Source: Octopus sinensis (Eukaryota). From it: a DNA stretch of 64,000 nt. The stretch covers positions 40,052,001 to 40,116,000 of the forward strand of contig NC_043008.1 of NCBI RefSeq assembly GCF_006345805.1. The letters run 5' to 3'. Of this stretch, positions 1-64,000 are shown piece after piece. The notes beneath the pieces are model-generated. The model was given only the letters and a program-made list of their open reading frames with translations, did no database searches and was not told where the DNA came from. Made by a program: the position numbers and the translations under genes. How positions within the stretch are numbered: the first letter of the stretch is position 1; the number at the start of each line of letters is the position of its first letter.

Positions 1-1130
1 ACACACTAGGAAGTCTCCCCCTTTGAGTGTTGCTTAGGAAAGGCCTGGATATCAAAGTACGGCCGATCATCCTCCGTACGCTCCAACTTTGGAGTAGGAG
101 ACATATTTCTTCAGACATTTGGGGGATTTCCTTGTGACGTCTCATGCTTTAGTGCTAATGCCTGATTGGAAAACCATCTTAGGTGCACGACTTGATAAAG
201 AGAACCAAGAATCACCCGATTATCGATAAAAGAGTTTTGAGTCAGTCACTTCCAGATGGCTGACAGGTGCTGACTGTATTTCTCGACCTGGCAAACAACA
301 CCAAATGGGATAGAGAGAGAGTATTTCGTAGGCCTGCAGATAGAAGTAGCATAAGTTTTCCACAGTACAAAGTCATTTCTTATACACACAACAAATCTCT
401 GACCTGTACGGTCGGCATATATAGGATCCATACGTAAGACCTCCGATACTGGAAACAGAAGGTTTCATTCTCGGCGCGTATTAGGAAGTTAATCTATCGG
501 AATTTGTTGGATGCAATCGTCGACAACCTTCGATGGAGAGCTCTGAAACGAGCAATTAGAATAGAATTTAGTAAAGGAATAACGTTAAGGGTCCTTGATA
601 AATGTAGATTTGGTTTGGAAACTAAAAGAAGAGCTTAGAAATGTCATATGGAACGTCGTACTCTGGGCGAGATTGGCTATTTATCGACTCTTCAGTGTCA
701 CGCAGAAAGGTTACGTTGTCAGAGCTAGAGTACTGCGCTAAGACACGGGGGAATAAGAGCTGTTTGAAGGGCCTGGGTAGCAGAGATGCTACGTGGCAAC
801 AAGCCACAATTCGGTCATTGGTAGATTTGAAAGACGTAAGCTACACCAGTATAAGCAGATGTGTTCGGAATTGCAGCTGCAATCTCCCGAACTGTAACTA
901 GTACACAGTGAATCGGAGACACGGTTGGATTTCACCTCCGACGTCGAACGCATGCCATGCGTTTCTGGCGGGAACGCGCTATCCTGGTAAATAACAATAA
1001 CAGCCGAAGACACACGGGATGCGATGGTTAGCTGTACGAAGTTGCGTGGTCTATTACTGTTATTCCTACGTAACTGGAGTCTTTTGTCATCTGTCAAGTC
1101 ACAAGAAGGATCTCAGACTAATAAGACTTT
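1..1130 (-). mobile_element. Possible decayed Ty3/Gypsy gag (DUF7041-like N-terminus) relic
   Basis: Minus-strand pieces LQFGRLQLQFRTH, CHVASLLP, PEYDVPYDISK and MKPS resemble, in order, the Gypsy gag motifs W F.Q.E.QF / HVV..LP / P..PYD.LK / KPS; many stops and frameshifts. Confidence 0.3.
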
Positions 1131-1154
1131 CTTTAAGATGTGCGCTGCTTTTTC

Positions 1155-1192
1155 AGGCCCAAATTTTAGGACTTGTGCCTATAGTAGAAAGG

Positions 1193-1250
<58 letters not shown>

Positions 1251-1280
1251 GTATTACTATTATGATTATTATTATTATTG
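1155..1280 (+). mobile_element. 3' tail of SINE family A running into an (ATT)n microsatellite
   Basis: ccaaattttaggacttgtgcctatagtagaaagg matches the 3' end of the copy at 8761-8975 and is followed by (att)n. Confidence 0.6.
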
Positions 1281-1671
1281 AGTGAGAGAGCAGCTCATGC
1301 CATCAAAGTGACACTGGGGTGAAATATACGAAGCCCAATATACCTATGATGACTACCCGTCTGATAAGGGTACACCAGGCACATGCATCACAACCATATG
1401 TGCGCGACATGGTGATCTCATAAAAAGATAAAGAGCACATGACCCTGCAGGTGGGGCCCAGTTAGAATTTTCGTCTGGTTGAGTAGCCCATCCCGCTCAA
1501 AAGGTCCCTGAATAAGGATTGTTTAAGGATGTTGAAAGAACCGCCCATGTTTCCAGAGGTGAATTATTCAAACCCCAAATATTCCCTCTCAACACATGGC
1601 TATGATGCTCCCCCACTACTTCTGCTCGTGATCAGAGATGCACATATCGTCAGCCACTAAGGGACATGCTC

Positions 1672-1672
<1 letters not shown>
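1280..1672 (-). mobile_element. 5'-truncated 3' end of a probable RLE non-LTR retrotransposon (R4/Dong-like) inserted in (AAT)n
   Basis: Complex 390-bp block bounded by (ATT)n on both sides; on the minus strand it ends ctctctcactc-(aat)n; only weak decayed coding similarity. Confidence 0.45.
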
Positions 1673-1729
<57 letters not shown>

Positions 1730-1757
1730 GTTGTTGTTATTGTTGTTGTTGTTGTTG
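1672..1757. repeat. (ATT)n/(GTT)n microsatellite
   Basis: Direct inspection. Confidence 0.95.
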
Positions 1758-2752
1758 TAAATTTTATTGCGAAGGTCATAATATTAATCTCAGGCATAAC
1801 TTTTTTCTTTGGTATATTACTTTTGTCTCCCTGTCTCAGGCGTTGTATTTCTAAAAAATTTTACAGATCTTCCGCTGTTATCTCTCCAATAGTTTCTATA
1901 GCCGAAATCTAATTAAATGAATTTATTATTTTCTCTTTTACTGGGCAAATCGTTTCTTCTACTCAACTAGACAAAAGGTAATAAACAACAAGTTATAAAA
2001 TTAAAAAATCTTATAGAGAAACAAAAGAAATTAACATATCTTTCTTGGTTTTTGTGCGTGTAAATAATTAAATGAGACATGTCTTCCTAATCTGTTGGGT
2101 TTATTATTTGATTGAAGTGAGATTAACGTAGAAAGAACCATTAAATTGTGTACTTCTTCCGATTCGAAAATAGTAAAAGAAAGGAATTAATTTTCTAAAG
2201 ATACTCAAGACTGATTTAAATTTAAGAAAAAAAAACAAAAAACAAATGTTTTATTTAAAGATTGATTTCGGTATGTTAAACACGAAACCAATTTTCAAAC
2301 GAAGCTATTTAGTGAATAATATGGCACATATGTACATAAGTGGTAGTTATTCCAATGGATGTGGTATCACGAACGCGGAAATTATCATCTGTAAATGTTC
2401 AGGTTTAAATGAATTTCGCTATTGAAGAGCAGTAAATAATATAAATTATATACCTGTGTAGATGTGCTTGTGTGTGTGTGTGTGTGTATTTGTGTGTGTG
2501 TACAGTTATATAATATTGTTTCTGGCATCGCGAAGTAGTCTATATAGTATAAACTATATATCCTTATGTTCGAAATTATATTATATATTACAAACACAAA
2601 TTCACAGCAAAAATAGATTGATAGATATATAGACCAATATACCTCCCGTCATCACCAAAGTCCAAACACTTAAGAATGACCAGTGAAATGGCGGTGCCCC
2701 AATATGTGCATCGCCTTTGAGATGAAACGCATGAACAAATAAAAGAATAGAA

Positions 2753-2786
<34 letters not shown>

Positions 2787-3070
2787 GGAGAGTTAAACAA
2801 ACAGACATATAGATAGATAGATAGTACACACATACACACAAAACACACTCACATACGCATACACATACATGCACACACACTCACACATACACACATATAT
2901 ATATGTATATTAACTTTTACAGGGACAAAATAGACAGATTTCGGTGATTCGGCCTCGTACCCAGCTATCATCTGATGATTTTTAGTAAAGGCGAATATTC
3001 GACGACACATTGATTTTGTGTTTCTTTTTGTGTTGTCCTGTACCCATATATGCATGTATATATACATCTG

Positions 3071-3074
<4 letters not shown>

Positions 3075-3152
<78 letters not shown>
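3075..3152. repeat. (TA)n microsatellite at the 5' flank of the Penelope-like element
   Basis: Direct inspection. Confidence 0.95.
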
Positions 3153-3156
<4 letters not shown>

Positions 3157-3174
3157 CAGATGTATACATACGTG

Positions 3175-5915
3175 CGTAACCCAAATTAACGTCCTAGCCA
3201 GAGCCTTAAAATTCAGACCTACTCCAATAACAGCCAACCCCCCGGAGATCAAGAATAACATTTCTGAATTTTGCAGAAAACTTCGTTTAACAGAAGCTTT
3301 TACAGACTTCAGCAATGAGGATGATTCAATGGTCAAAAACAAAAGTAACTTTCTACCATCAAAAGGAAGAACTAAAGCACTGGACGATTTTTGCAACCAC
3401 ATCCAGAGTCTCCCCTTCACCCCATACAAAACCAAAGTTAAGTCCAACTTTAATAGGGATGAATGGAAAAACCTACGAGACCTACAACAGGACAAAAAAC
3501 TTAATATTAAAGAAGCCGACAAAGGTCGTACTGTGGTACTTATGGACACAGATTTTTATAAACATCTAATACTTTCCTTGCTAAACAACAACATCTTCTA
3601 TGAAATAATCACCAGCTATAAACAGCAAAAACACTTAAAAACCTCACCACCCTCATACTTCCATACGGTCAAGGTCTCACGGAAAATGAAAAGGATTATA
3701 TCATCAATTTCAAATGCACGCCCAGCCTCTTTTATGGCATTCCTAAAGTCCATAAAAACAAATCCATCACCGAAGCCTTCAAACTCTCCTCTGACATCCA
3801 CATCAACATCAAGGCACCGGAAGACCTAAGAATAAGGCCCATCATAACTGGTGCCTCATGCTGCGAAACCCACCGCTTGAGCAATTTCCTGGACATCTTT
3901 TGAAACATTTCCTTAGTCACATCAAAAGTTTCATTAGAGATGATCTTGACATGCTCAAGCACCTCCCGAAAACAACCAACGTCCTTTGATGTTATCAATC
4001 TCTATACCAAAATCCCACATGAATATGGTATTGAATCAATTGATTTCTGGTTGGAGAAACACCCAGAAGCATTTCCTAACCGCATTAACAAGACCTTCAT
4101 TACGGAATCCCTCAAGTTCATTCTGACAAACAATTATTTCCTCTTTGAAAACACACACTACAGACAAAAATGTGGTATCGCGATGGCTACGAAAGCTGCA
4201 CCATTCCTTGCGAACCTCATAATGGGTTTCCTCGAACTATCACTCTATGAGATATCACGCCAGAAATTTGGACACCTTTTCTACATCTACTTAATGGAAA
4301 ACTAGAAAAGGTACCTAGATAATTGTTTCATCATATGAAAAGAATCTTATGAAAAACTTCTGGAATTCAAAACCACACTGAACAGCATACACCCCAACAT
4401 TCAATTCACAATGGGGTTCAGCAAACATCATCTACCTTTCCTTGATCTCCTAATTCTAAAAAACACCGAACAACCAAATAACAACCGACATCTACCACAA
4501 ATCTACAGACTAACAACAATACCTCCTCTTCAGTTCAGGCCACCCAAAACTCACCAAGATAAATATCCCTTTCAACTTAGCTAAAAGGGTATGCACCATT
4601 GTCTCGAATCTCAAAACTCGAGGAATATGCCTTCAATACCTCAAAAAAAACCCCACTACTACAACGCCAATATCCCTCCTCACTCAAAAACCATGGAATG
4701 AAACGTGCCAAAGAACTAGACAATAATACCCCGAAAACCACCCAACACAGTAACACACCCAACATCAAAATACTTCCATACATTTCCACCCATAACCCCT
4801 AAAACATCGAAGCATACACCGCAATCATACAAAACCTCATCTTACTGTCCACAGACCCCAAAATGAATAATATTATCAATACATATAAAATCCTTAAATG
4901 CAAAATGCAACATAAATCTTTGAAAAGACTCATAACAAATGCCAACCGTCATACACCACATCCACCCCTATAAGTTAAAAAATGTTCACGCCCTAACTGT
5001 GGTACCTGCCACTTCCTACTTGAAGGCTCTGAATTTAGTTTCAAACGAGAAAGAAAGTTTAAAATCAAGGCCAACTTTTCCTGTTCCTCCGAGAACCTCA
5101 ACTACGTTCTCACATGCACCGGTTGCCAACACGATTATGTTGGACAAACGAGCCTTGCTTTACGCAAAATAGTAGCAGTCCATAAAGAACAGATAAATCT
5201 CCCACAATACTGTCAAATTCCACTCAGTAGCCACATAGACTCTTGCGCTAGAGATAAAAATCTCAAATTTCACATATTCCCTTTCTACCAATGTAAAGAC
5301 AGTATCTCTACAAAAGAAAGAATCAACGAGGAGAATCTTTGTATTGAAAAATTCCAAACTCGTCTTGATATGCCAACTCCACTGTGACCATACTCCTTTT
5401 TCTAGCATCCTATCTGACAAAAAATTGATATAAGCATCCTTTTTGACAATAAATCCACCATTCCAATTAAAGAGCATAACATCCACAGAATTGTCTCCCT
5501 TTACTCACAGAAACTCGATAACTTCTACCCCATTTCCTGTTTTGACACACAGTCACCCACTCTTTCAAAATACACACAACATTTAAACATATGCATCCTA
5601 ATCCTCCAAAGTAGTTTTCCAAGGACTATTATTGAACTCTATAAGCATAAAGATTCTACATGTATTGGTATACTTATTTATTAATTTCTTATATATATAT
5701 GTATTATTATTCTTTTGAAAAATCATTGTAGATTTCTTTTTCCTCTTCCTCAATTTAAAAAACAAAACTTTTCCCCTTCCAAATCCTGAAAATTTGCCTT
5801 GTAATGAAAACCGTTTTGATCTATTATTTTTTCTTTTATAATTTTTCATACATCCATTTTTTATTAAAATTTACTTTCAATTTAACATTCTCCTTTATTA
5901 TAATTTATTCTATTT
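3175..5915 (+). mobile_element. Penelope-like retroelement (Neptune-type), decayed RT + Cys linker + GIY-YIG endonuclease, plus AT-rich 3' region
   Basis: Motifs in order: LKFRPTP, KEADKGRTVVLMD, RPII, SFDVINLYTKIPH, NNYF..YRQKCGIAM..AAPFLANLIMGFLE, RYLDN (YxDD site), LPFLDL, PYISTHNP, KCSRPNCGTC, FSCSSENLNYVLTCTGCQHDYVGQT; interrupted by stops and frameshifts; (TA)n on both flanks. Confidence 0.9.
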
Positions 5916-5927
5916 TCCTATATATGC

Positions 5928-5967
<40 letters not shown>

Positions 5968-6419
5968 GCACACACACACACACGTATACATAAGCAGTTG
6001 TGATCATTAAGAAATGTAGGACAAAATATAAATATACAACACGATTAGAGAACAGTTGATCCCTCTAACTATCTGTAGAGCAGATACACACGAATTATTT
6101 AGAGTGAAGGTAAATCTCTTCTGCATACATTACTTATATTAGCACTGTTGAACTTATGTTAAAGGATGGTGTTCCAGAAATAGGATATATAAAAATATCG
6201 GCCATGTCGTGTTCAGAAACTGTTGATATTGTCAGTTTATCATGAATATAAAACAACTATATGTGTCAAACTACCGGAATTGAATACATTTTAGTTTTCA
6301 TATCTAAATTTAGATAAGTTCAATTTACAACGTTTCTTTCAGCGAAAGATATCAGAAATTTGCTCACGACAAAAATATCAAATGAATTAAATTTTTATGT
6401 ATTATTTTAGTTCAGTCAC

Positions 6420-7760
6420 GAACATTTTGAGATGTATTCAAAAGAAGCTAATGTACCCAGGCTCTATTTCAGTGATCCTGCCCGTTAAATACCATAGCAC
6501 CCACAGTCTAAGTAATACTAAGTAGACGTATCTGTGGTTGAGGATGTTATATTTCAAAGGAGATACATGAACAGGAATTTTGTAATGTAATTTCGCTTTT
6601 ATTTTATTCGAAATTAAAAGCATTTCCTACGTAAATCAAAATAACTCTGGCAATATCAGTAGGTACATGCAAATTGAATTGAAAAATATAGAAACATATT
6701 TGTTTGATGCTATAAATTCCCATAAATGATCCCCGCTTATCACTATACATCTTATAAATTAATCTGCTCATCACTATACACTGAATTTTATTTATTATTT
6801 GTAATTTGACCGAATTATATAACAACTTAATTAATATAAGGCGGTAATTCAGCATGGAGGCAGTCAAGTGACTGAAACAATTAAATGATAAATGATGAGA
6901 GTAACTAAATTCCGTGGTAGCACTATATATGATTTCGAACATCCTGTGTTAATGAGGATTACACAATTAACTGTTAAGCCTAGAAAAGCAACGTTCTTTT
7001 GTCAACATTCGAAGTGAAATATAATCCCAAGATATTTCTTAAATTCCTCCCTTTTAGCAGCTGACTATCATGTCACTTATCATGTTAATACAGTTTACAC
7101 CAAACCTCTTTTTGATTTCAACCGGAAAGTAAACAGTTGTTTCTATTATTTTAGCTGAGTAATTATTTTCCACGTCTGCCTCAAAAGATTTTTTCTATAA
7201 CTTTTGACTCTATATTTCTTTTCAGTTTATGGTTGCCTCTAAATATACTCTGTTCCATTGTGTTTAATGTTTTCGAAGTTTTCAGGAAATTCTATTGCCT
7301 CAACAAGTATTGTGTAATATCCTCAATTTGCAGTAACCTACTGCTTCTTTCTTCACGAAAAGAATTCCTAAGGATGTTTCTTAGCGTCAACTTGATCAAG
7401 CAATAGACTCTCAAAAGTATCGAAACTAATAATTTCCTTCTTAACTTGAACAATCTCCACATGTAATTGAAAGTATAATAAAAACAACGAAGTGAAATAA
7501 AGCAAATAAAATTGCAATAAGGCACCACTGAATCGCTCGTCTTTGAAAGCCATTGAGTAAAGACGCATATTCTCATGAATTGAAATGTTGAATTGCGGCT
7601 ATTATGGACTGCAATACCAGCAGCAACAGCAGAAACAATTGACATCTGTAATGTGGGAAAAACTATGCTTTTCCAAATAATTCCACCTCCGCAGCGCATC
7701 TGAGCATATTGATGTTTTCTATCACTGTTTTATAAAAATTACATGTATTGTCAAATAAAT
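6420..7760 (-). mobile_element. Highly decayed Helitron PIF1-like helicase relic
   Basis: Minus-strand fragments in the expected order: GG..WKS (Walker A-like), IVSAVAAGIA..STF, WDYISLRMLTK, FSHLTASMLNYRLIL (cf. FLNSL.PSG.P.H.L.L), DIARVILI..AFNF (cf. IPRI.L..PF.F), KIPVHVS (cf. QFPV). Confidence 0.45.
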
Positions 7761-7894
7761 GTATGTCACGACTATTAAGCACTTCGTATATCCATATGCA
7801 TCTTCATTCTAATACTTCTACTTACTTATACCACCAACACTTTATCCGTTATCAGTGTGGTCACTCGGATTTAATTTGGTGATACAATTCAAGC

Positions 7895-8330
7895 ATCGCA
7901 TATAAAAAGAACCGCGAAGACTAGCTCAGTTTTCGGTCAGCTTTATCATAGGTTTTGGGAAAGCCATGACGTAATTCTGAAGGTGAAAATCGGTGGTTTT
8001 GACAACATAGCTTTATGGAGCTGAAGTTTGGACTTTGTATCAAATGCACATCAAATAGCCTGACACTTTTATATGCGATGCTTTCGTACTATCTCCAATT
8101 AAAATCCGTCTTACCATTTTGATAACAGCGAGGTACTAACAAAATGCAATATATATGGTACAGAAGCTATCCTTATCAAAATACGGCTTAGATGGTAAGT
8201 TCATCTATCACGTATGAATGATGTCCGCATTTCGAAACAGGAAGATCAGTTGGAAGGTCAGATTTGCATTTTAAAAATAAACTAAAAGACAATCTGAATG
8301 ATGCAGCATTTCCTTTTCTTCCCAGGAAAA
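7895..8330 (+). mobile_element. RTE-clade LINE fragment (C-terminal of RT)
   Basis: Translates to RTAKTSSVFGQL..RFW, LYGAEVWTLY, FYMRCFRTI, NSEVL, RLRW*VHLSRMNDVRISKQ, the typical RTE LYG.E.WT / LRW.GH..RM...R..KQ signature. Confidence 0.85.
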
Positions 8331-8483
8331 TAAAGCCTACTATGTATAGACCAACTTGTTTAAATAAAATAAAAATTCGGTTTATTATTTAGGCTTACGT
8401 CGATTCTTCCGTGGTGTTGTTTTGCATTTATAATAAAATAAATCTATATACAAATTATAAAAATAATAATAATAACATATATA

Positions 8484-8575
8484 CAGTAGAGTACTGTTTG
8501 TACTTCGCAGATTTCACCTATCGCGGTGGGGCGTAGTGTTGGAAGGTAACACCGGCGATAGTCGAGTGATTACTG
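8484..8575 (-). mobile_element. ~90-bp Tigger/pogo-like MITE
   Basis: TA|CAGTA...TACTG|TA ends; reverse complement begins cagtaatcactcgactatcgc; homologous to 48459-48540. Confidence 0.6.
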
Positions 8576-8760
8576 TAATATAAAATATAATAATGTAGAA
8601 TTAAGTTTTACTCGGAATGAATCTATACAAGTAAGATGTAAAAATAAAATTGATTATCTAAAATAAATAAAAGAAGTGGATACAACTGAGAGACAGAGAA
8701 AATGAAGGAGGAGAAGAGAAGAACTTGGAAATGTAAAATAATGATAGTAATGATAGAGAG

Positions 8761-8975
8761 AAGGCGGAGAGCTGGCAGAATCGTAAGCACGCCGGGCGAA
8801 ATGCTTAGCGACATTTCGTCTGACTTTACGTTCTGAGTTCAAATTCCATCGATGTCGACTTTGCCTTTCATCCTTTAGAGGTGCATAAATTGAGTACCAG
8901 TTTCGTACTAAGGTCGTTCTAATCGACTGGAGTCCTCACCCAAAATTTCGAGCCCTGTGCCTAGAGTAGAAAAGG
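8761..8975 (+). mobile_element. tRNA-derived SINE, family A
   Basis: Head aaggcggagagctggcagaatcg, B-box-like gagttcaaattcc; homologous copies at 23235, 61599 and 61840. Confidence 0.75.
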
Positions 8976-9374
8976 TGAGAGATATGTGTAATAGATAATG
9001 AATGAGAATCAATTGACAATGAGTCATTGACGGTTCACTAGACGGAATGGTTTATGAGCTCCAAAGGTCAAACAGTTTTCAAGTTACACGTGTATAAATT
9101 TAGCCGAACAAAGTATCACGAGTAATTTGAGAAAGAAACTGACAATTGAATATTCAAATTGATACATATATTAATAAATGCAGAACGCGTTATACAGTCA
9201 CGTGTAGACACCCACACACATGTACATATGCACATATAGATACACACATACTACGCATATACGTATATATATATACGCATATATGTGTATGTGTAAATAT
9301 ATATACACTTCCATATAAATACATAGATATATACATGAACACCTTCAATTATATATATATATATATATAATATA

Positions 9375-9408
<34 letters not shown>

Positions 9409-9444
9409 CATGTATGTATGTATACCTGCAAGTAAATATACAAC

Positions 9445-9480
<36 letters not shown>

Positions 9481-10219
9481 TTGTATATTTGCGCGTGTAT
9501 GTACTTGCGTATGCATGTATTTAGAAATGTAGAACATGTTATTCTCACATTCTTCAACTAATTTAAATCTTTGACAGTCTTTGGACTCTACTGTAGCATT
9601 GGCGACCACATGTACCACTCTGTATCTAATGATTCATTGATTATTAGTAGAAACCTTTCACATATCAAGGAAACAGGCGTGCCTTTTAACACTGTATATA
9701 TTGAGATATATATACCGCCGTTTACAATATATATACCGCCATGCAGGATGAGTATATGCAGGGTACAACGATAAATTGCCATTTAATGATATGCATTCTT
9801 TTATACACCGGTTTTGTAATGTCATTGTCCCTTAACATTCGTGACAAATGTAAAAAGAGAATGCTATCGAATAGTTAAACCATAAATTTATCAATTTCTT
9901 CAGACGAATTAAATTTCAGTTTCCTAAGAACTAGATAATTTTGTTTATATGAATTAATCTTATTGAAATTAAATATCTAATTAACATTAGTTAACTTACT
10001 TCCTGTCTATTAATTGACTCCGAAAATTATTTAACAAGTTGACTGTATAGAATATTTTATATATTATATACAGTTATATATTTCTGTAGAATAATTCGAA
10101 ACATTTTGCACGTCTTAAGCTGGTATAAAACATTGACAATTTGGTTGTTAGTTTAATCATTTAAGCGTGATTATGAGTAAGATTCTTTAAATTTACGCTC
10201 TAAATATGATATTACCTGT

Positions 10220-10385
10220 TGGCTTGTGGTAAGAATTTTGCTTCCCAACAACATGGTGCTGGGTACAGTCCCACCGTGTGACACCTTGAGCAATTGTCTT
10301 CTACTAAAGCCTCAGGCCGATCTTAGCCTTGTGAGTGGATTTGGTAGAGGGAAACAGTAAGACGCCCGTCGTGTTTGTATGTGTG

Positions 10386-10458
<73 letters not shown>

Positions 10459-10504
10459 CCCCACGCCGTCACTTGACAACCGATGTTGGTGTGTTTTTGT
10501 CCCC
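10220..10504 (+). mobile_element. SINE family D, 5' part (interrupted by the Penelope insertion)
   Basis: tRNA-like head, ccttgtgagtggatttggtaga, internal TA/TG repeat; matches the minus-strand copies at 20358, 42615, 46250 and 48542. Confidence 0.8.
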
Positions 10505-10518
10505 ATCTTGTTCGGTGT

Positions 10519-10565
10519 TAACCGAAAGTTTCGGTTGATATACCCTCAGCCTTAATCAGGTGTCA
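10519..10565 (-). ncRNA. Decayed minimal type-I hammerhead ribozyme motif in Penelope 3' repeat
   Basis: CTGATTA (G8 mutated), stem II ggctg/caacc, GAAA; same motif as 11769-11813. Confidence 0.45.
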
Positions 10566-10624
10566 TGGGGAAATTCCGAACATGGGTTCTCATTTCAAAG
10601 GTAGTTTTCGATGTTATTATTATT

Positions 10625-10692
10625 CAGGTCACTGCTTGGAGTCGAACTCGGAATCTTGGGCTTAGCATCCCGCGCTCTTAACCACTAGGCAA
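10625..10692 (-). promoter_or_regulatory. tRNA-like head with A and B boxes (Pol III internal promoter) inside the Penelope 3' region
   Basis: Minus strand ttgcctagtggttaagagcgcgggatgctaagcccaagattccGAGTTCGACTCCaagc; no matched acceptor stem or CCA. Confidence 0.65.
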
Positions 10693-11284
10693 TTATGGAG
10701 TGAATTTTAGGGCGTATAAATCTAACATTTTCTTATTCTTCCTTAATACCGGATCCCATATGCTATTCATATCTGCACTCAGTCTGCTTAGGCGGTTGCT
10801 GTGTTCTAGCATATGTGCTGTTTCTTTTAGTTTTCGTATTTTCCAGTAGTGTTCTCTGTCTATTATTTTAACTTCATCCCACAGGGGGAGGTGGTCTCCA
10901 TTTCTTCATACATTATCAGCTATACCCGATTTATCAATATCTCCTCGTGTCACAGCTTTGCGATGTACGTCTACACTTATTTTTATGGGGTGACATGTTT
11001 CGCCATTGTATACCCTATCACAGCTGGATGGATGGAGTACACGCAGTGTTTGGTAATTTTCTCTTCCATTGGTGGTTTTACTCGAAGGCGATATTTGCGA
11101 AGCGTTTCAAGCACTGAGTAACCCCTCTCTTTACACTGTATGCAAGATGAGAATTGGAGTTGAGGCATCATCCAGTAAAGGTCGGCTTGCGGTATACGGA
11201 TATCCTGAATGCATATTGGTGCGTGTTATTAATATGTGCAGGAATGCTAGCTAATTGTTTTTCCTTTACCATTGTGAACTGTAT

Positions 11285-11865
11285 GGATGGCTTTACTGAG
11301 TTCTCACCATCCATATAGTGTAAAGAGAGGGATTGCTCAGTGTGTAAAACACCGTGCAAAAAATATAAGTAGCGATCGTGATACACACCCCGAAGAGATG
11401 ATGAAGCTCAATAACAATCTATTAAGCAACAACTACCCCCAAAACATACTATTCACTCCAATTATGAAGAAAAGAGGGGATGAAACCAATAAACTGTCCA
11501 CAGTCTGTCTACCCTATGTGAAAGACCTCTCTGAAAAGATAAAAAATATATGCGGCCCATATGACATAAGGACAGTATTCAATACAACACCTTACAAATA
11601 TCTCCTATGGGGAAAACCACCAATAAAGGAGAATATGACGAAAATCTGCGTGTACTTCATCCCATTCAGCTGTGGTAGGTTATACAAAGCGAAAGATGCC
11701 GTCACCTCAAAATATGGGTAGACGAACATCGCAAAGCTGTGACATGAGGGGATAATGATAAATCGAGTATAACTGATGAAGACTAGACGGTATATCAGCC
11801 GAAAAGTTGTGTTAACAACACGCAAGATGAGGACAAATATCCGTCAAGTATAAATAATGTAAATA
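11285..11865 (+). mobile_element. Penelope/Poseidon-type element 3' fragment, inverted relative to 10505-11255
   Basis: ORF 11287-11721: SHHPYSVKRG..HRA..NNYP..LPYVKDLSEKI..CVYFIPFSCGRLY (RT C-terminus + GIY-YIG); ends in a hammerhead-like motif. Confidence 0.85.
11769..11813 (+). ncRNA. Decayed minimal hammerhead motif
   Basis: CTGATGA agactagacggtatatcagcc GAAA agTT gtgtt; core intact, stems damaged. Confidence 0.45.
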
Positions 11866-11866
11866 A

Positions 11867-11975
11867 TTTACAAAGACTAAGCTCTCAGGTCGATTTGTTC
11901 GACTAAAATGTGGTGCTCCAGCATGGCCAGAGTCAAATAACTGAAAGAAGTAAAAGAAGTAAAAGAATAAATGAT
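11867..11975 (+). mobile_element. SINE family D, 3' part
   Basis: tacaaaga..ggtcgatttgttcgactaaa..gtgctccagcatggcc..gtaaaagaataaa continues the SINE broken at 10504. Confidence 0.75.
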
Positions 11976-12692
11976 TAAAGAATATAACCCCATTCCTTCA
12001 TCTACTATTTTTACGACACATGGATCCCGCAAAAGTTGCTTCAACATAGTCACTAAAGATGCGCTGTTTACTATTCTTGTTTATTTTCACTTTGCATCAT
12101 TGAGCGAGTAGAATATACTCACGATTTGTTGAACTAAAATTTATTACGGATTATACTGAAATTCATTTCTAGTTCGAGTAGACGGCAGTATAAAAATGCT
12201 ATAACAATTCTAGTGAGTTGTTTAATTTGGCATTAAATGATGATGAATGGGTAATATTTCATCTCACTAATCAATCATATAATTTGTATGAAATATAAAT
12301 AATAATGTTTAATTTAAACTTATTTCAATGGATAGATTTAGCGTAACGATTGCTTAAATATATGACTAATAGTTCAATAAATTGATATTCAAAATTAACC
12401 CGTAGTCTTGAACAGTGTCTCGTTTCTCTCGAAATGTTCTTTAATTTTCAAACAATATAATGAAAATATTTCGTAAAATATGAGTAAGCTGAATCATACT
12501 ATGTCTAGGTTAAAATTAATAGAAACTGAATCAATACTAATTAAGAGTAGAATCTTGATTCTTGATATTAAGAAACCTGCATCGCTCTGCCGAGAAGGAA
12601 TATTGTTCTAGAATACACTTATGTCAGTCCCTTTCTAACACGAAATAAAAGTAAAAAGGAAAAGTAATATGCGTATATTTGAATGTGTGTGC

Positions 12693-12744
<52 letters not shown>

Positions 12745-12789
12745 ATCAAATGAAATAAATGAAAAACATATATGATAGATATATATATA

Positions 12790-12940
12790 TACAGACAATG
12801 TACATTTAAACACATAAGAGATAGCCATAACAGGACATCTCACTTACTCGCTAGAAAGAGTAGTTAACACTCCAAACTCTTTCTAGCGAGTCAGATGTCC
12901 TGTTATGGCCATCCCTTATGTGTTTAAATGCACACTGTAT
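12790..12940. repeat. ~150-bp foldback hairpin (MITE-like) within (TA)n
   Basis: catttaaacacataag..ccataacaggacatct..actcgctagaaagagt mirrored by actctttctagcgagt..agatgtcctgttatgg..cttatgtgtttaaatg; ~14-nt loop. Confidence 0.9.
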
Positions 12941-13083
12941 TTATATATGAATAATATATAGTCTATTGCCTAGATTTTTTCTTCTTGTTAGACCACTGGT
13001 AGAAAAAAATTTTTTGTTACCCTGAAATTTTTTTATATATACATATATATACATATGCATATACATATATATATATATAATAT

Positions 13084-13139
<56 letters not shown>

Positions 13140-13399
13140 ATTTATATATATATATATAAATTCACACACACGCACACACACACACACATTCACACACACG
13201 CCCACGCACACACATACACACAGAGCACATAAATTGATATGGTGTATCGAAATGTGAGGGTGCATGAAATTATGAACTAAATGTCTAAACACCCATATGT
13301 GCACTTATGTATAAACACATATGTTTCCATACACTCAGTCATGGTTTTCTGCACTTGTGCATCTTTCGAATGGTTACGGATATTCGCATAGATAGTAGT

Positions 13400-13900
13400 T
13401 ATTTACACATACCACTACAAAAACGCTCTGTCCCAGATTACTGTCAATGCGAAATCCAAAAAAGCATACCAACTGTGTTTTTGAAGACAAGCACGTGCAT
13501 AAATGCACTTTATGGAAATTATGATATTTTCTTTCTAAAAGACGGTGTACCGCCACACGATGTTGCCACGTGTGAGCTTACATAGATGAGAATTTGCAAG
13601 GACACTGACAGGAATGGGAGACACAGTTGTGTTCTCGCGTTCTCTTGATTTAACACTTGCACACGTTTATGACTGATTCCCTCTGAAGGAGGTCCTGTAT
13701 CGCAGAAAACTGGCAATGCTGACGCTCATTCGAAAAGAAATTGGTACGGCATGTGTAGCTATCCCACCGGTCACTTAGGCCGACGATGCCGAAACAAAAC
13801 TTCACCGTAGTAATAAGTGTCTTGAAGCTAATTGTCACCATTTTGAGCTCTTCTTTTAATTGTAGAGGTTACGGGTAATTTGTATTAAAATATCCCTGCA
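13400..13900 (+). mobile_element. Tc1/mariner-superfamily transposase C-terminal remnant (DD37D/maT-like)
   Basis: IFFLKDGVPPH (cf. FQQDGAPPH), SRSLDLT (cf. PRSPDLT), LKEVLY; ends atccctgca, like a decayed caccctgta TIR. Confidence 0.65.
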
Positions 13901-14609
13901 ATGTTATTTCTGCATGTTATTTTTTAAGTATGTATATATATTTTTGGCGCATTCTCTCTCTATATATAGTTTCTGGAAGCCACAATTTATGAATACGTAT
14001 AACGAAATTTTAAGAAGGTGTACTTATATACGTATTTACCTGTTTTTCTCTGGGCATATTTCATATACATATATAACTATGATGGGAAAACAAAGATAAA
14101 TACGTTTATAAGTTATGTAATAAAAGAGAAGTTAAATGAAATGTTGCAAATATGACTTCTTGAGCAACACCATCGCGTTAGCTACAATCGAAAAAAAGCC
14201 GTATATGTATTTATGTACATAAATATGTATATATACGCGTGTGCTTATTTACGTGTGTATGCGTGTGCGCGTGCGTTGGTCAGAAACCATATTTATTCTA
14301 TAATTTGTAAAAACAAAACATTATTTTATTACGCTTTAAGTCAAAACATCCAAAATAATTTAAACATTTTTACTGAAATATCAATATATATAAAATTATG
14401 AATAATTTACTTTTCACTTGTATATATATATATATTATTCCCTCAATATAGGAATAATGTCAACAATGATAAAGGTATTTATTTTCATTATTAGCAGAGA
14501 TATAAGGGGGAAATTATTCTTACGATTGTAACTATTCAGTAATTATTCTTTTTTTACTTCATTTTATCGATGTTCGTGTATCTGTTTTTGTTTTTGATGA
14601 CGCAATTTT

Positions 14610-14699
14610 TGTTGTTGTTGTTGTTGTTGTTGTTGTTCTTCTTCTTCTTCTTTTTTCTTATTATTATTATCATCCTCATTATCACTATTATTATTATTA

Positions 14700-14752
<53 letters not shown>
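14610..14752. repeat. (GTT)/(CTT)/(ATT)n microsatellite, tail or target of the adjacent RLE LINE
   Basis: Direct inspection. Confidence 0.9.
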
Positions 14753-14753
<1 letters not shown>

Positions 14754-14754
14754 C

Positions 14755-15880
14755 ATTTGCGTATGCACACAACAGATTAGTATGTTGGAAAATAAAAAAA
14801 GTCCTAACATCGAGCTACAACAATTAACCTTAGATACCGAGAACCCTCCTAAGTATCCCAGCTGTCCCTAATAACATTGTTTTCTGAAGCTGTACTAATC
14901 TGAGTTTTATGCCTCGTCTATCCATCTGTTAAGATCTTTAGAGATAGTTCCCAATGCACCTATAACAACTAAGATATATTTAACCCGAAATTTCCATAGT
15001 CTCTGTAATTAAATAGTTAGATCCTGGAACATTTCTATGCTTTCTATACTTCCCATATTGACTTTTAAATCACTTGGTACTGTTAAGTCAATTGTCTGGA
15101 ACGTTCTATTCTCTTTATCTACTACTCTTATCCAGGCCTTGTAGATTCTATTACAATGCCAGTCTGAATGTTGAAGTCGCACAACATCTAGTATTTCTTA
15201 CTTTGTAGCATGTTCACACCATTTATTAGTATGTTCAAATACTAGCTTTTTACATAACTCCCAGTGGATCACTCTCCATAGGTTGTGCTTTTACTTTATT
15301 CTTTCTGTGCCAGCATGCTACATTCACTTGCTATATAAGTAACGCTTTCCTCTTTTGATTTGCATAATCTACATTGAGAATCTACTTGTTTTTTTGTCTT
15401 TCATGGCTTTTAACCAATTAGCCCTTAATGCTTGATCTAGTGCGCTACTAACAAACTCCCTGCCTCCTTCTTCATCTTTCCTTTCGGCAACCATAATCAT
15501 ATCTCATTACAACTAATTGCTGAAACTATCTTTGGGAATCTACCATGCAACGCCTTCTCCTCTCAGTCCTGATACTTACTGTACCTTTTTCTTTTTTGCT
15601 TTTTAACTTCGTTTGGGTTTTTTGGTTTCCCTATGTCTTGCTGTGACTCTAGCAGCTTTTAATAAAATTTCTTTACTATTACCTACATACGAATCTATAT
15701 CTATTTTAACTAACTCCACGCAGTCTTCTACTGATAACCCTCCTCTGCCTTCCTTTTTAGGGAAGTATAAGCTTGCTACTCCTGCCTTTGGGTGGATTCC
15801 TCCATTCATATTGAATTCCTTCCTAGTTTTTCTGCCTTTGCTCTCCTTAATACTAAAGTGAAGGAGATCAAACATAAGAA
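14755..15880 (-). mobile_element. R4/Dong-type RLE non-LTR retrotransposon, decayed 3' half
   Basis: Minus strand: HPKA...LY.PKKEGRGGL, ALDQAL, CRLCKSKEESV..IASEC.MLAQKE (zinc knuckle), IHWELC, DFNIQT, VIGALGT, LLGTAGILRRVL; 3' end abuts (AAT)n. Confidence 0.85.
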
Positions 15881-16045
15881 CATTATTAAAGGGGACAAAG
15901 ATATCCCCTGAAAAAAAAACCTTATGATATTAACTTTTCCTGAGAGTGTGTCACTTGAGTAGAGATCTACTCTCCATATCATCATGCTAAAGCTAATTAA
16001 TTCTCTAATGTTGTCTGCTATACTGAATATACACAAAAGATGCGT

Positions 16046-16262
16046 GTCTTTATGAGCGAAACACCTAAGCTCCACGCGGCTCCAGCAGAAGGTAATGGCT
16101 AACTTCTACTGACTCTTTCGCTACAACTTTCTCTCACTCTTTCCTCCTGCATCCTGCAACTCACTTGCGACGGACCGGCATCCTGTCCAGGTAGGGAATC
16201 TATACGCCAAGGAAACCGGGAAACCGGCACTTATGAGTCAAGGATGGTTCGAGAAGGAACAA
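16046..16262 (+). mobile_element. SINE family B, 5'-truncated
   Basis: gagcgaaacacctaagctccacgcggctcc...ggaaaccgggaaaccgg; homologous to 44458-44732, 28736, 54616 and 59839. Confidence 0.8.
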
Positions 16263-17079
16263 ACTGCATCTACAAGTGTATCAAAGGATTCATAGACTTT
16301 AAACACAAAATGTGATTAATAGATATTAGTAAAGATAAATTAGTAAATTGAAAAGAGCAATACTCAGGGAAGACTTAACTAACACCATGAAGAATAGGCA
16401 GCTTTAACTAGAGAGGAAACACTTTAGCAAAATATTATACAATGTACAAGTAGAGAGAAAACGGTTGCCGGGCCGACCAATAAATAGAATACAGAAGGAA
16501 GTGGGAAAATGCCGCAAAAGTGAACTTAGGAAACGTTTTAATTAGAATTTAAAACTTAACCAATAAAATATCAACGTAGAAAAGAAAGAGTAGACTTTAC
16601 CGTCTTCAGAAGCATTTTGAGTACTGGGAGAAACCAGTTAGCACATGAAGATCTCAATGGCGTGAAACCTGCGTCGTAAAAAAACATAAATCAACCTAAT
16701 ATCTTCTCTATATTAGCACTCTCGTTTTATTTCTTTTATTATGTTTATGTATTTAGACAACGTAATTTTAAAAAAAGTCGTTAGAATTTCACATAATAAC
16801 ATGAAGTAGATGGTTAACTATATAGAAAACCCAATTACTAGTAAAACGTTATTGAAATATAAAATAATTGGATGTTGTTTATGAGGAATTTTGTCTGGCA
16901 AGTATTACTTCAGTTTGATAATGCCAAGAATTCTTATTTAGTTATTTGAAGAAAATTTCTCAGCATCTTTCATATAAACATTATCTATTTAACTTTGTAT
17001 CACACTTCAAATTATGGAAATATTTTCTTTACAAAATACTTTCTCTGGTTGGACAAAAGTATACTACACCTGCATATTC

Positions 17080-17127
<48 letters not shown>

Positions 17128-17325
17128 TATATATATCTATATATATATATATATATATATCAAGTAGAGTCCAGAGTAATCCATAGGTAGGAGAGGTGCA
17201 GCCGGAGTGTAAAAAGTCCAAAGAGAATCCGTAAATTGTAGAAAGGTAGAAAGACCAGTGGAGAAGTTCGTGGGTGATGAGAGGAGACAGGATCAACTGG
17301 TGCGACAACGTGACCGTGTGATATA

Positions 17326-17704
17326 TAGGGAGAATTCACGAAAAAAGCAAAAGACGAACATAGGTGGTGTAGAAAACAATTAGATGTATTAGTATAACGC
17401 TCGGGTATTGAAAAAGTCTTTAACGTTTCCAGTTTACGCTCTTCCACAGGAAGGAACAAGAGAGAAACAAGGAGAGAAACAATTAGAGAAAAAAATGTGT
17501 GTAGTCGCTCGCCATGATAGATCGGTAGTCACTACACGCATTTTTTCTCCCCTCGTTTCTTTCCTTGTTTCTTTCTGTATTCAACTCTGTGGAAGAGCGT
17601 AAGCTCGAAGCGGTAAAGACATTTTCGCTTCCCGAGCGTGAAACTAATACATCTGTTTGTTGTCTACACCACCTCTCTTCTTTTGTTTTTTCGTGAATTC
17701 TCCC

Positions 17705-17706
<2 letters not shown>
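17326..17706. repeat. ~380-bp imperfect palindrome made of two inverted copies of a TA-anchored element, each with a hammerhead-like motif
   Basis: tagggagaattcacgaaaaaa...gagaaaaaaatgtgtgtagt mirrored by actacacgcattttttctc...ttttttcgtgaattctcccta. Confidence 0.85.
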
Positions 17707-17739
<33 letters not shown>

Positions 17740-19049
17740 CAAATACACGCGCACATATTTGAATGCATACACACTCACGCGCACAAGCATAAGACACAGC
17801 AAACCATGTAAGCAGATATAAACATATATATACGTACATATGCATAGACGCATGCGTGCACTGACATCTACCCCAAATCATAAAAATCCATATATATAAG
17901 GTTATTAAAACGTTCTTCCTTTTCGCAGTATCCACAACAATTTGCAAAATATTGATGGAGCGGCGATATGAAAGCTACTATACTGATGACTTCATATAGC
18001 CGATCCCTAAGCAGAGATAAAATGAGCAACGTCGATAGATATCAGTTTTACTACATCACTAGTAATTATTTATCCGAATTAAAGAAAGTCAGTTTCGTCT
18101 CTATAGTATTACAACCTAAAGATTACAGAACAGAACCCATATCTCGAGCTACTCTACCTGGGATTAATTTTGTTTCTAATGCAAGGAAACGAGGAAATAT
18201 TTATCTGAATACTTAAGTAAACGTTAAATATATGTAAGGAATTTGTGTAATTAAGGATTAATTACAGTTATGCATTTAGTTAGAAAGAAAATATGATTAT
18301 CTATAAAATAGATTCAGAGAAACACTTTTGAAGATGAGAAATTCATCATTTCTTTCCGCAGTAACATCCACTGCAATATCTAACAAGAATAGATTCTGTA
18401 TTAATAAAGATAATTACTGGTATTATTTGGTTACTCGGCAGTTGCGCTTGAGAATTACATAAAATGGAAGAGGAATATATTATTGCTCTTGAGTCATAGA
18501 TTAAGGTCGTTCCAGGAGGTCTATTATCAAAGAGGTTGTTGGCTGTCTGTCTTGATATTCATTCAATGTTTCGAGCACAAAATCATTTATTTTGTCAATG
18601 AAAGTCAATGGATTTCATTTAAGAACAAATCTCCATTACTGCAAAGACGTGTATTGATGGTGAAGAAGACCGTCAACGGCTATCATTGTGTATGTTATTA
18701 CTCAGCGTGAAGAAGGAAAGAATACATCTTCACCTAATATCTGACTGGATTTATATGATGTAAGGATCTCTTGACTATTTCTTGAGGATTCACCAGATTG
18801 CGCAGTCATCGGCAGTTTGAGGCAAATATGCGAATTACCTTTCTTGTACAACTAATTCAAACGAATGGTAATAAACGATGTTCCAAGTTATTTTGTCTAA
18901 CCTTCGCTTTATATTTATCTCAAGGTTGATGAAGGCAATCATAACGAGACTTAGTTTCCTTGAGTTTTTATTTTGACATATTTAACAATTAATATCTACA
19001 TATGTACCTTTTTTTATATATTATTTTCGTATCACAAAATTTGAATGAA

Positions 19050-19856
19050 GTGTCAATTTCGTTAACCATGAAAATGATAAGGATGACAAAAATGATAATG
19101 AAGATTTTGATGAGGTTAATCATGAGAATAATGATGACGATGATGACGACGACGACGACGAAAGTTATGACGATGGTGATGATAATAGCAGTGGTGGTAG
19201 TAGTGGTGTTGTGGCTCCTGATGATGCTAATGACAGTGGTGCCGTTGATGACGATAACATCAGATTAATCACCAATAATAATGATTATCATTTTTATCAT
19301 TTTATCTTCCCCTCAATACAATTTTTTCATAATTCGAATCATCATTAAAATCATAACAATCAATGTTATCAATATCATCGACAAGTTATTGTATATTTTC
19401 TGTTATATTTTATTACATAAACATAAATATCTTCATTATCATAATCAACTTCATCAAATCCGGCATTACCACCATCACCACTACCAACATCATCTTCACC
19501 ACATATCATCATCAGCATTGTCATGGCCATAATCAATGTTAACATCACTGCTGTCATATTGTTCTTCATCGAGATATGTCATTGATATCCTCATCACGAT
19601 CATAATTATTATTATTATTATCATCAACCTATCTTTCAACAGCGTCGTCTTTGTTGTCATATTTCCTTCATCTCCTTCACCATTGTCTCATCATCATCAT
19701 CGTCGTCATCATCATCATCATCACCACCATCATCATCATCGTCATCTTCGTCGTCGTCGTCGTCATCGTCGTCGTCGTCGTCATCGTCGTCGTCGTTGTC
19801 ATCGTCGTCGTCATCATCTTCATCATCATCAGCATCAGCATAATCATTATCATCAC

Positions 19857-19904
<48 letters not shown>

Positions 19905-19989
19905 AATCACCATCATCATCATCATCATCATCATCAGCATAATCATTATCATCACCATCATCATCATCACCATCATCATCATAATCATT

Positions 19990-20071
<82 letters not shown>

Positions 20072-20090
20072 TCATCATCAACATCACAAT
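19050..20090. repeat. Compound trinucleotide microsatellite (ATG/ACG, then CAT/CGT)
   Basis: Direct inspection; source of the poly-H/R/D/I/M ORFs. Confidence 0.95.
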
Positions 20091-20357
20091 TACGTTTATG
20101 AACAGCTCTATGCCTGCTATGTTCATCTATTTCCAATCTCTCTCCGTTTTACCGATAATATATTTCCACGAACAATAAGTCTAGTTACGTAATGTAGCAG
20201 AATAGGTATTAGTATGAAAATGAACAAAGAAACACTCATATATAGGGGCATCAGATTCTTATTCCATACCTTGAGAGCTGTTTTTTCTATGTATCCAGTT
20301 ATATCAGCGACGCTAAGAAAGCGCTTGTTTCATTTTGGACCTCACAAGGTTTATATA

Positions 20358-20688
20358 TTTATTCTTTTATTCTTTCACTTCCTTTAGTCATGTTGAATGT
20401 GGCCATGCTGGAGCACCGCCTTTCAGTCGAAGAAATCGTGACCTGGAATTATTCTTTGTAAGCCTGGTGCTTATTCTATTGGTCTCTTTTGCCGGACCTT
20501 TAAGTAAATACACCAACACGAGTTGTCAAGCTACGGTGGGGAAACAAACATTAGACACACAGATATATACATGTATGCGACGGGCTTCTTTCACTTTCCA
20601 TCTACCAAATCCTCTCACAAGGATTTCGTTTGCCCGTGGCTATAGTAGAAGACACTTGCCTAAAGTATCACGGAGTGGGACTGAACCT
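20358..20688 (-). mobile_element. SINE family D
   Basis: Reverse complement of the 10220/11867 pieces (ggccatgctggagcaccgcc, ctaccaaatcc, gtgggactgaacc). Confidence 0.8.
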
Positions 20689-20769
20689 ATATATATATAT
20701 ACATTAGTCTTTTACTGGTATCAACCAAGAGCTGGGGCTATGCGGAGCACCACCGTTCAGTGTTTTGAA

Positions 20770-20975
20770 GTCTCCATTCGGTACTGTTTTTGATGAAGCA
20801 GTGATTTGGATGAATCTGATTTTCTTTGTGTCGCCTATCTTTATTCAAACTGGGGTTTCAGAGAAATTTATCTAAGGGAAGTTTGAACGTTTCCACATTT
20901 ACAACTTGCGGATCGTATAAGTTCCTTGGCAGGATGTTAAACAGCTATGGTCTCCTGAGGGTAAAGCTGTCGCTT
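20770..20975 (-). mobile_element. CR1-like LINE 3' fragment
   Basis: Minus strand SFTLRRP*LFNILPRNL...ETFKLPLDKFL, the CR1 C-terminal LFN.LP..FK..LDKFL motif. Confidence 0.6.
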
Positions 20976-21404
20976 TACTGTGTGTAACGAATATAGTGTA
21001 TATATAAATAGGACAAATCTGTATACTGAAAAAAATGATAAAGAACCTTAATCAATTTCCCATCCTTATTGGGTTCTCATCAGAGCTGTGTACATCAATT
21101 TGTTCGATCCCAGAAAAAGAAGTAGCCACTATTTTTATATACTCAAGAAATCCAGTAGAGACAGTAAACCAGAGCCGCCAATTTGCATGACGCAATTTTT
21201 TCCCACTTAACATCAAGGGCCTACACCCCCCACACACACGAATACATACACACATATATTTATGCTTCTATGCAACGCACTTCATTTCCAGTACGGTTAA
21301 AAGGAGAATTTCACTTGAAGAGCCATGATATCTGTCGAATTCTACATCGAGGAAGCTGTCGATGCTCACAGCCAAAATGATTTGACCAATTATCATTACA
21401 TGAT

Positions 21405-21845
21405 TTAGATAGGTTTCGGCCAGTATAGGCCCAGGTCATGTTTAACTTAACAGTACCACCTGGTGAAGTCTTTTAGATCGTGATTCACACCTCAGTCATA
21501 GCCCATTCTAGCAAAGAGATTTTATTATTAGTGACATATCCGGGTGTAGGACGTTGGCCCGGAATTTTTTTGAGAAATTTGTCTTGAGAAGTTTTGAACT
21601 TAATGGGATCTGTTTCCGGTTTGATGTATTTTGGTATGTTATTAAAAAAGAGCTGGACCGGTTGAGATAAAATAGTTCGATTTTTGTGGTGGGCGGATAG
21701 CACGGGTGCTAAGTCTTGGGTGGATTTTAAAATTGATACCATCATTTGTGCAATATTGATGGAATACATTCCATTCAAATGATGGTATATTTTTAGTCAA
21801 ATAATGTAGCGTTCACGGCGGCGTTGGAGAGTATAGAGAAGGATG
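21405..21845 (-). mobile_element. CR1-like LINE 3' end
   Basis: Minus strand LYTLQRRRERYII, LFFNNIPKYIK..FKTSQDKFLKKIPGQ..PGY, followed by a short 3' UTR. Confidence 0.75.
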
Positions 21846-23234
21846 GTGGTGTGAGCATCTCTATACCCGAAAGTTCCCAGAATGTGCTTTAACCTGATGT
21901 GAACGATAGAAACCAAGCTTTGGTTATATATTCATATAAGATGAAAAAAAATGACCTTGTAACAAACTGTCATATTTTTAATTATCTCTGATATCATTAG
22001 CGATGAATCAATTTCATTTGAACTATGTTGAGATTGCTTAATGAACTCCCTACAAATATCACACTACACACTCCCCAGAGAAACGATATTTCATCGGAAA
22101 TTTACTTGGCTATTGTTTACCTCTGATGTGACATAAAGCGATGCAGAAAACGAATAAGTTTAACTTTTATGTGAAAGGTGTCTAACTAACGTTAACAAGG
22201 TGCTGTAGATTTTTGTCTGGTCAATACTTGAACACTTTTTTCTGCAATATTAATGTAACCTTTCTCCGGGGTAAAGCTATTTTTAATCTATTAATGAAAT
22301 TGGATTTTATTTTTCTTCCCTGATTAACACATTAAAAAATTCTGATTTCTGAAATGAAAACACCTTGATGAATGGCAAATCTATTATTGTACTTGGACTG
22401 GTGAGAAATTAGTGTTCTAGCCAAAACTATATCAAAGACTTACAGTGAAAGGTGTGATGATTCTCATAAAATATTGATTGATTGTCCAATCTTACACATT
22501 CTTTGTTGAAATTTGAGAATGGTTTCTTCTCACCTTTGGGAATCAGAGGAAAAACAGAACAAACTCAAGTTGTCGAAGTTATACTGAATTATGAAGTGAC
22601 ATGAACATTTCGCGAACAATTATCGGAAAATATCTGATATAACTCTGAAATACTTGTGACTGTAATTAAGTTTTGTTGCAAAAAAATGACTAACGTTGAT
22701 AAATCTTATCCGCAGTATTGTTTAACACTAAAGTAATCTAAAAATTAAAATATAATAAAATAAACCTATGTTAAATTTTCAGAATTGTGTCCCGGGTTTT
22801 GAATAACAGTTAGAGTAAAGTCTTAATACATAGAATACTTGATGTAGATTTGCTTCGAAAACAATTGAAAGAATATAAGTTCATGAACGGCAGTAATGTT
22901 CAGTGTTCCTTGGGGGAAATAAGAGTAAGAAGCATGTCAGTGTCATAAAAATAAAAACACTTCCAGATGTATAGAAACTTCGAATGTTTAATGACAAATG
23001 TAAAAACATGCGATTGCTCAGTTAATGAAAGTAAATGACCAGTAAAATGAAGTGATTTTAAAAATTAACAAACAATTACCCTCTTCGACTAAAATGCACG
23101 CTGGTGCCAGGCTTAGACAACAATAGTCCCAAATAATGCAGGAAATACTATACACCCAGTTAGGATTAACATGTAATTTTTATGTTATAACACCGACGTA
23201 AATAAAAAGAAAGAAACTTGTTTCTAATATTTTT

Positions 23235-23422
23235 TTCAAAATTTGGCACAAGACCGTCGAGTTTGGGGTAAGTGAATAACAACCACCCCTGTGCTCAACT
23301 GGTATTTTTTATGGACCCGGAAGGAAAAACAGCAAAGTCGAGCTCGATGTGATTTGAAGTCACAATGCAGACGGACGAAGCGTTTTGCTAGGCGTACTAA
23401 CAATTCTACTAGTTCGCCAACT
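23235..23422 (-). mobile_element. SINE family A (diverged)
   Basis: Reverse complement aligns by eye to 8761-8975 and 61599-61800. Confidence 0.6.
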
Positions 23423-25449
23423 TAAACTCCTATTTCTGACATTACTTCACAAAGTTTTCTACCTTACTAAGCGTTCTACTTTACAAAATGTTCCACTTTA
23501 CTAAGTTACTATTTCACTAAGTGTTCAGTACTTTCTGGTCATGAACATTTTCTAGTTTCTATACGACATTGAACACTGAGTTTTCTTACAGTACGTCATT
23601 GTTTTCCCAGCTGATATTTTGCCGTAGGATTTTCTGTACATCTCCATTCCACATCGGATGATGCTACGTTAGCAAATAAATATCAATCCTAATGCTTCAA
23701 AGATATACTCACCCCACACATACGCATAGATATGTAACATTTTCGAATGATTAAAATAGATCTTATTATCATCATCGGCGTTATTTGAATACAATTAATT
23801 TGAATGCATAATGAGAGAAAATATGTAATTTGCATTAACTGAATCCATCTCATATTTAGAAGGCCACAGATCTGCATGCTAGTCAATGGGAAAACATGTG
23901 AATAACCGGTGAGTAATTATATAGCTTAAACGTTGCCTTAGAATTAAGAAAGCTAAGACAAGAAATATTAAATTGATGATTGCTAGGATTTGATATTCCA
24001 AAATAATTTCCTTGAAACACACTCGTGAAAGCCATAAGTATTAGACCACCAAATGCAGTTTTCCACTTATATGAAGTGAGACGAACACACCTCTTCATAA
24101 ATAAAGTGTATTGAGTTGTATTAGTTGTTCTTTAGCAATTTGCCCTGACCAAGCACAAAGATACAGTTGATTCATTTTTCTACATTCACATTAGATTCTC
24201 TTCTAATTTGTCAGGCAGTAGACGTTGAATTATAGGTGATAATGCTTTTATTCTTAACTGGTCCAAGAACACCGTAAGGACGCAACGGCTCGGGTTCCGT
24301 AATTTAACCAAATAGCTGAATGTTCATACAAATGATAAATTGTGTTAATTAAAGCTTCCTTCAAGGCATTGACGACATAAGTTGAATAAACGTAATTAAA
24401 ATTGGTCGACAATTAAATTTATAACAATTATATATGATGAATGGAATAGATATCAAATAGATATGTTTAATCTTTCATATTTTGAAAGGATATCGTTGCC
24501 TTATTTATTTACTTCACGTTTCAATTTTGATAGTCTTCCTATATTTAAAACTGAATAGGAACCGTGACTCAAGCCTATAAATATTTTAAAAAATCAAGGC
24601 GAATTCTGAATTTCTCACGTATTAATACAATATAACATTGACTTAATCACCGACAATCTGAAAAACTTAATACATACAAGAATACAATGTTCTTGCAGAC
24701 ATTTAAGGTAAATATAAACCCCTTTTTTCAAAATATGTTGTCTGATAACAAAAATTATGAAATATAAATTTAAACAAGGCGTTTTCATAAAATTATTTTG
24801 TATGATGGAATGTTGTACAAAACATTAAGTAATATTTCTGGTCGTGTGGTAGAAGTTTGCTTTCAAACCATATAGATCCAGGTTCAGTCCCTCATCGATT
24901 TTTGTTGGCTTGTTGATGTATTGATACATTAATGATTCTGCAAAATAAAACCAATATAATTAGTACCCGGCATAGAATTAAAAAAAAACAACAAAAAAAC
25001 ACTGTGGTCGAATTGTTGAACAAAAACTCTTCAGGGTGGTGCCTTGGTATGGCAGTAATCTAATTACGGAAACAAATAAAAGATAAAAGATACAACTTAC
25101 AGCTTTATTCGTTTTTAAACAAACAGTAATCATACTAAAAATGCAACTGGACTTTTCAGTACTAATGTTTGTATAACTTGAAAATCTATCGCCTACCATT
25201 GATTTCTGATTTCGAGGAGTGCTGAATAATAGGAATTCCTATTATCTATTCTAAATATGGAATATCATCTCTTGTGATATTTTTATTTACTAATTGATCA
25301 AGCAAGAAAAAACAATCAAAACAAAAGAAAAAGAAACATTTATACTTGATATTAAACATTTCGTTTGGTGCTATTGTAAGAAAGTTATTTATGCAATGAA
25401 CCAATCCTAAATCTAATTCATAAACGTACATACGTACAATACTCCTCCG

Positions 25450-25815
<366 letters not shown>

Positions 25816-26299
25816 GTGCTTGTGAGCATGTGTCTGTATGTAAAACCAGGCAGAATAAGTAATAAAGTTTCACAACTTCATAATAACCTTTCCTGGACTC
25901 TATTACTATTCTTTTCAGAATCATCTAATAAGTAAAGATAAGTTATCCAATTATGTAATATACAAAAAACATTTAGCAAACGATAGCAACACCATTTGAA
26001 CCGAAAGGAAAGTACCACTCGTATTGAATACGCTTTGAAACTATTTTCTTAACGCAGCTATAGAAGAGTTAAACGGTTACAATAACTTTGTGTGACTCCT
26101 TGGCAAATAACACATCCGCAATAATGTCACAGTCTCTATTATACTCTACTCGATGACACCAAGCAGGTTTCACCTAGCAACGTTCACCTTAGATTTCTTA
26201 AAGACACGTAATGATCTAGTATAGAGTTACAGAAAAATTGTAGCAAATAATTCTCAAAGATGTATTTTGATATAGTATAAAAGAAAATTACTTTCTCTC

Positions 26300-26396
<97 letters not shown>

Positions 26397-26484
26397 CACG
26401 TCCTGTTTTCATATATTCATGTATATATATATATATATACACGTCCTCTACCCATATATTCATGTATATATATACATATTATTT

Positions 26485-26522
<38 letters not shown>

Positions 26523-27094
26523 ATATATGTGTATGTATGTATGTGTATATATATGTATGTATGTATAGAGTGTTAGAAGTAGGGAACAGATATTGAATAT
26601 TGAGAAAGAGGAGGTCGCTAGAATTTGGGAAAAAGTTTTTTATTAATTTAGTCATTATTATTAGCAGTTTCGTCCTGCTTCGAACTTGTCAAATAAATTT
26701 GTGAATGTTCCAACGGTTTGTTCATTTATATAAATCAGGTGTTTTTTGTGTTGTTTAGATGAGAACATTGTTCTTTGTTTTTTGTTTGATGTTTGGTAGT
26801 CAGTTTCTAGGACAATAGAGATAGATAGATATGCTTCTTCATTGGCCACGCAGAGCTTAACACGGAAGGGACCGAATACAAAGAAGAGCTTTTCTTTTTG
26901 GAAAGGTAAGAAAGAAAAAAGAAAAAAATAGAAAAAAAGAAGGAAAGAAGGAAATGAAAAGTGGGTCGAATTCCGACCAAAATGGATCGTGAAAAAAACA
27001 AAAAAAACAAAGATGGGGGCCCTACCAGTAGGGATCGTGTATCTCAGAAATGTCAATGTAAAAATATTAGGTTTATCTGTGGAAAGAAAAGTCT

Positions 27095-27126
27095 AGATAG
27101 ATAGAGAGATATATAGATAGATAGAT

Positions 27127-27158
<32 letters not shown>

Positions 27159-27191
27159 CATAAGTAGATGCATAGACAGAGAGATAGATAA

Positions 27192-27230
<39 letters not shown>

Positions 27231-27241
27231 CATACATACAT

Positions 27242-27278
<37 letters not shown>
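27095..27278. repeat. (GATA)n/(GA)n microsatellite
   Basis: Direct inspection. Confidence 0.95.
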
Positions 27279-27282
27279 AGAA

Positions 27283-27500
27283 CAGGGAGGGATTTCTTTT
27301 CAATTTGGAATGTTTTTTACCATTTATTTATTTAGTTAGTTTTTTACCATTGTATAGCTACTGGCATGAGACATGAGTTCAGGGAGGCTGGCCTATTTTA
27401 GGATGGGGAAAATAATGAACATAGGATGGGTTGCGGTCGTCACTACAAGCACTTTTCTTAAGGTGCCAAGAAGGAAGATAAGAACTTCTATGAAAAACTA
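27283..27500 (+). repeat. ~220-bp interspersed repeat, copy 1 (inverted partner at 29411-29645)
   Basis: ggatttcttttca.tttggaat..taccattgtatag.tactggcatgag..ttcttaaggtgccaa.aaggaagataa matches the reverse complement of 29411-29645. Confidence 0.8.
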
Positions 27501-27539
27501 AATATATGTTTATATATATATGTATATATATATATATAC

Positions 27540-27572
<33 letters not shown>

Positions 27573-27740
27573 CGTATGTGTGCCTGTAAGTTCATATGTT
27601 TGGTAATATATGTCCACACTGTGTAATTTCGAAGTTTTGCATTAAAAAAATAAGTTTCTTTTAATCTCATGTTCTTGCATGAACAAACATCAGTATAATA
27701 TTTACAAAATAGAAACATACGTAAAGGTAGAATATGCGAA

Positions 27741-27784
<44 letters not shown>

Positions 27785-27823
27785 CGTTTTTCATCTAGTA
27801 CAGCATATTATGCTCATAACAAA

Positions 27824-27883
27824 CTACGCTGATGAAGCTACAGATATCCTTGTGATATTAATAGCTGAAACTGCAGTACGTAG
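27824..27883 (+). ncRNA. Type-I hammerhead ribozyme, copy 1 (predicted cleavage after GUA, position 27878)
   Basis: Stem I ctacg/cgtag; CTGATGA at 27829-27835; stem II agcta/tagct extended by atatc/gatat; GAAA at 27867-27870; stem III AC-tgca-GT (palindrome actgcagt); cleavage triplet GUA. Confidence 0.9.
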
Positions 27884-28329
27884 GTAATTATTCCATTTAG
27901 TATATTTCTTTTGTCTCATCCATTGCTTTAGGTCGTGCTGAATTTTATTTTTATTTGAGAACATAATCCTTGTGGAGAATGGCGATTTGACGTCTATATC
28001 TAGCATGTTGACAGTCCACCTTTTCGTGTTCAGTCCTTAATTGGTATATATAAATATTTTAATCTTCGGATTCTTTTTAATGTGCTAGACCACTGGTTTT
28101 AATTGACTAATATCAATTTCTACCCTTAATTTTTAAATATAAAATATATGTTCTCAAACCGATAAATTGACTGCTGCTAATTATTGGCTGCAGGCTAGTT
28201 TTTCGATTATCAGCGCGCCAAAAGTAGAGGCATTCGAAAGATACATCCGAACGTAATAGGTTGTACTTTTTGCATGCGGGACTCCGGTACCGTTTTTCAT
28301 CTAGTACAGCATATTATGCTCATAACAAA

Positions 28330-28389
28330 CTACGCTGATGAAGCTACAGATATCCTTGTGATATTAATAGCTGAAACTGCAGTACGTAG
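28330..28389 (+). ncRNA. Type-I hammerhead ribozyme, copy 2 (predicted cleavage after position 28384)
   Basis: Identical to 27824-27883, 506 nt downstream. Confidence 0.9.
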
Positions 28390-28680
28390 GTAATTATTCC
28401 ATTTAGTATATTTCTTTTGTCTCATCCATTGCTTTAGGTCGTGCTGAATTTTATTTTTATTTGAGAACATAATCCTTGTGGAGAATGGCGATTTGACGTC
28501 TATATCTAGCATGTTGACTGTCCACCTTTTCGTGTTCAGTCCTTAATTGGTATATATATATATATGTATATATATATATACCGGAGTAAACACATAAATG
28601 TTAAAAAAGGTGGAAAAAAAGAGTACTCAAATACCAGTGGTAGAGTACTATGCTTTATTTAAAGCAGCAGAACATTCTAC

Positions 28681-28727
28681 AAAACCTGTTACTCTGAGTT
28701 TCATGTTGCCGTTCATCGGACAGTTTT
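28681..28727 (-). ncRNA. Near-canonical minimal type-I hammerhead (C3-C4 core variant) in a second TA-anchored element (~28580-28735)
   Basis: Minus strand aaaactgt CCGATGA acg-gcaa-cat GAAA ctcagag TA acaggtttt: stem I ctgt/acag, short stem II with one mismatch, quasi-palindromic stem III. Confidence 0.6.
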
Positions 28728-28735
28728 TGCTAATA

Positions 28736-29005
28736 TGGAGGCGCGATGGCCCAGTGGTGAGGGCAGTGGATTCGCGGTCAAAGGTTCGCGGTTTCAATTC
28801 CCAGACTGGGCGTTGTGTGTGTTTATTGAGAGAAAACACTTAAAAGCTCCACGAGGCTTCGGCAGGGGGCGGTGGCGATGCCTGTTGTACTCTTTCGCCA
28901 CAAATTTCTCTTCCTGTTTGTTGAGTAACGCTGCGATTGACAGGCATCCCGTCCAGCTGGTGGGAACACATACGCCACAGAAACCGGGAAAGTGGCCCAT
29001 GAGCA
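28736..29005 (+). mobile_element. tRNA-derived SINE, family B
   Basis: Head tggaggcgcgatggcccagtggtgagggc..ggtttcaattccc (A and B boxes); body shared with 54616 and 59839. Confidence 0.85.
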
Positions 29006-29045
29006 TGTATATTCTTCAAAAGGGCGACGTTATATATATGCATAG

Positions 29046-29275
29046 TTAATCCCAAATTGAAAACACAGAGAGAAAACACAACAACGCGAGGACGTGGAAC
29101 AAGTATAGTGGTATTGGACGGTCAGGAAAGGAATGAAAGAAGGAGGATTTAACGCTTCGAGCGGATTTCTTCGTCAGAAACATAGAAAAAGGAAAGATCC
29201 AAGGAAGGGAAGACGGCGGAAAACATCGCCACGAGATGACAAGAATATTTCCAAGCACGTGAACTCAAAGACACA
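29046..29275 (-). mobile_element. TA-anchored short element with a decayed hammerhead (29148-29181), related to the 17.3-17.7 kb arms
   Basis: Minus strand ttt CTGACGA agaaatccgctc GAAG cgTT aaa; GAAA mutated. Confidence 0.5.
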
Positions 29276-29289
29276 CATACACACATATG

Positions 29290-29336
<47 letters not shown>

Positions 29337-29360
29337 ATGTATATATACATACATACATAT

Positions 29361-29408
<48 letters not shown>

Positions 29409-29410
29409 AT

Positions 29411-29645
29411 AATTTTTGATAGAACTTCTGTTATCTTCCTTGTTGGCACCTTAAGAAGAACTTTGCTTTTGGAATGTCCGGTCCCCTTAAGTTTTTCATT
29501 ATATTCCCCATCCCAAGAAAGGTCGCGATCCTTTAAACTCATACCTCATGCCAGTAACTATACAATGGTAAATAAAATAGTAAAACTAACTAAAAAATTA
29601 AATGGTAAAAATAATTCCAAACTGAAAAGAAATCCTTCCCCGCTC
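29411..29645 (-). repeat. ~230-bp interspersed repeat, copy 2 (inverted relative to 27283-27500)
   Basis: Reverse-complement similarity along the whole length. Confidence 0.8.
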
Positions 29646-29687
29646 CTATCTACCGATCTATCTGGCTGTCTGCCTATCTATCAAAAC

Positions 29688-29746
<59 letters not shown>

Positions 29747-30100
29747 CATGCATAGCTAAGGAAAATAAGAGAAGGTACAAAATGCTAAAATACTTTTATC
29801 ATGAAGTACATTTTAGTACCGGTTTCTGCCTTTTAAACTTATTCAACTTAGAGTAAAATAAGAGAAAAATAAATAAAGTGGAGAAAAAATTTAGTGAAAT
29901 GGTTTATAGATATTTTCATTGTCTTTAAATAGTTAAATATCTTGATAGTCTGTCTCCGTCTCTATTCCTTTGTGAATACATCGTAGGTTGGTAGTAGTAA
30001 GTCTGCAGAAATAGTTTGGGTACAGAGAATTGATAGTTTAAGCAGGAGCAGCCGAGGGAAGAGAGGAACCGAAAGACGAAGAAGAAGACATATATAGATA

Positions 30101-30736
30101 TCTATATATATAAAACTCAACTTGTGTGTCTCTGCATGTTTAACTTCCCGGCACATCTCCTCCTAGCCAACAAATCGTAGAACCACCAAAAATAGGTCAC
30201 TTAAAGTTTTGGCGAATGAAAATTGAACTGTGCTATTTCTGTTCTGAAATTCATCTCGCAAGTGCAAAAATCGTTTAGGCCTTTTAGATTATAGATTAAA
30301 GTTTGAGCATTGAAGGAGGTAACTCTAGAAAAACTATCAATGTTAGGGAGTAGCCTCCCTTGGAAGAAATAATGGCTGAGTGATAGAATGACATAAGATA
30401 GCGAGGGGAATGAGAGTGGTGTGAGGGAATAGGGGAAAGTAAGATATAAAAATGTTTAGTGAAAAGGAAACAGGCAACGAGAAACCATGGAGAATATGAG
30501 AAATACTGATCTAAAAGAATAATTCAACAATGCAATTATTTGATCAACAAACATTTATGAAACGTTTCTACGTACTTCCTATTGGGGAAATTGAACACAT
30601 AAGCGCAAAAATAGAGGGCATTAAATGCTTGATTTTTAAACCAAAATAATTGAATTTTGATTGAACTTCATCCAAGTTTAGCTTAATTTGCGCGTGCATA
30701 GAACGTACGAGCGCACGAGCCGGGCAATACTGCTAG
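30101..30736 (+). mobile_element. Non-autonomous Helitron
   Basis: 5' A|TCTATATATATAAAA..., 3' GC-rich imperfect hairpin cgagcgcacgagccgggc then CTAG|T; inserted between A and T. Confidence 0.6.
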
Positions 30737-33129
30737 TGTATATATATATTAATACATGTCACTTTTGCTTAAGATAAGATTTATAACAACTCAAAACCCA
30801 CAAAATCACTCTCTTAAAGACTGACAAAAGGAAGTATGTCTCCAGTGTACATAGCTGGATCGCGATATATATTTATATTCACTTCTTTATTCGTGTAAAA
30901 TTTTTCGACACTTCAATGGAGTGCTTTACAGCATAAAACGTGCAAATGTGCGCGAATTTAAGTTATTGAGAGCAAATCGCTTCCATAGCACAAAGCAATG
31001 TCGGTACTTGACTCAAAAATCTTAAAATCCAAATTGGCTGTCAACTGCAGAATAACGCCGGCCTTATAGTATGCATATTTTATGAACACAATATATCATT
31101 ATTAGGTATATTTTATATGATGCATACAGTTTATAATTCCCTTATATTCCTGCGTTGTTTGTTTAGAATTTGTAATTTCCCGAATTTATTTCCCTTCTCT
31201 TTCCTCCAAACTTTTAAGATACTACTTCAATACACTTCCATATGCTTTCGGTGTCTTCGGGACATTTTCACTTCCTTTGATACTTAACTTTTATATGGAT
31301 AACCATGGATCATATATGTTTCTTGGCGAAAATATGAACAAGCATGTTCGGCATGTTAAATCATAAACAATTAAAGAATATTTGTGGCTTTTTGTCAACG
31401 TTTCCTGTGATCGTTTAATAGAACCGAGTTATTAGCAAACATAGTTATTCCCCTAGGCAGATACTTAGACCATTTGCGACAACAAATTACATATTTCACT
31501 GAAATTAACTTACTGTTCTAAAATTGGTCTAACGTGAAATTTCAAATAATTCCAAATGCATTTGAAAAATAATTTAATAAGATTAGAGAAACTGAGGCAC
31601 AATCCAATTTTCTAGAAATAACTCACTTCTCAAAAAATTTACAGGGCTTGTCGCTGGGTGCATTAGTGAATTATATCTTTGAACAAAATTGCCTTTAATA
31701 GCTTTTTAAAAGTCCGGTGTTGCTATAGTACTACAAGCTGTTTAAACTTATAGCTTGTTTGTTTTTAAGTATTACTCTGATTATATTAATCGACATTTGT
31801 AAGTTAGCGAATTTAAACGCAGGGGCTGTGTTAAAGTTTACTTGATATTTCGTTACCTTCTCCTATTTTTGGAATATTACTGATATCTTGTGTTCTTTAT
31901 TTAGAAAAAATGAGCTAAATCTCCAGATGAAATTTCAACGGTAGGTGATCATTTTTAAACAAAGGTCGCCCAGTCTCTAAGTTATAAAGTAGTCAGATAG
32001 ATGGATTAATACATTAGAATAAAAAAATTCGTTCCGTGTATCTGCCAAAATTAGTATGGAAATATGTCTTGTGTATATGCCAAAATACGGATTTCCAATG
32101 ACATTCTCGACATTCTAATCACATAATATATGCTTGCCTCTAAAATAAAATTGCATTGTTAGGTACATATTTGCATATATATGCTGCATGCGTATGACGT
32201 TCGCTTCGGGTCGGGCAAAGACCGCGTGGTTTCGAAGCATCTTAGCTGATTCAATTGGACGAAAAGGAGCTCCCCTTTCCATCCAAACTGGAGGTTCTCT
32301 CAACTCAGCAACAGAATCGAGATGATAGGGAAGCAATCTCAATCAAATATTTATTCTGCTTAGATATTAATATCAGCTTAGGCACAGCATAGGGTATAAT
32401 ATTTTGCGATACCATAGCACGTTGCTCTTTCAATTCAAAGGCAAACGGTGTCAATGACATCCTTTAATCTTCGATAATTAAACAGTTCTCTCTACCTATT
32501 ATGTGGCCTTCTTTGTGTGTTCTAAATCGTTATTAATTTCTTCAATAAACACGCTTTGTCAGATTCATTGCAGATGACAAATGATATTCTTGTCACATTG
32601 AAGCTATTGTGAGTCATTTAGTGATATAACAATGGCTATAAACAAGACACGTTATAACCCTCCGATAATCTACACTCTAACGCAATTTACAGATAAAAAT
32701 ATTTAATGTCTGGTTGAAAGATATCTGAAGAGCTCATTATACGGTAGAACTAGAAGTTATTAATGAACACTCTTTGCTTTCAAGCTTGTTATGAAATAAT
32801 TGTTATCTTGGAAATTTATCAACATGGGTCTTTCTCATAAATCTCTTTGATTTCGGAGTAATATAACACAAATTAACTGAGTTCATCGAGCTACTGAATG
32901 AAGGGATCAAGTTGGATTCCGTACTATATATATTTATATATATTGAGGTTATGAGAGGTAATGATGTCAAGAAGACCCAAAGGTGTCAGGTAATGATGAA
33001 TAAGGGCTATGGACAGACTATAGTTAAGCTCTATGTTCGGTGATTATGCAAATAAGGAGTCTATCGTAGGTCATATATTAGCATGCGTATCTCATTCTGT
33101 TAATTTACACAGACACACACAGACACACA

Positions 33130-33175
<46 letters not shown>

Positions 33176-33184
33176 ATATATATA

Positions 33185-33231
<47 letters not shown>

Positions 33232-33330
33232 AAATATAGGATAAAATCTTTATGAGAATTTATCAAGTAGTTAGCGTGAAAAAACTCATTAAAAAATCCA
33301 AGAATTTTTCTCTTAAATATATTTATTTAT

Positions 33331-33485
33331 ATTATATAGAGAGCTTTACTATACATAAATGCCACACGCTAGGAGGGACTCTTAAAAGTCAAAACTAGCA
33401 AAATAAATATTTATTTTGGTAGTTTTGAATTTAAGACTCTCTCCTAGCGTGTGGCATTTATGTACAGCCATACCCTCTATAATAT
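33331..33485. repeat. ~155-bp loop-less foldback palindrome in TA-rich context
   Basis: tacataaatgccacacgctagg...caaaactagcaaaataaat|atttattttggtagttttg...cctagcgtgtggcatttatgta. Confidence 0.9.
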
Positions 33486-34593
33486 ATATATATATATATA
33501 TGTAGCTTCATCGGAGATTCAAACATAAAGAGAGAGAGATAGAGAGAGAAAGAGAGAGGGAAAATGTATGTGTGAGTGAAAGAGAGAGAAAGTCAAAGAG
33601 AGAATTAATGTGCTATAATATTGGTACCCTTTATTCATATGGAATAGCGTGGCAAAAATGGGGATTCGAAACTAAATGTTCCATTAAATTTAACATATCA
33701 ATGTAACATTTTAATTCTTAAATGTTGCGATCTCAATATTTCATAGCTGCTTCTAGAATTTACAAATAAAATAAATTCATAAATTATCATAGGAAAAATG
33801 TAGGCATTCGTTCAACACTTATGACAGTATCACAATTATACATTGAGATAATTGCTAGAGTTTAAACAAAGTTAAACCAACATTCAACGAATTTCGCAAG
33901 AGTATAAAACTATTTAGTGGCTTTATTTTGAGTTTTCACCGCGATGTCTTAACACACACGTATGTTGAACCGTTATTTGTTGGGTTACTGAACAGTTGCA
34001 ATATGGAATATTAAAATTTGAAAAACAATGGAAGTTAAAAATCTCGAACAGACTTTGAATTTTAATTTTCCTTTTTCTTCAACGATGAATTAAATTACCA
34101 TACTATAGAATGCAGATTTAATTATTAGCATTCTAAGAAAATCGTGGTTAAAGATGAGAATAAAGAATTAATTAGAGAAATCTTTGAATTTATTATAGTG
34201 GAAGTAATTTTGGAAGATTTCCAAAGTTTTCATATTTTTAAAGAACTTTCACAAGCGAAATTATTACTTTCGGCACTTTCTGTCATATTTGGTATATTTC
34301 CTGATAATATTTTCTTCTATGTATGAATATTCATCGCAAATGTATACATTACTCCAACACTTGTTATTTTGTGATGTTCTGGCAAGATTTGCTTCAGGGA
34401 TATTGGCTACATTTGGAAATATACAAAAATGAATTCCGTTTACAAATATTCGTGCACCTGCGTTATTCTGTAATGACATGATTATGAAGAATTAACTCAT
34501 CTCTACATAATATTACACGTCAACATGCTATAAACATTTCTATATTTTTAATATGTCGTGATAAATATCACATTTATACTATTACATGCCTGC

Positions 34594-34670
<77 letters not shown>

Positions 34671-34738
34671 CATACTCTTTACTCTCTTTATATGTATATA
34701 TATATATACAGATTTATATATATATATATGTTTATATA

Positions 34739-34770
<32 letters not shown>

Positions 34771-35164
34771 GTTCCCGTAATTCTCTCTTGCTCTCGATAT
34801 ATACATATATACTTGTGTGTGTATGTGTGTGTGCGTGTATGAGTGTGTATGCCTGTGCGGGTGTTTACTCTCTGATGTATGAAAATACATACTCACACGC
34901 ACACTCATACGTATACATATAGAAACACACGTATCGTAGAATACAACCCGCAAGAAATATAAGAGTTTGTGTTATATTGAATTGTCAAATTGTGTCCGTT
35001 TATTTACGCATTTATCTAGGGTAATTCGACGGACACGCTTGTTTTTATTAATGTACATAGTTTATAAGTGAGGTCGCTTTGTGCAAGTCGAAATTCGTAA
35101 ATTATGACTAGCCTGCTCTTCTGACTATTCTTCATATATGCAACATGCATACTGACACACGCGC

Positions 35165-35569
35165 GCACACACACACACCACACACACACACACATATACA
35201 TGTCTGGATTTATGTATGTATGTATGTATGTATGTATGTATGTATGCATGTATATCTATATCTATATATTTATCTATCTATCTGTCTATCAATCTATCTA
35301 TCTATATCTATCTAACTATCTATCTAACCATATATATATATATATATAGAAACGTAGGGTAGATGAAACCATGGCGACTGAAGAAGGGGTTTTTTCTTTG
35401 TGTTAATTGCTTAAAAAAATGTCCAGTTCCTTGGGTTTGTGTCTAAGTTTTCGTTTCTCATTGTGTTCGACGTTTTTTTGGTGTCCTGTACTCATATATG
35501 CGTGTATATATACATGTAGAGGTAGGTACGTACATATATGTATATATATATATGCATATGTTTTATTTA

Positions 35570-35638
<69 letters not shown>

Positions 35639-36770
35639 GTGGTGGGGGAGTGATGGTCAATTTTCTTCTTGCAAAATAAACACATGCACTGTATGTTCGT
35701 TGTTGACTTGTTTATTATTGTTTTTTAATATCCATTGTCTGGAATTCTCCATTACACACACGTGATCTTAGCAGTGACGTTCCATCCCACATCTCTTCTG
35801 TTTTGTTTAGTCCATTCTGTTGACTAAACACGATTGTAGCATACGATTTCACATCAGATATCATGCGAAACAAATACCAGATACAATTGTTTCTGGAGTA
35901 AACCTGTTTCAACGCCAGTTCACACAAGCTGAAAATCGGATCTAGTCCTTTTCATTCACAAAATGATCCCCCTTTAATTTTGCCGAGATTGCTTTCAATT
36001 TTGGTGAATCGATGCAACTCTGAATTTTGATTACGATCAAGCAATTACTTTATGATGTTATTTGGAATTGAATGTGAGAAATTTGGGTAATTTTCGCCAA
36101 TCAACAGACAGCGTGGCATTAGCAGCTTGTTACCATGACAACCACTGTTGTCTGTGCCGCACCTTGTACTATGTTGACTCTTCACATCACGTGATTCTTT
36201 TCACCCGCGTGTTTCGTTTTAATTTCCCTGTGTGTTTGTATATTACGTATTTTCTGTGCTTTTGTGACAGATTCTTTGCTGACCAGTGTTATTCTTTTCT
36301 TAGTTTACAAATCCAAGCTTGAAAACGTCACTCAACTTTGGAGTTTTGGAGACAGGCACCCATTTCACACACACACACACCACACACACACACACATATA
36401 CATGTCTGGATTTATGTATGTATGTATGTATGTATGTATGTATGTATGCATGTATATCTATATCTATATATTTATCTATCTATCTGTCTATCAATCTATC
36501 TATCTATATCTATCTAACTATCTATCTAACCATATATATATATATATATAGAAACGTAGGGTAGATGAAACCATGGCGACTGAAGAAGGGGTTTTTTCTT
36601 TGTGTTAATTGCTTAAAAAAATGTCCAGTTCCTTGGGTTGTGTCTAAGTTTTCGTTTCTCATTGTGTTCGACGTTTTTTTGGTGTCCTGTACTCATATAT
36701 GCGTGTATATATACATGTAGAGGTAGGTACGTACATATATGTATATATATATATGCATATGTTTTATTTA

Positions 36771-36839
<69 letters not shown>

Positions 36840-37580
36840 GTGGTGGGGGAGTGATGGTCAATTTTCTTCTTGCAAAATAAACACATGCACTGTATGTTCG
36901 TTGTTGACTTGTTTATTATTGTTTTTTAATATCCATTGTCTGGAATTCTCCATTACACACACGTGATCTTAGCAGTGACGTTCCATCCCACATCTCTTCT
37001 GTTTTGTTTAGTCCATTCTGTTGACTAAACACGATTGTAGCATACGATTTCACATCAGATATCATGCGAAACAAATACCAGATACAATTGTTTCTGGAGT
37101 AAACCTGTTTCAACGCCAGTTCACACAAGCTGAAAATCGGATCTAGTCCTTTTCATTCACAAAATGATCCCCCTTTAATTTTGCCGAGATTGCTTTCAAT
37201 TTTGGTGAATCGATGCAACTCTGAATTTTGATTACGATCAAGCAATTACTTTATGATGTTATTTGGAATTGAATGTGAGAAATTTGGGTAATTTTCGCCA
37301 ATCAACAGACAGCGTGGCATTAGCAGCTTGTTACCATGACAACCACTGTTGTCTGTGCCGCACCTTGTACTATGTTGACTCTTCACATCACGTGATTCTT
37401 TTCACCCGCGTGTTTCGTTTTAATTTCCCTGTGTGTTTGTATATTACGTATTTTCTGTGCTTTTGTGACAGATTCTTTGCTGACCAGTGTTATTCTTTTC
37501 TTAGTTTACAAATCCAAGCTTGAAAACGTCACTCAACTTTGGAGTTTTGGAGACAGGCACCCATTTCACACACACACACA
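35165..37580 (+). repeat. Near-perfect tandem duplication, period 1201-1202 bp
   Basis: Identical ORFs at 35715/36916 and 36062/37263; one 1-bp indel (gggtttgtgtc vs gggttgtgtc); junctions lie in (CA)n. Confidence 0.95.
36129..36142. promoter_or_regulatory. RFX X-box-like motif GTTACCATGACAAC (duplicate at 37330-37343), CCAAT ~30 bp upstream
   Basis: Matches GTHNYYATRRNAAC; no linked gene seen. Confidence 0.3.
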
Positions 37581-37774
37581 CATGAATGCACAAATGTACA
37601 TATAAACACATATATGAATACATACATCCACATGCACTTATATATTAATGATGTATACAGATACATAACTGGTGTACATAATACTGAAATATGCATAAAG
37701 TAAACACAGGCAGACAAATAACTTAATATAACATTTAAAAAAAAATAAAAACATACAGAGGCAATGTACGAACA

Positions 37775-39175
37775 TCTGTAAAAAATGGAGACCTGCCACA
37801 TGAGCAGAAGAATTGCAAGCGTAATTGCAGAAGTACCAAGGATCAACTCCTGATAGACAAAACGGTACTTAGAGACTGCAAGAAGAGGAAAAGTAACTTA
37901 GCCACGTCAGGGATCGACTGCACTAGGGCGTATTATATGATTCCACATTCTTGGATTATGGAGTGTATGAGCCTAATTGATATTGCATCGAATGTTGAGT
38001 GATTGATTGGAAAAAGTATAGCGAATTGGAGGAAGGACCTGACAGCATACGGACAAAGTTTAGGGACATTAGAAATTAGGAGGCGCATCTTCCAAAAGGA
38101 CTGCTTGTCTCCACTGAACTTTGTACTGTGCTTGATACCACTAACACTGCTTCTGAGGAAAGCAAATGCTGGGTAGGTATTCTAAAGCTGACAGCAAAAA
38201 GTCAACCATTTATTATTCATGTATGACCTGAAAGTTTATGGGAAAGATGAATCCCAAGTAAGTTCCCTCATTGATACGGTGTATACCGTCAGTGCTAATA
38301 TCAAAATGTAGTTCGGACTTAGAAAGTGTGGTGCGTTAGTCTTGAAGAGAATCAAAATCAAACGTATGGGCACGCTAACAATATCGTCAGGGGAGGTTAT
38401 GAAGCAGATAGAAGAGACGGACTATAAGTAGTTGGGGATTTGGGAATTGGATATATTGATGGAGGAAGAAATGACAGAAAAAATTAAGGTGGAGTACTTG
38501 CGCAGACTGAGACTAATCCTTAACTCGAAATTAAATGGACGGAATAAGATCGAAGCTATGAAAACGTGGGCGGTTTCACTCCTTAGATATGGAGCAGGTG
38601 TAATCGCATGGACAGTCAATGTACGCTACTGGCCGAGAAGGAATATAAGAGACGCCACGACAATATAGCCTGGCTTGCCTATTGGACACTTGGCAACAAG
38701 TATGGGCTTGACAGAGCAAAACATTCGTACGATCGCAAGCCTGAAAGCATCGTCAAAAATAGAAATGCCAAGATCCTGTGGGATTTTATAATTCAGTGCG
38801 ACCATGAGGTAGAGAATAGGAAGCTGGATATAGTCTTAATTGAGGAAGAAAGCAAACCATGATGGATCATAGACAAAATATGCCCAGCTGACAACAATGT
38901 ATTCGATGAGGAAGAAAGAAAACTCGAGAGATATGATAGGTAAGCTTGGGAAGTTAAGCAGTTGTGGTCGAAGAAAAGTTAGCAGTAGTACCAATAATTA
39001 TCGGAGCCCTGAGAACAGTGAACGAATTTCTAGATAAGTACGTGGAACAAATAGGGGCTGCATTAAGGGTGGAGCACTTGCAGAAAACGGCACTACTTGG
39101 AACCACTCGAATACTCTGGAAAGTGCTCGAAAAGTAAGGTGTGTTACCTGACACTGTAGTACATCTCCAGCGTTA
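37775..39175 (+). mobile_element. R4/Dong-type RLE LINE, decayed RT + RLE with internal deletion
   Basis: TKDQLLIDK, AY.MIPHSWI, IFQKDCLSPL.F, NHLLFMYDLK, FGLRKC, LNGRNKIEA..TWAV, LAEKEYKRRHD, ILWDF.IQCD, PIIIGAL, LQKTALLGTTRIL. Confidence 0.9.
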
Positions 39176-39189
39176 GGTGCAGTACAAAG

Positions 39190-39281
39190 GCAACAACAAC
39201 AACAATAATATTAATGATAATGATAACAACAACAACAACAATAATATTAATGATAATGATAAAAACAACAACAACAATGAA

Positions 39282-39339
<58 letters not shown>

Positions 39340-39358
39340 TAATAATAAAATAATAATA
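39190..39358. repeat. (AAC)/(AAT)n microsatellite between RLE insertions
   Basis: Direct inspection. Confidence 0.9.
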
Positions 39359-39359
39359 A

Positions 39360-40380
39360 AAACTCTTCTCAGTATTTAAGGAAGCTGACAAATACAAACA
39401 AGAAATCCTACCACCTAATAAACATGAAGAAGAAGAAGAAGATGAAGAAACAACAAAAGCTATAAAACAAATGAAATCCAAACTAAAGATAGAACAGCAA
39501 CGAAACATGATAAAACGATGGCAAGAAAAGCCCCTTCATGGTAAATACTGGACTAAACTAAACGCAAAAGAAATAGACAAAGAAAAATCCCAGCAATGGT
39601 TGAGAAGCTCAGGACTCAAAGCAGAAACAGAGGGATTTTTAATTGCAGCACAAGACCAAAGCCTCCCCACCAGAAATTACCAAAAACATGTAATGAAAAG
39701 AAATATTACAAGTAACTGCAGAATATGTGGAGATGGACAAGAAACAATAAATCATATTATCTCTAGCTGCCCAGTCCTGGCTAAGAAGGAATATATTCAC
39801 AGACATGACAGAGTTGGAACCTACATACATTGGAAGCTATGCCAACATTATGGAATAACAACAGAAAAAAGATGGTATAGGCACACACCAGAAAAGGTCA
39901 CAGAAAACGAGAAAGCAACCATACTCTGGGATATGCCGATACACACAGATAGAGAAATTAAGGCCAACAGACCAGATATAGTTGTCAGAGATCATGAAGA
40001 AAAAAAATGCTTTCTAATTGATGTATCAATACTGGCTGATGACAACGTGTCTCTAAAAGAAATGGAGAAACTCTCAAAATACAAAGACCTGGAAATAGAG
40101 GTAACTAGAATGTGGAATCTGAAAACAGAAACAATTCCTATCATAGTAGGTGCATTAGGCACGATAAAAAAATATTCAGACAAATACATAACAAAAACAC
40201 CAGGACTTACAAACACATATAACATACAGAAAATTGCACTACTAGGCACTGCACACATCCTACGCAGAACACTTTCCATACAATAACCATCAGAGCATCA
40301 CAACAAATCACAGCACATAGCCAAGGTGCACAGAGCTGCGCTCGGTAGTGAAGTAAAAGCACGCTATAAAAATAAAACTA

Positions 40381-40383
<3 letters not shown>
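39360..40383 (+). mobile_element. Young 5'-truncated R4/Dong-type RLE LINE; uninterrupted reading frame 39360-40286 (zinc knuckle + RLE), then 3' UTR
   Basis: WQEKPLHG, ETEGFLIAAQDQ, CRICGDGQETINHIISSC (CCHC), RHD, ILWD, RPD, LIDVS, EKLSKYKDL, PIIVGALG, ALLGTAHILR; (AAT)n on both sides. Confidence 0.92.

Positions 40384-40473
<90 letters not shown>
40384..40473. repeat. (AAT)n microsatellite
   Basis: Direct inspection. Confidence 0.95.
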
Positions 40474-40474
<1 letters not shown>

Positions 40475-40890
40475 TCTATGTGATTTTGGGATTCAGTGCG
40501 ACCATGAGATAAAGAATAGGAATCCAAACATAGTGTGAATTGAGAAAGAATGCAAACGATGCTGGATCATGGATATAGAATGCTCAGCTGATAACAAGGT
40601 ATGGGATAAGGAAGAACGAAAAGTCGATAGATATGACAGGTTGGTTAAGCAGTTGTGGTCGATGAAAAAGATGGAATTAGTACCAATATCTTCGGAGCCC
40701 TTGGAGAAGTGAGTAAAAATCTTGAGAAGTATCTGGAAGAAATAGGGGCTGCAATTAGGGTGAGGCACTTACAGAAAACAGCAATGCTTTGAACCGCTCG
40801 AATACTCCGTATGGTGCTCCAAAATAAGGGGTGTTACCTTAGTTCACTGTTGGTGAACAACTGCCACCGTAGTACATCTCCAGCGATAGA
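40475..40890 (+). mobile_element. Second 3' fragment of the 37775-39175 RLE subfamily, followed by (GAA)n to ~41021
   Basis: Aligns to 38775-39172 (attcagtgcgaccatgag ... gtagtacatctccagcg). Confidence 0.85.
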
Positions 40891-41021
40891 AGAAGAAGAA
40901 GAAGCAGAAGAAGAAGAAGGGGAAGAAGAAGAAGAAAAAGAAGAAGAAGACGTAGAAGAAAAAAGAAGGAAAAGAAGAAGAAGAAGAAGAAGAAGAAGAA
41001 GAAGAAGAAGAAGAAGAAGAA

Positions 41022-41490
41022 AAAATGCTAGTGTTCTTAATGTTAAAAAATATCTCTAAAGGAATTAGACAAATTAAGAAAAACATAACCTGTAAATTCA
41101 AATATAGAATATGTGGCATCTTAAAGCAAAAACTGTTGGTGCCTTAGGTATGATAAAAAAGGGTTATTCGAAAGATCTAGACAACATCTCAGGAGAGCCA
41201 TACCTCAGAGAAATTCAAAAGATGCCTTAGGTATGATAAAAAAGGGATATTCGAAAGATCTAGACAACATCTCAGGAGAGCCATGCCTCAGAGAAATCCA
41301 AAAGATTGTGTTGTCAAGTACTTTCCACATTCTTAGAAAAACCTTTTCAATTTAAATGTCCGTGTTGTATTACAGGGGGATATTTCGCTATTGTCCCTGC
41401 CCCTTCATTTCTTTCAGTCATACCGCAACATCTCTTATAATTCACTTGCCTTAGGACGCTGGGTGTGTCTCGGCAAGTGATTGCAACAAA
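41022..41490 (+). mobile_element. 3' fragment of a third RLE LINE subfamily with an internal 83-bp tandem duplication
   Basis: VGALGMIKKG..LDNISGEP.LREIQKIVLSSTFHILRKTFSI; duplicated unit 41140-41222/41223-41305. Confidence 0.75.
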
Positions 41491-41721
41491 TTATAAAGAT
41501 ATAAGGAGTAACTGTTAAGAGGAAGTGGGTAATAATGTTAGTGAATTTAGGGAGTGGATGCTTAGTTGCTGAAAAAGGGTAGTATAAAAAATCGTGAATT
41601 AGTGTGTCTCGGCAAGTGATTGCAACAAGTTATAAATATATAAGGAGTCACTCTTAAGAGGAATTTAGGGAGCGAGTACTTAGTTGCTGAAAAAGGGTAG
41701 ATATAAAAAATCGTGAATTAA
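41463..41721 (+). repeat. Diverged tandem duplication, first unit 139 bp
   Basis: gtgtgtctcggcaagtgattgcaacaa...aaaaatcgtgaatta starts at 41463 and again at 41602. Confidence 0.85.
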
Positions 41722-42492
41722 TATGTATGGATACGGTCAGATATAGACCAAAATCTGAAGCTTCCAGCAGAGAAAAGGCTGTTCCCTATAGTGGGGGAAG
41801 CTGGATTAATAATAAGTGCCAAGGAATGAAACAAAGATATTTTATAATCATTATTATTTATGGTAACGAAAACCTAAAAGACAGCTGAATTGAATGACGA
41901 AAATATGTTTATGTTCTATGCTGCCGTACATCACTGGTATTCAAATGATCAACACTGGTGGGATAAATATAATACAATGTATAATGGTCCGCATATATGT
42001 ACTACATCTATATATAGCTCTAAATTGTATTGATTTTGTAATCCGACTCTTATAATAACTATTGTAATCTAACATGTAATAAAAATGATAAATGACTATA
42101 GTTTCAATCGAATGACAGAAAGGAACAGATAAAACGATTTTTACTCTGAAGAATAACATATTTAAGCTAAAAAACAATAGAAACACTGCTGTTACGCTTT
42201 CCTATGATTTACGTTTATGTGTAAATATGATATAAAAAAACATATTATTCTTACTATTAGGATATTTGTCAAGAGAAATATAACAAGTTTCTAAAAGTAG
42301 AGATGGATCTCCTTGATTTATCTTACTAAAATTGAAGTTACGGCGACAATGTGGCTCAAACAATGCACTCACATATACGCGTGGGCGTACATTTCTATAT
42401 CAATACAAACAGACATACACACAACCAAACACACACATATATGATATATGTATATATATATACATACATATATATATGTATATGTATATATA

Positions 42493-42550
<58 letters not shown>

Positions 42551-42557
42551 CATATAA

Positions 42558-42589
<32 letters not shown>

Positions 42590-42614
42590 CTATACATATA
42601 TATATATATATACA

Positions 42615-42980
42615 TACTTTTACTATTTATACTTTTACACGCCCGGTCATTCTGGAGCACCACCTTCTGTCGAAGAAATCGTGTCTAGACTAATACATTG
42701 TAAGCCTATCGGTCCCTTTTACGGAAACGTTAAATTTCGGGGACATAAACGCACCGACATCTGTTGTCAAGCGATGGTGGGGGAGAACAAGAGACACGAG
42801 GACACACATACACACATATATATGCATATATATACACGATGGGTTCCTTTGAGTTTCTGTCTACCAAATCCACTCACAAGACCTTGGTCGGCCCGAGGCT
42901 ATAGTAGAAGACAAATGCAATAGGATTGAACCCAGGACCGAGTGGCTGGGAAGCTTCTTACTACACTGCTACGCTGGCGC
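42615..42980 (-). mobile_element. SINE family D
   Basis: ctggagcaccacc, ttgtcaagcgatggtgggg, ctaccaaatccactcacaag, cccgaggctatagtagaagac. Confidence 0.8.
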
Positions 42981-44457
42981 CTATACGTATATGTATATAG
43001 ATTAATAGATAAAGATGATAGATAGATAGATATAGATTGATACATAGATAAATAGATAGATAGATAGGGATGTATAACATATTGTGTTCCTGACTCGAAA
43101 TATTCCATGCCAAATCTTTTTTTTGTGGTCCATTTCATATGTAAAGATATATCTTTCCGCAGTGATTTGAAGTAGCGAAGAAATTCTCTCCCATAAGCAG
43201 AAAATTATTATAGTGTTCCTGCTGTCTCTTAAATGCATATTCGGCTCCTTTTCTTCAAAAGAATATTACAACCCACAACAGAAACCATAGAATCTAAACT
43301 ATTCCATCTTCAACGATGACCAAACATAACATTATGAAAAGAAACATCGCATATTAATGAAGTCCTTCTCACACAATACTTAGAAAATATGAATAATTAC
43401 GTCAACATTGCAAGCGAATGATATCTCTAGACGTGTCTTATTACTTTTATAGGTTTCACTCAAACCATGTCATAAAATGATCAGACTATTCAATCATTGT
43501 ACAAAATGTAATATTAAAAAGTTCAATAGTGCACTCTAACCAAATATGTGCACTATAAGCGAAGAAATATAAGAGAAAAAAAATCTTTACTGAAATACAC
43601 AAACATTTGACCTAACATGTACCGTTAAACGACGTAAAAATTATAATCGTAGCACATAAAATGAATGCATTGTGATAAGCAGAAATTTGAAAAGATTAGT
43701 TATTGCTTAGCAAGTTTTTTTTTTATCATTATTAACCCTATCATATCTGAGATACAATAAAAAAAAAGTAAATAAGTAAGTAAATGAATGCCAATATTAA
43801 CTTGATGTTTTTATTTTGGAGAAAGCGACGCTGAGTTGAGTTATGAATTGGGAAAAGATTAGTTCAGCGTGAAATTGAAGTCTAATGAGTACTTGATTGA
43901 TTATGTAATCAATAAAGTGTATTGCTGTTTTTCTTCAAACGATTTCTGTTATCAAAAATGTATTAATACTCTTAAACAAACCACAGCTTTCGGCTGACTG
44001 AAAAGGTCATGATGCTATACGGCACAATTATTTTAAGTGCATAATCTGAAAAGAAAAAAAAAACACCGTGAAGTTTTATGAAGAAGGAAAATAATTAGTC
44101 TTCATATAGTTGCAGAAATATACATTCATGTAACCATACGCAGTCATAACCCACTGAGAGACACACATACAGAGGGAAAAATATAAGACCATAATGAAGT
44201 CACAGTGGTATACACATACGTACATATTAGGAAATCCTCACAACCATATTTGTTTTTACATGGGAATTTCTATTCGTTTCAGCGTTTAACAATGATTGTG
44301 TATGTAAGCACAATCGGAATACGCCTGATTGAAGAAAGAGACTGAATTTGCGAACAAAGCAAATGTTAAAAACCAATTTTAATATATGAACTGCCGAATT
44401 GAATTGCTTGGGAATTTCTGATTTGGCTTAGTGCAAATATGAAGACTACATGCAATG

Positions 44458-44732
44458 TTTCTTCTCGAACCATGCTTCCCGGTTTCCCCGGCATATAGGT
44501 TCCCCACCTGGACGGAATGCCAGTCCGTCGCAGGTGAGCTGCAAGATGCAAGAGGAAAGAGTGAGAGAAAGTTGTGACGAAAGAGTCAGAAATTCGCCAT
44601 TACCTTCTGCCGGAGCCGCGTGGAGCTTAGGTGTTTCGCTCATAAACACACACATCGCTCGGTCTGAGATTCGAACCCGTGATTCCTCAACCACGTGTTC
44701 GCTGCTCTAACCACTAGGCCATGTACCTCCAC
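44458..44732 (-). mobile_element. tRNA-derived SINE, family B-related
   Basis: Minus-strand head gtggaggtacatggcctagtggttagagc..gggttcgaatctc; body matches 16046-16262. Confidence 0.85.
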
Positions 44733-45245
44733 ACTGCATGTAATACAGGCATGAAAAGTGAGGGTTCTGAAGATGGGAACACAGAGCGAGTGTTACATTC
44801 AAGAAGAATTGTTAAATGCTTTTTTGTATGTAAGCATAAGTGCACATCCCCACCCCACACACATAATTAGAAATCTCAGCTGTGAAAATATAAGAATGAA
44901 TGCTCATCCACCATTTTCTTTTGTGCGGGAAAACACAAAAGAATTTTCTCACTATCATTCTATGTTTCAGTATGGTATTCTGTAAGATATCAACGCAACC
45001 GTCTTTGAAAAGTTACCAGAGCTACGTCCGAGCTGATGTGAATGGCGCCTGCTATCTAAGAGACCTCTCCACCGCTCACTAGTTTTCCTCTTCTGAATCT
45101 GCTACTATATTTAGGTGCACCCATCATGTTGCTACTAAAATCAGGTGCACCAATATTTGTAACAATATATGATTCGTTCTCAAACATCTGGAAGGCACAA
45201 TTTTATCAAAGCTACCATATATTAGGATGTGGTTCAATTCAGTAT

Positions 45246-45580
45246 GTGAAGGCGCATGGCTCAGTGGCTAGAGTGTCGAGCTTACGGCGTGAGGTTGTTG
45301 GTTCGAATCCCGGATTAGGCAGCGTGTTGTGTTCTTGAGCAAGACAATGTATTTCACGTTGTTCTAGTTCACTCAGCTGTAGAAATGAGTCGCGACGTCA
45401 CAGGTGTCAAGCTGTATCGTCCGTTGTCTTTCCCTTGGATAATACTGGTGGCGTGCAGAGGGGAGGGCGGTATGAATGGGTAACTGCTGGTCTTCCATAA
45501 ACATACTTACCCGGACTTGTGTCTGGGAGGGTAACTTTCTAGGTACAATCCCACGGTCAGTCATTACCGAAGGGGGTCTC
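45246..45580 (+). mobile_element. tRNA-derived SINE, family C
   Basis: A box tggctcagtgg, B box ggttcgaatcc; body matches 53092-53292 in reverse. Confidence 0.85.
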
Positions 45581-46249
45581 AGCAGCATTGATTCAATTCA
45601 ATTAGCTTCATTGTCGCACGAAACTACTTTTCTCTCTTGACCGTCAGCAAGACTCATTCATCGTCCGTTAGGAGTGGTGGCATTCAACTGATTATTTCAT
45701 GCATCTCACATGGTGAGATTTATCATGTCTCCTCACATGTCTGGGCAAGTACATAACTTTTCATGAAAGTAACCAAACACAAATCAAGAAATATGCAATA
45801 TTTTGGAAGTGTTTTTAATACTATGGATTTGTTTTAAATTCTTTCGGTTTTAACGATCAACAAATTATATTAAGTAGACTATAAAAAGAACTGTCTTGAC
45901 AGTTTCACTAACCATAGAAATTTGAATGAATTCAACGTATATGCATTAAATTAAAGAAATCTATGAAAATACACTTTTGCAAATGCAAATGTGCATACAC
46001 GTAGATAAGCTCACAGAAATATATGCACTCTTAATTTCAAAAGAACCAAGTACTATGAATAGAACGCAGTGGTTAAAATTATTGAAGAAAAGAGCAGCTT
46101 ATCAATAACTATGCGCATAATTATTATAACACAAAACTAGCTATAAAAGCGACATAATTTTATGAACGTCCATACATACATATCAATCACACACCCACAC
46201 ATATACATACGTTTATATACATATGTATGTATGTAGTCTTTCATGTTTA

Positions 46250-46640
46250 CATTCTTTTACTTGTTTCAGGCAGCTGATTGCAGCCATGCTGGAGCACCGC
46301 ATTGAAGGTGTTTTAGTCGAAGAAATCAACCCCTTGACGTATTCTTTGTAAGCCTAAGTACATATTTTAATAATGTCGAACCGCTCAGTTACGGGGACAT
46401 AAACACACCAGAATCGGTTGTCAAGCGTTGGTGGGGAAATATACAGACACGCACACAAATATATATGTATATATATATATACATACATATATACACACAC
46501 ACACACGCATATGTACGACAGGCTTCTTTCAGTTTTCAGTCTCCGCTCAAGGCCTTCGTCGGCCCAAGGCTATAGTAAAAGACAATTTCCCAAGGTGTCA
46601 TGCTGTGGGACTGAGCCCGGAACAATGTGGTTGGAGGGTA
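46250..46640 (-). mobile_element. SINE family D
   Basis: Same diagnostic blocks as the other family D copies. Confidence 0.8.
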
Positions 46641-48344
46641 GTTTATAGTACTGAATTGAACCCCTATAGTGTATGGAGACCTCTGTTGGCTAGCTATAGC
46701 ATTCATCCACCTACCAAATTTCTTGACAATGCCGTCGTGCTTGACTGCCTTAGCCAGTGTGAATGTGTGCGCGCGTGTATTTGTGTGTGTGAGTGTTTGT
46801 ACCACTCTGTATCTGTGTGTATTTATGTGTGAAGTTAGCTATAAAAAATCATCTTTAAAGAGAAATGCTACGTGTCAGTAATTGTGTATCCAGTGCTCCT
46901 GATATCACAGAGACCAATTCGAAGAAATTTTGTAAATAAGGAAACCTTATCAAATTCCACAATATTTCAAATGTAAACATAGACGCACTCATATTTACAT
47001 TCTTTTCGCTACAGAAAGAAAATAAAGATTGCGATTTATGATATTTGTAAAAAACATCCTTTTTGATAAGTGATATAGAAGTGGATTATTTTCTTTTGCG
47101 TTTTCTAATTTTATTTTCTCGGCTCTGTCCGATTTGAACACTTTAAAACATTGGTCGATCGAATCATTGCTGTGTCCCATAGATTTATCTCTCTTTGTTT
47201 TCCAATGTGTTTTCCTCGGTTGAGAACATCTGACATTCAATAATTTAACATATGAATAGACTGTGATATATCATATAATGCATGATGGTTTTTTCCGAGA
47301 TTTTGAATAGAATGTAAAAGAATATTTTGAAATATTCTCTTATTTTAACATAGTGTACACTCTAGGATCGAGTATTTCAGAGCGTATTGTTGCTTGCTAG
47401 CTTCTCTTCTATTTGGCTAATTTATTTTGCAAGCATATAATGTTATTGTTATTGCAGTCAACATCACTATAGGTTTCTTATCACGAAATACGTTATACTT
47501 CTATGTATCCCTTGTTCCTACCAGCATACTTCGCGATCTAGTTTATTAATCTAATTTTACTTGGATGATTAGCAACATTCATATAATTAGTTTCTGCCTA
47601 ACGTAACTCAGAATGTTGATTCAATTCTCACATGTGGGAATTACGAGACGATCAGACCTGGAATAGCAAAATGCCCGTAATATTCTGTTCAAATGTTTAT
47701 TAAATTTTATAGAACAAATAAGGGTTATTTTTAAAATGGGCAACTAAATGTGTTTATGAAGCGTTTGTCTTAGTACGATTAAACTTTATTCGTTTTTAGA
47801 CAGGAATTTCATACGTGATCTAGAAATTTCTTCTGTTTCTACTTAGTTTTCTTTATACTATGTTCCCAATTTCGCAAAGACTATGGAAATATGCAGAAAC
47901 ATACATTACGATATACTGACCACTTCAGGAGGACAAAATGGGTACAATAGTTGTATAAAATACATTGCCCTTACAACTCCATCGAGTATATCCCATTGCA
48001 ATATCTATAACGTCTCACAGCGTTATAATTATTGACGGGGATGTAACGATGCTGCATTATTTTGATGTTGATATGTTCTTGTTTTGTTCATATTGTCTTC
48101 GATTTACCATTAAAATAATTTAAATGTTCTGATAAGCTTGTTCTACTTGCCTTTGTTTTCCACTCCCTGTAATTTATACCCACTGATTCGGAAGTAGTCT
48201 ACAGATCGTCAACTCCAGCCCTAGTTTTCAACTACGTTCCTAGTAGCTTATCTATTGGAGCACTCAAACATCATAACTGTTAGTTTAGATCATTCGTGGC
48301 CCAAACCATTCCTACTCTCTATATATGTGCGTGAGTGAGTGTGT

Positions 48345-48404
<60 letters not shown>

Positions 48405-48458
48405 TGTGTGTGTGTGTTTGTGAGTTTGTGTGCATGTGTGCATGTATACACACACAAG

Positions 48459-48540
48459 CATTAATCCCTCGACTATTTCGGGTGTTTCGTCCCAAAACCC
48501 GCCGCGATACCTGAAATTTCGCGAAGTAGAAACATTACTG
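48459..48540 (+). mobile_element. Tigger/pogo-like MITE, copy 2
   Basis: taatccctcgactat..ccgcgata.ctgaaat..cgcgaagta..ttactg|ta; homologous to 8484-8575. Confidence 0.6.
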
Positions 48541-48541
48541 T

Positions 48542-48990
48542 ATTCTTTTACTCTTTTATCTGTTTTAGTCATTTGATTATGGCCATGCTGTAGCACTGCT
48601 TTTTAATCGAAGAAATAGACCCCAAGACGTATTCTTTGTAAGCTTGGTACGTATTCTATCGGTCTCTTCTCCCGAAAGGTTAAGTAACAGGTACATAAAC
48701 ACACCAGCATCAGTTGTCAAGCGACGGTTAAGGGGACAAACACAAACACGCACACAAATAAATACAAACACGTACGCACACACACACACATATACACACA
48801 CAAACACACACACATATATATATATATGACGGGATTCTTTCAGTTTCTGTCTACCAAATCCATTCACAAGACATTGGTCGGTCCGAGGCTACGGTAGAAG
48901 TCCATTGCCCTAGGTACCACACAGTGGGACTGAACCCGGACACATGTGGTTGGGAAGCATGCTTCTAACTACACAGCCACTCCTTCGCTT
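48542..48990 (-). mobile_element. SINE family D (near full length)
   Basis: Tail tattcttttactctttta through head acacagccac; internal CA/TA repeat. Confidence 0.85.
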
Positions 48991-49198
48991 GCATAAATTT
49001 TTTATTCTCATAATTTGTATAAATCTATTTTATTTAAAATGTAAAACAATTCCACGGACGAATCAGCATAAGGTAAAAGAATAAACAACGACAGGTGAAC
49101 CACAATATGGTGAGGATTAATGTATGTGTGTGTGTGTGTGTGTGCGCTTGTATGTATATATATATATATGATAAAATTGAGATGGCTTTTGAAATATA

Positions 49199-49615
49199 CA
49201 TTGTGTTCAAAAAGTCTCTCTGCAGTGAATCTTTTCATCATGCGCATGCGCAACTTCTCTATCACTGAGTGAGCGGACGGGTGTCAGCCATTGTCCCTCA
49301 ATCATTGTGTACTCTTCAGCGTGTCGACATGCTAACCATTGAAGAACGTACGTTTTTAGTTGAATGGGTGTTTGAGCTGGAAACAAAGACACAGATACTG
49401 AGAAAACGAATTTCAGTGAAACCTTTCCAAATCCTGTTCTTCCACATCGTTACACTGTGCGGCATTTGATAAGAAAATTTAGAAACGCAGGCGCAGTGGA
49501 AGACGCAGCAAGAAGCGGTAGGCCTAATGTTCTTTCAGGCGAAACATTCTTCAATATTTCTGATAAACTGTTAGCATGCCCAACAAATTCCTTACGCAAA
49601 TTGTCACAGGCAAGT
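49199..49615 (+). mobile_element. Tc1/mariner-superfamily 5' end with transposase N-terminal HTH (DUF4817-like), frameshifted
   Basis: TA|cattgtgttcaaaaag TIR-like start; MLTIEERTFLVE..F.E.FP...PHR.TVRHLIRKFRNAGAVEDAARSGRP..P..SLRKLSQ. Confidence 0.8.
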
Positions 49616-52600
49616 GTTTCTACTCTATCACTGCACCAACAAAAGCTTTATGCGAGAATTTGGTTGGCGAAATCTGGGAAAAGTCCGTTTCTCTCCTTCC
49701 TTTACCTGAAAACAGAAGTGTGCTTGTTTACGTGTCTTTTTTCATTTCATATATATAAATAAAAGAAAAGTAAAAGTTTTGTTTGTATGTCACGTATTTT
49801 TTCAAACTGCATCGTTAAAATAGCAGTATATTATGATTTTCTACTGCATCTCGAAAGCCACTTATATTCCAATATTTCTTTGAAAGATTTAGTGGTGGTA
49901 TTGGAAGGGGGGGCATTTTAGCTTCTGAGAGTACTTATAGACACACAAGAAGAAACCCCACCTCATATACATAAATGAAAAGGAAAATGTTTGCCCGCCT
50001 GTATGTTGAATGCTAAAAGTATAGCATACGCAACAGGTAATATATTGGTTTTAAAAATATTAAAAATAATACGGTATGTATCATTTGAAAATAATTTAAG
50101 TACGCTGATATTACAAGACTACTTATTGAAACACGGGGGGGGGGAGCAAGAGGGAGAATGTGTGGAAAGAAATGGCGATAAAAAGCGAGAGAGAGGGAAA
50201 TATCTTAATACTTTTTCTCTTGATAGATTTGTTTGTAATCATTCATATTGAAACTAATGATAAAAGTGTGACAACACTTAATATTTATTTTTTATCTAAT
50301 CAAACTATAACTGTTATTACCAACATTGTTATTTATATAACGATTATTATTATTATTATTATTGTTATTTTTAATGTTTTTACGACATCATTCTGTATTT
50401 GTTAAACTTTGTAGTTTTCGCTTTCCTCCTCTTCGTTTTAGTTGAAAATATATTTGTAGAATGAAATGATTGATGAAGTCGGTAGATAGAGACCTCACAA
50501 TTTGATTAAAGTTAAACCATCAACTCAATAGTTTGCTTACTTCCAATTGGGATATCAATTTATTTTGAAGCTGTTAAGTCAAAGAAATTTGAATGTAATG
50601 CAATTTTAATTTAACAGTATATAAAATTACTGATATAAGGAAGTTATAATTTTCTGTTAAATTGGAAACTATCAATCAAAAATCTATTGCTTGACAAGAG
50701 ATTTCATGATAGATGAAAGCAATTGCAAAAATAATAAAATAATATTAATAAAATGTTAAGAAATGATTTCAAAAGCGAGGTAACGAGAAGCAAAAAAGCA
50801 ATAACGAGTGAGAACAGAAGTTGGAGGTGGCAGTAGCAACGAGGGGCGGGGGGGGCGTGAAAATATAGAGACACAAACTGAGAGAAAGGAGATGAGAGGC
50901 AGGGAGAGAATGGTCAGAAAGAGAGGGAAATGGAAATCGGAAGGAGAGTGTTGAATCTAATGAGAGAGATAAACTGGCAAACATCCATACTGTTTAAACA
51001 GATTTAGTGTATGTTGATGAATAACTAACTGGAAAGAAAGAAAAAAGAAAAAAAGTCTAGAAAAATCAAGTTTCTTCCAATAGTCTATTTGATTAGCAGC
51101 TTGTCACTTTGGCAACAAAATAAACTTCAATGATGGTAATCCTTTTAAATTAAGTTACTGTGAAATTGAAATCCAAGAATAGTGGCTTGCCTGAAATCTT
51201 TTATTAGCTTAATGTTGAAATACAAAGTGTGAAACATTGAGCAGGTGGCATTAATTAATTTCTAGTTAAAAATCTGAAAACGTTATGCCTAGATTTGTTT
51301 GTCTTCCTTTCTTTTCCTATATCGAATTTCAAATAAATTAAATTTTTGCTATTTTATTTGATTCCTTACAAGTCTCGGTATTTATTTTAGATGTCATTTA
51401 TTAATGTAAAGATTTGAAAGTTCTGTAAATAAATGTTTCCGTTAATACGAAAAGTGTTATATCTCTGAAGCTATCAGAAGTTGTGGCTGTTTCGAGGAAC
51501 ATATTTTATAACCAATTTGGAAAAACTCTGGGGCAGTTCAAATGCACCATAAGCTTCACTAGCAATAATTTTTTAAAGTTGAATTATACAGAGGAAGCAG
51601 ATCTCTGTTTAGTTGTTTTATTTCAAAAAATAAAAACTGACTATAACAACAAAAATTAAACCCTAAAATTAAAACCACTCTTTTCTACAGTACAATATCG
51701 ATTGCCATTTTTATATATTTTAATCTACCCACGATAAAACGCGTATATCTTTAGAGACAAAGACACGAGGAATCTTAAAGTGGACAGTCACTCTGTCCCA
51801 GATATTTCCTTCACACTGCATCTTTCTGCCTTTAAAATAAATGGAGAACTCTAGATTGTGTTGTTTTAATTACCAAGTAGCTACAAGGACGATGATTGAG
51901 ACATAAGTAGAATCATTTAGCGCTCAAACCTGCGTAAGCTGGACAAAATTGTCAACGATGTTTTACTTGTGTACTTCAGATAGAAGAACTGCTGCTTAGA
52001 GGAGTATGAGGCTTGAAGTTCAAGTGTTGGGTATACATTAAGTTATCCCTTAGTTGCAACTATTCCAATGTCTACCCTGGTGTGAGGAACCAGTGGCAAA
52101 CAAGGGTTGCACCCATGTGTCTAATAGTAGATGGATAGTCCTGTAGAAGGTCATACAAGTGTCCGAGGAGTTTTTGCCCATTTGACATGTGTTTCAGTGG
52201 CCGAAAACTTCGTGGATATATCCTGTTAACACGGGAAACAAACCCTTTGATTTATGTTCAAAGAATCTGTGCTAAGTGCAATCACGGGTGAACAAGAGAT
52301 TAGCAGAGAAAATTAAATAACCTGGCAGGCTCTTAATTTTTCATATGTTCCTCAATTTCTGCAAGGACATCATATGAAATAAGAGGGCGAAGGAGACAGA
52401 AATGGAAAGAGATTCACTTGAGTATATTTCAAATGAGGTTGTCAATGTTCTGTTATATAAATATTCGTAATTTAATAATTAAATTCAAACACAAATAATC
52501 ACTAAGAGGTCTATCTGATGCTCTGTTGTCCAGTGCATTGTTTACCATAGAATAAAGGAAAGAGAACACAACCCCGATGATTTTTGACTTCAAATCCTAA

Positions 52601-53091
52601 ATGAAGTAAATTCCTTTACTTGATCGTGTTATCGATTCTAAGAAATAATGAAGAAGCTATGACAATGAATTCAAATGTTAAAATAAAGACACCGATTTTA
52701 GGGGAAAGGTTGTGTGGATTACAACTTGGTTACTTTATTGGGATTTTATTTTACTAGCCCTGGAAGGATGAATGGCAATGTTGACTACGGAGGGGTTGAA
52801 ACTTAGAATATAAAGAGCTGCTGCAGGAAACGTCGAAAAGTGTTGTTTTAAGTTCTAATGATCGTGTTACTTGACACACACTATAACTTCTAAAAAGGTT
52901 TGAGCGTTTGCGATTGCAATGCCTTAGTGTGTGTGTGTGTGAGCATGTGCGTGCGTGTGCGTGTTTGGTTGAGCGGGAGAGAGAGAGAGAGAGAGAGAGT
53001 GTGTGTGTGTGTGTGTGTGTGTTGTGTGTGTGTTGTGTGTGTTGTGTGTGATGGAAGTAGCTCCTTATCAGCAACTTCAATTGTAATCAAC

Positions 53092-53600
53092 AGACCCCGT
53101 TGGGTCATGAATAACCATGGGATTGTACCTAGAAAGTTACCCTCCGAGTCACAAGTTCGGGCAAGATTGTTTATGGAAGACCAGCAGTCGCCCACGCATA
53201 TCAGCCTTCCCTTTTTACGCCATCGATGTTATCCAAAGGAAAGGCAAAGTCCGATACAGCTTGGCGCCAGTGACGTTGCAGCTCATTTATTAACGTGCAA
53301 GTGGTCGAGCATTTCACAGACACGTGTACCCTTAACGTAGTTCTCGGGGAGATTCAGCGTGACACAGAGTGTGACAAGGCTGGCCTTTGAAATACAGGTA
53401 CAACAGAAACAGAAAGAAAGAGTGAGAGAAAATTGTGGTGAAAGAGTACAGCAGGGTTCGCCACAATCCCCTGCCGGAGCCTCGTGGAACTTTAGGTGTT
53501 TTTGCTCAATAAACACTCACAATTCCTGGTCTGGGAATCGAAACCGCGATCCTACGACAGCGAGTCCGCTGCCCTAACCACAAAGCCATTGCGCCTCCAC
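53092..53600 (-). mobile_element. Composite SINE: family B head/body (53600-53295) joined to family C 3' body (53292-53092)
   Basis: Head matches 59839; the distal part matches 45380-45580. Confidence 0.75.
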
Positions 53601-54615
53601 AATCAACAGACTGTGTATAGACTTAATTTTTATAGTAGCCTCTACATAATGACAGGTTTTCAGGAATTGTAATGATGCAGGTAGAAAACATTTTAATGTC
53701 TGTTCGATATGAATTTTGTAGAGCTCTTCTTGTTAGCCTTCTCATGAATCTGAATGAGAAATCGTTGATATTTTCCATAATTAAATTCATCACTAATATA
53801 GTCATACACTCTTATTACCAAGGTTGATAATGCTCATCACCTCTCTTCATTCATATCCATCGCTCGTATAATATCATACACCACTGCTCCCCCTTAACAT
53901 CACCTCTTGTAGTTATACGCAATGGCCACTGTAGCTACGGTGAAAGGAATCTCAGCTTTGGAGACAAGTACAACAAAGAAACCTGTGAAGAAACCCTTAA
54001 AGTAATTTCGATAAATTATAGAACAAACGTAACTGTTATAAATAAATAGAAGTTACCTTGAGAAATATTTGCTGTAAGACCCAACATCAACATAAGCTAC
54101 AGCAATAATAAATGTTTGCTATTCATTCATCAGCAAAACACCTGTAGTTCTGTGATGTTGAAATGTTGCTTCTATCTTATTACAGTAGCAAGACAGTAGG
54201 AGTTTGCCATTCTAGAAAACCACCGAAACTCGTCCATGCAAAGCATGGTGCCTAAGGGATATTTATACCTGATTATAGTAAAAATGGACGCCGGTATACG
54301 CATTTTGAGAATCCTATTTTTGCTGAGTGCTATCATAAATTTACATTGAGATAGGAATTCATTCAGTATTGCACTTATATCCAACGCGAAACTGGGCCGT
54401 TTATCTTCATACTAGCTGGTCTCGGAATATTTTGTTTACCCTTTTACAAGAATGTCTAATATCATTTGAGAAGTTAATCTTTAGGCGTTCCTATGAGTGG
54501 CTGTTGCATAAATGCAAGAACTTTAGTGCCAATACTAATTTGGCATTGGGATAAACCTTCCCTTTCTGCTACCCTTTTGCTATTTTCAAATAGATATTGG
54601 TATAGGTTCTCAATT

Positions 54616-54920
54616 GTGAAAGCGCAATGGCCCAGTGGTTAGGGCAGTAGACTCGTGGTCGGAGGAAAGCGGTTTCAATTCCCAGACCGAGCGTTGTGTG
54701 TTTATTGAGCGAAAACACCTATAGATCTACGTAGCTCAGGCAAGGGATGGCAGCGACCTCTGTGGTACTCTTTCGCCCCAAATTTCTCTCACTCTTTCTT
54801 CCTGTTTCTTGAGTAACGCTGCGATGGACTGGCGTCCCGTCACTCTGGGGGAACACATACGCCACAGAAACCGGGAAACCGGGCCCATGAGCTTCGCTAG
54901 GCTTCAAAAGGGCCCAAAGA
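54616..54920 (+). mobile_element. tRNA-derived SINE, family B
   Basis: gcgcaatggcccagtggttagggc..ggtttcaattcccagacc..gaaaccgggaaaccgggccc. Confidence 0.85.
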
Positions 54921-56519
54921 AGAAAGAAGTAGGGTCTCCATTAAAACATTGATATATTTGTTAACAGCATATAATTAGTTGTTGCAGATTTGTGCACTTT
55001 CTGTTGTTGTGATGTTTGGTGTTTCCTGTAGTTTTTTTCTTTTTTGTGTAGTACTGTGTGGGGTGATGGAAGTGCTGCTATGTTCAGTTTGGTGTTTGAA
55101 GTGTGGGTAGGACAATGATCGTTGGAAACTGAATCTTCTCATTTGTCTTTTTTTCCTGTGGTGACGCTTTTATACAACGGTTTATCCCATTTCGGCGAGA
55201 ACACCTTTGGTAAATTTTCATCAAAACACAGGTACAGAGATATAAAAGCAAGATTCACGAATGTATATGCGTTGGGTAGTGAATATCTACAGTTACTTTT
55301 ACTGTAGCAAATATTTTCTCTTGTTAGGAACGGGAATAAACAATTGTCATATATTTACGAATGCAAACAGACAGAATACATGTATCAATGTCAGTGAGAT
55401 TTGTATATTTAAATATTGAACTCTCTCTGCTACATTATATATGTTCAATTGAATAGAGATGACCGTTGCGTCATGTGTGTGTGTGTGTGTATGCATTTGT
55501 ATGAATGTGAGCATGTAATGTTTGCATATATCTATCCGATGTTGCACGGAATAAGGTGTCACCCCACCCCAAAAACAAATAAAGGCCACAAGCAATTAAT
55601 TACATTATATCAATGAATCCTCATCAAAATACCTGCATATCTTCTTGCTTTGCATTACTGGAAATATGTAATTCTGAATAACATGATCAGGGACATGTCG
55701 TCGGGAAACACATCGGTTCGTATTACACGCATCTCAGACTTTAAATATACAAAACAGTGACCTACGGACATATAAAAATAGGTACACAGCGCGTTGTGAG
55801 ACCATTTTGTTGTTGATAACTTCCTAAAATTTTCTTGCAGTTCATGTCATGCTACACAGTGAAGTTATATGTAAAGTTCTGCATATAACAATTCCATGAA
55901 CCTTGTACTTTCTAACAAATCTTGGCATGCGTAAATTCATATAAGATAAGGAATGCGTTCGAGTGACCAGCATTCGTCTTCTGAGGAATTGAATAATTAC
56001 CTTCCTAGGGATTGGTCTTACTTCAGCTTCAGCTTGTCTTTCTACATGTTTTTCTGCTAGTCCATCTCTCTCTCTCTCTCTCTCTCTTTCCCTCGCATGA
56101 TATATATGTAAGTTTTCATTAGTTCACCTCGAAATCTGCTGTGGCAATGCTGGAGCATTGGCGTCACCTTTCCTAAACGTTCACCCCTTGAATCATCCTC
56201 TGATACGTAACATTTGTTTACTGAGGAAGTTTGATGTTGCTGCTAACTTTCCTTTCTGCTGCGAGGTAGGTTCACCTGGAACACTTGATAGAAGGAGATC
56301 CGTCTTCTTTTGAAGATATAAATATCCACCATACATATCCGCCATATATAGGTCTTTTGCATTTTGGGAAGATATTGAAAGCCTGGAGTCCTTTGAAGCC
56401 CAAGCTGTTGCACTATCTAGATTCGTATATAGATGATATTGATGATATTCCTTTGAAATACAAGTTGTTGCACTATCTGGTTTTGCATGTTAATGATGAT
56501 ATGATAGAGCCACTGTCAC

Positions 56520-57400
56520 TGGCTATGCGGATGATACAAATTTATCAGATGCAATAAAAAATCAAGATGACGTAGCAAGCTTGCAACGGGATCCTAATTC
56601 GATATATACGTGGGCTGAAATAAACAACATGTAATTTAATGCTGGGAAATTTCAAGTACTGCACTATCGGCTTCTAAATGCACTACAGCCTGTATATGCA
56701 CCACCTGAAGGCTCTGCAGTCCCAGAGTCACATGCAGTAAAATACGTGGGGTTCAGCATGTGCAAGGACGCATCATTTTATATGCACATTATCAAGATTA
56801 CAGGAAAGTGCAGACAACTAGAAGGATGGATACTGTTGTCCTTCAAGACGAGAGACGAAGAAACTATGTTGACCTTGTGGAGAACCTTTGTTTAGAGCCA
56901 CAATATAGTGCCAAAGTAACTGCGGAGTTTGAAGCAGCCCAACGCCACGACACTAAAAATATTGAAACAGTGCAACGGATGACCTATAAGGATAGGTTGA
57001 GAAACCTACAACTTTACTCTCTGGAGTGAAGGCGCGACTGATATGTAATAATCTACATATAGAAAATTCTAAAGAGGCTAGTAGGAAATTTCGGCATCGA
57101 GAGTCATACAAATGCCAGAACCGGCTGCCTTTGCATTGAACCAAAACTACCATCCACGCCTTCTAAATTTAGGACCAGCTACTGCAATAGTCTACTGTTC
57201 AAATTTCAACAGATTTTCAATGCCCTGCTACAATAATTAAGAAGTCTACATAAGGTGGGAGTAGATGTCTTCAAAAAGGAACTAGCCATCATCCTCTCCA
57301 CAATACCGGATGAACCCCTCAGCCTGACATGACGTACAGACAAGAGCAGCTTAATTTCTGAGGTGTTCCAGTATGACAACAACTGCATGGCTGAAGCAAG
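56520..57400 (+). mobile_element. CR1/L2-like LINE RT and C-terminal fragment
   Basis: YADDT..LQRD..IYTWAEINNM*FNAGKFQVLHY, LLSFKTRD..MLTLWR, TYKDRLRNLQLYSLE.RR, IFNAL, FKKEL...IPDEP. Confidence 0.85.
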
Positions 57401-57452
57401 TAAAAGAATATACATATATATTTATATTTATGCATCTATCTCTCTCTCTCAA

Positions 57453-57514
<62 letters not shown>

Positions 57515-57741
57515 TATAATACACAGCTCCATGATAGAAAATTCTACAAAAAATGTACTCCATCTGGTGAGAGATAAATATTATTCATGTAAATGTAACG
57601 ATGTGGATTTTATATGTGGTTTGCGCCTGAAGGATATGTTTGAGTTCTATCCACATATGAAAATATTACTTGCGCTTTAACATACGTTAATATACGTGTG
57701 TATATATTAGCTTACAGTAATATATACACACATAAACATTT

Positions 57742-58530
57742 TCTGATCAATAAGTTTCCGGATTGTTGGGTAGAGTAACGACGCTAAATCACCCAGGTTG
57801 AAGCCGATTAGCATACATTGTGATATGCTGCGCATGTGGACAAGGATTTAACGTTCTAGCTCACTCTCACTGTTTATAGTAGAGCTTGGAATGAACGTGT
57901 GATCCTCGCATTAGCAATAACAGAGGAAGTTGAACAGAGAATCTACATTGCATTTTGTCAAAAGCTTAGTGATACCTGCTCAGAGAACTACGCAATGTTT
58001 TCAAGAAATTTTCATCGTTCTTAACACAATCGAGGAGAACTTTTGCAACTGAAATCCAAATTACCTTTTGATCAGCTAAAAGCAGTTTTGGCACAAACTT
58101 GGCAGAAGCACGTCCCATACTCAAATTTTCTGCGATAACAGGCTGAACTGAACCGTTACTAATCTGCATATGTCGGATAATTCACAGAAGATAATTCAAC
58201 ATTTTCCTCTCACAGTTGAATGCATATCTGAATTTTCGCAGTCCTGATGGTCGCGGGTCTCCCAAATCCCCCCCATAATCTTTCTGCAACATTGCGTCCG
58301 CTTCTGAGCAGGCATCGCCATGACAAGTTGCTCTGTGATGGTCAATGCGACGACCACATACTACACACCTTCCTTCCAAGCACTACTGTAAACAGAGAAA
58401 TTGAGCTAGACCGTTAGAACCTACCGCGCATGCACAGAAGAGGTCAAGGTCAATCTTCCCCAAGCCACTTTACTCTGCGTGCTTTAGCTTTGTTACTATG
58501 GCAACATCCAAGATACATAATCATCGGACA
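57742..58530. mobile_element. Mariner-derived element made of two inverted 5' ends
   Basis: Plus arm: EVEQRIYIAFCQKLSDTCSENYAM; minus arm: ISNGSVQ.VI.ENL.M.R.SAKFVPKLL..DQK..LLDCVKNDENFLK; outer ends are mutually inverted. Confidence 0.8.
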
Positions 58531-58553
58531 TCATATTATATATATATATATGC

Positions 58554-58620
<67 letters not shown>

Positions 58621-58656
58621 ATATATATATATGCATGTATATATATATATATATGC

Positions 58657-58704
<48 letters not shown>

Positions 58705-59838
58705 GCACGCGTGTACACATGTTCTTGGTGCATAGTAAAGAGCAACAAGCGTATTACATGACTTTACAGAAAAAACAACGTATGGTATATGAATATATCA
58801 ATAGAACACGTATATGATACGATAATCGCTTGATATTATGGACTGTAAATTTCCACACACGCACACATATACATAAACACAGAAAGCACATCCTCATAGA
58901 TACGGCTTTATACATACATAAACTTACATACTTCTATATATTTAAATATATATATATATATGTATATGATTTAGAGAAAAAAACACTATTATACTCCCTA
59001 ATATTATAATATTATATATATATATATATATAGGTGTGTAAATACATACTTATATGGAAACAAAATCTTTATTTTTGCTGTGTGATGGCTTATGGCTTAT
59101 GGACACAATTAATGTTCATCTGAAGAGAAGAAGAATGTTGGTAAATTTCATTGGAATATATATTTTCTGTAAGAAAATATTTAATATTGCATTATATTTT
59201 TCTTTTATTAGAAGAGCGACACAATAACAGAACGTTTCTCTTTCTACTACTGAATCTCTTCAGTATTTTGGAAGAAGTTTTGTTTTATTTTATTTTATTT
59301 TTTTCTGATAACCCTTATGTATGTGAAGTAATGGGAATCCACTCATTCATCGCATATGTGGATTTTCGAATTATATTTACATACAGAGACACAGGCATAG
59401 ACACACACACACATACACATACACATGTATATATTCATTCATACAAGGTAACCCCAAAAACGTATACAAACATTGAATGATTATAATCTAAGCGTTTATG
59501 AAAATATATTTAGGTTTAAAAATTTGATAGGATTTGAGAGACTTTATCACTTTGAAGAATATCTGTTTCCAAACTGATGTTAACAGTCGTAAACCGTAGG
59601 TAATGAAAAGCAATAGAATCGCAAAGACCGAACAGCAAAAAACATCTAATTGTGTATCGGTTTGCATTCTTCTACAATGACTCTTGGTAAGGTGTAACTT
59701 GTAAATTATAACTTGTAAAATGAAAATACCTCCAATAGTATGAGCTCATTTTACTGTCCCGCTTCGCCCAGTCTAATTGTGTATCAAAATCCCATCTTTG
59801 TAGGCTCTTGTATTACTATTGTATATGTTCAATCTCGC

Positions 59839-60112
59839 GTGGAGGCGCAATGGCCCAGTGGTTAGGGCAGCGGACTCCCGGTCGGAGGATTGTGCTTTCG
59901 AATTTCAGACCGGGCGTTGTGTGTGTTTATTGAGCGAAAACACCTAAAAGGGCCACGAGGCTCCGGCAGGGGGCGGTGGCGACCCCTGTTGTACTCTTTC
60001 GCCACAAATTTCTCTCACTCTCTCTTCCTGTTTCTTGATTAACGCTGTGATGGACTTGCGTCAACTCCAGCAGGGGGGGACGCATACACCACAGAAACCG
60101 GAAAACCGGGTA
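59839..60112 (+). mobile_element. tRNA-derived SINE, family B
   Basis: gtggaggcgcaatggcccagtggttagggcagcggactc head plus shared body. Confidence 0.85.
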
Positions 60113-60629
60113 CACCTCACTGGAAATACAGCTACAGATTTCAAAATCTTTCTTGAATGCTTAGGATAACATGTTATCACAACAAAGTTTTATAAATACC
60201 AAAAAAAAACCTCTCCCATAACAAATGATTTGTCCATTTAATCTTTTTCATGATTAGCCTCTTCATATAGTGACTGCTGCTAAATTGACAAGTCGTTTCC
60301 TCCTCAATATTCAGATTCTCTAGTAGCCAATAGATGCAACTGTGGTGGTTTAGCAGAGCCATTTCATTTTAATGTAGCCTTATCGCTGCAAACAACATTT
60401 GGTGGAAAGTGTGAATCTTTTACACATCATAAAAATTAAGAGAAGAAATCGCCCCCAGGACATTTATTTGAGCCTGGTACTTACTTTGTTGGTCTTTTTT
60501 GTAGACTCTGTACACTGAGGGGGCGTAAAGGGGATAATATCGTTTTTGAAGCTGTGGTAGGGACAAACAAAATCAGAAAGATATACCAACACATACATAA
60601 ACACACACGCACACACACACACATGCACA

Positions 60630-60817
60630 TATATAGGTAGATAAATAGACAGACAGACTGAGATACAGACAGATAGACAGATAAGCAGACAGACAGATAC
60701 ATAGATAGGTACGTAGATAGAAAATAGGTAGGTAGGTAAATATATATACAGATAAATAGATAGATAGATAGATAGATATATAGATAGACAGACACACATG
60801 CAGATAGACAGACAGAC

Positions 60818-60856
<39 letters not shown>

Positions 60857-60885
60857 TAGATAGATAGACAGATAGATAGATAGAC

Positions 60886-60929
<44 letters not shown>

Positions 60930-60930
60930 T
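60630..60930. repeat. (GATA)/(GACA)/(TA)n microsatellite block
   Basis: Direct inspection. Confidence 0.95.
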
Positions 60931-61598
60931 GGTCGATAGATGGAAAGACAGATAAACATATCTCTACAAACAGGTATATATGTATACGTTTATACACATA
61001 AATTTATACACATATATGTGTGTGCGCGCATATGCGGACGTATGTGTGTGAAGGACGTACTTACTATTCAGTTTGTTGAGAGTTAGAAAGGGGAAATATT
61101 TAAAAAAAACATCTAAAGGGTAATTAATAATAATAATAATATCAGGATAATTGCTATATTTACTAGAATTCAGATCATATGTTTTTTTGGGGATAACATT
61201 ACGGAGATAATAAATGAATTAAAATTATTTGGGCAAGACAACAAGTATATAGAAATGAGATTAGGTTATGTGATACAACTGTAGAGGGTTCATTAGAACA
61301 TGGGCGATAGCTATATTTGCGGAAGAGGATTAGATATTCACTGACAGGAAAATGATACTTGCGGGGAGAGAGAGAGGAGTCAGAGAGAGCAGATGAGAGC
61401 AAGAGAGGGAGAGAGAAAGAGTAAGAATTCGATGGCAAGGGAAGACTAACATACGCGCTTACACGATTATTTTATATGATATCATATATCTTGGGGACAA
61501 AAAGAAAAAAAAGTAAGTTGTATTTATACATAGAGAATGATTGTGAATGTCAATGTTAGTCAGTAAACAAAATATTACAATATTTACTTATTATCAGT

Positions 61599-61800
61599 AA
61601 GGCGGTGAGAGAGCAGAATCGTTAGCACACCGGCCGAAACGCTTAGTGGTATTTTGAACAAGTTCATGTTTCGCCGAGTTCGACATTACACTTTATCCTT
61701 TTGGATCTGATAAAATAAGTACCAGGCGGACACTGCGATCAATGTAATAAACGTATCCCCTCCATTAAAACTGTAGGCCTTCGACCAAATTTTGAAACCA
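61599..61800 (+). mobile_element. SINE family A (a second decayed copy follows at ~61840-62005)
   Basis: aaggcggtgag..gcagaatcgttagcac.ccgg.cgaaa.gcttag..gataaaataagtaccag..tttgaaacc. Confidence 0.7.
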
Positions 61801-62115
61801 GCATATCAGAAAGTCGCGTAGCCTGTAGGATCATTATTACACGCGGGCAAAGCGGCTAGCGGCATTTCGTTCATGTTTTCTTTCTGAGTACAAATTCTGC
61901 TGGTGTCGACTTTGTCTTTCAATCGTGCCAGTAGAACACTGGTGTCAAGAGAATCGATTTAAACCCACCTCCGAACTTTCTGGACTTGCGCTAAGATTTG
62001 AAACGAATATTAAAAGAAAATGATGTATGATTTCATGCAGTCTTTCAATTGTTTGTCGAACTTCGATAAAAACGTTTAAAAACGTGATAACAGAGAACGA
62101 TGGAAATAAAATATG

Positions 62116-62659
62116 TAGATGTTTTCGAGCTAATTTGGATTCTTTGCCATCAAATTTGAATTTTTCAATTGGCACTCAAGCCTTGCAAAAAAAATAGAGT
62201 TAAACTACTTCAGCTGTAAGGGAATACATGTCTATCATATCTAACTCGTCCCAGTAGAGCCCACCAATTGATATATGATAAGTTCTATGAAATAAATCAT
62301 GAACACTGTGATAGCTTCTACCAAAACATGCTCCGTTACGTTGACCTATCTGAAAAAGGGGAGATAATTAACGAATGATTCTTTTTCTATTATCTCCCCT
62401 TGTTCAGACCAGTCGATGTAACGTAGCATCTTTTGGTAGAAGCTATCACAGTGTTTATGAGTTATTTCATCGAACTTTTCAGATATCATTTTGTGGGCTC
62501 CACTGGACGAGTTAGATAAGATAGACATGTATTCCCTTACGGCTGATGTAGTTTAACTCTTTTTTTTTCAAGGCTTGAGCACCAATTGAAGATTTGAAAT
62601 TTGATTGCAAAGAATTCAAATTTCATGGCAAAGACTCCAAACAAGATCGAAAACATCTA
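62116..62659. mobile_element. ~545-bp foldback element (MITE-like) with TA at both ends
   Basis: tagatgttttcga..agagttaaactac..gtaagggaatacatgtctatc..cactgtgatagcttctaccaaaa..aggggagataat mirrored on the right arm to tcgaaaacatcta. Confidence 0.9.
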
Positions 62660-63101
62660 TAAGTGACATTATTCCCACAAATAGTATACACAAATTAAGC
62701 TGTATCAATAATATCAATGGTTTATTGAGTGAGTATTGTAAAAAGATAAAGTAAACTTCATATGATTATGTGCCTCAAATTTTAGTTCTAACACTTTTTT
62801 CCCCTTGTTGATGTAAGCCCGAAATCTCATTTCAATTTTCAGAATAACATGTATTCTCTCAGCCTCATAGAAAGAGAAACAAGCATCAATTTTAATCAAT
62901 AAGAATGAAATTCTGACTTGTGTATAGTTAGAATTGTCCCTTTGCATGTATGAATTTTGGGTTTAGCTCCATTGCACTGAGCTATAGACATGTGCTTCTC
63001 GACTGAAGCCTTGGGAAGGCTAATGACTTCTTAGCTAATTTGTTTTAGAGAAAGTATGCAGAACCCATCCTATATACACGCGCGGATTTATATATGTATT
63101 A

Positions 63102-63260
63102 CAGGGGTTGGGCAAAATAATAGAAACACCTCAAAATTTCAATCAATCCGTGGTAAAAAATACTAAAAAACATTTTCAGGGATAACAGTCGTTAATTGAG
63201 ACGGTAGGTTGCTGACTTTTTCTTATCGAATTACGATAACTTGAAAATAGTCTTTTTTAT
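63102..63260 (+). mobile_element. Solo Tc1-like terminal fragment
   Basis: TA|caggggttgggcaaaataatagaaacacc resembles Tc1-family TIR starts; no partner end found. Confidence 0.4.
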
Positions 63261-64000
63261 ATTTCACGGTAGGCAATCAGGTTTAACGGGTATGCGAACG
63301 AATATGTGTGTGTTTGTGTATGCATATATGCATGTATGTATGTGTCATTGTGCTTCTGTTTGCACTCTCCTAGGATGGATAATCGGTTTTGCATTCTTTA
63401 CCAAGGCGTATCTAAACGTTTTGTTAAAAGACAAAGGTGTTTTGACAAGTATTAGACTTTAAAATACGTCGATTCCTTCTATTAAATCAACAAGGCAGCA
63501 CTCCATCATAGTCGCGGCTCCATGAGTAGAATTAGCAGAACTGTAAAAGTATATTTATCATATTTCCAAAGCAGCAGAAGGCAAACTTTTGAAATTAGTA
63601 CTTTGTAATAAAGTAAGTTATGTTTATTTGCCATATCTCTAGTGACATGCAGCAATTACAAATCTAAAGATTAATCGTCTTTAAACTTGGTACCTCGCCA
63701 AGTCCCGGACAAGAATAAACACAAACTGCCAAAGAGTTTCATGTGTCTGTCTGTAAAACTACAGATTTGCACTGTGCTTATAAACTTGTTTCTTAAACTG
63801 CAATGAGTATATTATTAGGAAATTCTTATAGAATGAGCGATAGACACTCATAGAAAGTAACTGTAAATTGTTTGTTACGTTCATATTGGATTTCCTTAGA
63901 TGACTCGTTCCCTTATTTACCTGCAGTCAATTCTTTCTCTCTTCAACTATATTCATTGACTGTTGTTACACAGCAGCCATACTCCGACCATGTTTCTGTA

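What the first reader, a model, noticed from the sequence alone, without database searches (positions are those of the whole stretch)
27781..28558. Retrozyme-like element: twin intact hammerhead ribozymes 506 nt apart in direct repeats, inserted in (TA)n
Seen: repeat-unique-repeat layout (~272 + ~234 + ~272 bp). Each repeat holds a perfect type-I hammerhead: stem I cuacg/cguag, CUGAUGA, stem II agcua/uagcu with an extended hairpin, GAAA, stem III AC-ugca-GU, cleavage at GUA. There is no coding capacity, and one substitution between the repeats argues against an assembly echo. Established: a 2-bp stem III with a palindromic loop is typical of hammerheads that cleave as dimers, and tandem type-I hammerhead repeats (non-LTR retrozymes, PLE pLTRs) yield monomeric linear and circular RNAs in several animals. 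Inference: one transcript lets the two ribozymes pair via acugcagu, excising a 506-nt RNA (27879-28384) that can circularise and be re-inserted by a PLE RT; ~1.5 units is what RT run-around on a circle would leave. I know of no description of such a family in cephalopods, but could not search.
Basis: partly seen in the sequence, partly recalled or inferred. Interest (0 to 1): 0.85.

Follow-up and report, generated by a model that had tools for sequence, protein, structure and literature searches.

The report
Ribozyme-carrying jumping RNA, copied from circles
This is one copy of a young, genome-wide family of non-coding repeats that carry a self-cutting-RNA motif, and the shape of its insertions suggests it is likely copied from a small RNA circle by a borrowed retrotransposon enzyme, which makes a poorly understood way of jumping testable.

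Summary
Confirmed: 1.54 units of a 506-bp non-coding repeat, two intact type-I hammerheads 506 nt apart, between (TA)n tracts. It belongs to a young dispersed family (1,765 exact matches of one 25-mer; several subfamilies; arrays to at least 16 units) whose hammerhead covaries and keeps a palindromic stem III. It is a non-LTR retrozyme, a known kind. 78 of 83 two-armed inverted copies end A on one arm and B on the other. Both arms share one haplotype (28 of 28), locus-private substitutions run through all units, and 5' ends do not pile at the ribozyme cut. This points to one monomeric circle, primed twice by a PLE enzyme that runs round it. A young PLE family with an open 782-codon RT-endonuclease frame shows the same two-end, (TA)n-targeted anatomy and is the likely driver; a second PLE is fused to one copy. 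Cleavage, circular RNA, expression and partner are untested; no run on record as RNA was listed.

The parts
27743..27780 (.). (TA)19 target microsatellite, 5' flank
27781..28558 (+). Retrozyme insertion, one-armed, 1.54 units, 5'-truncated, 3' end at site A
27781..28286 (+). One 506-bp repeat unit (reference for unit coordinates 1-506)
27824..27883 (+). Type-I hammerhead 1; predicted cut 27878/27879; palindromic stem III/loop 27870-27877
   Evidence: covariation
28330..28389 (+). Type-I hammerhead 2; predicted cut 28384/28385
27879..28384 (+). Predicted 506-nt monomer RNA / circle; folds at z = -4.9 against 100 shuffles; 10 of 122 consensus pairs with double changes
27955..28155 (+). Most conserved domain (91-94% between subfamilies, against 57-82% elsewhere), holds both end sites; inferred RT-binding region
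28045..28052 (+). Site A, internal TATATATA tract (unit 265-272), fixed 3' end of copies
28130..28149 (+). Site B, second AT tract (unit about 350-369), alternative fixed 3' end; A-to-B stretch is the PLE-like tail
28551..28580 (.). Site A of the second unit running into the (TA)n 3' flank

Best explanation
The element is a copy of a young non-coding retrozyme family that is likely spread by a Penelope-like retrotransposon enzyme copying a predicted 506-nt circular RNA into (TA)n microsatellites. Shown: the unit, the ribozyme motif and its covariation, the copy number, the two fixed 3' ends, the A+B two-armed inversions, one haplotype per locus. Inferred steps: (1) a copy with two ribozymes, such as this one, is transcribed and cut at both sites, probably helped by pairing of the palindromic stems III; (2) the monomer is ligated to a circle (by analogy with PMC7229834); (3) a PLE RT/GIY-YIG protein binds the conserved A-B domain and nicks (TA)n on both strands; (4) the two DNA 3' ends start reverse transcription on the same RNA, one at A and one at B; (5) each RT runs for part of a turn up to many turns; (6) the two cDNAs are joined head to head by short microhomology, giving a two-armed insertion with the tail on one arm; if only one end is extended, a one-armed 5'-truncated copy like this one results. 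The likeliest driver is the young AT-rich PLE family of L194.
For: 3' ends: A or B in 40 of 41 one-armed copies; two-armed copies A+B in 41 of 43 in a sample not chosen for length and 37 of 40 in a length/ribozyme-chosen sample (L012 re-read); 41 of 42 A/B-classified gives p = 2e-11 against independent choice. PMC11167929: a purified PLE protein nicks and extends both strands and starts RT at two internal RNA sites that bound the genomic tail. Same anatomy in an autonomous family here: open 782-codon frame with RT and a weak GIY-YIG match, copies 97-99% alike, short end + 47-nt-longer end, both in (TA)n, in 6 of 6 true two-armed copies with both standard ends. One template: arms share the haplogroup in 28 of 28 loci against 7.9 by permutation; 14 locus-private substitutions lie in every covering unit, 10 of them in both arms; 0.0053 and 0.0052 substitutions/site within and between arms against 0.0169 between loci. 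No free 5' end at the cut: 4 of 156 arm starts lie within 5 nt of it (about 3.4 expected if uniform), 0 of 41 one-armed starts; cut junction exact in 155 of 160. 19 of 78 two-armed copies have arms that cannot be copies of each other; in 5 the B arm stops at site A. Ribozyme under selection: 98% of cells paired, 6 of 18 pairs with double changes. RT product signs: one copy fused by a 3-nt microhomology to a young PLE RT-endonuclease fragment (L036).
Against: No RNA evidence (see Tried and rejected). PMC11167929 found ribozyme cleavage dispensable and unprocessed RNA the dominant substrate for its PLE in vitro. 59 of 78 two-armed copies have one arm that could nest in the other and 22 of 70 have a symmetric junction (4.9 by permutation), which fold-back of one cDNA also explains. 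107 of 125 private substitutions are in one unit only, and L062 has a mosaic pair of units. Shared variants could come from sibling RNAs of an unsampled source locus or from gene conversion. The covariation is mostly one split between two subfamilies (pairs-with-double-change measure: 76 of 500 shuffles as high). No sequence likeness between the unit and either PLE family. The PLE fused in L036 is a different family that shows one end (4,258 matches against 1 for my guessed tail end), and L036 may be an insertion with a 1-kb target deletion. The 0.0169 figure includes some sister-subfamily fragments.
Confidence: 0.68

Rival explanations
1. Same retrozyme and same PLE enzyme, but the template is an uncleaved linear multimeric transcript; the ribozyme only trims RNAs or acts later.
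For: Cleavage dispensable in vitro for a lizard PLE; 8 of 9 Xenopus dimers did not cleave in vitro; an uncleaved template also gives exact junctions and no 5' pile-up; mosaic units in L062.
Against: A new mutation would enter one unit of a multimer, yet 14 private substitutions fill all covering units, up to 5 of 5 in L062, L064, L068; every stem of the ribozyme is kept across subfamilies; most genomic copies are shorter than one unit and could not template long arrays.
Confidence: 0.14
2. Circle template, but the second arm is made by fold-back of a single cDNA rather than by a second primer on the RNA.
For: 22 of 70 symmetric junctions, some at palindromes; 59 of 78 nestable; self-priming was proposed for PLE inverted repeats (PMC3846280).
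Against: 19 of 78 are not nestable; B arms that stop at A; fold-back alone does not forbid A+A or B+B ends, seen in 1 of 83. It may well operate beside twin priming.
Confidence: 0.1
3. Template is the cleaved linear monomer, with repeated end-to-end template jumps building the arrays.
For: Would also pass through a one-monomer bottleneck; template switches are seen (L036, L124).
Against: No pile-up of 5' ends at the cut (4 of 156; 0 of 41) and exact junctions in 155 of 160.
Confidence: 0.04
4. A pLTR remnant of a coding PLE, or a minisatellite amplified at DNA level (unequal crossover), with the ribozyme as a passenger.
For: This birth route is proposed in bioRxiv 10.64898/2026.07.22.740005; ends are fixed as in PLE fragments; the genome holds many PLE families, not all examined.
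Against: Dispersal over many contigs, variable 5' truncation, inverted arms that both end at A/B in (TA)n; 1 of 124 loci next to a PLE frame; no likeness to two young PLEs.
Confidence: 0.04

Closest known systems
Metazoan non-LTR retrozymes (coral, mussel, axolotl: PMC7229834; vertebrates: bioRxiv 10.64898/2026.07.22.740005)
   Same: Non-coding head-to-tail units each with a type-I hammerhead, low GC, no LTR/PBS/PPT, structured monomer, co-occurrence with PLEs; 506 bp is inside the reported 51-972 bp range.
   Different: Longer than the 170-400-nt invertebrate examples; most copies are sub-unit two-armed inversions; two fixed 3' ends; (TA)n target with no readable TSD. The parts of those papers I read describe none of these end features and infer the PLE link from co-occurrence and pLTR homology; here there is no pLTR homology but the PLE insertion signature itself.
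EN+ Penelope-like elements (Neptune-type; PAc of Anolis, PMC11167929; PMC8557442; PMC3846280)
   Same: 5' truncation, partial tandems, inverted 5' arm, tail at one end only, microsatellite bias, type-I hammerhead, two internal RT start sites.
   Different: No ORF; tail about 90 nt rather than 30-40; both start sites are TA tracts that resemble the target, whereas PAc starts at non-homologous sites; many turns of one unit.
Non-autonomous Chlamys elements such as MRC1 (PMC8557442)
   Same: Non-autonomous PLE-type elements with multicopy head-to-tail insertions.
   Different: Those resemble their autonomous partners at the 3' end and most Chlamys lack hammerheads.
L1 twin priming (mechanism recalled; abstract of PMC2837659 seen)
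   Same: Two target ends priming on one RNA give an inverted arm joined by short microhomology.
   Different: Here it is the main outcome (43 of 53), both sites are fixed, and the arms overlap and can run for several turns.

Membership tests
Non-LTR retrozyme | Type-I hammerhead in each tandem unit | tested here: met
   Rfam models miss it
Non-LTR retrozyme | Head-to-tail units of a few hundred bp, dimers to multimers, multi-copy | tested here: met
   506 bp, 0.2 to at least 15.7 units
Non-LTR retrozyme | Non-coding, structured monomer, no LTR layout | tested here: met
   PBS/PPT not searched
Non-LTR retrozyme | Self-cleavage of the transcript | not testable with these tools
   motif intact; needs in vitro transcription
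Non-LTR retrozyme | Expressed as linear and circular monomer RNA | tested here: inconclusive
   no holder on record as RNA; contigs only
Non-LTR retrozyme | Autonomous PLEs in the same genome | tested here: met
   two young families with open RT + GIY-YIG frames
PLE-mobilised element | Two alternative 3' ends (tail), inverted 5' arm, 5' truncation, microsatellite target | tested here: met
   same in L194 family
Autonomous PLE or its pLTR fragment | RT + GIY-YIG ORF, or homology to the pLTR of one | tested here: not met
   no ORF; no likeness to the two young families examined; other families not excluded
Plant LTR retrozyme | Type-III hammerhead in LTRs, 4-bp TSD | tested here: not met
   type I, tandem units, (TA)n flanks
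Double (dimeric) hammerhead | Short stem III with palindromic loop; cleavage improved in dimers | tested here: inconclusive
   palindrome kept in different sequence in at least four variants, imperfect by one base in the commonest sister form; activity not testable

The most novel reading that the evidence does not exclude
These insertions are a genomic record of rolling-circle target-primed reverse transcription: a dimeric PLE enzyme primes both ends of a cut (TA)n on one ribozyme-made RNA circle at two mutually exclusive sites and runs round it up to 16 times. That would explain at once retrozyme spread and the long-unexplained inverted-repeat-plus-one-tail structure of Penelope-like elements, and the genome supplies all three parts (506-nt circle, intact young PLE protein, (TA)n target) for a reconstitution.
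Probability: 0.45. Interest if true: 0.8.

Novelty: new member of a known kind. Interest (0 to 1): 0.6.

Why it matters
Animal retrozymes are known, but that their circles are the retrotransposition template and that PLEs move them is stated as hypothesis in the papers I read (PMC7229834; bioRxiv 10.64898/2026.07.22.740005), and PMC8557442 lists the tandem/inverted structures and microsatellite bias of PLEs as unexplained. This family is young and numerous enough to read the mechanism from its junctions: PLE tail signature on a retrozyme, strict A+B pairing, one template per locus, no stop at the ribozyme cut. It names a candidate enzyme and a minimal RNA domain, so the questions become bench-testable, and a 200-nt domain that directs (TA)n-targeted insertion of a circular RNA would interest retroelement-based gene writing. 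I found no description of such a family or of these end rules for retrozymes in searches (open-access library only; Repbase and Dfam could not be searched, so the repeat may be catalogued there).

Tried and rejected
Rfam: no hammerhead hit at gathering score or at E up to 10. RNA: no RNA holder listed; 14 of the 19 holders are 'RNA?' guesses kept as contigs; laying 3 of them and 1 unknown run gave patchy cover mostly over the A-B region, with (TA)n loose ends like genomic copies, and cannot show strand, ends or circles: no evidence either way. Random circular permutation: rejected. 3' or 5' ends at the ribozyme cut: rejected. Idea that sites A and B pair with each other: not predicted; each sits in its own weak hairpin. 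Idea that two RTs chase each other so that arm lengths differ by -414 to +92: many multi-turn copies break it. Idea that the element makes its own (TA)n: the 3 loci with an empty-site-like paralogue show existing TA in the host repeat, one with a short target deletion; not excluded elsewhere. Tail in the L085 PLE family at a guessed second TA tract: 1 match against 4,258. pLTR homology to L085 or L194 families: none. L097-type PLE ends share the stem III octamer but are old (80-91%). Pfam on the L036 fragment: 0 families; PDB sequence search with the L085 protein: 0; a family search of the genome failed because the accession was not in the library. Earlier scan findings: none. Rows dropped before counts: 11 overlapping or haplotig-duplicate loci (L009, L015-L018, L025, L026, L028-L030, L071), L031 also; PLE loci L204 and L207, long+long but whole-locus palindromes that include 0.6-1.7 kb of host flank; L200 has a third, shorter end plus the long end.

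Full report
Observation. A 277-nt direct repeat at spacing 506 lies between (TA)19 and (TA)15. Each repeat holds a complete type-I hammerhead: stem I, CUGAUGA, a 5-bp stem II with a further 5-bp stem, GAAA, stem III AC-UGCA-GU and a GUA cut triplet. The longest ATG frame is 60 codons. The 506-nt stretch between the predicted cuts folds better than all 100 shuffles (z = -4.9). Rfam finds nothing. The layout is 1.54 head-to-tail units, not an LTR pair.

The family. The unit matches 189 places from only 40 scored of 1,484 candidates, full units at 95-100%. Exact ribozyme motifs occur 105 and 66 times in this subfamily and 759 times for sister and older subfamilies; a 25-mer at the common 3' end occurs 1,765 times; reversed controls gave 0. 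I examined 124 non-redundant loci: 53 from the first 100 listed matches (contig C1, not chosen for length) and 71 chosen through unit or ribozyme matches. They span 0.2 to at least 15.7 units. A sister subfamily is about 80% identical. Between the two, stem I, stem II, the upper stem and stem III change on both sides (98% of cells paired, 6 of 18 pairs with double changes; slid controls 28-46%), though this is largely one split counted several times. Stem III stays palindromic in different letters: ACTGCAGT, ACTGATCAGT, ACTAATTAGT or ACTAAATTTAGT, ACCGATCGGT; the commonest sister form has one unpaired central base. That fits selection for double-hammerhead pairing (PMC4209133 passages) but does not show that a monomer is inactive (PMC7229834). 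Unit positions 175-375 are 91-94% conserved against 57-82% elsewhere.

Ends. The 3' ends are not random and not at the ribozyme cut. They fall at site A (internal TATATATA, unit 265-272) or site B (unit about 350-369) and run into (TA)n: 40 of 41 one-armed copies. Of the 53 unselected loci 43 are two-armed, an inverted arm joined head to head to a direct arm, and 41 of the 43 end at A on one side and B on the other; in the selected set 37 of 40 do (L012 re-read). Same-site pairs: 1 of 83. Arm junctions mostly show 0-3 nt of overlap. This is the known PLE anatomy, inverted arm and a tail at one end only (PMC8557442 passages and section 15; PMC3846280 passages), and PMC11167929 (parts 1-2 of 4) showed that the tail is the stretch between two internal RT start sites and that the protein, predicted to be a dimer, nicks and extends both strands. 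So the element carries the signature of a PLE enzyme.

Template. Within a locus all units, in both arms, share one haplotype: 28 of 28 two-armed loci are concordant against 7.9 by permutation; 14 of 125 locus-private substitutions covered twice or more are in every covering unit, 10 of these in both arms, 4 are partial and 107 single (distances). A private change in five of five units implies passage through one monomer. Arm starts do not pile at the cut (4 of 156 within 5 nt; 0 of 41 one-armed) and the cut junction is exact in 155 of 160, so the template had no end there. A closed circle satisfies both; a linear monomer fails the second and a linear multimer explains the first poorly. Sibling RNAs from an unsampled source locus and gene conversion remain possible. 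For the second arm, 19 of 78 copies have arms that cannot be copied from each other and in 5 the B arm stops at A, as expected if a second primer sits there; 22 of 70 have symmetric junctions (4.9 by permutation), which collision or fold-back could give. Twin priming on one RNA is my reading; fold-back may contribute.

Driver. Two young PLE families with open RT + GIY-YIG frames are present, 28% identical to each other; the zinc-finger-like linker suggests Neptune type (criterion from PMC8557442, no tree built). Family 1 (L085) ends at an internal TA tract of its pLTR followed by (TA)n, has 4,258 such ends and showed no tail at the one site I tried. A 1.3-kb RT-endonuclease fragment of it, 5-9 substitutions from other copies, is fused to a retrozyme at L036 through a 3-nt microhomology with (TA)n outside both: a template switch, or an insertion with target deletion. 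Family 2 (L194; 782-codon frame; copies 97-99% alike) has a short end and a 47-nt-longer end, both in (TA)n, and 6 of 6 true two-armed copies with both standard ends are short + long; two long + long cases are whole-locus palindromes and one copy has a third end (20 loci fetched). This matches the retrozyme rule and makes family 2 the likeliest driver. Neither family resembles the unit in sequence, so descent from these pLTRs is not shown, and other families were not surveyed.

Expression. Not resolved. No holder is on record as RNA, and contigs cannot show circles.

Comparison and verdict. By every feature testable here it is a metazoan non-LTR retrozyme (PMC7229834, passages and parts 2-4 of 6; bioRxiv 10.64898/2026.07.22.740005, parts 1-3 of 5; supplements of both not read and may hold end analyses or the model figure). 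Molluscan retrozymes are known from mussel; a squid genome paper lists 235 hammerhead hits without context (passages); searches found no cephalopod retrozyme family, and no call names this organism. The kind is known and the family appears undescribed in the searched library; the value lies in the junction evidence for a circle copied by a PLE enzyme from two exclusive start sites. Novelty: new member of a known kind. Interest 0.6.

Noticed in passing
L096 (G000:C4:76702300-76708300), minus strand near 3071: A different hammerhead with the same stem III octamer and a 43-nt direct repeat 353 nt apart: probably a second, unrelated retrozyme family.
   Followed up: no
L194:3205-6630 and L195-L213: Young autonomous PLE with open 782-codon frame, two-armed insertions and 47-nt tail; its pLTR holds a hammerhead-like motif with an apparent U3-A8 core pair and palindromic stem III (by eye).
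   Followed up: partly
L085:1088-6381: Young full-length PLE with two pLTRs, about 1,000 codons stop to stop, minimal hammerhead-like motif about 105 nt before its single (TA)n end; over 4,000 ends in the genome.
   Followed up: partly
L204, L207: Whole-locus palindromes centred in a PLE copy and including 0.6-1.7 kb of host flank on both sides: real fold-back duplications or assembly artefacts.
   Followed up: no
window 28581-28725: Very abundant repeat abutting the 3' (TA)n, with a decayed hammerhead on the minus strand near 28660-28725; further decayed hammerhead-like motifs by eye near 26655-26690 and 29150-29185 minus.
   Followed up: no
window 3188-5387 and 39360-40286: Degenerate copy of the L194-type PLE; a 308-codon frame that looks like the C-terminal part of a non-LTR retrotransposon with a restriction-like endonuclease (by recall, untested).
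   Followed up: partly
L124:1920-2104: A 183-bp fragment of another abundant repeat sits between the two arms of a retrozyme copy: insertion by template switch or later integration.
   Followed up: no
L152 (G000:C1:190066000-190075900): Array of at least 15.7 units of the sister subfamily, running past the fetched stretch.
   Followed up: no
all fetched loci: At least ten other hammerhead sequence families in about 1 Mb of fetched DNA: the genome is rich in PLE-type ribozymes.
   Followed up: no
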